This document shows, one piece after another, positions 1-64,000 of a stretch of DNA of 64,000 nt (positions are counted from its first letter, which is position 1; each line of letters opens with the position of its first letter). Source of the DNA: Patellaria atrata CBS 101060 (taxonomy: Eukaryota). The translations under genes and the position numbers were made by a program. The stretch covers positions 553,557 through 617,556 of the forward strand of contig MU006093.1 in NCBI GenBank assembly GCA_010093705.1. The letters run 5' to 3'. A model generated the notes under the pieces. That model was not told where the DNA came from, ran no database searches, and saw only the letters and a list, made by a program, of their open reading frames with translations.

Positions 1-1162
1 GATGTCTCGAGATTTGAGTTTCGACGGGTTAATCGCTTGGGAGGTGGCGCAAGAGGATACTCTATCTCTATTGCTGTGCCGTCTAGAGGTTCCCTGTCGA
101 TAATTATAGAATCCGTATTTGTTGCAGTAGTTTTTTTTGATTGTGTTCCCTTCTTTCCAGTTTTCGGTGCTGCTTTGCTCTTTGCTGGTGCTTTACGTCC
201 TTTGCCTGCTTTGGACGTTGTAGTCGCTACGGTCGCGATAGTCATGACACTGTCATCTAGTCCGACAGGAAGATCACCTCCAAGTGACATCAATGAGGGT
301 GCCTCCGAGAAAGTAGATTGTGTTGATAATCTGGAAGTTCTAGATGCTTTTGAACCTCGTCCCTTCTTTGCAGCCGGTTTCCTAGCTGCTTTGTTTTCTT
401 CAACTAATGTGAAGAAACAGCAATCGGGAGATCGCTTATAGTGCTCATCCCTAATATAATTAGAACAACTATGAGGAGAAGGCGCAATCTATCATACCAT
501 GGATTATCCTTTGGTTCCCAACCATCCAGTGATAAATTGCAGTACATGCAAGTTACTCCATCTTCAAACTCTGGGCTTGGATCAAAACACCAGCCAGCTT
601 CCACCATCTACAACAACACAGTCAGTCACAGCAGTTGTGGACTAGGAAGGTACTCATTACCTTTTGTATCTTGCATTTCCACCCTTTCTTATTCTCATGA
701 GGCCATAAATCGCCAAAGGTCGCCGTACGCGCATCTACCATGCGTTCACTCATAGGATCTTCCTCAACTCGCTTCATATCCTCTACTCGCGCTCGAATGC
801 ACGAAACAAGAGCCCAACTGCAATCCGGTGAATGTGCAAGGTGTTCAAAAGCTGCATTATCTCCAAGTTCCCATCCGTCTAGTTTTCTCTGGCAGTGGAA
901 ACACATAACATTGTCGTTACTAGTTGCGTCTGGGCGGTAGAAGAAGCCGGCTAAAGCAAGCTGTAATGTTATCAGTATTAACAATCAATTGAAAGTGATG
1001 CATTCCACATACCTCTTCTGGGGTAGGAGTCTTATGGGGCCATGATACAGTCGAAGGAGTTTTCTTTTTTGTAGATGAAGCGCGACGTTTTGGAAGTTGT
1101 ACTGGTTCCTGGAAAGTCGCTAGGCGACCTATTAATGTGTTGACACCCTCAGGAAGCTTCAT
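1..1162 (-). CDS. BIR1: BIR-domain chromosomal passenger protein (survivin/Bir1-like); 3' end runs off the window
   Basis: Two BIR repeats joined across introns 961-1012, 608-660 and 451-497 (all GT..AG): RLATF...WPH...LALAGFFY...CFHC...LDGWE...EH...C, then R.ATF...WPH...MVEAGW...CMYC...LDGWE..D.PWDEH...C. A K/T/A-rich tail follows. Confidence 0.9.
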
Positions 1163-1653
1163 CCTGAGAATTCGCGGACCAAAGCTCTTTCAAGCTTGAT
1201 ATATTTCTTCGTCCTCAGGGATTGGCGTTGATCTGGTCTGTGGATCGTTGTTTCCTGCGGTGGATAGAGTGATACCTTTTAAAGAAGTAAAGTAAACAAA
1301 ACATGAGACGCGGTTGGTAGGGTACCTGGAAAGAAAGACTAGCCCCGAAGGATGTTAGCGGAGTTTACTAGTTTTAGCGAGAGGCGATCATGACTGTGAT
1401 CACGTGGCGTCATATTAAGCTCGGTCTCTGACCGGACAAACGTTGAATTACGGGTTTTGTTGCCCATCGACAATCTATTTCACACTTCCTGTCAGTTCCT
1501 GCCATTGCGACCGTACATAACCTCAATTCCATAAAATTATGGCGCTACAACCTCCGACCAATATTGCACTTTCACCGGTCTCAGGTTTTGTATAGGTAGT
1601 ACAACTGAGTTCCCCATTGTCGCCTTAAGAATTTCACAACCGTCATTACCATC

Positions 1654-3310
1654 ATGGCTCTATCGCACCCAGCCGTAAGTGGTTCACGACCGCAAATTCT
1701 TTGGCACACGTCTTCTGGGTGAAACACAATCTGACTGACTTTGATAGTCTCTTTTTACTTTATTCAAATCTACTTCCGCAGTGATTATTCGGGAATCAGT
1801 TCCAGCCAAGAGAAGAATAGCATATACTTGGGGATATCGTCCGCTGCGCTACTATGCATCGGGAACACCCTCAAAGAAATCTGCGGAGCAAGAGGAGAAT
1901 GCGGTGGATCATTCGAGAGCGGAGAAATTCGTGTCCAGTGCTCGAGATGATAAAAACCCATCTCAAGTGTCATCTTCATCGTCGGAAACAGGAGAATCTA
2001 CTATTTCCGACGTGTCATTACCCGAAGGATGGGAGGATAACCCTGACTGGAACATAACAAAGTTCTCGGAATTACCACATGCAAAGTTTGGTTATAACCA
2101 GCACATAATTATCAATGAGGAGTTTAAAGAAGCCTTAAGACAGATGCTATGGCAATTCCGTGCGCCCATCAGGTATGCTTTCGCATACGGATCAGGCGTC
2201 TTCCCACAATCATCCTCGACAGTTTCTAGTAGTGCGACATCACCTCATCCACACCCCCCGGAAGCTATCACAAAGTGGCAAAAAGGGGGCGGAAAGATTA
2301 TTGACTTCATATTTGGCGTGTCGTTTACCCAACACTGGCATTCTTTGAATCTAACTCAACACCGGGACCATTACTCATTCCTTGGTTCATTCGGATCCGG
2401 TTTAGTTTCGCGAGTGCAGGACAGCTGGGGAGCCGGCGTCTACTTCAACCCTTACATTACTGTCAATGGCACCATGATCAAGTATGGTGTTGTAAACCTT
2501 GACACTATTGCTCACGATCTTAGCCAGTGGGATACTCTTTATCTTGCTGGACGCCTTCAAAAACCTGTCAAGATTCTCCGCGACGATGCGCGTATTCGCC
2601 TTGCCAACCAGGTTAATCTTATTTCTGCAGTTCGCACTGCACTTCTTATGCTTCCCGATTGTTTTACTGAGCGCGAACTGTTTGAAGCTATTGCAGGTAT
2701 CAGTTATATGGGCGACCCGCGCATGTCATTCGGCTCGGAAAACCCGCAGAAAGTTAAGAACATTGTTTCAAATCAGTTGACCAACTTCCGTCAATTATAC
2801 TTACCCTTGATTGAGAGTCTCCCAAATGTAACATATAATGATTCTCGATGTACTCGGTCTGACTGGACAGAAGATCCTTCAGGCGAATTTAGACTCAGCC
2901 AGGACATGGATCCAGTGAAACGGGGGAACATGGTTCGCCGTCTTCCCAAATCTTTCAGGAACAAAGTCTACTTCCAGTATCAACGCAAATTCCAAATTCC
3001 TGGCGGAGAGTTCAAGAAGATGTTGGAAGAGACCAAGGATGAAGATGAAAATGGTATCAAACGCCAACAGGGTGGAGAATTTGAACGGAGAATTGCAGGA
3101 GAAGATGATATCAAAACTCAGGTGGGACACGCAATTAGGGCCACTGTTAAATGGCCCTCCACCAGTCAGTCAATCAAGGGTATTTTCACATCAGGTCCTA
3201 GTAAAAGTATTCGATACCTAAAGGAGAAGAGGGAAAAGTCGAATCAAGGTAAGAAAGAGGCTGCTGCTACCTCAGAGAAAACTGGAGGAGAGGACAAAAA
3301 GAACGATTAA
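1654..3310 (+). CDS. TAM41: Mitochondrial phosphatidate cytidylyltransferase (Tam41/Mmp37)
   Basis: Motifs FAYGSGVFPQ, IDFIFGV, GAGVYFNPY, IKYGVV, LYLAGRLQKPV and ISYMGDPRM. Exon 1 is 1654-1674 (MALSHPA); intron 1675-1747 (GTAAGT..CTGAC..TAG) joins it in frame to the 1781 ORF. Confidence 0.93.
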
Positions 3311-4005
3311 TGTCATATCCTTGAAACAAATTTCTCATTTGTACTATACATAGACGGGCTACAATTTTAGTATTGGATGGCACGCGTGGAAGGTGCTGGA
3401 TTATGGCGTTGGATTAACTTCCCTAAAGGGGTATGGAAGTATATTCGAGTCAGTTGTACTTGACTGAGGAGCCGGTGATGAAGGAAAGCACATTGTAACT
3501 GTAAAACATCATGGAGAACTAGAATTCTAGTGTTCGACAAGAACTGATGGATAGAGGACTCGCTTAGGGTCAGATCATTCCCCCCATTCAAACGCGGGTC
3601 CCCTGCTCCGCTCCTCTGAGCCCGGTAATTTCTTTCATTCTATCTCAAAACTTCATCAAGATTTCCACAACTTCAGGCATCATCATCTTACAAAATACCT
3701 TCATGTTTGACCTCAATTGGCGATTGACATGACCGCTAATATCGTACAGTTGCGTCTCTGTACATTGTGCGTGGTAAGTGGTAAAGGTCCTCGGCCCCAA
3801 GCGAGAGATGAGGCTGCATTTACGACATCCCTCTCATTGGATAGCCCCCTATACCTGCTTGTGGTATGGGAGAGGCTCTGTTTTCTACAGGCTTAGGGTT
3901 CGATTGCGGCACTAAATGTTCCTTCTTGTCGGTCGTATACTGTACATGTTAAGATCTCGTCGTTAGCAAAGTGTCAATTCTTCGTATTACTACTTCTTCA
4001 GTGTT

Positions 4006-5773
4006 ATGAGCTTCCTTGTGGACAGAAGAGGAGGGAAACGGCGGCGTTCCTCTTCGCCCGCGCCCCTTTCACTCATTGCACCATCTGAAAGTTCTCTTTC
4101 CGAGCCTGTATCCTCGGACCGCTTCCCACGGCAATTCAACGAACATGTTGACCATAGAACACGTTTTCAAGGACCCCTAAGTATTGAAATCTCGCGAGAT
4201 TACAGTTTCAGGAAACCCCTAATGCAGATTAGAATCAGAATCGGCTTTAAAACTCGAAAAACCAGAGGAACTGGTTCATTCAAGACTAAGAAGCCATGAT
4301 AGTCCTTCGAACGAAACGTCTAGGAACCGAATTAGAGCTGAAGCTGGTCCCTCCGATGTATCCACTCCCGAGGATAATCTGCATTCCGACTATCAACTTG
4401 GAAAGACAGAGAGTAGAATCACTATTAGCACAGTTGAAGAAGTTTCTGGTATAAGAACCGTGGGATATTGCTTAGTCTGCCATATAAGGACCAGGAAAGT
4501 TAAAAGGATCACAGACGGAGGCGAAGACTTTTTGTGTCGACAGTGCGGGACAATGCGTACTGGACCGCCAAACAACCTTCAGGAGGATGACGAAAATGAT
4601 GTGCTATTAGTTGATGCAGACTTAGAGAAAGACATACGTACAGAGGAGGAAGATGCAGCTATAGAACAAGCCGAGAAAGTATTGCAAGAGCATTCTGAAG
4701 TCTTGAACCAGGATTGTGACAGTATAGCTTCGAGCTGTGGATGGCTTTACACCTCTGTTCAGTCGTATGCATCTTCGAACGATGTACCTTTGAGAACGCT
4801 TCAGACCCTAGGTCATGGAAGTGTAGGAATAGTTGAGGAAGTGGAATTAGCCACCCAGCAAGAAGAAACACTACGTTCATTCGTGAGGAAACGGATTCAG
4901 ATACCACGTTCACGTCGTCGACAACTTTCTCAGCTTGTTGAGCAAGAAATTGATGTCCTAAGGCGTCTTAGACACCCTCACATTGTGAAACTCATAGGAA
5001 CCTACTTAGACGGGCCATTAGACCGTCACTACTTCCAAAGTCTGTTGTTATACCCCGTCGGAGAGTATGATCTTCGCACCTTTTTACAACTAACGGCAGA
5101 TGAAGAAGACTTATCATCTGCAGATTTCAGCACCTCAAGACTTTGGCTTCAGACTTGGTTCGGTTGCTTGGCAGGGGCTCTGTGTTACATGCATGAGACA
5201 GGTGTCCGCCATCAGGACATAAAGCCATCCAACATCATCCACCGAGGTCGCGATGTTTACTTTACAGACTTTAGCTCCGCTGATAAATTCGAACTGGGCG
5301 GCACTACCTCCACCGAGAATCCTGCAAGCACGACGGCAATGTACGCAGCACCAGAAACACTTCATGATGGAGATGAATATCAGCGCCATGGACTAGCCAC
5401 TGATGTCTTTTCCCTTGGATGTGTTTTCATAGAGATGCTAGCAGTATTGGCTGGTAGCACTGTTGACGAATTGCAGGATTGGTGCTTCGATCAATCTGGT
5501 TCCAAGTATACCCCTAGGTTTCGAAACTACAATCGCACGTTGCAACGGGTCGAGCAATGGTTCAATGGGTCTATGAACAGTCAGGAGACTCAATTAGCTA
5601 ACCCTCCAGTACGGGAATCCGAAGCTGCTTGGGGTTGCTCGTATTTCTATAACAACTGTGTTCGTCTAATGCTAAACGAAGAGCGAAAGGAGAGACCAAA
5701 CATTCGAGAGGTATGCTCCCTGATAAATAGACAACAACCATGGCGTACCCTACCATGTCCTTGCAAAATGTAA
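4006..5773 (+). CDS. Lineage-specific Ser/Thr protein kinase with N-terminal CxxC..CxxC motif
   Basis: Kinase motifs LGHGSVGIV, FVRKRI, HPHIVKL, HQDIKPSNII, DFS (instead of DFG), YAAPE and DVFSLG. The frame is open from about 4223. The 5' exon 4006-4180 and intron 4181-4232 (GTATTG..CTAAT..TAG) are inferred, so the start is uncertain. Confidence 0.8.
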
Positions 5774-6236
5774 GGCGCTCTGTTTGTGGAATTTGCATAG
5801 AATAAGAATAAGAGAGTAGGCTACAGCGTTGGCAGTTCGGAGTTTGTAGATGAAATAAAAACCGGAGACGATAACGAAGCAATCCAATCCAGGAAGGTTA
5901 AAATATCCAGTTCGATTCATGATATATCTTCAAAGCGGATCATGTGCTAGTTTTGTACCCCTCACAACTCCAGCCTTGCTGTGATAAATGGTGGGTTGCT
6001 GCAGTCAGCGTATCACTATCTTGGCACCATATTCACAATCTACACCGGAAATCAGGTAAATCAACTTTGACCTCTTGATCATCTAGAGTTTGAAGTTTCG
6101 CGTTCATCTTTCAGTTCCTTCTTTAAAGTCCTCTATTTTGATGGTCCTTTCTTTTATGTTTAGTAATTATCAATTGTTACTAAAATTAGCAATAGGCTAC
6201 CATCGAGCCTTGAAATCTCGTATAACTATCAACACC

Positions 6237-7753
6237 ATGGGTCAAATATTAGCGAGACTTGTTTCTATCTTAAAGTCGGAAGATCAACATCCCAGTTTTA
6301 GAGTCACGAGATCTACATACGGAACGGTAAGGAGTCATCATAATCCACCGTCGACGACAGGTCATAGACGTCGTGAGGGAGACGATGATGTGTGCACAGG
6401 AGGCCATGCCCAATTATACGGACGAGGGCAAAAAAGTAGTGGCAAGGAAGGAAAGCGCAAATGGCCGTCAACGTTTCGGGATACGAAGCGGAGATCTGGT
6501 CACGTGAGTGATAGTCAAATTCGAAATAGGACCAAGGATGGTAGATCTGGAGGTGCCTCAGAGCGAGCGGGTAGGAAGTCACCCAAGAAATATCAGGTCG
6601 GTGGAGATATGACAATATTGACAGGTTTATTCGCAAGCTCCGGGAAACGGTCTGGTAAAGGGTCTTTAGGAGACAGAAAGGACCACGGGAATCGTAGTGA
6701 TACGGATTTGAGTTCCAGTAAACAACCACGACGGAGTAACAGTACGGATATAAGGAGCGGTGTCGATGGCCCAGATCAACCATCTTTAAAAAGAGTTCCG
6801 CGAACCACTAGGAAAACCCCTCCAGGCGCCTCAAGTGATGTCGAGAGGAAGCAAAAACATTCAAATAAAGCTGACAGGGAGCACATCCGACAGGACAGTC
6901 TTCTAGACGTTCAAGAACCGTTGAATCCAAGGAAAAAAAATCCTCAGCAAACTTTTGAATGTATGATTTGTACAGATACTCTCCCACTAGACCGGTTCCC
7001 CGGCCGCGCCCCAACTCGCCAGTGTAACCATAGCGCCCACACCTGTAGAAAGTGCTTACGGCACTGGATCGACTCCGAATTCAAAGTCAAGATATGGAAT
7101 CAGATCGGGTGTCCCGAGTGCTGGCAACCATTGCGGATGAGGGATATGAAGAAGTTTGCTCCCAAGGAGGTAACTAAAAGGTCAATACCTTGGACTCCGC
7201 CATTAATGTACCCTCACAAATCCTGATCTTGAAAGTTTAGATACGAATACCTTCATGACCGCCACGTGCGCTCTCAAACTAAGAATTTCATGTGGTGTCC
7301 GTCTCTGCATTGCGAAGAAGGACAAGTCCACAATCCCAAAAATCCTAAGTTCACCTGTAACAAATGCGGCTACAAGTTCTGCGTCGCGCATAATATCCCG
7401 TGGCACAGTAGTGAAAGTTGCAAAGAGTTTAATCGGCGGCAAAGCCAGAAGAGGCGGAAAGAAGAAAATGAACAAAGTGTGAAATTTGTAGAGGGGAACT
7501 TCAAGAAGTGCGAATGTGGATGGTGGATCGAGAAGAATGATGGTTGTGACCATATGACCTGTGAGCTATTCTTTCCTTTTTGCCCATAATTACTCACAAC
7601 TGCTGGCCCTTGCTTCTGGGTGAACTACAAACTGACTACGCACCAGGTACTAAATGTCGTCGGGAGTTTTGCTATTCATGTCTTGCGCCGTATAAACCAA
7701 TTCGAGACCATGGTAACAGAATGCATAATGTTGGATGTCAGTACCATATGTGA
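6237..7753 (+). CDS. RBR (RING1-IBR-RING2) E3 ubiquitin ligase
   Basis: RING1 CMIC...CNH...CRKC...CPEC; IBR WCPSLHC...CNKC..FCVAH..WH....C; RING2 KKCECG..IEKNDGCDHMTCTKC...FCYSC. Introns 7181-7240 and 7561-7646. Basic, disordered N-terminus. Confidence 0.9.
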
Positions 7754-7894
7754 TAGGGGAACACGTCTGGGCCGACAACGAGTAAGTGAGGAACGAATAA
7801 TGAGTTTACGACCGGAATAAACACGTAATATTTATAATACTTCATATTGATAGAATGATACTTTTCGAACTTTAACTCATTATTGTAATCAATC

Positions 7895-9313
7895 CTATTC
7901 ACTCTCACTTGCACTATCTCCACCGCCTGCATCATGCTCCATTCCATGAAATCCTTCCCTTTCGGCTCCAATCAAGGGAGCTCTTTCGCCCTCTTTCCTT
8001 CTAAAGTGACTTCCAACACTTATTGCGAGCGTGGAAAGGCCGTGCACCATTGTTGAACCGAGCACAACGAAACATATTACTGGCCATATGATGTCTACTA
8101 CGTGCCTCTTCGTTGGATCAAGCTGTGGCGGTGGGCGTTCCAAAGGTTCAGATGTATCCGTTTCTAACTGAGCCCGTGCTTCAATTGCCAAAAACAACGC
8201 CCCTACTCCCATGGGACCGAAGTGTCCTGCAAATAACGCTTCCCGGAATGTGTGTAAGTCTGGAGTAATACGATACAGTAACAGCGTGGCAGGTAATCTC
8301 CTGAATAGGAGTATCAGTACCAGTAGGCCAAATAGTTTAGGGACAGTCAACTCGTAGAAACCATGGAACTGCTCCCAGGGGATGAGTGCCCCAAAGTAGA
8401 TGAACATGCTCGAATTAACCAATAAATCTATGATCTCTGGCAACTTTGTTTCGGCCATATTTGCTGCGAACCATCCATCACGTGAGAATCCAATACCGGC
8501 TGAAAAGGAAAGGAGGAAGTCATCTAACCCGAGGATACTTGCTAGGCCGACACAGAATAACGCTAGAAGGATGTAAAAAACTAGGTAAGAAGCCCGGCTT
8601 ATTGTCTCTTTCGCATCAGCGAAGCGTAGGAGCTTGTTGGCGAAGTGTCCAATGGTGAAGCCAAGAATGATTCCTAATAGACACTGCCAAAAGATGGTAA
8701 TGAGCAACCATTTTTTGAATGTCCCTAGAGCGGTGCTTCTCAGGAGGATCGCGAGTCCAAAATATAAAAACGGGAACGACACACCATCATTACACCCTGA
8801 CTCCGCGGCCAGGAGGTCCCTAATCCTTTTCGGAACTCTTGAACTGAACTTGCTATTGTTCAGCACCGAAGCCGCAAGCACAGGATCCGTGGGCGTCAGG
8901 CAAGCCGCAATAACCAGACTGGTCGGAAATCCCACATTGAGAATCCAATGGATAAAGGCCGCGGAAACGAGCCATCCAAACGCCATGACAGGCCCTAGCA
9001 GCATAGCAACGCTCTTCCAATGCCGCACGAAATAGTACTTCGGCAGCCCGATGCCGACAGCGAAGCACTCAAGGCCAAGCACGACGCGAGTTAGTTCCTG
9101 GAGCTCGGTATCGCCGAGACCCCATCGCACTGGGTCCAAGGCGCCGATCCCTTTGGGGCCAAATATGATCCCGAAGAGGGTTGCGAGTGGTGGCTCGGAG
9201 AGGTGCAGGCGGTTGCGAATGAAGAGGGAAAAGAGTGCGTATGTGAGGAGGAAGAAGGAGATGAGGAGATAGGAGAGGTGGGGACCGGTGGGCTCGAGCT
9301 GTTTCCAAGCCAT
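7895..9313 (-). CDS. Plasma-membrane Na+/H+ antiporter (CPA1, Nha1/Cnh1 family)
   Basis: Multi-pass hydrophobic ORF with TPTDPVLA, AESGCNDG..FPF, LDDFL, FRRLP and GHFGPMGVGA. Confidence 0.92.
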   Translation of the reverse strand: MAWKQLEPTGPHLSYLLISFFLLTYALFSLFIRNRLHLSEPPLATLFGIIFGPKGIGALDPVRWGLGDTELQELTRVVLGLECFAVGIGLPKYYFVRHWKSVAMLLGPVMAFGWLVSAAFIHWILNVGFPTSLVIAACLTPTDPVLAASVLNNSKFSSRVPKRIRDLLAAESGCNDGVSFPFLYFGLAILLRSTALGTFKKWLLITIFWQCLLGIILGFTIGHFANKLLRFADAKETISRASYLVFYILLALFCVGLASILGLDDFLLSFSAGIGFSRDGWFAANMAETKLPEIIDLLVNSSMFIYFGALIPWEQFHGFYELTVPKLFGLLVLILLFRRLPATLLLYRITPDLHTFREALFAGHFGPMGVGALFLAIEARAQLETDTSEPLERPPPQLDPTKRHVVDIIWPVICFVVLGSTMVHGLSTLAISVGSHFRRKEGERAPLIGAEREGFHGMEHDAGGGDSASESE

Positions 9314-9939
9314 TGTGAGGGAGATGAATGGATATTGTTTGTGTTAGATGTTGTATTAACAGAGCATCTCATAGACGACTTCGATAAGTTTTAGAAACGT
9401 TCATTTTCATTGCAGTTGCTTTTAGCCTGGAACTCTTCGTTAACGTGTGATCGCGAGTTTGTCAGTTCAGATAATGAGTATAGAACTAGTCTAGCATCAA
9501 AGTAGCTAGCTAAATCTCTAGGACGATTAGATTCTAGCGGTGTATGACGTCGCCATCAAGCACACCATTTCGTCCGGTGCATCGAGTATTTCAAGCACAA
9601 CACCGGTTATGTTAGTTATTAGATTTGGAAATATATGTATTCCCTACCGATACGTTTGTATGAATGAAAATGGGGGAATTGCTGAGCATGGGGAGCACTC
9701 CCCAGGAATCAGGGCACAAGTTCGAAGCGGTCAACGGACCATAGTTGGTAGGATACCAACAGATGTTCTGATACCATACTATTAAATACGATTACTGTAC
9801 TTCAGATATCTCGTCATATTCAATAATTAGTCATGTATGCGGTATTCAAGTCCTGAACTGTTGCAGCTAGAGACTTTTAAGCTTTAGTGTGCATTTTTTC
9901 GCGTCACTTAGAAGTCTAATCCACGTTATGCACGGATAT

Positions 9940-10100
9940 AGACTATGCCCGGCTATTCTATAAAGTTATACTATTACTTTATAATTAAGTATCTCTACTA
10001 ATATAGCTACTATTAACCTTTATAATCAATAATCTGAATATATGATTGAGCCCTAATATTAACTATATCGCTAAAAAGTTTAAAGTTAAATATTTTGTTC
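9940..10100. other. Short AT/TpA-rich island, possibly a RIP-mutated repeat remnant
   Basis: Abrupt AT-rich patch dense in TA dinucleotides (ctataaagttatactattactttataattaag...) against a ~45-50% GC background; no ORF. Confidence 0.4.
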
Positions 10101-10458
10101 CTGACGTGAGTTTATAACTTCTCTACGCTGGAACCAGATTGGTATAAACACGCGCAAGGTTTCTCCTGATGAGAAACCTCCTTCCTAGAAGGGTAGGTTT
10201 CCGCTTCGTGATAGAACGTGTAAAGGTTTGCACTTCAAGTTAACGATATAACTTACTTCCCCCTAACTCTCTCTCAAAGGCTTCACTGTAGAGACAAGTG
10301 ATACTGTACGAACACAGTATGACAAAGGTGAGTTAAGTCAAAGATCGTAACATCCAATCATATAGTAAGATATGTTGGTAAGAAGACCTACGAAGAAACT
10401 AAATACATGCGTAGAGGAGCGTCCTTGAGTATTCCTTCTTCACAGTCCTATTTCATGC

Positions 10459-10528
10459 TGGTCGTCTGGTCGTTCTGGTCGTTTGGTCGTTTTTCTGCGA
10501 CCGAACGACCAAACGTCCAAACGTCCAA
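10459..10528. repeat. Imperfect palindrome made of 8-9 bp tandem units
   Basis: Left arm is TGGTCGT-based units x4 (10459-10490). After a short spacer, the right arm is CGACCGAA CGACCAAA CGTCCAAA CGTCCAA (10498-10528), the reverse complement of the same unit. Confidence 0.8.
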
Positions 10529-10783
10529 GTCACGTGATCTCCGTATCACTGTCTTTTCCCGTGGTTGTACCGAGTGGTTGTTCCTCTCTTCCCCATGTCC
10601 GTTCTTACGTCTTGTGGCCGTAACACTGGATTTGACTTCTGAATTCCACGACATTCGTTCCACGAAACGTGTAAGACAAGGTCTTAGCTGTGCTATTAAC
10701 CAAAATTTCAATTTATTCTTACAATGACATAGAACGCCATAAAACCCTCATTTATGCCATATATTCAATAATTAGAAGAGGAT

Positions 10784-11819
10784 ATGTCTAGAAATTCTTT
10801 TTCATTCCCGCCTCTACCAGCAGGACCACCTACCACATACAACTGGTATCAAGCACTGATAGATCATCCGGACTGTCAGGGAGATCCTGTAAGTTGTCTT
10901 TGACTGGCATCTAGGACTACTGCATTATAAAACCTATGGCATTAATGAACTTTTCTTTCAGCAGAAGATACAGGAAGCATACAGTGCATTCCGATCTCAG
11001 AACTACAGAAATGCAGTTCAAAGTTTCACCTCAAGGTCTCCCTCTGCTCCGGTATCGGATACAACACTCATTAGCCACTTGAAAAGGCAGAAAATTCTCA
11101 AAAGCCACGGTGTAGAGGATAGCATGAATCATTCAAAAGTGGGCGATAATGAAAGAGAGACCCAAAATGTCAATTGCCTCGTTGTTTGGCTACGTCCCAG
11201 CGCCGCTGTCCTGGATATTGTGATGAAATTGCAACTTAGAATTGCTGAGATGGTTGATGGTGATCTTCATATGATTCCTCTGGGAGACATGCATATTTCT
11301 CTCTTAGAACTCTCCCATCGGCACACTGTCACTCACTTGGAAGACGTAGCTAAGAAGATTGGAGAAGCTACACTGCTTAACATTTTGGATTATCCCTCCA
11401 AGCACTCTTCGAAACCTCGCCTCGTTGCTCCGCGGATAAATTTCGACAAAGCGGGAATAGCGTTGAGCTTTCTACCGTCGCAAGAAGATGATTATACGTA
11501 CCATCACCTGAGAAACGATATGCACAAACTGGCGCTACAAACCGGCATAGAGATTGATACGTGTTATACGGCACCTACAGCACATATAACATTCGGTCGA
11601 TTCGTTGATACGACGAATTTTCGAACCGAAGTAGATATGAGAAAGTTTCTTGACCTAGTTGAGAACTTGAATACCGAATTAAGCACTGAATATGGGCTCG
11701 AAAACGGATCCCCAAAATTTGAATGGATAGTAGCCAATGAACTAAGTGCAGAGCTACAGTCAGGTTATGTGAAATTTGGAAGAGCCAGAGAGAAGGCAAC
11801 ACTTCTCGGGCGTAGGTGA
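10784..11819 (+). CDS. 2H phosphoesterase (LigT-like / cyclic nucleotide phosphodiesterase fold)
   Basis: Two HxS/T motifs, MHISL and AHITF, about 95 aa apart. Exon 1 is 10784-10888; intron 10889-10961 joins it in frame to the 11079 ORF. Confidence 0.75.
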
Positions 11820-12041
11820 GGGTGTTATGTCACGAACACTAATAGGACCTTATGAGACGCTGGACTTTGACCACACGCTAAAGACTTGGATATTCTTCAA
11901 TGTCGAATCTGATTATCATGACTCGTGATCATTCTAAAGAATACTAGAAGGTTCAATTCCCGAAAAAACCCACTACATTCGGATTCCTCAAATAGGAAAG
12001 CAAAATACTTTAGCCATCTTGAAACATGAACCTCAATTTAC

Positions 12042-14298
12042 CTAAACCAACGTAAACGATTCCAATTTCACATTTCTCGCTTTCAGTGCATCTGGTAACA
12101 TTCTTGGATCCGAGTTCATGGTTTCTCCTGTCTCCTTGTGTCGGAAATAATCGTATACCTGAGGGTCATCGGCATCAGGTTTATGATCAAATCTTTCCCA
12201 GTCCTTTATTATTCCAAGTCGCGGATCATCGTCAGTGACCTTATGAGTCTCTTTATTATGGAAGCGGTATTTATATCGATTCCCATAGTCTCTGAACATC
12301 TGAACCTCCCATGGCTGTGGCAATGGCCCGAGAATACTGAAGGCGTCTTTTAAACCATCAACATAGCATTCGCCTATGACAATAAAAGTCTCAGGCTCCT
12401 TCTCTCTAAGCACAACTGGGACGTCGCAACCTAGGAGAACGCACAGAAAGTCGCCTGAGATGCAGATTCATTAGTATCACTCGATCAATTTCGTCAAAGG
12501 ACCTCTTACCAACTTGAGTGTCTGGTGGCGCCAATGCGACATAGCCGTCCCCCGTTTCGATATACGCGTGCCCTTTACAAAATTCAATGGTTTGGCGGAC
12601 ATGGTGGTTTGCTATGACCGGGTTGCTTGAAGGAGTATCTTCTTGCTTGCTGTCTTCTTCTAAGAAGTGAAGCCAATCAGGCTCCCACTCATCAAATAGG
12701 GGGTATATCCGTTCCCAACCTGCCCAGCGTTCACGAACCCTCCCTTTCCGAAGGGTGATTAGATGGGCATGCCTCCTTGCCCTCGCATCATCAGAATCAG
12801 ACAAAGCGGTCGTATTAGGTGTACGTTTTGGTCCCCACGTGCGGATCACTGTAAGAGGATGGTCATTTCCATCAAGTAGCGGACTGGACACACTAGTGAC
12901 GATTGAACCCCTTACACCTAGTACACGAAGGATATTCGGCGCCTCGTATGCGAAATGTGCGCGAGAATGACCCGCAGAGAACTGCCCACTACATGGGAAT
13001 TTTCTAGCAAGTTTTGCGGTGAGATCTGGCACCCACGAAGGCACATTGATCAATCGTCCATATTGACAAGTCCTTTGAATTAGCTCCAGCCTTTGAACAT
13101 GGTTCATATATACCAAGGTGGTTTCGGTATATACTTGTGGCACAGAAAGAGAATAGTCCGGTCGAATCTTTGCTGCCAGTCTTTTTGGAGTTAACCCAAG
13201 GATACCGTAGACATAATCCCTTGGATCAGTACATCTTCTCTTGTCTGGCAAGCGTACAACACGGTTGAAGGGAAGTCCTACGGACGGATTCGTAATCTTA
13301 GCTAAGAACCTCAATCTGCTTTCTATCTTCAATGGGGTATAGTGATTTTCTTTGAAACATGTAGCTGCTCGACGGAACAGCTTGAACATGATGGTATCCT
13401 GACCACACTGCATAACAGCATCCGGGTTTGCCAATAATATTTCCTGAATTATCCACACACGATTGAACCACTCTCGGTTAAGAAGCAAGTCGATAGCATC
13501 CCAAGTTTGAGTGCAAGAACAGACCTTAATTCTCGGATCATTCCAATTTCTCTCCACAGCATCCGGTGAGGGGCATAGTGAACCAGTCTCCAACAGTTCG
13601 ACTTGTTTCCCAATGTATTTTATTGTTTCCAGCGCCTCGTGGCTTGAATCTGATTCTGGTCCAAGCCAGGCAATCACACGAGAAGCAGACGAGTATATAT
13701 CAGTCATTCGACGTACTTGGCTCTCTCTTTCTTTAAAATTATTTTGGTCGATGCAGATAGCATCTATCCATAATATGCGAGATGACGTTGGATTGCGGAG
13801 GTACGACAGTGCTAGATGCAATCCTTTTCGAACTTCTAACTCCTTCAGTTCGACAGATTCTCCTATTGTAGTTTCTCCCACCAATAGACTGTCATGCTCG
13901 CTGGACTCGCCCCATACATAGGACAGAGCCTCATATCCTGTTTCGCGCAGTCTCACGTCGTCTTCGAAGGCTGTGTAAGACGAAGGTGGATCAATACTTG
14001 CTGAAAAAGCCCACTGCCAGCGGCCGGGGTCCGGTTCACGGGGATCCTCGATTATAAACCGCTCCTCTACAGTGACATGTGCCCGTAACGGCTCAGAGAG
14101 TTTTCGGTTCAGCTCCTGCAAGGACAACTCTGACTTTGCTGTTTTCCTCCATTCGGCGAGGCTTGCAGAGAATATTCGAATACGGATCTCTTCGTCTACC
14201 TCTCCCTTTACAAGCTCAACGAGACGGATATCAGTTGACGGGTTCAGCAGAGGTGAATAGGTGTACTTTTCCAGCGGACGAGGCTCTGTGTCCGCCAT
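12042..14298 (-). CDS. HET-domain (heterokaryon incompatibility, HET-6-like) protein
   Basis: Motifs IRLVEL, YEALSYVWG, LWIDAICIDQ, ERESQVRRMTDIYSSA, WFNRVWIIQE, DPRDYVYGILG, PSWVPD and IGECYVDG. Intron 12455-12509. First ATG at 14298 (MADTEP). Confidence 0.92.
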
Positions 14299-15554
14299 TT
14301 CTCTGAACCAATTCACTGGTGGAATCAACGAAACTTGTTCAATCCTAGAGGGGTTGCAGTTATGGCGACGTATAAAAAGTTCAGGTTTAACTTTTCAAAG
14401 GTGAAGCTTAGGGATGAAATATCAGAGATCCCAGCCGCTTCCCGCTGAAGTAGGGATTGGGGGCCAACAAGGCTATGTGTGGGGTGATCATGAGGGGTAC
14501 ATAATGAGGCTCCAGGCGCTATCTGTGTTTCTCACCTGTCCCAGTACGATCTAGACGTATATTCGCGGGTCACCAACATTTACAAATAGAAAGGAAGTGT
14601 GTACTTCCGTACTAGTCGAGTAACTACGCAAAGTTGACAGTTAATATTCATTATAGCAAATATAGGATCGAGGGAAGCCTAGATTGTCATTTAGCATAAG
14701 AAATACTCTATGTCTTAAACAAAAAGAGCGTACGAGTTGAAAATCCAGTTGGTGGTTTTCAGATTTTTCGCACCTTCAGGGGTTGCAATAAACAACAAGC
14801 ATGAGAAACCGCTTATCCACAAGTAGATATATCCCGAGACAGCTGGTTTTAGCGTCCGTTTAGTTTGATCCTCAAAAATACTACCCGTCTATATTTACTT
14901 TCTAAGTTTCGCCCACAAGTTTTCCTCTAATTCACCGTTTACATTATGGTTTAGACGAGAATGAATTGCAGACTTTTGAATAGCTGGTAGAACCAGTCAT
15001 TAATCTCAGTTCAATTAATAAACTACTATAAGTCTTTTTATAGGACTAGGAATTAAGCAAAAGAAGATTGAAATTAGGAAAAAATAACAAAATGAAACTC
15101 GCACTCGTGAGAGGGACGTCTTACTTGAATCGCCTGGGCATTTTTGGTAATCACAGTAAAATTTCAAAGTATGAGGATGCCACGGAGCCTGTTCTTCTTC
15201 ATCTGACGTAATAACTGAGTTATATCACTATCTACAGCTCACTAAGCGCACGTATGCTGTCTCAACTTATCCATTTTGTGGTTTCATGGCAAACAACACC
15301 ATCGATGTTTAAATTAGCTATGTAGTCATAAACTAAGTCATGAATTGCTAAAACTCATCTAGCTTTTTCATCGTGTATGCGATGATCTAATAACATACCC
15401 CACAAGGGTTGGGGAACTGCCATGTATACGCACTAGGCATTCACATAATCCCAAAAAATATGCTTTTTCCCATGTACCAATACGTCTAGTGACGGACCAA
15501 ACCATACTTACAAAATACAAATGGGCATCTCACTGAACTCTCAATATTTCCTGA

Positions 15555-17282
15555 TCAATCTTGGTAGTCTCTATAGACTGGGACGGTGCGGGGAGTCCTT
15601 GCTTGTCGCTCCCTCGCTGCTCGCGAAGGCGTACGGAATTCATGCGCCTCTCTAACGCTGGCTACGCTATCGGATCTCTGACCTCCTCTCCTCATCCTCC
15701 TTTCTCTCAGAGGTGATGTATGGGATTCTGGCATCTCACCCCCATGAGTTCGGCGGCCAGACCTCTGCCCATTTTGAGGACTCCCTCTAAGTCGGCGTGG
15801 CGTCCTGTCGGGCGTATCAAAGTCTGGAAAGCGTAATCGTTCGCCCGGAGGTGTGCGCATGTTTCCGTTTACTACCATTGGTGATCTCGAAGGAGTCATT
15901 GTTGGGCGAGGAGGTCTAGGTGTAGGAACTGCACTAGGGGGTAAGATAGAGATAGGAACAAGCTCTAGTCGTTCAAGAGGCGAATAACGATTCTGCAGAA
16001 CCTCATTAACTGCATTGGTCGAGACTGGAGCATGCGAATCTGGAGAGCTTGAGAGTGGCGTGACGTTCCCGGAACGCGCCATGAGATCCGGCGACGACCG
16101 ACTCTGCTCTGAAATAGGGGAAGCATGGAGATTATTTGGAGATGCTGGTTGCAAGGATACAGTGCGTGAATGCGGGGTCGGGTTTATGCGATTCCGGGCC
16201 ATGTATTCTCGCATGTTAGGCATCTCTCCCACTACATGCGGATGTGCCCTTGGCACGGAATGTCGAGGCATTGAGTGTGGTGTGTGTGCACGGTGACGAA
16301 ATGGTGGCCCTTGATGAGACCTATGTCCCGCATTCTGCGCGAACGTGTACCATTCATCTCGGAGAGGCGGAGGAATCTCGAGAGAAGGGTGTAGCCGCAC
16401 CCGAGATGACGGTCCGGCGGAATTATGATGTCTATAATCATGACGCTGCTCTGTATGGGGCCTCCACTGTGCTGGTTGCTGAGCAGAACCTGTGTGTACG
16501 GAAGTGGGATGGGTCCACATAGCAGCTGTTCCCCTACTTCCTGATGCTGAAGAGGGAACACGTAAACCTGATGCTCTTGAGTCTCGGCTAGTGGGAGGGT
16601 CGTCGTAGGGCGCTGCTTCTGAATTTGGTCTTATTCGAAACCTTCGAGCGGGTTGGCTTAAGAGGCCAGGAGAAGATTGATCCCCGTGTCTCATCCCATC
16701 CACTATACGCATCGGGGAGCGGGAAACTCTTGGTGGATGGACGATATTTCCTGAAGGCACTCGAGTGACAGGAGGTCTGGTCCGCATCAGCGGAGTTAGA
16801 GACAGGTCGTAATTTCCATCCAAGCCCAATTGAGTCGAGAGCCGCTGTGACAAATCCTCGACTGAAGTCACATCATTCGAATTTGGAACGGCGCTTTTCC
16901 CAAATCCTGAAAAGCCAAATTGGTCCTTAAGCGGAGAGGATCCAGGTTCACGGTCTGATTTTCCTCTCAACAGACTGACCCCTTGATTTGCTCTTGCATG
17001 AGAATCTGTAGAATCCTTATCGTCTTCACTCAAATCATCATCTGCAGTAGTACTTGTAGCTGCCCGGAAACCAAAGCCAAGTTTCGAGGGGGAAACAAGT
17101 GGTTCGCTCATAGACTTATCTACGGATCGTTCGGGTCCTCTCTTGATGAGTGGCATCGCGTGTATCGGCGGGGGACAGTTCTTGTAAGCATATCCTGCGG
17201 CTTTTCTTGCGTCTACTCTACGAAAGGTTTCGTTGATATCACCAGCTGTGAGCGTAATCTCCGTAGGTCTACAACGAAGCAT
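15555..17282 (-). CDS. Disordered P/R/S-rich protein with N-terminal Cdc26-like (APC/C) motif
   Basis: 575-aa uninterrupted ORF. The N-terminus MLRCRPTEITLTAGDI resembles the Cdc26 MLRRxPTxIxLxxxDI motif; the rest is low complexity. Confidence 0.65.
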   Translation of the reverse strand: MLRCRPTEITLTAGDINETFRRVDARKAAGYAYKNCPPPIHAMPLIKRGPERSVDKSMSEPLVSPSKLGFGFRAATSTTADDDLSEDDKDSTDSHARANQGVSLLRGKSDREPGSSPLKDQFGFSGFGKSAVPNSNDVTSVEDLSQRLSTQLGLDGNYDLSLTPLMRTRPPVTRVPSGNIVHPPRVSRSPMRIVDGMRHGDQSSPGLLSQPARRFRIRPNSEAAPYDDPPTSRDSRASGLRVPSSASGSRGTAAMWTHPTSVHTGSAQQPAQWRPHTEQRHDYRHHNSAGPSSRVRLHPSLEIPPPLRDEWYTFAQNAGHRSHQGPPFRHRAHTPHSMPRHSVPRAHPHVVGEMPNMREYMARNRINPTPHSRTVSLQPASPNNLHASPISEQSRSSPDLMARSGNVTPLSSSPDSHAPVSTNAVNEVLQNRYSPLERLELVPISILPPSAVPTPRPPRPTMTPSRSPMVVNGNMRTPPGERLRFPDFDTPDRTPRRLRGSPQNGQRSGRRTHGGEMPESHTSPLRERRMRRGGQRSDSVASVREAHEFRTPSRAARERQARTPRTVPVYRDYQD

Positions 17283-18654
17283 CTTTGAACAGGAGTAATG
17301 GAACTGGAACCGGAGCTGACTAAGTGATATTTGGACACGTTATCACAGCTATTAAATAAGTTGAATAGAAAAAAAAAATCAAAGTTACCGAGGAAGGCAC
17401 AATCTCCACGTTTATAATTATCACCCTGCGCTGGTCTGGTAGAGAAGCTACAACTGATTACCGGGAAAGAGTAAATAATAGTGATACAAGACTGGGAGTC
17501 AACGCAAATTAAATAAACTAAACACTTTCCAATTTGAGTTTACCGTTTTTGATGGTATTACGTACGGAGGAGCTTCGTTAACAGATACAAAGCGAGTGCT
17601 TGAACTGTAATGTATTATGTATAGACATGTTCCAGAACAGAGATACCAATATCCGTATTGCGAGCGATATTTTGAAGGCAGAGCGCTTCTCTTTGTAATA
17701 TAAGAGCAGGTAGTCATACAGACTGGTACTAACAGCTCAAGAGGGCTCACTGACCCCATCCATCCAAAACTAGTGGAAAGAGTATTGATATAAGAAGATT
17801 TTTTTAAGCAATATGATCTGACGGCATTTGTACTTTAGGGAACTTGTCCTACAGCTTTGTATTGACATGGTTGCTTCACCCGTGAACATGGTTGGCTTTG
17901 AGGCCCCTGGAATATGCGTGTTGCATCAATTTTCAGCTGGCGAAAAGATGATGGGGTCTTGAAGATACAAAACAGAAGACAATCCCATCATGCTGTTGAA
18001 TAATAGATATCAGCCCAAGAAATACACGAGCGACAGTTGACGGAAAAGAGACGGCTGAGATCAGTTTAAGGAATTGTATCGATGAATCTGTGACGTCAAC
18101 ACATTTGTTTGCTAATTGCATGTTTGTTATAGACCGTTTGGAGACAGATCGGATCATTTACCTCACAAAACCCAACGCTAAGGACGATACATCCGCAAGT
18201 TGGACATCCTGGATGTGGAGATGTAGTGTTGATAGAGTTTCAAGTCGAGTCAACGGCAGTTACATAAGCGGCTCTGCGTTCTGGGCAGATTGCGATTGCG
18301 ATGGCCGCGCCTCAACAACACGATCGAACACGAATCTAGTTACGAAGCCACTTTCCGCTGTACGCATGCTTGAGACGTGAGGCATCAGCCGCTGTCTACC
18401 GGCACATAAATGCCATAGTCTTTGAAGAAATCGGGCGGATTTCTGCATCGTCACTCGCTCGCCTCCACTGCCCGCCCTACTCCCAGTCTTCCAACGTTTC
18501 TGTGTCTCCCCGGCTAGGACTCGGTTACCTGCTATCACCAACCTTCGTTCTAATTGCCTTTGATTTTACTTTGACCAGCTCGAAGCTATTCATTCGTTTC
18601 TGCGTACTGAAATACTTATTAACGAGCGACTAACGGTCGCTGGTGAGCCACAAG

Positions 18655-21331
18655 ATGAACAACGATATCAGTTTGTCTCAAACTCTTGGTGGCTTGCGTA
18701 TTGCCAATCCAGACGAGGATGTTGATACACCACCTTCAGAATCAAGTCTAGCAGTACAACCAGTGGATAGATCTCCTTCGCCGCTATTAGATTCAGATGA
18801 TACCGCTACTCCGATCGCGCCCCAGCCTCCTCCAGCGTCGTCACACTCGTCCTCAAGCACAATAACAGAAAAGCAGCTGGCACAAACTGGAACGTCACTT
18901 TCACAGCAGGAGACCTCTTCCTCGACTCATTCCCAAGCTATCAGCTCCATTTCCTCACAATCGCCGAGCGTAAACGGACACCCTGCACCCCCCAGCAGCG
19001 ACCAGCAATACCCTCCGCGGCTTGTTCATCGCTCATCCATGCCAATCGCACACCAAGCACAGCAACAGCTCCAGTATGCCCCGAATTCGTCTTCCACTCC
19101 TCAAGTTCGAAACTACATACAGACCCAGTCGTCCATGAACCGTCCTGTGTCTGGTTTCTACGACCACCCAAACTTGTCCTCTTCCTCTCAGCCGGGATCA
19201 TATCGCTATCGGGATGAGCCACTGGCACAAAACTCCCCTATAAATGTTAATCGAAGTGCTTCAAGAGCCGCAGCTGTGGCTATGCCGGCTGGCGTACCGA
19301 CAAGAGAATCGAGTCGGAGCGACAGAAATTATCGACCACAAATGCCCAATGGAGGAATTAGTCCACTACCGCCGCGGAGAAGTTCACAACGGATACCGAT
19401 GGGTATGGGAGAAGGGTCTAGCCCTCCCACGATAGGACAGTTGTCTGGATCCCCATATGTAGGAGGTCCACTCCCCAGCGCAGATGACTGGCAAGAGAGG
19501 GGTGCAGCCGTGGGTATTCGACGAGAAATTGACCAGAATGGTAATCCCGTGCAGAGACTTGTGAAAAAGGGAGTTAAAGATTTCAATTTTGGGAGAACAT
19601 TGGGTGAAGGATCATACAGCACAGTCCTAGCTGCGACTGATCGTCAGACGCTTCGAGAGTACGCAATTAAGGTTCTAGATAAAAACCACATTATCAAAGA
19701 AAAGAAAGTGAAATACGTGAACATAGAAAAAGAAGCTCTCAACCAGTTAACGGAGCACCCGGGGATCGTGCGGCTTTATTACACTTTCCAGGATAAGCGT
19801 TCGCTGTATTTCGTTCTGGATCTTGCTAGTGGAGGCGAACTATTAGGAGTTCTTAAAAAGATGGGAACGTTCGACGAAGAATGTACAAGGTTTTATGGTG
19901 CACAGATTCTGGATGCCATTAGCTACATGCATTCCAGGGGCGTCATACATCGAGATCTGAAACCGGAAAATGTACTACTGGATGATCAGATGCATGTTAA
20001 AATCACCGATTTTGGGACTGCGAAAATATTACCTAAGCCGACTCCTATCTCTGGCGATGCCACGCCTGGGGACCTTCTGGATGGAGCAGAGACTAGTAGG
20101 GCTTTGTCATTCGTCGGAACTGCTGAGTACGTCAGTCCGGAATTACTCAATTCAAGAAACGCTTGTAAGGCCAGTGACCTGTGGGCGTTTGGTTGTATCA
20201 TATATCAGTTGCTAGCTGGTCGTCCACCCTTCAAAGCAGCTAATGAATATCTAACATTCCAAAAAATTGTCAATCTGGAGTACACCTTTCCTGAAGGCTT
20301 CCCGGAAATCGCTAAAGATCTGGTCGAGCGCCTACTAGTTTCAGACCCAGACAAAAGACTGCCTATTGAGCACATACGGAACCATCAGTTCTTCGATGGC
20401 GTGCAATGGGGTACAAGACTCTGGAAGCAGAAGGCTCCCCGTCTGAAATCTTACGTTCCACCTGCTCAACAGCCCATCAAATTAAATGGTAACGACCAAA
20501 CCTCATATCCACCAAATATTAGCATGCAAAAGTCTATGTCCAGCGGTAATGCCCTTCGACCACAACCCAGACTGATAACGGAGCTTCCGCCCCCAAGTCA
20601 ATTGGATATTGAATGGTCCCCAGTGTTGACCAGGAATAACGAGCGCATCCTCAAGTTGGGCAACCTTGTTGTCACATCAGCGCCTCCGCCTCACAGCCCA
20701 AGTTCCAGGAACGGCGAGTACCCTAAAGACACGTCGAGTAAATTGTCCCGATTGTTCGGGGGAAGTACAACCAAGAAAAGGCAGCGGTTAGTTATGATCA
20801 CATCAAGCGCGAGAGTCATCTTAGCTGCTGCGGGCGGGGACGAGAAGAAAACGAAGATGGAGATCTCTTTACTGGGACCAAGCACATCATGGAAGAGTTT
20901 CAAGGACTCAAAAGGCCTAACAGCATGGTGCATCGATACAGTAAGTAAAACTCTGAAGGCTCCTCGACTGGAAATACTAATCGGGTTAGCGTGACAAACA
21001 CCTCGTCTTTGAAGACCCCAAAACTACTATTTCTGATCCAGATGGGAGCAAATATTCTACTCAAGAGTGGCTTGACTCCATTGAACGAGCTAAAGAGCTT
21101 GCTATCTCCCAGAGCATGACGAATTCTTACTCCGGAGACACAAATTTCAATGACCTCAGCTCCACCTTATCAAGTCCAGCTAGTACCCTTGGGGGCGACG
21201 CTGCACTTGATGCAGTTAATATTCCTACTACAAGACATCTAAGAAAAGAACAAGGCGATAACGAAAGCATCAAAGGCAGGAAGAGGTTCAGCAAACGACA
21301 CTCGAAGAACGGCCTTTCAGCCGTGTTCTAA
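18655..21331 (+). CDS. PKH1: PDK1-family AGC kinase (Pkh1/2, Ksg1) with C-terminal PH-like domain
   Basis: Motifs DFNFGRTLGEGSYSTV, YAIKVLDK.HIIKEKKVKYVNIEK, HRDLKPEN, DFGTAK, SFVGTAEYVSPE and NEYLTFQKI. Intron 20941-20989. Confidence 0.95.
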
Positions 21332-22143
21332 TCTTTTCTTCGGCACCTCTAGCATTTAATTGGTCTAATTTGGAACCTTAGGAAAACTTACATCAAAACT
21401 TCTTTCACATATATTCTTACTCACCGTTAACGACTTACTTTTGACGCAGCGATTTTGTTTTCCAATTCATCACGAGTCCTTTTCTAGTCGCCATACTTCC
21501 AGCATCATTTTTATTTAACAGCATCCTTGTGCACGGTGTCTTGGTGTTCGTTCTGCTTACTTTGGGTCCATATCTATTTCATGTTACTTACACAAAGAGT
21601 GAAGCGGCTTGTCAGTCTTATCCATCAAATCTGTTATAAGATGTAGATTTTTTTCCCACCGTTATCTATCTATTACCTTCCAGTCCTACTTAGAGGTGGA
21701 AATGAGGTACAGGCACGAAGTACTGGCACTCGTGGCTCTCAGACGATTGGATTAGGGGAAGGAATACTGAGTGGAAAAGCACGCAATGATATACTGAAGT
21801 CGAATTGCAGGGGAGGACATAGGATCTCCCTATCTGCGGGATGGTAAAGAGCGGAGATCAGCTCTAGCGTTTGGCTGCCTCGCATGGAGAGAATTGTTTA
21901 TTACTAGGTTTAGTTGCTGCAAATAGGTATCTTATTCGACGCAAGCTGACACTGACTTTTTTCCTCGCCTAAAGTCTTCGTAGCTTGCAACATCCATGAA
22001 AGCTTGACAATATCTTAATCCAACGTGACCAAGGCTAAAAGCCAATCCCGCCCGCACACCCAAACAGTAAACTCCAAAACTCGTACACCACAGGCTGAGA
22101 AAGAAGCACAAATACTCGACCGGAACCTCAGTTCAGAAAATGT

Positions 22144-23864
22144 CTAATGCATCTTCTGTCTCGCCAACCACAATCCTACACCCTCCCTCGCCTGCTCGCC
22201 TCCCCAAACTCCAGCATCTCCACCCCTCCTCCACTCCTCCGAAGTGCCCTCCTCACCAACACCCCTCACGGCCTCGCCGAGGATGACCTCCATATCCCTC
22301 CTCTGGCTGCTGGTCCAGCGTCTCACAAAGCCCACCGGATCTCTCGCCATGGAGCTGAAAAAGGCGTGCTTCGCCTTCGCGTCGTGGATCGCTTGGACCG
22401 CTTCCGCTAACTGGGTGTCGAGGGTTGAGATGGTTTGCAAAGTGGACAAATAGATGGGCGAGTGGGTTTGTTGGAGATAGAGGGTGCGGAGGGGATCGGT
22501 GGCGGGGACGCGGATGTCGTAGATTGTCGCGGGGGGGTGGGGCTGCATGGTGATGTAGTCTTTGTCGACGCGTATGGTGTAGGAGAGGGTTAGTGGAGGG
22601 AGGGCGGTGAGGTGGGGGAGGACGGCGTCGGGAAGATAGGGGAAGAAAAGGCTTTCTGATTTGAAGACCTGGATGGGGGTTAGCGGGATTTAAACATGGA
22701 GAAGAAGAGTTAGTGAAAAGGGGTGGTCGGGCCGGGAAGGGGCTAAATAAGCGACGTACCGCTTTGAGACGAGCATCACAGTGGATGCGCCGCGTTTCTT
22801 CGTCTTCTTGCAAGCCCATCGCTTTGACGTAGTTCCAGATGTTCATCATGACACCGGCGCGGTCATCTTCTTCGGTGTCGAGGAGTTCGGCTAGCTCTTT
22901 ACTTAGGCGGTAGCGTTCAGGAACTTCGTCACGCACGAGGTTTATGGTTACATTGATGTTCTCGTCGCTCTTGCGCTCGAACTCAAGGGTATCGAAGTTA
23001 GCTTCTGGGGCAGGGTTGGGGACGTTCGGACGCGGGGGGACGGGTTTGGTCCAGTCGATAGAGGTGAAGTTGTCGGGTTGCACCGACTTAGAACGGTCGA
23101 AGTCAATTGTGATCTGTTTAAAGAAATGGGAGAGCTTCGTGCGCTCTGGGATGGTTGAGGAATGCGACGGGGTTGCGGGCTTTTTTGTTTCGTCGCCAGT
23201 GGTGTCCATAGCCTCGCCATTCGCTTTCTCTTTCTCATCTGCGCTTTTTCCCTTCTCATTTGAAGTGCTATCTTCATCTATTAGCCTTCCTTCGATCTTC
23301 ACGCGATAAGTAGCTTGCGATTCGCTCCCAAAGTCGAACGCATCTGGATTCATGCCACTTTGCTGCCATGGTTGGTTTTCTGCGGTATTTGATATCCATA
23401 TCCTTAAAGTTTTGTAGCCTTTAGTTGTGCGATTCACAGAGTCTTGAATATCCAGCCTCTTCCTCATCATAACTGCATCCAACCTCTTCTCTACATCTCG
23501 AAGCGCCCGGTACCGTTGCACACCATCTCCAATCACCAGCTCCTCCACACCATCAGGAATGTTCTTATCGGTAGGCTTTTTACTCTGGCGTTTGATAAGC
23601 TCTCGGCGCTGTGCTTCCATCTGTTGCTGCTGTTGCAACTGCTGTTGCGACATTGCGGCAGGAGGATGCGGACCACCGGCAACCAGAGGACCTGGACGTC
23701 GCAAAGTTTGACTCAGGTCAGCCCATTTGATCATATTGAAGAACTTATCTATACAGAGTACAACAGGGGAACGTGATATCAAGGAAGGGGTTAACGTTAA
23801 GCTGTGCAGTTACTTGGAAAGAGGTACCTGGACCTTTCCGGGGAAAATTGTAGCGAGCTTGCAT
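22144..23864 (-). CDS. SNF12: SWI/SNF-RSC BAF60 subunit (Snf12/Swp73/Ssr3), SWIB domain
   Basis: Motifs KKPTDKNIP, EKRLDAVMMRKRLDI, LRIWISNT, HFFKQITIDF, IWNYVKA..LQ and WTSSQRRD. Introns 23692-23827 and 22669-22759; exon 1 begins MQARYNF. Confidence 0.9.
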
Positions 23865-23984
23865 CTTGCTTGGTTAAGTGCGAAAGTGTAGCGAGAGCGT
23901 GATTACACCACCAACGATACAGTTGAACCTTGATGGCGCGAAGGTTGAAGAACGTTCAGATGAGGTCGCAAAGAGGTGAAGGAA

Positions 23985-24228
23985 ACGCGTTGATATAAAA
24001 ATAAAGGGCACGAGGATGAGATGCGTGACTGGCCACCCCTATTCCCACCCCAAGCGAAGTGTCAACGCGGGGCACCACAACCTGCATCAGCCATTCACCA
24101 CCTTTTTCATCCTGTTTGCTTCATTGTGAACAATTATTTGCATCTCTTCATCATGTTTTCCAGCTTTTTATACATTTATTGACCTCTTATGGCTCCCTAT
24201 TGGCCACCATCGACGCGTTATACGCGTC
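23985..24228. promoter_or_regulatory. Three MCB-like ACGCGT elements in a divergent promoter
   Basis: ACGCGT at 23985, 24213 and 24222. The last two form GACGCGT-TAT-ACGCGTC. Confidence 0.4.
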
Positions 24229-24411
24229 TACTTCCGTTTGCTCGGCAATCGTCCCTAAAGAATCCATTTGAGATGTGTTCGTCATAGACCATTTTATATT
24301 AGTTGCATCTTTCAGTTCATAAGTCTTTCTATTGTCTGTACGGATTACCATACAGTACAGCGTTAAGTCTTTCTTTGCCTTGTAAGGAGTATGATATTGT
24401 ACGGTACAGCG

Positions 24412-26330
24412 ATGGCAGCAGAGTCCCTAACATCCGAAGGGATAGACTTGGACGTACAGATACCAACTGAACTATCTGGGGACGGCTCATCATCTGGAGA
24501 TCACCGGCCTCATATACAACATATATCAACAATTCTTGGTGTGCGTTTACCCCGTAGAGATCCTAATACTCTCTGGGATATTTCTATTGACCGTGGCCAA
24601 ATCTCTCAAGTCACTCCCCATGAAACAAGGGACTCCAGTTCAGAACCCTTGCCAGGAGTATTGGACGCTACAGGAAGATTAATTGCCCCATCCCTCTGTC
24701 ATGCTCATATCCACTTGGACAAATGCTTCCTTCTACAAGATCCGAAATTTGCCGATCTTCAAATTACAAAAGGCAACTTCGAAGAAGCGATGGAACTGAC
24801 CAGCCAGGCAAAATCACGATTTGAGGAGGAAGATTTGTTGCGACGAGGAAGGAGGCTTGTTGAGGAGAGTATTAACTTTGGGGTGACATCGATGAGGGCT
24901 TTCGTGGAAGTTGACCGAGTCGTACAGCTGAAATGCCTTACTGCTGGACTTATTTTGAAGAAGGAATTCATAGGACGCTGCGACATACAAATATGTGCAT
25001 TTGCTCAGCTTCCATTGTTCTCGGGGTACGATGGAGATGATAACAATTGCAATTTGCTTGCTGAAGCTGCTACGAGATATGGGGTGGATGTTCTCGGTAG
25101 CGCGCCTTACGTGGAGGAGAATGAACAGAATATGGTCCGTAATGTCTACTTCATATCAAAACTTGCAGTTACTCATGGAAAACATCTTGACTTTCATATG
25201 GACTACAACATCGATTCCAGTTCGGAACCCTTCATCTGGTCTGCATTCGAGGTCGTTAAGAGCAACCGCTGGTTTTGCAATGCTAGTAAAGGTAAATTGC
25301 TAACTTTTGGTCATTGCACACGCCTCATCTTTTTCAATACTGAAGAATGGATTCGACTACGACACATGACCCGAAATTTTCCTATCTCTTTTATCGGACT
25401 CCCAACATCGGACCTGTTCATGATGCGGTCAGCATCCAAAGTACGGGGCACGCTAGACATTCTTGAAATGATCAAAGCGTACGGACTAAAGGCTGCTATA
25501 TCCGTCAATAATGTTGGAAATGCCTTCACGCCTCAGGGCAATGTTGATCCGCTAAGCGTGGCTTGTCTAGGGGTCGCCGTGTACCAAGCAGCCACGAAAG
25601 AGGATACTGAGATATTGTTTGTGAGTACACATTTTTGTACCGTGTGAACTCTTCAGGCTCTTCATTCCGCTACGTCGCTTTTCCTCTATTCCCTGTACTA
25701 CCTATGAATACTGCCTCGTCCATTCTTCTTCGACCTCGTACCCTGCCGTATGCTTGCAGAAGATGTACTGGTGGATGTGATTTCTGCAGCCTTAAGTATC
25801 CACTATTAGCTGTACAAGCATGCCCTACATATACTAGGCAAACTTTTGTATTTGCCTTCTTTCGTATACCGAGACCTTAAAAGAAAGCGTATAGTGAAGG
25901 AGGAATACCATGTCCGGGGGAGGGATGGTAGCTGAAATTAGTGCTTTCGTTCTCATCAGTCAAGTTCTATTATGATCTTGTGTCAGTATATTGTCTTCCT
26001 TATTTTAAAAGACCGCGAGGTTCATTCGCTGTAGAAATCTTGATATTGGCCAAAGATAGCGTTGGCATACCACAGTACTACCCTTTTCTTATATGATTCC
26101 TATCCTTGGCGGTAAGATATTGACTTAAGCAGGAATCCGTGTCAACCCGAGCTAAACGTGCCATTGGACTTCGTAGTGCCTCACTTGACATTTCTCCTGG
26201 AGAGCCCGCAGACTTTGTCATCTTCGATGCTGTTGATGCCAGCTGGAGGAATAGGAAGAGCATCTCTGAGGTCGTTTATGACGCTGGGATTGCAAGACAG
26301 ACAATTAAGGCAGGTCTCTTAGTCTCGTAA
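24412..26330 (+). CDS. Metal-dependent amidohydrolase, cytosine deaminase-like
   Basis: Motifs PSLCHAHIHLDK, GVTSMRAFVEVD, HLDFHMD, GHCTRL, LPTSDL, NNVGNAFTP and PGEPADFVIF. One long intron, 25621-26132. Confidence 0.87.
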
Positions 26331-26726
26331 ACAATATCAAATGATCTAGCATTTCGCGTGGGTAACGCGCTGTAGCACGTGAATACGAGCGTTCCGTGGC
26401 CTCCAACAACAGCAATTTCTGTGAATATTCGTCCCGCATAAACAAACAACAGAGAGTCTAGATCCCCCCTCTTCTAAGAGCTCTTCACAAGAATGGCCCA
26501 AGCTTATCATTGTGTTGATACTTAGGCTAACGCGGCAAGTTCGCACTCTTCTTCTATCAACACAAAATTATTACGCTCTCATCGTCTCTCCTTCCGTACA
26601 ACATTATGGAAGCATAATTGTTGTGAACGATTGAACGACTTAGGTAGCAATTCGTATTCGTTCTCAATTCTTTTGGATAGAAAAATAAGTTTCGTTAGCA
26701 AAAGGCAAAGGCGTAACGTCATCAAT

Positions 26727-28494
26727 ATGTCCGGCACTTGGTTGAACCTTCCTCTAACGCCAATAACTCCTTCTACAAACCCCATCTCACGCTTCATCAA
26801 TCAGGTTAAGGTAAGTCAAACACAACCTAAAGCGCCATTACCCCATAAAGTCCCCGCTCACGTCAAACAGGTGCGCATGGCCAATGCACCGGACAGCGAA
26901 GTGATCATTCTGAACACGTATAACACGTTCGTTAGATCAATTGGAGCCTGGAGACGTGGAGCAATGGATCAGCAGACACTTGAAGGTGTCGCGCAGCACT
27001 TGTTTGCAGCTAACTTTCCTGACCTGCTTACTGCTTTCGAACGACTTGTTCTCGCCTCTGATTCACCTAACCACGGGGTTCAAGCCGTTGGCTCAACCAA
27101 AGACGCGTACCATCCAAGCGGCTCAACAACCCTTCCGGATAACGGAAGTAGTTCCTCTGACTTGACCAGCATTAATAGTAACCCAATTCTAGACGCGGCG
27201 TCAGAGCTTGTTGAGGTCGCTGGCGCCTTCAAGAAGCCAGCATTACCACCAAGAGTCCAAACACTCCGACAAGATACCACTTTTGCAAAAATCCTTCGCA
27301 AGGCGCCAGAAGATCCCCTTGTCAATTCAACCAAGCGCCAGAAGACCCATCCATATTATTTGTATGGGTATAACATGGAGCAAGCACCAACTCCCGGTTA
27401 TGTTCCTTCAACCATCAGTCCTTACGACGAAGAATGCAATGTTCCGTATGAGTATGTCCCCCCCCCTCCACCCTCCCGCACCCCGCCAACGCCAGGATGG
27501 GCTTCTGACGACAACATCTACGTGGGCGTCCCATATCAAACCTTTCACCTAGGATACCAACATTCCGAAGAACTTCCCCCACTACCAACGGCGCCAACCA
27601 CTTTCGCGGACCCCCTGGAGCAGCCGGAGTCCTTCCAACCCGCGGAGATTGTATCCCGACCCAAGCCCCGCAAGTCGGCGAGACGCACGGCCATGCAAAT
27701 GCAGATGACAACAACTGCCACCGGATGGAAGGGAGTTTCGAGGACCAGCGGTAAAGGACGGTATGTTCACGCCATCTGTGGAGACCGATTTGTATTTCTG
27801 TCGAGCCTGAAGACCCACCATTTCGGCCGCACCAAAAAGAAAGACGGCAATGTGGGCGCGGGTTGCTGGAACCGAGCTGGGAGACCACCGATAGAGTGGT
27901 GAGTCCTCCTGCCATAGTAGTTCCATTCCAGAATTGGATTGTCCGGATCCTCGTTATCATCGCAACTCTTAAATTCTCAGGCTCTTCCCATAATGCACAG
28001 TAAGAACTAAAAGGTAAAGGAATAGTGCTAATTGTGGTTATAGGAATGCCCACCCTACCTGCAAACGCGGCTACAAAGGCGAGATGGACGTTGATGATAA
28101 CGGCGGCAACCTTGCTGGTGGACAAGGAGTTGAGAATGATGTTGGAGAATATCACGTCGAGGAAGAAGAAGAAAGTGGAGACGAAGATGCGGAAGGCGAT
28201 ACCGACGAGGAAGCTCTTACCTTCAAACCCGCTCCGAAGATGGCAACCCCAGGTACCAAGGCGAAGCGAACACCCAACAAGAAGGTCCCCGCTGGCTCCT
28301 CCGCCAAGAAAGCTGCCAAAGCTGATACCGATAATGATTCCGCTTCGGAGTTTGATGATACTCCCAGCAAGAAGAAGAAGACGACCGTCATCAAGAAGGG
28401 ACCGGTTGGAGGTGGCGCCAGTCCAGCCACGGCTGCTGCCAAGGCTGCTAGTTTCGGACTCAGGGCTAGGAAGCGCATTTCCTATAAGGAGTGA
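26727..28494 (+). CDS. Uncharacterised nuclear-type protein: PAH-like helical domain, atypical Zn finger, acidic/basic tail
   Basis: Intron 27899-28043 (GTGAGT..CTAAT..TAG) joins ...PIEW to NAHPTCKRG and the 28084 ORF. Segments YNTFVRSI..W...LF..FPDLLTAFERLV and HAICGDRF...KTHHFG...GCW...WNAHPTC; K-rich C-terminus. Confidence 0.7.
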
Positions 28495-29289
28495 GCTTAG
28501 ATATGCCATTGGTCTTCTTGTTGAAACGACGTATGAATTCAAGAAAAGAGATATGAGCTCAAGAGATACGAGATGATGATTCTATCAAATGTCCGGAGCT
28601 CGACTCACGACATCCCTTATGTCTTTCACATGTACAACAGCACTGCATCAATGGGTTGGAATCTTCCTGATCTTGGCGCGGATTTTCTCATGTGAATCCT
28701 ACTCACTGTCTAGTTAGATTTACACATCATGGTTTCAATTCCCTATTTCCTTGTTTTCCCATCTACACCCAGAAACGATGTTTCTGTTGGACTAGCTTGT
28801 CCTACACACATCATGGAGTTCTGGAACACGGTTTTAGCACGGAAGGCATTTTGCAAGATACCCCCTATATCGGTTGAACATTGAGATGGATGGCTGGATT
28901 TACTTCGTCTCGTACGATTTTCATTATGAAAAACCCTCCTTTTGCTGTGTAGCCACATCTGTACGTTTACGTAAATAAAATAAAAATCTCTTTCTGGGTT
29001 TCTGGAATGATCATTGTGACCTATAAAAATGAATAATACCTCATAGATGATCGTAAAGGCCCATAAGGACAAGATGAGAAAAAAGCTCACCCTCGCCTGC
29101 AAATGCATGCTCGCTCGCTATGAAGAGATATATCTGATCATCAACGGAGTCAAAAAGAAATAAGAGGTAGATAATGTGCAGATCGCCAAGAATGTACAAA
29201 GAATTTGTAAACATCTCCTAGCCCGGCTCACCCGGTTCATTCCGTAACTAACTTCAACTTAGACCTCATTTACCTGTATCAAAATCCGT

Positions 29290-29989
29290 TTAGAAATCCG
29301 CCTCCAAACTATCTCTCACACACTTCCTCACTCGCTTCTTAAACTCTTTCGGATCATCTCGCCACTGCGCTGCCGCTTCAACGTTGGCCGGTGACTCGTC
29401 GTTCGGGCTCGAGAGCATGCTGATCACGCTTAGGAGGATGCTTTCTGGGGTTTGAACTGGTGACCACCGTTCCGCCGCCGATTCGTAGCCGTATTTGTCT
29501 TCTTCAGGTGGGTGTAGGATCGAGATACACACGTCGCCGTTTTTGTAGACTGGAGAGGGTTAGTGGGCGAACGCTGGGACGTGTATAAAGGCTCCAGTTG
29601 GTGAAAATGAGAAGGGGATATGCGGATGCGAGATATGGCAGAAACAGGACGTACTATTCGGGTGCCAGATTGGGGTCTCGAATTTCATCTTCGGTGGCAG
29701 CAAAGGGTATTCGGGGGGGAAGCTGAGTCGTGCCCGAAAGAAACCACCTAGGTATCATATCAGCGTATTGTTCTCCTTATTGATCCTCATCTTCCTCGCC
29801 GAGTCTGATGTGAGGTTGCCACATACCGCCATAGAACTTGCAATCGTCCGATATCATGAGCATGACCTCCCACTCGAACACGTTGTTATCCACCAGTCCG
29901 CAACTTATCCCTGGGATATCTTTGTCTGACTGCATTAGCTTTAACTGACGGCCTAGAAGACCCGCGGCGGCTGCTGATGATGTTGCCAT
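29290..29989 (-). CDS. Ubiquitin-conjugating enzyme E2, UBE2G/Ubc7-Ubc15 family
   Basis: Motifs VFEWEV, YGGGFFRARLSFPPEYPLLPPKM, WHPN, GDVCISILH plus acidic loop PPEEDKYGYE, and ERWSPVQT. Introns 29748-29826 and 29550-29654. Confidence 0.93.
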
Positions 29990-31055
29990 CTTTGCTGGAC
30001 GTGGCGATCCTTGGTGATGTGCGACGAAGAAGCTGCGGGAGGGGACGGATGTTCTAGCGTTTCGTTGTAGTATCTCAGGCTTTCTGAATTCTCTTGAGGA
30101 CCTTGATGTGGACTTTAAAGAACGTAGTGAGGTTGTCTATGGAAGGACTGCGGGGTTGGAGGTGGGAGGCGGGAAAGTATCTAGAAGGTCGCGAAGCAGC
30201 TAAATGAGTGGGTCAAATGATGGGTATATGACTCTATATAACTTGTAGTCTGCAGATGTAGGAATTCAGGCGCAAGAAGATTAAAATTCATGTGCGTATA
30301 GGCTAAGGTAATATGAGATGGGAAGCTGGGGGAGCTCCTTCTAGTTTCGGAATTTCCGGTTTGGGATCTGGCGGGACGGAGAGACTTCTTTCTCTTAAAA
30401 CCCTGTCGGCATGAACTGAAGGCTGATTTTCATGCAGATCGCTCTACAGTACACCTTTGAGCCGAATCCGACCCGACCGGTGATACTGTCGTTGAGATTT
30501 CATCTTCCAGAGACTTGTAATAGAACCGGTTTGTCTGAAACTGTAGAGCCTCGGCCTGTATCGTGCTGAATAAACATTAGAACTGTCAGGCCTCCCATCT
30601 AGAATTCTGCAAAATTCAAGTACACAAGTAGAACTAACCAAATTCTTTCGTATTCAAATGGTAACTTACAGTAGGTTGGGCGCAACATTAATTTCCGTCC
30701 TGGGTTCTTCTCTGCATCTTTTGAGTTTCTTGATTCATCGTACTACGAAGACCTTTAGCCAGAAGCTCTTCCTTGTCGTGTCTCATTGGAAACAATCAAT
30801 CGAAATTTCAACAATCGTCGTCCTTGCTCGATTCAATTCTTCGTTCGTGGATAAGTTTTCAGTGACATCTGACCAAGTATAGCAAATATCCTTCACAAAA
30901 GGCAAGAGCAAGAGCTGGGCGTTATCGACTTACTATAAAAGGTTCATTCGAAAACCCACCCGCTCTTTCCTGCATAACGCCTCTGCACCCAAAAAATTGA
31001 ATCGTGGAATATCAAATCCTCCCCATAACTCTAACATCTCAAATTGAGCACCACA

Positions 31056-32150
31056 ATGGATCAGAAACCTGAGGAACTCGTCCATATGTCCGCAAGCATT
31101 CGCCAATCTCCACCAATTGACCTCTCAAAGTCCGTCACTCCAGCATGGATGAAGGACAAGGTCGTCCTTATCACGGGTGGTGCTTCTGGCTTCGGCGCAG
31201 CTATGGTCAAAGCATGGGCCGCTGAGGGTGCTTGCATCATTGTTGGCGATATCAATGTTGAGAAAGGAGATCCACTTATACGCCAAATCCGCAAAGAGAC
31301 GAACAACCAGAACGTACATTTCATTCGTTGTGACGTTACAGACTGGCAGTCTCAAGTCAACCTGTTCAAAGAAGCAGTTAAGCTCAGTCCTCATGGCGGT
31401 ATTGACACTGTTGTCCCCAATGCCGGTATCGCAGCTCCGGATATCTTTCACCTTCCTAGGAATATGGATGCTCCGGAACCAAAGCAACCTAGGTTTAAGG
31501 TCGTTGATGTCAACCTAATTGGCGTCCTGTATACTACCCATCTCGCTTGGTGGTACTTACCTCGAAATCCAGGATCAAAACCGGCAGATCCGAAATGTGA
31601 TCCAGCTTCAGTCAAACGCGACCGCCATATCCTATTCATTGGATCCGCTGCGTCTTTGCATCCTATCTCTGGACTCCCTCAATACGGCACGGCGAAGCAT
31701 GGTGTCCTCGGTCTTTTCCGCTCTCTTCGATCAACATCGTCTCTCGCTGGCATCCGCGTCAACATAATATGCCCCTACTACATCGACACTCCATTGATAT
31801 CAACCATGGCTCGAATCTTCCTCGCCGGCGGAGCTATGGGCACACTTGAAGATATTGTGGAGGGAGTCAACAGACTTGCCGCGGATCCTACCGTTGTCGG
31901 AAGGGGTCTTTCTGTCGGCCCAAAGATGAGAGTAGCGCAGCAAGAAGACGGTGTTTGGACTCTGGAACCGAAGGACTCAACTAAAGGGTTTGAAAGTGGT
32001 GTTTGGGAAGCTTTTATGGATGATTGGGAGGTGCAAGAACTGTTCAACAAGAGGATGCTGATGACGCTAAATGCAGTTGCTGCTACAAGGGGCTGGATAG
32101 GATGGGTTAAGGACATTATGGGTGCTTTCAGGCATAACTTTGGCTTCTGA
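31056..32150 (+). CDS. Short-chain dehydrogenase/reductase
   Basis: Motifs VVLITGGASGFG, CDVT, NAGI, DVNLIG and YGTAK (YxxxK). Confidence 0.9.
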   Translation: MDQKPEELVHMSASIRQSPPIDLSKSVTPAWMKDKVVLITGGASGFGAAMVKAWAAEGACIIVGDINVEKGDPLIRQIRKETNNQNVHFIRCDVTDWQSQVNLFKEAVKLSPHGGIDTVVPNAGIAAPDIFHLPRNMDAPEPKQPRFKVVDVNLIGVLYTTHLAWWYLPRNPGSKPADPKCDPASVKRDRHILFIGSAASLHPISGLPQYGTAKHGVLGLFRSLRSTSSLAGIRVNIICPYYIDTPLISTMARIFLAGGAMGTLEDIVEGVNRLAADPTVVGRGLSVGPKMRVAQQEDGVWTLEPKDSTKGFESGVWEAFMDDWEVQELFNKRMLMTLNAVAATRGWIGWVKDIMGAFRHNFGF

Positions 32151-33174
32151 GGTGTTCAATGAATGAGGATACAAATTGCCTTACGGACGTGGTCAGAGAG
32201 TGGCACGGTAGTCTACGGTTAATAATGGGAATGGGCAAAAATCTCTCTAATTCGGGTGCTTAGTAGCTCGAAATGAGGTGGTTGCATGTCTCATGCTCTC
32301 ACCTCTCAAAGGGAGCAGCTGTTTCGTGGAGATATCGTACTCCTACGGATCTAAGGTTGGGAGGCCGGGTAATCGAAAGCTATAACATGATTGAAATCTC
32401 CTTTGAAAGTGATAATGCCCGTGACTAACGTGCAACCAAAAGAGTAACTTGAGCATCAACTCCGTTCATGAGCAGAGGTGCATATCTTAGTCTTCCCTTA
32501 GAACTACCTTCACGGGTTGAAACGATCCTACGGGTTGGTCTAAGGAATCGTTTACGGAATACTGTGATTCTGTACTTGATGTCTACTCCTCCTAAAAATA
32601 GTGACTTAGAGGTTAAAGCATTCAACACGACGGGAATGATTGAAGTTGAAAAAGCGTTCAAGTCCAGACGAGAGCTGGCTAAAGTGTTGACGCTAAGATC
32701 CTTCTAATATTTCCCGTCTGATACCCAAAGAGGAACAGTGCCTTGGTTCCTGATCTAATGCTCCTTACCCGTTGTGGCGTAAGGGTAATTTAAGAATGCC
32801 ATCAGTTTCACGCGCTGTCATATATCGTCATCGTGTGTACTTCTAATCTTTGATATACCTTAGTCGCGTGAGGTAGGATACTTCATGCTCTATTATATAT
32901 CCTTTACCTTTAGCACTTTCTTAATATCAACCGGCAAGTGGAATGCCGAGATCAGATGGACGATAATAACTAACGCCTTCTGCGTCGAAATAATGGTAAG
33001 GTGGCCCAGTGAAAGACACCAGGATCATAAGCAAGGAACCTACCAGCGCAAACAGTCATTGAGAACTCGAGAAATACCACGTACGCCTTTGTAATTCAAT
33101 TATCAAGATCCTTGATAGTATCATACTGATTGCGGACGCGTTCTATTTCTATAGTATTTTAACATCATGTCGCA

Positions 33175-36100
33175 ATGACTACCACTATGGAAAACGTGGG
33201 CGATTCTACCACGATGACAAATATACCTCCCGGAAACTCAACTTTTTCCCAGAAGTCCCCAAAACATGGAATGTCCTTTAAAAACAACAATTCGTTGGGC
33301 CTGGATACTCAACTAGATGCAACCGTGTCGCAAGAGATGGCTGATGGGCATACAACTCCTCAAAAGTCCGCTACAGCACCAGCTGCCTCAAGACCCGCAT
33401 TAGATAAGAAATGGGCAACTGAAAGACCACAGGCTAGTACTAGGGCATCATTGCTGGGAATGAAGAGGAGAGGTACCGCACAACTACCCAAGCCAAATAG
33501 GGCATATACGTACAACTTCGAGCCGTCGAGCGATTCAAGTTCGTCGTCTTCGAGTGATAGCGAAACGTCAGACACAGAGGACGGACTTAATGGGACAACA
33601 TCCCGTAAACATAGAACGGAGAACTATAACAAATCGAAAATCAAAAAGAAAGATCGTAGCTCAGACCCATACTCCAGATTTTCTGTTGGCAACGAGCAAT
33701 TTAGAACGAAAGGCAAGGTCTCAAAGAGGGATGGTAGACTCAAGATCTCGGTTAACGAGACGGCAAATCGTGGATATCTCGCAAAGGCTCTCGGTACGGG
33801 CATTCGCCATCATTTATATCCAGGCGGAGAAAAGGATGAAGAAAAGGATATCACGTCACCTGTCACAAGGGAAAAGATTGAGGAATTGGAACAGCCTATT
33901 GAAATTTACGAAGATGAACGCTCTCCAAATCCGAAACTTAATATTGTAGTTATCGTAATTGGCTCAAGAGGTGATATACAGCCATTCCTCAAAATAGGAA
34001 AGGTATTGAAAGAGGAATACGGGCATCGTGTTCGGATAGCTACACACCCGGCGTTTAAGAATTTTGTGGAGCAGGATTCTGGATTAGAGTTCTTCTCAGT
34101 TGGTGGAAACCCTTCGGAACTGATGGCTTTCATGGTCAAGAATCCCGGATTGATTCCATCCATGGAAACTGTCAAAGCTGGCGAGATAGGTAGACGGAGA
34201 GCATCTATGTATGAGATGTTCAATGGGATGTGGAGAGCTTGCATCAATGCGACGGACGATGAGAGTGATAAAGTGAATGCCAAAATGAGTAAGTCAATAA
34301 CGTTCTGGCTAAATCTATTTATCTAACAGGATCATACAGTGGGGGAGAACCATCCATTCATCGCAGACGCAATCATTGCAAACCCTCCCAGTTTCGCACA
34401 CTATCACATAGCTGAACGACTTGGTGTACCACTCCACATGATGTTTACGTTTCCTTACACGCCTACCACACAGTTTCCTCATCCTCTCGCGAACATTAAA
34501 GCGAGCAACGTTGATCGAGAGTACACCAACTTCATGAGTTACCCCCTAGTAGAGATGATGACATGGCAAGGTCTTGGCGATCTTGTGAATAAATTTCGGG
34601 TGAAGACTCTTGGATTAGAACCTGTGTCGACCTTATGGGCCCCTGGTCAGTTATATCGGTTAAATGTACCGTATACATATATGTGGTCACCAAGTCTCGT
34701 ACCAAAGCCTCCCGATTGGGGTCCTGAAATCGATATTGGCGGTTTTGTATTCTTGGACCTGGCATCATCTTTCAAACCATCTCAAGAGCTTATGGATTTC
34801 CTCAACGGTGGCGAAGTTCCCGTGTACATAGGTTTCGGAAGTATTGTTGTTGATGCCCCCGATAAGTTCACTAAGATGATATTCGACGCGGTGAAAATGG
34901 CCGGTGTGAGAGCGTTGGTAAGTAAAGGTTGGGGAGGCCTTGGTGATGAGGACAACACCCCAGATAACATCTTCATGCTCGACAACACTCCGCATGACTG
35001 GTTATTCCCTCGTGTCAGTGCGGTTGTACACCACGGTGGAGCAGGCACGACCGCTATCGGGCTGAAGTGTGGCAAACCAACAATGATCGTGCCTTTCTTT
35101 GGCGACCAACCATTCTGGGGAGCGATGGTTGCTCAGGCTAAAGCTGGAGCTCACAACTGTATCCCATACAAGAAATTAACAGCTGAGAAGCTTGCTGAAG
35201 GAATCAAGCAATGTCTAACCGACGAAGCAAGAGAGAATGTTGGGAGAATCGCCGAAAGTATTGCAAAAGAAGGTGACGGTGCACAGAATGCGGTTCGCTC
35301 ATTCCACAGAAGCTTGCGGCTTCGCGGAGGTCGGTCCATGAGGTGCTCAATTCTTGATGACAGGATTGCGGCATGGCAGTTGAAATCCATACCACTGCGA
35401 TTATCACCTTTGGCAGCGTATATATTAGTGGAGCGGAAGAGTATTAAATGGAACGACCTGCGCTTATTAAGGCACCATGACTGGAACGATTTTGAAGGAC
35501 CTGGAGAACCTCTCACGGGCGGCACATCCGCCGTCATAGGCACGGTTACTGATGCTGCGAAAGGCGTGGGACTTGTCCCGTTGCACATGGCTCGCTCAGT
35601 GAAGCACCGTGTCGATCACAATAAAAAGAAGAAGCGACACCAAGAGCGGAAAGCCAAACTCGTGACAGCCAACCAAGATACGAATGGCGCCCTAAATGGA
35701 CAGGATCGTCCACATTCGAAAGAAGGTGTTGAAGAAGTAGAAGAATCTCTTTCCCTTCAGACCCTTAACTCTCGACCACATCCCCAACGAGCGGAGACAA
35801 TGGAATCTGCTCTCTCCGCTGACCCTTCCGAGAACATTGCCGAACAACTTGCTCATGACACCTCACATGGTTTCAAGAAGACCGGTGTAGCAATCGCCAA
35901 AGCACCCATGGACCTGTCACTTGCTATCGCTCAAGGCTTCCACAATGCACCTCGCCTCTACGGTGACGAAACGGTGCGTCGGCCGGTCCGTGTTGAGGGA
36001 CTTCATTCCGGTCTCCGCGCTGGCAGAGACGAGTTTGTGTACGGTATCCATGACGGTGTCAAGGGATTATGGTGGCACCCTTATCAAGGTGCGAAGGAGA

Positions 36101-36897
36101 GGGGCGTACTGGGTTGTTTAACTGGAGTTGGAGTCGGAATAGGGGGCGTGGTCCTGAAGAGCAGTGCAGCTATGTTCGGACCTGCGGCATATGGGCTCAA
36201 GGGCCTGCATAAGGAGCTCCGAAAGAAGAATAGCCCAACAGGGTACATGCGCAGAGTAAGGATCATGCAGGGTCAGAAAGATTTGCAGACGCTGCAGCGA
36301 GTGAGGTCAGAAATAGAGAGGCATGAGGAAAATGTGCAGGACGATGAATTGGCCAGAGTCAGGCAGCAGGTCACTCATGCGTGGGAGATCGTGACTGAGA
36401 TTCTAGAGATGAAGCACAAAAGAATTGTCCAGGGCGGCCGTTTTAGGGGCCATTTTATGGTCAAGAAGGCACAGAAGGAGTGGGAAGACAATGACGCGGC
36501 GGAGAATATTCAGACAGCTGAGATGGCGCTCGATGCACGAAAGCGAGGACTCGATTTCTACGAAGTCTTCAAAAAGCATAGGGAGGATGTTGCGAAGGCG
36601 AACGCAGCGAGAATGCCAACGATGGAAAGTGGTAAGCAACCGATTAAGAAGATCGGAGCTGGCACAGGGCAGACACAAGACAGGAAACTGGTGTATGGGG
36701 ACGATAAAGAGACAAGAAGGCGTGATCTCAACGCGTTGATGGAAGCTACAGACAAGATGCAAGAAGTCAGCGGTGTGGAAAGGGAGGTCAGACGTGATGT
36801 AGGTATGCGGGATGCTGCTCAGCAGAAGAACGAGACTGCGACTATGGATTTTGCGAAGCCAGCTGGGGAGGGGATTAATGGGTATGCGAGATTGTAA
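33175..36897 (+). CDS. UDP-glucose:sterol glucosyltransferase-like (GT1, Glyco_transf_28 + UDPGT)
   Basis: Motifs IGSRGDIQPF, HRVRIATH, DAIIANPP, VYIGFGSIV, PHDWLF, VVHHGGAGTTA and VPFFGDQPFWG. Intron 34289-34339. Confidence 0.93.
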
Positions 36898-37199
36898 CAA
36901 AAGTGTAGTGTATTTGCTTTACTTCGTTCTTTTCTGATACCCCTAGCGTAGATCCGTTGAAGTAATACCATATTCTTTGAAAGCATGCATGCGTGCTATT
37001 TCTCCTTTTTCTCTAATCTTCTATAGGCATCATCTTCTTTCTCATGAGAGTTCTCACCGTAACTTTCCCTCTGACCTTTCGTACATGTCATCTCCCTTAC
37101 GTTGTGCATGCTTGACCACAACTCTTCTGCAGCATGCATAGCCAGCTCATCGCCTGAACTCGGCCGATAACGAGTGCTCAGACCGTCTGTTCTCCCTTT

Positions 37200-40100
37200 G
37201 GGTATAAGTATCTTCCCTCTTCCACTTTGATTCCTCTTTCCTTTTCCTGTTTATCAGACAGAGATTTCTGCGAAGGCAGGAGTGACACAGCTTATAATTG
37301 GCGTCGTATTGGAGGGCTAGCGTTCTATTGCAGAGGAAGATAATGCATGTCAAATCTTGTTCGTTGGTCGTGCTTTATAGGGATTTCGCCTCTTATCATT
37401 TCCAGTTGGACTTTCTGCCCCATCTCAGCCCGTAAACGGTTTCTATGGTTTTATAATATTTTACAACATTTTCATTCTCGATACACTCATTCTCCTCAAC
37501 CGTCACTATCTAGAAGACCCGACAATATCACCGATTCTCTAAGTCCTTGCAAGAGTACTACACGACAGATTCTTGCTAGGCGAGTCCGTGGCTAACTCGC
37601 GCATACGCTGGATTTTAGTCGCTCTGCTGGACATCTGAGTATCTCTTTGCGAGGATGTCCAACATTTAGCCAGCACATTGGCGCAGCCTCTTCACTCAAC
37701 CAAGCAAAGAAACCTCTCCGTCTATTTGCTGATATTATTCTGGTGGATTCCCTTGCCGAATGTTCGTTCCGCATGAATTATATTCAGTTCATTGTCGCGG
37801 CCGGCTCCTAGACAGCCGTGGACTACATACCATGCCATGGGTACTGCATTCCTGGGGTCCTGCTTGCTATTACAGCGCGAGAAGATAGAAAGGATTCCGT
37901 TTCCTTTCCATGTCCGAACGGTCGCTATGTTCATTCTCTGCGGGTCAACTCCAAAGAAGAATTCCTTTGCTGGGTATGCTACCGGTGCACCATCGATGCT
38001 TCAGCTCGGCCGGAACATATTGGGGTGGTCGGTTTTTGTTAACTTTGGCCATCATGTCGGAGTGGTGGATGCTTGGAAAGAGACAAGGGTTTCAGTTCAT
38101 TGCTCCGCCTGCGCAACGCTCCTGGAAATGGATAGGTCCTATGCTAATTCCGCGCGCGAATTTCTACGAGACTTCAATTTGGCCGGTCCCCGCTTTCGAG
38201 ATATTTCCGTTACACACTAGTCCATCAAACAATTATCGCCCAAATTGTTGACGGGGATGGGATGGTGTTGCAGACCTTCGCTTGGGCGTTTTCGAGCTTG
38301 TTATTCCCTGTTGTGCTGCCGATGACGTTATCAGTATCGATTCTTCTGTGTGGAGAGATGCCATTCCTACGTCCCGTTTCTAGATAGATATGAGAGAATC
38401 ATTTGCTCTTTGGGTTGCATTGTTGAATCTTGAGCAGCGGCCCCGAACATTTGTTCCATTCGGCTCCTTTTGACCGACAATTTCTCGCTATTGGACTGAG
38501 CTCTCTCCAATACACGACGAACTATCTTGTGAAATTCGTATTGTTCTGGCACGGGCGCCTTTAAGATTACTTTAACATGCCCGAAAGAAAGGGGTCGGCA
38601 CCCAGAAACCTCACATTCCGATCGGATTCTGATGCAATATTCTTCTTGTTAGTTCCTCCAGCTATATCGAATGTGGTTCTAATTCTGGTCGCGATGCTGT
38701 TAGCACATCTCTGCACTATGTTCGGGTTATCCTATCGAGGACTAACGTGTTAATTGTTCATTGATTTGGCGGGCTACTTCAAACCCCGAAAACTGGCAAC
38801 CGCTCGGTCTCATACCAAGTCATTCCGAGAGAACAACTCCTTCATGGCCCGTGAGGCTTCGGCACCGCGTTCAATTAAGGGTAACAAATGGATAATATGC
38901 AACTCAGGTCTTGCAGCCTGGACTGAGCTATTGTTCTGGCTGCTGTGCCATCATATCGCTTCTCATCTACATGTCACTCTGATTGGAGACAATATTCATT
39001 TGTTGCTATGTTGTGGTGAGTTTGGTCTTTCATCTCGATATCTCGAACTTGTCTGCTGTCTGGGGTTGAAAAGCAAGACATCTTCCATTCTGGTCGTTCG
39101 GTACAGGATCACTCAGTACGTAAAGACATGTGTTTTCATTGCTGTGTTTGGCTTCGGAGATCTAACTGCACGACTATTGGGTCTTTGTTCGACCTCGGAC
39201 GCCCTAAGAAGTTCCTCGGTACGAGATGAAGTTGTATTTCCTTGTCCGGTCCGAAAACAGCTTTCATAAAGACGTGATTGTAGGACAGACGTTAGGAGCA
39301 GCTGAGTGAAAAATTGGCTGTCGTCCAGGGCCATCATTAGTATTAGTTTTGAGGCCGATCTAGGACCTGAAATACAGAGTGTTCTATTCTTCCGGCACAT
39401 TCATGCTCGCGGTCACAGACCCTATTATCAGAATCCACCGCTCTTCGGACGGGGGCTCTAGCTTACCCCTTAAATATTCATTGCTGGATGCTCGGTCTGC
39501 CTCCTGTGTGTGCTTCATAGTTACGCATTTCCTGGGCACCAGTAGCACTTCTGGCTGCGTCAATTCTTTTCAATATCAAAGCCGTCCTAGTAGGTCCTAT
39601 CCATATATTTCGATGACTCCACATTTTAAAAAGGGATTCTGATCGTTTCTTCGTTCGATATGACCTCATGTTTGCTCTGGTTACGCTATTCCTGGTAGTT
39701 CTATTCTGCCTCCAGCGTACAGAGGATTAAAGTTTTCTCAGAACACATGCTCTAGGGGTATGTTCCGTCTAACCTTGCTCGGTCCAAGACCACGAGGAGT
39801 ACACCGACTTGATGTTGCCCGGCAACCACCCCCCAGGTTCACTTCCCACACTTTTGGAAATATTCGTCCTTTCACTTCGTAATCTCGTGCAGGATCTTTG
39901 CGGATCATACGGCATTATGGCGCTCTGTCATTGATCCTTTTGCTACTTACTCTGCTTCCAGCGCTGCTAGGACCTCTGCTTGAGCCGCAAATATTATTTT
40001 TTGGGTATCTAGGGACCCCTGGATCCTTCCTCTAGTGGTTCTTCAAAGAACCTACGATCCACTCAAATATACAGTGGCTCTACTGGTAACGCTGATAGGA

Positions 40101-43100
40101 CGTTCGATTTTGGGATCTTCCTTAAGTAGATCACTTGAGAGAAGAGCATTTCTGGGAGTCCATCAAGTTCTCGGTTAATCAAGGTAAAACTGGACCATAC
40201 GCAAACCCGCTCGTATTGTGGTGTTTTTCGTATATCAACGTATACGGCTTGTCGAACCCCGAACTCACATTCGCGAGGCGCAATCATCCCACAAAGGTAT
40301 ACCATTCCTCCGCTGTGAGAGCTCCTGAGATCCCGGGTGGATTGAAACTGCTGGTTCGGATCCTTTAGAATACTGTGACGCGGACGAGATTTTTATTTCC
40401 ATTATAAATCAATGCGGTAGATGGCAAATGCGACCCGATAATTGCTAAGCCGTCTTGCCATAAACAGGTTCTCGACATTGCTACTATCCCCATTCCACAT
40501 CACTTTTGCTCAATCGATTGTGCTGGAGCTTGATCTCTGAGTCGATCTCGCTGAGTGGGTTTGCTCCTGCGCTACCAGCCAGCTCAGTGTGCTAATACAA
40601 TGGACGTACACAATTGCACAACTACATTTGGCTCGTGTTGTCCTCATTCACGCTGTGGGTACTTTAGGGTAACGAACCGGGAGGGCCCATCATTCATTAC
40701 AAGTAAAAGACAGATCACACAGGAATCTCTATGGCGATTTGCTTTTCCAGCTTGCTCCCTATGACCTTGTTCATGAAAATGGGTTTTTCGTATTCCGTGA
40801 CAGCCACGTTGGATTTCCTTCGGGTGCAGTTAGTTGGCCCCACAAATCGAAATAGAATCTTAGGCGACATTCCGGTTGTGCGGGTTTGGTGTCCAGGTTC
40901 TGATCCAATCCTTCGTTCAGTATTGGACAACCTATCGGAAGTCCACATATTTCACCGGATAACTGGTCTCCTTATTGCTGGGTCGTGTTGCCAGACGATC
41001 TACTACCCAATATCAGGATTGGGGTGGTTGCTTCTGAGCTATAAATGAAGCAAATGCTCGGTATATATACCTCTTTAGATGCGTTCCTCGATATTCAACA
41101 TTGCTGGGCCAGAATCTAAGACTATATATATATTCATCCTCGCCGTTATCAGAGTATAGCAGGAACAAGCTTAATAAGGATAAACATTCGGGCTCTCTGG
41201 TACTCTTCCCTGAAAGCATCTTGTTGGTGTGTCCGTTCTGGGAAAGGCTCACATATACCACCTCTTTCTTCGGCTGTTATGCTCAAATACATCAGACGAT
41301 TGGTCTTCGGTCACCGGCTAGATCCAACGGATTAGGGATGCTTAGATCTGTGTACACGTGGATATTCTGCGTCTCTTGGATGCACAATGTCGACCGTATT
41401 CCAGATCCTTGCATTACGAGAACAACGAGGAATGCGAGAGAAGCACACATTTCCAGTCTGTCTTTTGACAAATATCTGTGGGATGAATCCCATAAAAACA
41501 CCATCATGATGGAAAATTCCCTTCGGGCTAAGGATCTAGCTTATCCTGTCCTATTCTGCGGGACTGGCGCGACGTTCAATGGAAAAATCGTGGGTTTCAA
41601 TTATTGGACTCTCGGGGGGTTTTGTGAACAAAAAATATCGATTGAAATTCTACTATGGTCTCTGGGGGAAGTCTTAAAAACTTAGAGTCTACCGGAGATT
41701 AGTTCATCGAGCTCTTTGGAGTAATCTCGGTATTGGACGACATCGGGGCGTGGTCCCGCGATTGCTTCATCTCAGAGACGGGTTTTCCCCTTCCAAAGAG
41801 TGTCGTAACAGTGTGCGTGGAGAGAGAGCCCAAAAACACCCTTTAGCATTCGCCTAGGCCGCCAGTTTATGAGAGATTTCCTCGCCGAGTTCTAGTGTAT
41901 TGTATATTACATTGCCTAGATGTCAACACATGGTAGGGGTTGATCTGAAAGGCTGTGACTTTGATGCGGTGTTCAGTCACTAAAAGTAACGCTGTATTTC
42001 TGGAGAAATCTCTGGAAACCAGGAGTGAGGCATCGATATTCAGGTACGATCGTCGAAGCTCTATAGAGCTGCGTATCTTCCATTCACTCTGTGTCCTCCT
42101 TGACGAGGAGAAAAATGGCTATAAACCCTTTCCCTATGAGATGAGCATTAAACAACCTGAAAGCGAATTGGTTCATTCTTCGGCATATGAGGCGCATGTT
42201 TGGACATGACGTTCGGCCTTCCAGAATGATTAGCTCAATCGCTGCATCATGGCGAGGGATTAGTTTTCACCCGGTGACGCAGACATATTTTGGGCCTCTT
42301 CTTACATTGTTAGTTTCAGTTCCGCCGTCACTGCCGCTGATTCTACAGACTCTCTTCGACTCTAAACAAAGCTTGCACGGTATAGCCTTAGCTAACCCTC
42401 GATTGTATCGGATTTTCTGGGGAAAGGCGACGGATGAGCAACCCATTGTGTTTCTTTTTGCTAAGCCTCTCACGAGCAATTATGTCCTCTGAGATTGGAG
42501 TCATAGCAGAATGAGACGATGAATGCTATTTTTGAAGCAATCAGGAGTATAGGGGCGAGGTCGACTGTACTCATTGGCCAGCGCGAATTCCTTGGAAGAA
42601 TACAAGATAGTACTGTGGGGTTCCGCATTAGAGGTTTTCGGAAGGTTTTATTCAGGAAACTAGTAGTACATAAGGTTGTCTATGCTCAAGGAATCTGTGG
42701 TTCACCATCCTATCTATTTCTTGCAACTTTATTCTACCTACCCACGACAATTGTTGATCAAAGGATAAGACTACTGGACCAATTCCCGACGTGGAGGTCC
42801 GCTTTGTGTATGGGAAATTATTGAATCCCTAACCGAAGAAATATTGAAACTGGATCCTAGCGCAACGGATGCTCCACATCTGGACGCGATTGGAAACCCC
42901 AGTGTATCGCAGCGCTATTGGCCGCTGCCTTCACGATCTAGTGGGAAGTTATGTGTGGTGCGTTCTGTTTTCTCTTGAGAGTACCAATGGAGAATCGTCT
43001 AATGAAAGAGCAGGACGGAAGAGTGTCCTGTGATCCTGGAAGTTTTGCTCTAGATCAACGTTGCTATTTCATTTTAGCCTTCAGTTCCGTATCGAGATTT

Positions 43101-44620
43101 TTCCAAGTTTAGGGAGAAACAAAACAAAAAGGATGTTCAACGACATTAGAATTGCGCCTTTTTCGGGAAGTTAAGAAATAACCATATTGTTTTTCGGTAG
43201 CAGCGTGCTACAGTCTATTGGGAAATTCAGATTGGACTGCGAACCACCAAAGTAGCGTACTACCTCGTGAAGATTTCTAGGACGGGGCATGGAAAGCAGT
43301 ATGAGGAATGGAACACATTTTTGGAAAGATGAAGGGATCGAAAAACAATTTTCCGATTCAAGAACGTTTTTGCCGGCCTTCAGGGGTTCAAACCGTGTCA
43401 GCTCATAGTTCCGTATTTTGTTCTTACAACCGAGAGCGCTGTATCTTTGAGAGCGTTGGGTCTATCCGCATTCAATGTGACAGGTACATACACTGCAGGT
43501 CCTCTCTGCCACTAGAAAAGCTTGTCCAAGACGCCTTTCTTGTGGGTTCCCTGCATTGTCCAGACTATTACGAAATTTCCCCCCGGGCTGCCATTAGAAT
43601 ATATGAAGGCAATGTAATGATCTAGAGGTTCATAGCGTTCCCTATACCGGCGCAGCGATTGGTATTTCTGGTTCTTTAGGAAAAGGAGAGTATAAGGATA
43701 CTATCAGTAAAAGACTTTCTAACATATATCATACGGAAATCTTTTGGATTAGCTCCTAACCTTATTCGGGTTGAGATTAACGTTATGGCAAAGCTAGGCC
43801 CAGATACAAGCTCACTCGCGGTATTGGATATCACATCCATTCTTTAAGACTAAGTGCGATAGATTACATTCACCTGACAAGGAATTTCAATCCCTCACGG
43901 CTTTATCCTAGGTGGCGCCTGCAAAACCACATCAACATTATCTCGGCTGACAAGTGATGGACAGACGAAGGTAGCGAGTATACGGATCAATATCTCATTA
44001 TGCCTCCAGCTAAGAGTCCGCGATATCAAGACCATCATTGCAGCGCATGACACTTGTCGTAACCATCTTCCTGGTGTAAAGGGAATTGGAACTCGGAGAT
44101 TAAATGTTGCTTCAGCCTAGAAAGTCTAAAAGGCCTTGGATTCCGAAATATTCGCGGTTCTCCGTGCGCATTTATAATAAGCCTCCAGGTTTCCTTGACA
44201 TTATTCTCCCGTGCGAGAACGATAGTAAGAATGATTGTGCACCTTCTGGGTATAATTTAGAGCAAAAAAAACGTATCTCAACCCTTAGAGCGACATTGCG
44301 TTCTTTGAGGAAAGTTCCTATCACAGCCCTGGCTGATAGGAGTTGCTATAGCAGCTACAATCAATCTTTCATAAGGCGAGTACATTGAGATATATTGTCT
44401 CTGCGCAGAAACCAATGCTTCAACAACACATTGTAGTAACTTGCGACTTTCTCTCATTCGTACAATACGCCTGGACATATACCGCCTCGTATATTTCGCC
44501 TTGACGCCATTCTTGAATAGTTCAGTCCAAGTATTTCATTAGGGTTGCATGAGCATTATTCCGCCTCCACTGTTCTCCTGCTCACAGACATTGTTATAGG
44601 GGAGTTAGAAAGTACTCACG
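37200..44620 (-). pseudogene. Heavily decayed large GHKL-ATPase (sacsin/NOV-like) gene relic; boundaries approximate
   Basis: About 8 kb of coding-like composition without long ORFs. Manual minus-strand translation gives collinear degenerate motifs across frameshifts: ELFKNGVKAKY (~44491-44523), GF, VIG..VALRVEI (~44274-44294), LLDFL/RLKQ (~44106-44132), SILILSF/FPKEPEIPI (~43657-43702), YILMAARGEI (~43574-43603), LGQAF and *MRIDP (~43457-43474). Confidence 0.5.
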
Positions 44621-45977
44621 CCTGTTGGCCGATTACTACAGAGATTTATTCATGCGCTTGAACCGCAACTGACTTTCTCGCTTCTTGGGTTGTAACACTT
44701 CGGCATCTATTATACAATTCCGTTGTCCGGTTATTGGAGTTTTACTGTCCTCAGTTGGCTTGCCTGAATTCCATCGTAGGCAGTAATGAACTAGATGAGG
44801 TTATTCATTGGACCCTCTCGTTCCTGGAGGACCAGAAACTGGGTATATTCACGGGTAGACATTCATGATTGTAATTTTCGCTGAAATGATAGTACTTGGA
44901 ACCCATACGGTTGCGTTTCTCGATTGCATTTCAATTAACAATACCCGTTCCCTGTATCCTCAATGTGAACAACTTAGTTTGTAAGTACTTTAATCATTCA
45001 AGGATATCGCAACATTGCGATACCTGTCAAGGGGTATCCTAAAAGAAGCTCTCCGTATATTCAAATATGCAAGGGGTTCGGAAAAGCCATTCTATAACAC
45101 ATTGGGAAGATTTATTATTGCGACGCCAATGAAGAAATCAATGAGTAATGAATGGATTCGCCGGTCAGAAAGGGGTCTATTCAGTGCTAAAACTATGCAC
45201 AAGCATCAAATTGTGGACAGAAAGGCATTAAAGGTATGATCCCGCCGAGGTTAAATCCGATTCCCCCAGGAAGTAACAAAACACAGAATATCTATTGTGG
45301 ATTTGGAGAAATGTTTGATTTCATGACCCACTGAATCTTCAACATATGGGGTTGTTCTTTTTGCTCTGTACCTCCTATTACTGTTGTCGGGATGCAAACC
45401 TGGTCTGCCACAGAGACAAAACGGTCTACAAGACGTCCTTTCATTTGGAGGTGTTCCCTGGAACATGCATGTGAGTATCATTTTTATACCGATTATTCCC
45501 GGGTCCGTATTCACTTGAAAGACGACGATTTGGAAATGAAGAATTCGCTCCAAGTATCCCATGGACAGGATCTGGGGCGTTCATGTGGAACCCCCTGGGA
45601 CAATGGAATACTTGGTGAGTTGAAAAGTATTTCTGACAATTAATGCCGCGAATACACACTGCGTGGACGTAAAGCATCCAGCTATCACATTCTGGGTGTT
45701 CTTTTTTTAATGGTAGAGAAGTGTGCCTATTCGTTAGTCTACGCCGTAAGTCCCAAAGCGCAATAAGGTGAAGGGTGGTAAAGAACGAATTTGAATCGGA
45801 GGTACCTTCGTTAACTGGCCACGGATGATCTGCTTACGTTCTTCAGCTTTACGAAGCATGCATTCATTATCATCGGTTATTCTAATCAGGATTGGCATGT
45901 AACCCCAAAGTGGTCCTGCGCTTTTCAATACGTCGATTTACACCCGACCTCATTGGTAGACTCCCAAAGCGTATAAG

Positions 45978-48105
45978 TTAAACCATGAACTCCCACCCGT
46001 TCTCAATCATCACATCGAGCCAAAAGACGTTGCCGCCCTCTTGCTCTTCTTCAAGGATATCGAGTCCAGTTATGGCTGGATACTCATTGCCGGAAACTTC
46101 CATCACCATATTTTCACTGTTCCAACGGCCAGAAACTCTCTGGTATCGGTCGGCCGCAATCCTATCCATCTCTTCCCATACTTTATCCACAATCAGTAAT
46201 GCCATGCGCATTGGCTTTGGTGGAAGCACGTTCAGTAATGTGGTCAACCGGCCTTTCACGAATTGACGCATGCGGCTAGTTTCGACGACATGAATGGATG
46301 GGCACACAAAATCAGAGCCCAGTTCCTTAAGTTGTGGGGGTAGATGAGCATCTGTAATCATGATTGTATCTGAGAATGATGTAGGCATATGCAACTCGCT
46401 TGACAAGGCGACTAGGAGAAATGGTTGAAAATCCCTGGTTCCAGATTCGATTGGTATGGATTTGAGAAGAGCTAATGTAGAGAGTGTGAATGTTGTAAGC
46501 CAAGTCTTATAGTCTGTTTGGCATACTTTTATGGACTCTTCGAGGTGAGCTGCTGAACTAGAGATATTCAGATCATCTCTCTTCAAACGACGAGATAGAA
46601 TGTCTGGGAAGACGTGGTAGAGTTGTACTAGACCTGTACGACGGTAAATCTCTGCAAGATGGAGGAGATGCCAAATGGGCGTTTCGTGGTCTTCGGGGTT
46701 TAGGATCTCATTTTCCGAGGGATAGACAAGCGAGAGTAAGCGCGACTCGAGTTCACCAGCCAGTGCTAAAGAACGTTGGAGCCGAGTAATATGAGCTTTG
46801 GTTATGAATGTCTTTGAATGGACTTGAATTCGTTGTTGACGGATGAGTTTACCAACTTGCTGAAGTATTATTTGCGTCTCCTGTGCTATTCCTGACCAGG
46901 GGTGTGGTACTTGATGAGACGGTAGGATATTTCGGATAGGTAGACGTTTCGTACAGAAATCGAAAGAGTTATAGTCAGTTATAAAGGCTAGGAGCATCTC
47001 CCAGTATACTGTACATTCATGGAAGAATTGATTTCCGATGTATGTGCCTACAACATGTTCGTCGTGTATAATTGACTTGAGACGAGCGCGGTAGATATTG
47101 TAAATTGGAATCCCAAAATCCTTCGTATCAAGCCAATTACCACTTCCACCGAGCATTAATATTGCGAGGAGTGTTCGAAAATCTGGGTTGTTCTCCAGAT
47201 CTAATAGTGCTAGAGCTTCGCGACGCAGTTTCTGGCCCAGTGGCCCCATTTGAGGGAAGAGCTCTGTCAAATTTGCGGCTGCCATGCTTTGCATTGTCTT
47301 TTGAACCAGAGGAGATTTATCCCATATCTCGGCCACGGACGTGCGGAAAGGGTTCATTCTTCCGTCATAGATAGAGTATATCTTTGCTGTCTCCCTGAAG
47401 TATACATCTATCAAAGTGGATGACATAGTACTGATAGAGGGAACGATAGGAGCATGTGACATGTGCCATAACTGTTCTTTTACGGGCAACCTAAAGCTGA
47501 ATAAATTGAAAGGCAGTTCAGGATCATCATTTTGAAGAGGAAATATGACATTGTTGCCTCTCTTTGACTTTATATTCCTTGTGTTTGTTAAGAGGTCCGG
47601 GGAGATACTTGGAAACTCCTGCAACGGAAAGTCATGTTGTGCTGCAATTTCGGGCAACATACTATCGGTATTTTGGACCAAGGGACTAGAGGCTCCCTCA
47701 TCTAGATGTAACTGTTCCACGAGCGATTCTTGGCCGAGATCAAAGTCGAAAAGGTCATCAGTTGCGAGGTTGTCCTCCGGGGATTGAGTACTACCCTGCG
47801 GCAGCAGAGCTGACGGAATTATACCACTGTGACGATTGTGCTGAGAGCATTTAGATAATGGAGAACTTGTGATTTCTGCGTTTGAACTGAATGCTTCGTA
47901 TTTGGTACTCCATTTGAGGAGCCTTGTATATCCAGGGCATTGACCTCCGACTCTAACGCAACGCCCACATTGAGGCTTTGTTTCATCACATTTCAACTAC
48001 AGGGCCCACAGTTAGTTTCAGCTTATTGGAGTTGATATGGTTGGATAATACCTTTTGTCTCTTACACCTCAGACACCCGTTGCGAGACTTCTTAACGCCC
48101 TTCAT
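45978..48105 (-). CDS. Zn(II)2Cys6 transcription factor with fungal-specific TF domain
   Basis: Exon 1 MKGVKKSRNGCLRCKRQK, intron 47997-48051, then LKCDETKPQCGRCVRVGGQCPGY. NPFR...MAAA middle domain. Confidence 0.92.
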
Positions 48106-48888
48106 TGATGATTAATACTGATATGTGGGATTTGAATTTCAGATTAGTTACACCTATACTAAAATAATTGTGTGGAGGCGATCTAGTCCAGGATGACGCC
48201 GTTCACCGATAGACAATTTCGGAATAGCCCAAGCTATCAAGCTACTGTATATGAAGCAAGGTCAAAGAGTTGTACGTTGATTGGCTTGAAACAAACGATA
48301 GATAGGATTTTCTCCCCCCTCAAACATTTTCCATACCTTCAGTCGTTTGGAAAGTTCATTTGATATCGCATCAATGATTCTGTACGAAGCTGATGGTTTA
48401 CAACTGGAGGCATCATGGTGAGATGCGACTGACTCAACCGGTTTTTTGACGAAGACACTATGATAAAAGAGCAGGTGACAACGGGTGCGCAACAAATATC
48501 AGAATTGAGTTTGGAACCTGGTGGTGAGGTCAAGAATAATGGTGCCACTAGTTCTAGAACTATTCCTAAAATTGCCAATAAATGCGAATCGCACACAGTA
48601 TATTACGTAATCGGTACTAATACGAACCTCCTACCTTAAAATTATGTGGAAGTGGATTCAAAGACATGACTACGGTACTGTCCTGAGATTTGGCTAAGAA
48701 TTACAATCAGGAAATAGCACATCACATGCATTGGAAGGTGTAATGGGACAATCTTTGAATATTTGTCCCCCCAATTACCTCATTTTTGCAAGCCTAAGTT
48801 CATCAAACACCGCCGCAAATGCACTCATGATTTGATTTTAAGAGAGCCGTCCATAAGAACCGTAACTCATAGAACTACCCTGCTGTTA

Positions 48889-51800
48889 TTAGCCTCCGTA
48901 TACCATCTCCCTGAATCCTACTGGGACAGTCCAGTTGTGAGCCTGACAAGCGCGAATATACGCCTCAACTGCTTCTCCAACATTGTAGTCGCGGGGTGGA
49001 CCATTCTCCAACCGTGCAGGCCTCGGTTCTAGCGAAGATATGGCAAGGCGGACTTGAAGAAGTACTGACTCAATCGAAGAAACCGCAGACCATCCGTTGT
49101 TTGTGAGCAACTATTCAAAAGTTAGCCATATTCATATCGTCAACAAGGAAGGGATAACTCACTTCCATACAAAGAGCTCCACCAGCAGTGATATGTCCAC
49201 CACCGCCAGCCATGAAGCTCAGAAACCTCGGCCGAACGACGCGTACGAATGGTGGACTCATGGGGTAGTCACCACCAAAACGAAGCTCAAGAACAACACT
49301 CGTGATCTTTCTATCCTTCATGTCTCTAGCAAGAGGAAGATGGGGCTCGAATGAATGCAACTCGATTATCCACTGATACAGATTCTCGCAAAGCTCGGGA
49401 TCGACATACCAACCCAACTCATGTAGTGGAGTTGTCTCCTGTGTTTTAATTAGAGCTTTGAGATCTGCTGTGAGCCGCTTAGTGGCATGGATAGTCGCAA
49501 AAGCTGGTGGCTCGAGCCGCTGTAGTGTGCTTGAGTCCAAAGATCCTGGAACAAAGTCTGTCATGGCTTTTTCTGAAGCATTGCTTCCTATCGCAGCAGA
49601 TTCCTCCTCAAACAGGATCTCTAGATCCTCAATATCTGTATCAATGCTTTGAGTATCATCATCATAATCGTCATTAACAACAATGACTGTGTTAACTGTA
49701 TCATCATCATCGAGGACAATTGGATCGTTTGTGGTACCCGAATTTTTTGACTTTCCCTTGTCCTTGCTCTTAAAATTTCCAGCTGATCCTGGTGCTGGTA
49801 CTCGGTTGATGGTCACCGGCCTACGGGACTTGGAAACGGCACTTATGGGGATTACGATCGGTTCTCGGACACCAGTAGGTCTCATGATTGGATCTTGTTT
49901 GTACTCAATTGCCGGTCTGGATTCCTGAAAGTTCTTTGTTTCGGAGCTCTGGACAAAGAGATATCGCGTTTGAATCCACTCTAGTTGAGAAACAACGAGA
50001 TGGGGATCCTTCGAGACGTATTCACTCGGTGCGTTGACAATTTCGTTCAAGGCCAGTGCGCATTTGATTTTCAATTGACTGTTCGGCCAAATATACCCGT
50101 AGGCTTGTGACTGGAAGGAATACATATTAGAATATCCCATGCTAGTTTGATATTGCAGGGAATGGTACACCCCATTTCCGAAAGCACGGCCATGAGCAAT
50201 ATCATTGAAATGAAGACCTTCGCGGATGATGCTATGCCAATTCGCCAAAGAACTACCGTGCCAGGCAAAAAGAGTGGGATATGTCAAGCCCAGCCGAGCT
50301 GAAGTTTGCCGGACGGAATTCAAGAACCGCCTCTCTTTATCAGGCGCACCCATGGCGAAACGGAACTGGACCCAACCGCTCATCCCATAGACGCGTTCCT
50401 CAGCGTTCTTGTTCTTAGGTGCATTTTCAGTGACTTCCAGGTCGTCGACTTGAACGATGCACGCTCGATTAGAAGCTATGACCCATCGCAGAATCCCCAA
50501 AGCAGCCGGGGAGATGCGCTCTACCCATTTCTGCAAATCTTTCATGGGGTTCTGTAGAAGCCAACGTCGCATCTCCTGCACAGAAGGTAGCGTGTCTAGC
50601 ATATCACAAATAACATCTTGCTTTTGACGGGCGCTCATGAGATCAAAATTGATGTCATATATGTAGAAACTCGCAGGTACCAATCCTGGGGTCGTTGCAG
50701 GGGTGATTAATGGCCATTGCTCTACTGGGGCAGATAGGTTGCTTGGTCCATATGATCCCACATAGTGCTGCCTCGGATCATACGTATTTAGGGGTATAGG
50801 TCCAGTAACCTTTACAGTTGGGAAGAATGTAGTCTCAACTACACGACAGTGTAGGTGTGGCTCTTTCGAATTCGGTAACTGAATCACAATCCAGCTCCCA
50901 GGAGATACGGGACACGTCGCTTGAGTGTCAAAAATGAGCTCAAGGCGAGATCTATCAAATCGCATCTCATACACCTTTGGTTGTGTGATATTTCCGGCGG
51001 TAGCTGAAGGTGTCAGACTCGTCACAGATAATCCATTCGTGGGTGCCGTATAGTAACCTGGTACAGCGTAGTTTGCCTTCGGCGGAAGGGGTGGAGGAAC
51101 TAACAATGCCAGGCCGGATGGGAAATCTTTGAGTTTCAGGGAGCGCGCACTAGCGTAACAGAAACTGACAAGTAGGTCGACCACGTGAGGTTGCGCTATG
51201 ATCTCATGCTCGATACTTGGTCCAAATCCCAAACTCATATATTGATATAGACAGAGTGGACTATCGCAAACGTACGGCTTAAGCGCTTCGAGATCGTTTT
51301 CTAGCTTTGTGTGGCAATTCAAGCAAAATTCCGTACATCGAACAAAATGCCGAAGCATATATTGCATCGCAATTAGAGGAAAGGAGTGAATATGAGACAT
51401 ATTGTTTTCTCGTATGTGATCTGCGTTGACTATCGAAGGATATGCTGGATTGATTTGTTCATCGATGATGTACTTATCATTCAGCATATCACTGTTCGTA
51501 GTATGTATTCCCATATGTTCCTGATAGAATGCCTCCGCACCTCGCCACGTCATGCCCATGTATCGAGTGTTTATAAGGTAGATCAATCGTTCATTCAAGA
51601 GGCCATTAAGAGGTTTAGAGATGAATGTTTCTCGGAAATCCTCCAAGTAAGGATCTTCGGTCTTGGAACGAGAGGAATTCTTAGTGATATCACTAGTGTG
51701 CTTCGATAACTCTGCGAAGATCCGAATCGCTTCGCCCAGGGACGGTTTGTACGTTGGACCTATGGCAACCCGCATTTTGACCTCATCCTTACTCCCTCCC

Positions 51801-52537
51801 GTTAACATTTCCATAGGTTTATAGCCATGTTGATAATGCAAAATAAGCACCAAGTACTCTTGCGGTTTGACTTGCCAAGCATGCATGGCTTCTTCTGAAA
51901 TGCCTAGTTTTGCCACTCTGCAAGAGACTGTCACAAAACAAGGACCACCGTCTAAGAGGGAGGCAAGATGCCCAATCTTAAATCCTGCATCCTTTGCTGT
52001 CTTCAGGTCTCGACGTATGCGACTTCTTAAGGAAGACAGAATGGGCGCATTGGATGTAAAGTATTTGTACGTGCTTGCATCTGGTGCAGTGTTTCCAGCC
52101 CTATTCTCCTCCTCCTCGGAATCGCTAAAACCGTAGTTCTCACTTTCGGAATCTGAACGGTCGGCCCCCTCTTCCTGACTATCTGGCATGGGTGTATCAC
52201 CATCTCTGTCCCGGGAGTCTGCCGAATCCATCGACCTAGACACGAGTTCAAGTAGTTGTATTACAGATAGACCGGAAGTGCGGGTCAAGCCCATGAGAAC
52301 ATTCGATATCGAGCTTGGAGCTCCATCTTCAGCAAAGACGTGATAATCGTGAGTTGAGGGATAATCAGAGACGTCGGGTATTATCGCAGAAATAGTGTAT
52401 GATAGTCCCTCTTCCTTGGGAGCAAGATTGAATGTGAACTGTCCATCATCTTCTCCCTTTTGTACGTTAGATATGTAAGGAATATTTACACCTTGGATAG
52501 CAATTTTTAAGTCGGCAATGAAAGATTTTCGCGGCAT
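48889..52537 (-). CDS. PARP-like (mono-)ADP-ribosyltransferase fused to a UBE2Q-type E2 domain
   Basis: Cys-rich HFVRCTEFCLNCH...KPYVCDSPLCLYQY; ART domain FAWHGS.LANWHSII...HGRAFGNGVY...QTRYLFV; E2 domain NLYQWIIEL...YPMSPPFVRVVRP...GGHITAGGALCMELLT..GWS. Intron 49111-49162. Confidence 0.88.
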
Positions 52538-53384
52538 TGCTTCGAGGTAACGGCTGCTTGAGGTCAACGGTTAGGTTAAAACAGTTTGGGGTAAGAATCG
52601 TATTCCATGGAGGATCTGTTACGAGGAAGTGTAGGGATGACTAGAAGTTTGGAGAGAGCGCGTGTGTTTTAAATAAGTTGGAAAGAAGGCATACACATCT
52701 TATTGTGCAGATACAGCTCTAGATGTCTTCGATGATATTGGTAGTTCAAGCAACCAGATGGTTAAGGGCGCCCAACGCTACCTCGACTCGAGCGAGAACT
52801 AATCTTGGAGATTGAAGTAAAGTGACGAGCCCGTAGAATGCTGCACTATTAAGACTTGGGACTTGGTCAGAGCATCACAGTTCAACGTTGCTTACGGACA
52901 ATGTAAGTGAGAGGTGCAAACAACCCAGTCGTTGTGTGCTGTCAAGTGAAGGACGTGGTGAACCGAAGGTAAAGACCAAACCTACATGGCATGAAATTTA
53001 AGAATTAATTGTATTTGTACGTTTCTGAGGCTACGAAGACTGAAAGTAAGGTAAAAGAGTGAATTGTGGCCAACAGGCAGCAGACCTCACAAGGCTTTGA
53101 GATCTGATGAGGTAGCACAGCTGTGTGGGCAGGAAAGGTGATGTAGTCCCTTGTTGCAGGTTGAACTAGTACAGTACTAGCTATCTACAGCCTAGTCTAA
53201 TTCTAGGCGTTAGATACCTTACCCATCAGCAAAACCTTTCCCAAACTCAACCTAGTCTCGCCTACCACCAAACCTTCTTCCGTTAGACTGTTCTGTATAT
53301 TATCTTGTTTCTGCCCTATCCAGAATATCAATTAACAACCTCAGATGATCCAAGTCATCCTCAGCTTAATGCTCACGTATTCTA

Positions 53385-54440
53385 ATGGCGGTCACGATAG
53401 ATGACGAGAACATACGAGCCAAACCGGTGACGAGTCATGTCTCGGATCCAGGTCTACGGCCGTTCCTCCAACCAGATTTTGATACCGCCGACTACCTTAA
53501 CTCTGCATTATCGAACCTATCGCTATCGTCTACTTCTAGACTCGCAAAACAGACCAATTCCGTCTCCCTCTCAGAGCTTTCTTCCGAAACCCAGACTCTT
53601 CTTTCCACCCTCAATGCTCAGAGCAGCCGGTTGACAAACACACTTACTCAATTGACGGATGATATATTGAGGGCAGGAGGAAGATTGGCCTATCAAGTTG
53701 AACTATTACGCGGAGAGACGGTCGGGCTCGTGGAAACCCTTTCGGAGACGCTGCAGGATGATATACTACGGTTTGTCCCTGAGGGTATCGAGCTTGAGAG
53801 TGCGACGAAAGACAACGCAGATATCAAAACCGACGAGGGGCACAATGATGTCAAAGCAGAGACGGAACCTGATACTACGGATCTATCAAAATCAACACCA
53901 CCCATAAAAGAAAACGGTCCGCAACCTGCTCATATCACTCAGTTACGCACGTTGACAGCTGTGAAATCGCGCTTAGAAGGCGTTATCAAGGTGTTCGGAG
54001 AAGCCATGCAGTGGACATTGCCCCCCTCCGAAGTGTCTATTACGTCTTCTCTCATCTCAGTTTCGGCACCTGAACCAGATTCGAAAAGCCAGAGCCGTGA
54101 AGAGCGAGGGCGAGAGTTTGCAGAAAAACTACGCGCAGAGATTGCTGATATTGTTATCGGCAGTACTAGTCAGGATGATAACGGTTTTGATGGCGCTATG
54201 GCACGCATCAATACCCTTAGGGAACTATCTAAAGTCTGGAAAGGCACTGCAGAGGAGAAGGCTCGGACCAGGTTTGTCGACGGGTTGGTCAAACTTGCGG
54301 AAGAGAGACAGAAATCTCTCGAACGTAGCGGAAAGTCCCACGTCAGACCAACTGCTCGCAACTCTTCACCAAAGAAGCAAGGAACTCGGGGCTTCTTGGA
54401 AAATTTACAAAATATCCGGAACAATATTTACCTCGATTGA
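53385..54440 (+). CDS. Conserved fungal helical protein, possibly a COG/CATCHR tethering subunit (Cog7-like)
   Basis: 351-aa ORF. N-terminal PFLQPDFDTADYLN followed by coiled coil is typical of CATCHR subunit N-termini; the family call is tentative. Confidence 0.6.
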   Translation: MAVTIDDENIRAKPVTSHVSDPGLRPFLQPDFDTADYLNSALSNLSLSSTSRLAKQTNSVSLSELSSETQTLLSTLNAQSSRLTNTLTQLTDDILRAGGRLAYQVELLRGETVGLVETLSETLQDDILRFVPEGIELESATKDNADIKTDEGHNDVKAETEPDTTDLSKSTPPIKENGPQPAHITQLRTLTAVKSRLEGVIKVFGEAMQWTLPPSEVSITSSLISVSAPEPDSKSQSREERGREFAEKLRAEIADIVIGSTSQDDNGFDGAMARINTLRELSKVWKGTAEEKARTRFVDGLVKLAEERQKSLERSGKSHVRPTARNSSPKKQGTRGFLENLQNIRNNIYLD

Positions 54441-55086
54441 GTGATGACCCCTTGAAGCAAGTACTACCTCTAGGTGGATATGGAGCCTGAATGGTACCTA
54501 CGCAGGGAGGTAGCTCGACTATTATTACTTCAAACTAGATAACACCTCTAACACGGTCTTGCCGCGATTGTACGGTTATTCTGAAAACAGAATTTTTGAG
54601 CTAGCTTGTACGGAGTACTGTACAAGATCGGCCAGATAATCGCAATCCATGGTAACCGTGCTTCATACAGTAACCGTACAGCAAGTTCGTATCACCAAAT
54701 ACGAGAGGAGGACGGCATATTCACAACCATACCGTAGTGGCTGATCTTCTTCCCTCGGCTTTGCGTACATAGAGTATACCGTATCGTTATACCGTACAAA
54801 CCGAGCCATTCATGTATTCATCTAGATTGTATTTTATTCTCATCCCGTACGAGCCGGTCCTGTATCATCATCGATAATTTCAACTCGAATATTTACGTTG
54901 CTAAGAAAGGTGGATTCCTAGATCACGTGTTGATCGCATAGAACTACAAACCCTGTAGCTCCTCTGGTGGGGTTTCCGTTTACCAGGAATGACCTTCGAA
55001 ACCAAATGCAAGATGCAACCCTATGAGACTCACAGATAAAAAGCTCAACAACTCAGAATTGCTACCTCAGTTCCCTTTCCAACAGA

Positions 55087-56232
55087 ATGGCAACCCTACC
55101 GTATCCCCAACGTCCCATCATAATCCTCGGCGCCGGCATCATCGGACTCACTGCGGCTCACACTCTTCTGCAACACGGATTCCATGTCATACTCGTAGCT
55201 GCATTCTTGCCGGGTGACACCAGTCACCTGTATGCGAGTGCATGGGCCGGAGCGGCATGGTAAGCTCCCCGATTACCCCAGGAATCGAAGTGTTCGTGTG
55301 ATTGCGGGGAAAGCTTCCTTTATTTAATTTCTCCCCCGTTGCGGGGTAGGCATGCGGCTGCGAATGTCTCGGACGAGAAAAAGGGCATACAGGTTATGTC
55401 GCATCGGGTACTGAGAAAGTTAGCGAGGGAGGAGCCTGAGGTAGGGGTTAGGGTTGTAAGATCACGTGAGTATTTGAAGGATGTACCTGATGAGAAAGGG
55501 TCGATTTGGGAGAAGAAAGTACTGTCAAATGTGAGTATCTCTTGATGTTCTGCGATGAAATATTTTCTGATGTTTCAGTTCCGGGTATTAGCTAGAGGAG
55601 AGTTCCCGGAAAATTTCGCCGCCGGATGGGAATATGATGGAATTGTCATTGACCCCACAAAACATTTACCATGGCTGATGAAGAGTATTGATGCTGCTGG
55701 AGGACAGTCCATACAAAGGAGGGTCAGATCAGTCTTGGACTTATTCTACTCCTTTCCAGAAACTTATATCATCATCAATTGCAGCGGGTTGGGGAGTAAA
55801 GAGCTCGGAGGTGTGAATGATAGGAATTGCTTCCCGGAACGGGGCCAAAACGTCTTATTGTAAACGAATGACACAAGCTCAAGTTATTTTAGAAACGGAA
55901 AAGAGTATACTTATATCATTCCTCGGCCGATGAGAGGCATACTCGTGCTGGGCGGCGTAAAGCAGAGGGACAATATTTCCTCCGATATCGATATGGATAT
56001 TGTGCGAAACGAGATCTTAAGGGCACATCGATCAGCTCCTGAAGTCGTTCCAAAAGACCCTCCAGCAAGCTCCCTCGATTACATTGTTGGGATCAGACCT
56101 TCGAGGGATGGCGGGTTTCAACTAAAGAAAGAGACTATAGGACTCTATACTCCTCTTCATGCCTATGAATTCGGTGGTCAGGGCTATGCATACTCCTATA
56201 GCGTTGCCTACGCAATTGTTGCGGATGGGTGA
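55087..56232 (+). pseudogene. D-amino acid oxidase-family gene with an in-frame nonsense codon
   Basis: Motifs IIILGAGIIGL, YASAWAGA, IINCSGLGS, PERGQ, TYIIPRP, LVLGG and VGIRP. Introns 55260-55349 and 55531-55578. TAA at 55861-55863, with homology continuing in the same frame. Confidence 0.8.
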
Positions 56233-57033
56233 AGAGACCGAATTTGATAACATGGTACGGAGCAAGTTGTAGCTTGAGACTTGAGACTCCGACCGTATCG
56301 AATATCTAATAGGTAAGGATACTATGTCGAAATATCTAAGAATCACCTCTTTTTTAAATAAGGGAGATCTCGAGATACTTTGTATGTACCTTACGCATAG
56401 TATCTGAGAGCGGATGGTCGTCGGAAAACTCGGGTGGCAAGCGCCAAGACAGATTTCCAGGGGCGTGAACAGGTTTCACAAAAATTATGTGCTGTCGTAG
56501 TGTTTCTCAACTCCTCCAACCTCCTCATAGTTCCTTATCTAGAAAGCCCGGTAAGGCAACCTCAACGCTTCTGTGCAATCAGAACAGCGTGTATGCCATA
56601 GGGCTAAGGTCTGAAATCCAGGAACAGAAGTACAGGACGTGAAAATACAATCTGAAAATAGATACCCAATCATACCCTTGCGGGTAATGAGCAGACTAAT
56701 ATGGATCGAATCTTCCCTTTATACGCAAATCACCGTTAGGCGCTTGTTCCCGTGGTTCAGGGTAGTATCAAGGTTCTATTTCATTGCATCATACTGTTCT
56801 TTGTATGTCAACTGTCTCAAAATGCTATATCTCGTGGCACTGTGGCAGTCGCTCTCCGTACGCCGAAATCAACTGTTCGTTCTAGAAAAGGCAAGGGCTT
56901 CTTTATTATTTAGTATCTTCGCATTCGCTCTAAAAACCGCCTAAGTAATTCAACCCTAAGTCTACATTCTTTACAAACCTATGAATATCACGTATGAAAC
57001 ATATAGGGACTGACTTTAACTATGTGCAGCAAT

Positions 57034-58290
57034 ATGGGCTCCTTACTCGACAAGATCAGGAACCGACTTGGCCTATTCAAAAGAACTAACACGCCACAAC
57101 CACCCCAAGAGAATCAACGGCGAGGCGATGACCAGCAGGTTCCTATGCCTAAGGTGACTTCCGGGACTCTACGAGTAGATCTTGCCAACCAGACATCCTC
57201 CAACAGAGTTTATGCATATATTACCGGCCGCGCTATTGACAACAACAATGCTCTATTCCTCCTAAGATCGGACGGCAAAACACCCTTCTATCCATCATCT
57301 CCTTCTGCTATCGGCTCCAATTTGCCTGCGGACATTGCTATTTCACTCGGCGGCCCTGGGAACACTATACATTGCATTATACCTCGAATTGCTGGAGGTA
57401 GGATTTGGTTCTCTGTTGACCAACCTCTCGTATTCAAACTCAATCCCGGTCCCGCGCTGGTTGAGCCCTCCGTGACAAATCCCACTGATCCCAATATCAA
57501 CATCAACTGGTCATTCGCAGAATTCACGTACAATTCTTTCCAGCTATTTGCAAATATCACGTACGTTGACTTCGTTGGTGTACCTATCGCCCTAACCCTT
57601 ACCGGTGATGGTCACCCAACTCAACACGTCTCTGGGATGCGCGAAAACGGAGTAGACCTTGTCGCCAACGGACTGAGAGCTCAAGAAGCTAAAGACGGTC
57701 GGAAGTGGAGCGCGTTGATTGTTCAATCAGGAGGTCGTAACCTTCGTGTTCTGAGCCCGAATAATGTTCACATGGCAAACCCCGACCTATTCAAAAATTA
57801 CTGGGACCCATATGTTGACCAAGTATGGAATCATTACCGCTCCGTTGACGTTGCTATCAACACTCAGGCAGGCTATGGAAACGTTAGAGGTAGGGTAGCA
57901 AACAACAATCAACTCGCCTTCCAAGGAGCCGGTGGGTTCAATAGACCGTCCGCGATGGATATCTTCAGTAGCAATACCGGTCCCTTTGCTACTGGAAGTA
58001 ATCAGGAGAGGAATACGGTCATTCCGCGTCTCGCTGCTGCGTTCAATCGTTCCACATTGCTGCTATCCAATAACCACCCCAACGGAGTTCGAGCAGATCA
58101 GTATTATAAGAACCCCATAACGAACCATTACTCTCGCATTGTGCATGAAACGAACTTGGACAAGAAGGGTTATGGGTTCCCTTATGACGATGTCACGCCT
58201 GATGGAGGGGAAGGACAGGAAGGGGCTGTTGCTAGTGGAAACCCTACGTTGTTCACTCTTACTGTTGGTGGCCGTAACGCTCATACGTAA
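57034..58290 (+). CDS. GH64 beta-1,3-glucanase (thaumatin-like fold), no signal peptide
   Basis: Motifs GGRIWFS, PALVEPSVTNPTDPN, WSFAEFTYN, ANITYVDFVG, RLAAAFNRSTL, TNHYSRIVH and GYGFPYDDV. A possible 11-nt upstream exon lies at 56981-56991. Confidence 0.9.
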   Translation: MGSLLDKIRNRLGLFKRTNTPQPPQENQRRGDDQQVPMPKVTSGTLRVDLANQTSSNRVYAYITGRAIDNNNALFLLRSDGKTPFYPSSPSAIGSNLPADIAISLGGPGNTIHCIIPRIAGGRIWFSVDQPLVFKLNPGPALVEPSVTNPTDPNININWSFAEFTYNSFQLFANITYVDFVGVPIALTLTGDGHPTQHVSGMRENGVDLVANGLRAQEAKDGRKWSALIVQSGGRNLRVLSPNNVHMANPDLFKNYWDPYVDQVWNHYRSVDVAINTQAGYGNVRGRVANNNQLAFQGAGGFNRPSAMDIFSSNTGPFATGSNQERNTVIPRLAAAFNRSTLLLSNNHPNGVRADQYYKNPITNHYSRIVHETNLDKKGYGFPYDDVTPDGGEGQEGAVASGNPTLFTLTVGGRNAHT

Positions 58291-58832
58291 ATATTTCCGG
58301 TATTAGCGGAGGTGGTCGGTCAGTTCCGACATCTTGTATAAGAGGGCTATTGAGCGAGCATTTTATGGTTACTTTATTGATTTCATATGATAGCAAGCGG
58401 TTTGGAATTTCACTTCTTCTTGGTCCCCTAGCTTCCTATCCTTCCATTCTATTCGTTATGTCCAAACTCATGCCAAATTGACGACAACAGCTCTTCAGAT
58501 TTGCGATATTTTACCTTTGTGGTTCGAAATATATTTGCCGTCATATATGGTACTGTATAACTATAACATATATACAAGTACCTTAGAAGATGACGAGGCT
58601 TGATAGAAATGACATTATATTTCTATATTAATCGTGCAAGTTTGCTTTTTGATGATGTGGTTCTGACTTCTAACTTCTAACGAACGCGCGACGCGTCAAG
58701 ACGGGAATGGCTGGTATGAAACCCTTTTGGAGCTTGGGTCGCATGGTGGAGTGAGCTTCACGATTTTCGAAAGTCCGAAATGTACTCTCCGGCTCGAAAG
58801 AACTTCTTTCCAATTCAAAATCATAATTCAAA

Positions 58833-60350
58833 ATGAAAGTCCTCAAATCATCGTTATTTAGCTGTATTTCCTGTAGGAATCATCTCTTTAGGACCTTTGA
58901 GCTACCGCCAATGCACACTTCCATGCGATCATATACCCGACCGTCAATTGCTCCGAAACCGTATCTCGATATAAAACATATTCGTCAGAACCCAGGACTG
59001 TATGCTCAGAACTGCATTGACCGTAATTACAAGGCACAAAGCAATCATTCATGGCGGATACTGGAGCTATTCGAGCAATGGAAATTATGTCAAGAAGCTG
59101 GAAGAGGACTGCGAGAGCGAAGCAATGCTCTTCGCGCACAACTATCTTCTCCGTCCGAGTCGTCCTCTACGACCAGAGACAGCATACTGCAAAAGTCGAG
59201 AGAAGTTAAGGGCAAATTAGGAACAATTGAGCAGAAAGAGAAGTCCCTGCAGGATGAAATGGAATACCTTGCATTGCAGCTTCCCAATCTCAGTAGCGTA
59301 CAAACTCCGACTGGAAACGTCCCTGAGGTCTTGGGATACATTAATGAGCCCTTGAAGCTAGAATCCACTGGAACGGACAGAATATGCCGGTCGCATGTAC
59401 ACATAGGATCAGAGCTCAGGTTGATGGATTTTGCTGGAGCCGCAACCGCATCCGGTTGGGGCTGGTATTATTTGATAAACGAGGGCGCTCTCTTGGAACA
59501 GGCTCTTGTTCAATACGCGTTAAATGTTGCTATGCGGAGAGGATGGAACGTTGTATCACCGCCGTCGATCGTATACTCCCACATTGCCGCTGCCTGCGGC
59601 TTCCAGCCAAGAGACCAGCATGGGGAGCAGCAAATCTATAGCATAGAGCAAGCAGAAAAGGACAAAGCAAAACCACCACTGGTACTCGCCGGTACGGCCG
59701 AAATACCATTGGCCGGAATGAAGGCAGGTGAATATCTTGAGGAGTCCGAATTGCCATTAAAAACAGTAGGTATTAGCCGGTGTTATAGGGCGGAGACTGG
59801 GGCCCGTGGTGTGGATACCAAAGGCCTCTACAGAGTTCATGAATTCACAAAGGTCGAATTATTCGCTTGGACTTTGCCGGACCTACCTTCGGAGGAGCAC
59901 TTTACAACGAATGACGAATTACACTCAACAGTCGTTTTCGATGAGATAATATCCATACAGAAAGAGATCCTTGAGAACCTTGGACTTCACTGTCGGATTC
60001 TGGAAATGCCCTCGGCTGACCTTGGCGCAAGCGCTGTCAGAAAACAAGACATTGAGGCTTTCTTCCCTTCGCGGAGAGCAAAGGACGAAGGTTGGGGTGA
60101 AGTAACTTCAGCTTCTATCTGTACAGACTACCAAAGCCGCAGACTGGGGACAAGAGTGCGGTTCTCAAAACAGTGTAGGAAATTTGACTTCCCTCATACT
60201 GTTAACGGAACTGCTCTTGCTGTACCACGAGTAATTGCCGCCATACTGGAAAAACACTGGAGTGAGAACGACAAGTCGGTGACTATCCCTGAGGTATTAA
60301 GACCATATATGGGTGGCGTTGAAGTAATACGAAAGCGAAAATTATCATAA
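58833..60350 (+). CDS. DIA4: Seryl-tRNA synthetase, mitochondrial-type
   Basis: Motifs LPNL, LEQALVQY, LAGTAEIPL, CYRAETG....TKGLYRVHEFTKVE, DIEAFFP, EVTSASICTDYQSRRL and HTVNGTALAVPR. Basic presequence-like N-terminus. Confidence 0.92.
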   Translation: MKVLKSSLFSCISCRNHLFRTFELPPMHTSMRSYTRPSIAPKPYLDIKHIRQNPGLYAQNCIDRNYKAQSNHSWRILELFEQWKLCQEAGRGLRERSNALRAQLSSPSESSSTTRDSILQKSREVKGKLGTIEQKEKSLQDEMEYLALQLPNLSSVQTPTGNVPEVLGYINEPLKLESTGTDRICRSHVHIGSELRLMDFAGAATASGWGWYYLINEGALLEQALVQYALNVAMRRGWNVVSPPSIVYSHIAAACGFQPRDQHGEQQIYSIEQAEKDKAKPPLVLAGTAEIPLAGMKAGEYLEESELPLKTVGISRCYRAETGARGVDTKGLYRVHEFTKVELFAWTLPDLPSEEHFTTNDELHSTVVFDEIISIQKEILENLGLHCRILEMPSADLGASAVRKQDIEAFFPSRRAKDEGWGEVTSASICTDYQSRRLGTRVRFSKQCRKFDFPHTVNGTALAVPRVIAAILEKHWSENDKSVTIPEVLRPYMGGVEVIRKRKLS

Positions 60351-60809
60351 TATATGAAATGAAGGATAGATCTAACAGCTCACTTGCATATTCTATCAGA
60401 AATAAAATACCCATTAATATAAATGGAGCTCACTAGATCACCAGGCCTGTTATATGACTCCACGGTGACTTAGCTTACATTCGGTTTCCATGTTCTCCTT
60501 GTCAGAGAGTTTGTACAATATTGTTCGCTTAAAACAGAAAGAGAAGTTGCCCTTCCCATACAGCAGAGTGCAATGTCGAAAACGGTCAGAACGAACAGTA
60601 TACAGAAATCGGTAAAGCGGGTGTACAGCTATCGGGAAGACCGAATTTCACGAATATTAAGACAGAACTTTCAGGTCAATTTGTGGCCGACATATGATTT
60701 TTATCAATACTTTAAGCTAACTAATACAGCATACAAAAGTATGAGATTCAGGATACAAAGACTAAGACTAATATCAAACGTACATTTATACAGCGCCTGG
60801 TATCATTCC

Positions 60810-62582
60810 TTATCTTCCAACTCCAACATCCATGTCAACACCATAGTGTTTCAGGAATTTGCCCCAGACGGCACAATGTTCACGCTCACCAATCGCAATT
60901 AGCCACAAAACTCTCCCAGCCCCATCTTCCCAATCTATGGGCCGTACACCATGAGCATCTTTGTACTCTGGTGCGGTTCCAATATAGCTAGGATCGACGG
61001 TATTTATGGCTACACGGTCTTTCATCCACGCCCTATAGGCCTCTGTTTCTGTGATCATGTTCAAAGCCGCTTTCCCTGCTGAACTGGGAATCATCTCGAG
61101 TAGGCCTTCCCGGGACGAGACATTAACAATTTACGCGAGGGGTTTGTTGCGTACAGTGTACCTCTCGGATGTTGAGTACCCTATTACTGGCAGCAGCTCG
61201 TGGCATAGAATCAGCGGTGCAGATATATTGGCCGAGAGCGCGATGATGATATCCTCGTACGGAATTTCCGAACGTGACCGTACCCGAATGAGTTTGTACG
61301 GGCATTGGCTTCAGTGGTATCATCACCTGAGGAATCTTCGCTCGAACGGGCCCCTCTCTCCTCGTATACGGGCTTTGTACATATTTCCTCTCACTAATGT
61401 CGAGCTACGGCTACCAGTAAGTAGCAATTTTTTCTCATTTTGTAAAACCTTTCTCTCCTCGTCAACTGTATCCGTCGAGGTTTGGGTAGCATTGGTGATC
61501 AATATGTCTAATCCGCAGTCCCATTTTCGTAGTATCTTCTTTGTACAAGATACTAAATCAATGGCGTCTCTGGCGTGTCTAAAACCAGCGCCGATAACCC
61601 TCAACCTACCTTTCCACAAATCGAAGTCTGGCTTTATGGAGTATCTTTGTACAGCATCCTGAGGATACCGAGTGGTTGCAATGACTGAGCCGCCACATCG
61701 GAGCACCCTCAGTGCTGTATGATAACCCAGATTTACCCTTGCCCCGGTAATCAATGCTACTTTTCCTTGCAGATTCAAAGCATTAGGCAATGAAAGGTTG
61801 GACCCTGCGATATTCAATCTGCCGCATGGTACGCACAAGCGATGGTACGATGGATGGGATACGGTGAGTTTGTACCGGGAAATATAGCAAAAGTTCAACC
61901 TTTGCCCTTTTCGAGAAGCCGTTTCGGTACGGAAACTTTGAACAGTCTCACCCCATGTTGGCCCTTTCCATACGTCTTCCTCTGCCGATGGTCCGGCTGT
62001 ACTGTAGGATCCTGGCTCGGTACAGGACTTTGTTGTTTCCATTTCATCGGCTAGTATCGCCGTCTGTTTCATAACATCGGAGAATGAGCTTCATAACGTT
62101 AGCCCCTTTGCTCGCATCAAGTAGTCGTACAACCGAAGCGCGGTATCGAGATCCTTCTGTGATGGTACGGAAATTGCATCCCTAGCCTGTCTCTGCGTCT
62201 CCAATTCTTCCTCGTCTTGGTCCATACCGAGCTTAACATCCATCTCTTCCTCATCTAAAAACTCAAAATCTACTCCATCTATCTCAACTCCTCTCGTATC
62301 TCCTATCGATCGTAAATGATTCAGTATCTTCTTCCTCGTCCGTTCGTACACATTGCGATTGACGCTACGGGGAATCGCCGTACGGTTGTCATCCAGTATG
62401 AGGTGCTCTGCTATCTCATCTGCGAAAGGGGTGGAATGAGGCGGGAGTTCGTATGCCAGTACGCTAGGAACCAGATTTTTGTCATAAGTCAGTTCGTCGC
62501 GCCGCATTTGAATTGCGATGCTACGTCGGTCTTCGTTGAACATAGAGTCTTCGTACTCTTTAGGGGTGCTTAGTTCAACCAT
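60810..62582 (-). pseudogene. Extended SDR-family oxidoreductase pseudogene
   Basis: One frame carries CY....H..Y.RLC..C, ALITGARVNLG, TTRYP, EIPYED, IVNVSSREG, KAALNMITET and PIDWEDGAGRVL. It is interrupted by stops at 62091, 61323, 61320, 61311 and 61131. Confidence 0.85.
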
Positions 62583-62878
62583 TCCCAAGGTGTTAAGTGT
62601 ATAAGTGTATGGATTTGTGATAAGGATGTGCGCTTGTATAGGGGGTGTGAATGAGTGACGGTAAGGTAATGGTTGTATAGAATGTGTATCACATAATGGT
62701 GAGGCATCAACATTAGCAAAAAATAATCATGTTACACTTGATAGATGTCTTACCCACTTTACGTGCTGGGCACTCTTCCCTAAGAAGATCAAAATTCACA
62801 CACAACACCAAACCACGTGATCTACCCGCTCTTAGCTCTTGCACCTTATATACCAAATTTTCTGCAGCTATTTCCATA

Positions 62879-63041
62879 ACCCCCGGGAGTAGCTCAGTGG
62901 AAGCGCCACTGGGCAACATCGACAGCCCCGGGGGTCGACTCCTCAAGGGGGCAAATAGCCCCCATACCTCGGGCCCATTTGGGGCAGCAGATGTACCACG
63001 TCGTCTTCGGAGGGCGTGGGAACTGTTTTGCTTCTTTTTTT
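62879..63041 (+). ncRNA. Putative RNA polymerase III structured ncRNA or tRNA-derived SINE-like unit (~160 nt)
   Basis: TTATATA at 62846-62852; A box TAGCTCAGTGG at 62890-62900; B-box-like GGGTCGACTCC at 62932-62942; four hairpins including a C(UUCG)G loop at 63005-63010; T7 at 63035-63041. Confidence 0.6.
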
Positions 63042-63370
63042 ATTCAAACATTTATGTTATGCATAGAGTGGATGCGCGATGCTTTTTGCAGGTTCGAGTA
63101 CTGACGTAAGCGTTATATGTATGGCTTGGGGATTATGGACACGAAGTGGGTGAAAAATATATAAGTCGAAAATATGTTACTATTGATTTATACAAGATAA
63201 TTATTATATAGACAATACCTCCTAAAGATCTTGCATTAGGACTCGTAGATTAGACAGTCCAATACAGATTCACTCACAAGATCCCAACCACCTCCCCTAA
63301 CTCCAATGACAAGACCAGAAAACTTCATTCCAAACCTTTGGACCCATTGTCCGCCCTCCCAATTATACCC

Positions 63371-63715
63371 TCACAACCCCATCCCAACCCCAGCAGCCAC
63401 AGCACCCCATCTAAGCAGTTCCTGCAACCCCACCGTCGCAGTCGGAGCCGCACCCGAACTCGTCGGCGTAACAGGTGCTCCGACCTCCGTATTTGCAGAT
63501 CTACTCGTTGTCGCTGGGCCTGGAGGTGCACTGGTACCCGTGCCAGGGAGCATCTCTGTGTTCGCGGTTCGCGATGTCACGGCCGGGGCGGAAGAGACGG
63601 AGCCGATGGTGGTTGGACCAGCGGACTCGGTGTTGGCGGTGCGGGTGGTGATGTCCTCTGCGTAGGCGGTTGTGAGGAGGGCGAGGACGGGGATCAGGAT
63701 CGTGAGGAGATACAT
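63371..63715 (-). CDS. Small secreted Ser/Thr-rich, probably GPI-anchored protein with three RxANTE repeats
   Basis: Signal peptide MYLLTILIPVLALLTTAYA; repeats TTRTANTE, TSRTANTE and TSRSANTE; C-terminal SSGAA plus hydrophobic tail. Confidence 0.8.
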   Translation of the reverse strand: MYLLTILIPVLALLTTAYAEDITTRTANTESAGPTTIGSVSSAPAVTSRTANTEMLPGTGTSAPPGPATTSRSANTEVGAPVTPTSSGAAPTATVGLQELLRWGAVAAGVGMGL

Positions 63716-64000
63716 AGTGTATGGTTTTTTTATGGGTGGTGGGTTGGTTCGATAGTGTTGAATGGATATAGAGCTCTCTGGTAGATTGTGGACGGTCAAT
63801 TGGGTGTTGAACAGAGCTCAGAGGGATATCTTCAGTTAATTGCAAGGGTTCGGTTTGTTGGAGGTTGGAGGGTGGTATGCGAGTCGGTTGGCTGGGAATC
63901 TAACACGGTATAAATATTCTCTGCATTCCCCTGAATATACTGGGCAGGCTCTGGTAGATTAGCGACGCTGTTACTTGACGTAGGTGGATCATCAGCATAT

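Follow-up and report, generated by a model that had tools for sequence, protein, structure and literature searches.

Genomic setting of the locus

The window, that is the whole 64-kb stretch of DNA analysed here, is gene-dense, and its long open reading frames (ORFs) belong by Pfam to ordinary genes (HET, Fungal_trans_2, GH64, seryl-tRNA synthetase and kinases). The ORF with the HET (heterokaryon incompatibility) domain occupies positions 12406-14394 on the minus strand and is consistent with a filamentous ascomycete. No transposon protein was detected by Pfam among the long ORFs of the 64-kb window, and none of the 21 long ORFs encodes a reverse transcriptase or a Rep/Hel protein.

The unit described in the following sits on the plus strand, within a gap of ~790 nt that is flanked by two minus-strand genes. 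It lies ~300 nt upstream of an SDR-like gene, whose first ATG is at 62582-62580, and ~330 nt past the stop of a small ORF that is rich in Ser/Thr and begins with a signal-peptide-like sequence. An active Pol III unit this close to the start codon could influence the SDR-like gene. The features of the unit are, in order of their first position:

62848..62855, strand not assigned: TATA-like element, 24-31 nt upstream of where transcription should begin
62879..63041, plus strand: predicted Pol III unit as a whole, ~162 nt, bounded by the predicted start and the last T of the run
62879..62935, plus strand: head fold, a 9-bp outer stem around a 9-bp hairpin, not a cloverleaf
62890..62900, plus strand: A box TAGCTCAGTGG, exact match to TRGCNNAGTGG
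62932..62942, plus strand: B box GGGTCGACTCC, 10 of 11 positions matching GGTTCGANTCC, 1 mismatch
62947..62963, plus strand: GGGGGC-aaata-GCCCCC hairpin, predicted by folding
62981..63041, plus strand: 3' module, made up of a long hairpin closed by a C-UUCG-G loop (z -4.02), a T4 and the T7
63035..63041, plus strand: T7 run, where Pol III is predicted to stop and where the repeat family ends

Promoter elements and predicted terminator

A sequence-only reading had proposed a gene of the type-2 Pol III build at this site, with a TATA about 30 nt before a GC-rich island, a perfect A box, a near-consensus B box and a T7 terminator. All of these elements were found at the positions it had given. 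The consensus sequences used are TRGCNNAGTGG for the A box and GGTTCGANTCC for the B box. The A box at 62890-62900 matches exactly and is one of two exact matches on both strands of the 64 kb, while the B box at 62932-62942 contains a single mismatch and follows at a distance of 42 nt, counted from start to start. The base composition predicts 0.0007 occurrences per window of an exact A box that has a B box with one mismatch or none 25-55 nt behind it.

The predicted start at ~62879 follows from the distance of 10-11 nt at which Pol III should initiate ahead of the A box. Termination by fungal Pol III requires five or more T. The oligo-T run found ~145 nt downstream of the A box, the T7 at 63035-63041, is the sole plus-strand run of at least six T between 62000 and 63724, and its role as a terminator is predicted.

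Upstream of the unit, the sequence TATATA at 62848-62853 is located 26-31 nt ahead of the GC-rich island that begins at 62879. On the minus strand the TATA-like element has the sequence TATATAAG, on the plus strand TATATACC, and it precedes the first ATG of the divergent minus-strand Pol II gene by 266-273 nt. It may help to position TFIIIB, or it may serve that gene as its core promoter; it reads better on the minus strand. In the same intergenic region, positions 62812-62823 (ACCACGTGATCT) include a CACGTG palindrome and are similar to ACCACGTCGTCT in the 5' arm of the 3' hairpin. This CACGTG may act as a site of the E-box type for the divergent minus-strand gene, within its promoter.

Folding of the predicted transcript

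Folding of 62870-63041 yielded -77.2 kcal/mol, compared to -60.4 +/- 4.1 kcal/mol for shuffled sequences (z -4.11), and 0 of 200 shuffles were equal. The head contributes a fold of -34.1 kcal/mol (z -3.64, 0/200 shuffles). Its outer stem, formed by 62879-87 and 62927-35, comprises 9 bp with 100% complementarity and encloses the 9-bp hairpin, as the earlier reading had described. The long 3' hairpin with the C-UUCG-G loop, also part of that description, was recovered by folding with a z of -4.02 (0/200 shuffles); its palindrome ends at 63019, and the T4 is found at 63026. The proposed GGGGGC/GCCCCC hairpin was recovered as well, but the middle stretch that contains it (62945-62983) is not significant, with a z of -0.95 and 27/200 shuffles.

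An imperfect inverted repeat flanks the whole unit, with arms at 62868-62880 and 63056-63068 (CTATTTCCATAAC / GTTATGCATAGAG) that are complementary at 10 of 13 positions. As the right arm lies beyond the 3' edge that the family shows in other copies, this repeat is probably due to chance.

The unit matches neither a tRNA nor a known Rfam family

ARAGORN predicted 0 tRNAs in the 64-kb window and none in 62800-63100 with thresholds lowered to 85%; its sole prediction at thresholds of 80% was a 'tRNA-Pro' of 159 nt that includes a 67-nt intron. Over the 64-kb window, none of the 4227 families of Rfam 15 reached its gathering score. With the limit relaxed to E <= 10, a search of 501 nt produced chance-level matches only, the best being frnS with 17.4 bits against a cut-off of 60, and the 95-nt stretch 62872-62966, which includes the head, produced four chance-level matches, with the tRNA model absent. 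The earlier statement that the sequence does not form a cloverleaf and is not a tRNA is thus borne out by both programs. The same holds for the absence of U6, 5S, SRP, RNase P and MRP signatures: these RNAs gave no Rfam match at E <= 10, and vault RNA, Y RNA and snoRNAs gave none at or near the gathering score. A C/D or H/ACA snoRNA, U6, SRP RNA and RNase P/MRP RNA were considered as candidates and rejected, as their boxes are absent by eye and Rfam gave no match.

The head has retained its A and B boxes while the stems of a tRNA are gone. Judged from the sequence, this combination suggests selection for promoter activity, rather than the decay of a tRNA pseudogene.

Past the T run, at 63063-63101, the sequence AGTGGATGCGC approximates a copy of AGTGGAAGCGC from the head, and 24 nt further on GGTTCGAGTAC fits the B-box consensus with one mismatch. 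A second, shortened tRNA-type relic in the same orientation was therefore considered at 63063-63101 and found to be unsupported: in local alignment with the head this stretch attains a score of 19, and 186 of 620 other 100-nt windows scored as high, as did 46 of 500 shuffles.

Copy number of the 3' module

Copy data were taken from contigs of two sequencing runs (X1 and X2) of one sample and one study, which were aligned to 60000-64000 at an identity of at least 90%. Both runs are probably DNA, and the contig depth is even. In these contigs the path of the window itself is interrupted within the 3' hairpin, where the first contig runs to 63033 and its successor starts at 63004, so that a 30-mer is exactly common to another locus.

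At least six other contigs of the same genome carry the 3' module 62981-63041 in whole or in part (45-61 nt), with an identity of at least 90%. Six other X1 records (2, 3, 4, 5, 6 and 8) show one to five differences from the module or parts of it, and X2 record 10 also matches it at 90% or more. Five of the six X1 records are at single-copy depth (312-328), while the sixth, a contig of 46 nt, has a depth of 759. At position 63015, the summed depth amounts to 4507.7 in X1, compared to 319.8 in the flanks (14.1-fold), and to 6063.7 in X2, compared to 458 in the flanks (13.2-fold). The 3' module is hence present about 13-14 times in the genome, a rough figure, as summed contig depth is not the true copy number.

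These copies bear directly on the earlier proposal of a single-copy, novel RNA gene. With the 3' module in at least six other contigs and at ~13-14-fold summed depth, the many copies of 62981-63041 do not support it. The depth bins from 60000 to 62947 are all single-copy, and the head (62879-62945) is therefore not repeated at an identity of at least 90%. Within the window there is no second copy: the best other blastn match comprises 22 nt at 86% identity (E 0.23), and a 26-nt probe from the head, allowed up to three mismatches, matched only itself across the window.

A separate depth pattern was observed in X2 at 63580-63676, within the small Ser/Thr-rich minus-strand ORF. Several contigs of 52-61 nt overlap there at depths of 4-326, and the depth rises up to 512-784, compared to 393-456. 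The pattern suggests a short repeat or a variant bubble within low-complexity coding sequence.

Searches for relatives in other collections

A pattern scan of metagenomes returned three loci, all in GC-rich DNA and with no likeness beyond the pattern itself, which corresponds to chance. Contigs of prokaryote genomes and viral contigs gave 0 matches each. Fungal DNA is scarce or absent in these two collections, and none of the collections searched is rich in it, so that the family may well extend beyond this genome despite the negative results. In the searchable literature, no paper contains a 15-nt motif taken from the 3' hairpin.

Other copies that might lie under mis-called ORFs were sought with the open plus-frame translation of 62867-63046 (P0001), whose comparison with 1.84 billion representatives gave two protein matches at E <= 0.001. 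Both matched proteins are internally repetitive, unrelated, and aligned in 8 and 5 short stretches, and they were rejected.

Edges of the repeated unit

The 3' edge of the repeat family is located at the T run. Behind 63029-63041 the loose ends of the copies disagree, with an agreement of 0.53-0.57, which is near the minimum for two to three sequences. The other copies continue into T-rich tails of differing length, roughly 16-30 nt, and then into unrelated flanks. These tails resemble decaying retroposon tails.

Upstream of the block conserved at 90%, the copies are less uniform. In two contigs the upstream loose ends resemble 62951-62980, with some 20 of 30 letters alike on visual inspection, and the GCCCCC arm together with the following TCGGGCCC recurs in both. 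In one further copy, the upstream 30 nt are unlike the window; hence, heads may differ or be missing in most copies.

Information on the 5' edge comes from a single further copy, which appears in both assemblies of the one sample. In X1 record 2 the module occupies contig positions 102-162, and X2 record 10 has 101 nt left to the contig end. With 101 nt ahead of the module, the contig of this copy breaks at the equivalent of 62880, assuming no indels. This position is 10 nt before the A box and matches the expected Pol III start. A contig break marks the point where sequence common to yet another copy begins, and repeat edges that match transcript edges are a hallmark of a retroposed transcript. 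The observations suggest a unit of ~162 nt with the edges of the predicted transcript, and they place the 5' edge of the family, as an inferred boundary, at the transcript start. A target-site duplication was not found: with a 6-nt seed, 62780-63130 contains no flanking direct repeat, a search that old or very short duplications would escape.

The contrast between a 3' module that is at least 90% identical between copies and a sequence just upstream that agrees at about 20 of 30 letters, or not at all, argues for a further explanation. The copies may be a non-mobile family of genes for structured, ~160-nt Pol III non-coding RNAs, in which the 3' hairpin and the oligo-U are functional (e.g. as a protein-binding module or as a small-RNA precursor), and the 5' heads serve mainly as promoters and drift. 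The strong folds of the 3' hairpin (z -4.0) and of the head (z -3.6) agree with such genes, as does the lack of a detectable target-site duplication in 62780-63130 with the 6-nt seed. The TATA-like element is suitably spaced for them, yet it suits the divergent Pol II gene at least equally. Hairpin RNAs made by Pol III are known from Neurospora (PMC3547838), but the head in the window offers no acceptor or T stem to RNase Z. The variable T-rich tails of the other copies, which reach up to ~30 nt, suit retroposon tails better than terminators, and in one other copy the repeat seems to begin at the transcript start and not upstream of it. Moreover, no Rfam family matches, and no homologue outside this genome was found in collections with hardly any fungal DNA. 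We therefore consider a non-mobile family of this kind unlikely. Its more specific form, in which the ~14 loci encode a lineage-specific Pol III RNA family of ~160 nt and not a selfish SINE, with drifting tRNA-box heads as promoter-leaders and a strictly kept, functional 3' hairpin, appears somewhat less likely still. If the 3' hairpin were a functional, conserved Pol III RNA, it would define a new fungal non-coding RNA family and bear on the origin of the Pol III-dependent small RNAs of fungi.

The position of the hairpin relative to the 3' edge bears on yet another explanation. Here, 62981-63041 would be the 3' terminus of a DNA repeat, either of the Helitron2/Helentron type or a non-autonomous derivative of it, or it would represent the tails of 5'-truncated LINEs, and the head would be a captured or adjacent tRNA relic. 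Two reports describe fungal Helitron2 elements and Helentron derivatives with a conserved 3' end and a palindrome 8-50 bp from the terminus, as well as variable terminal T strings, T-rich targets, no target-site duplication and a 3' end that is kept better than the 5' end (PMC5148889, PMC4067079). In the window, the end of the palindrome at 63019 precedes the 3' edge of the family (63029-63041) by 10-22 nt, and the other copies have T-rich flanks and differing upstream sequences, with no duplication seen. A subterminal or asymmetric inverted repeat is missing, however: the 13-mers of 62940-63034 have 0 inverted copies with at most one mismatch in the 62.9 kb upstream, and the 44 inverted copies at two mismatches are scattered. 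There is no 5' TC, as 62879-62880 reads AC, and the window contains no Rep/Hel or reverse-transcriptase ORF. Chance adjacency of the terminus to an A/B-box relic is estimated at ~1e-4, for ~14 copies in a genome assumed to be tens of megabases in size, within 100 nt downstream and in the same orientation. An origin of this kind also leaves the intact boxes beside vanished tRNA stems unexplained, and we regard it as improbable. The remaining probability belongs to mixtures of the explanations discussed here and to readings that we have not thought of.

A proposed SINE-like retroposon with a T-rich tail

The explanation that we favour is that 62879-63041 on the plus strand is one copy of a dispersed, low-copy, SINE-like retroposon of ~162 nt, headed by a promoter of the tRNA type and ending in a T-rich tail; we hold this to be about an even call. 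It builds on what is established at the locus, namely the promoter motifs with their spacing, the folds, the multicopy 3' module and the 3' edge at the T run. Two features of a SINE are present, the internal A and B boxes at the 5' end and the T-rich 3' tail of variable length. A SINE had been named before as an option, and the dispersed copies of the 3' module agree with it. Against it stand the failure to find a target-site duplication and the head, which is not repeated at an identity of at least 90%. A SINE is hence the best-supported reading, but it is not proven. We know of no T-tailed SINE in fungi.

For such an element, we infer transcription by Pol III, RNA-mediated spread and the existence of a partner element. 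TFIIIC would bind inside the unit, at the A box (62890) and the B box (62932), and TFIIIB would be positioned ~30 nt upstream, possibly aided by the TATA-like element. Pol III would initiate near 62879 and pass through the head, with its two nested 9-bp stems and no tRNA stem left, and then through the 3' hairpin. It would probably read through the T4 at 63026 and halt in the T7. The resulting RNA end, the hairpin with the C-UUCG-G loop and the oligo-U, may be recognised by the reverse transcriptase of the partner element for target-primed reverse transcription. New copies would then begin at the 5' end of the transcript and finish with T-rich tails of variable length.

If the family is a SINE, it would add a small, T-rich-tailed family to the few SINEs of filamentous fungi, which would help repeat annotation and would not be surprising. 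In addition, the conserved 3' hairpin would point to the retrotransposon that mobilises the family.

Comparison with known systems

The 3' termini of Helitron2 (FoHeli) and of Helentron/HINE elements resemble the 3' module in having a GC-rich palindrome tens of nucleotides from a conserved 3' end and variable T strings (PMC5148889, PMC4067079). T-rich targets, a variable interior and the lack of a target-site duplication are further points of likeness in these descriptions (PMC5148889, PMC4067079). In contrast to these elements, the unit in the window has neither a subterminal or asymmetric inverted repeat nor a 5' TC, and the elements themselves are not transcribed from internal A and B boxes.

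In Neurospora, milR-1 to milR-4 are reported as Pol III-dependent; a TATA-like element is required at milR-1, and milR-4 arises by cleavage of a transcript that contains a tRNA (PMC3547838). The unit resembles milR-4 of Neurospora crassa in that a hairpin RNA lies downstream of a tRNA-type Pol III promoter, here a predicted one, in a filamentous fungus (PMC3547838). The milR-4 precursors, however, contain real tRNA-Ala genes that are cut by RNase Z, whereas the head in the window is not a tRNA, and the Neurospora milR loci are mostly non-repetitive according to this account, unlike the repeated 3' module (PMC3547838).

SINEs that end in T runs or T-rich sequence are described for the Au-like SINEs of plants and for the afrotherian AfroSINE1B, and are mobilised by LINEs of the RTE clade (PMC6007223). 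These are plant and mammalian families with RTE-type partners, and they are compared with the unit here by their description (PMC6007223). In common with the unit in the window, they have a tRNA-type Pol III head, a length of less than 200 nt and a T run or T-rich 3' end in place of poly-A (PMC6007223).

Among filamentous fungi, low-copy, tRNA-derived SINEs of 140-493 bp are known from Aspergillus fumigatus (PMC5063351). Within this group, AfuSINE2 elements carry target-site duplications of 4-14 bp and heads that can be assigned to particular tRNAs (PMC5063351). In the present unit, the search for a duplication was negative, and the head is matched by no tRNA model. AfuSINE2-1a ends in ACT repeats (PMC5063351), the element in the window in a T run; the comparison of the two is one of description. 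The 3' part of AfuSINE2 is thought to be common to a LINE (PMC5063351). The likeness to AfuSINE2, as it is described there, extends to a filamentous ascomycete host, a head with A and B boxes that is followed by a body unrelated to tRNA, a size within the range of 140-493 bp, and a very low copy number (PMC5063351).
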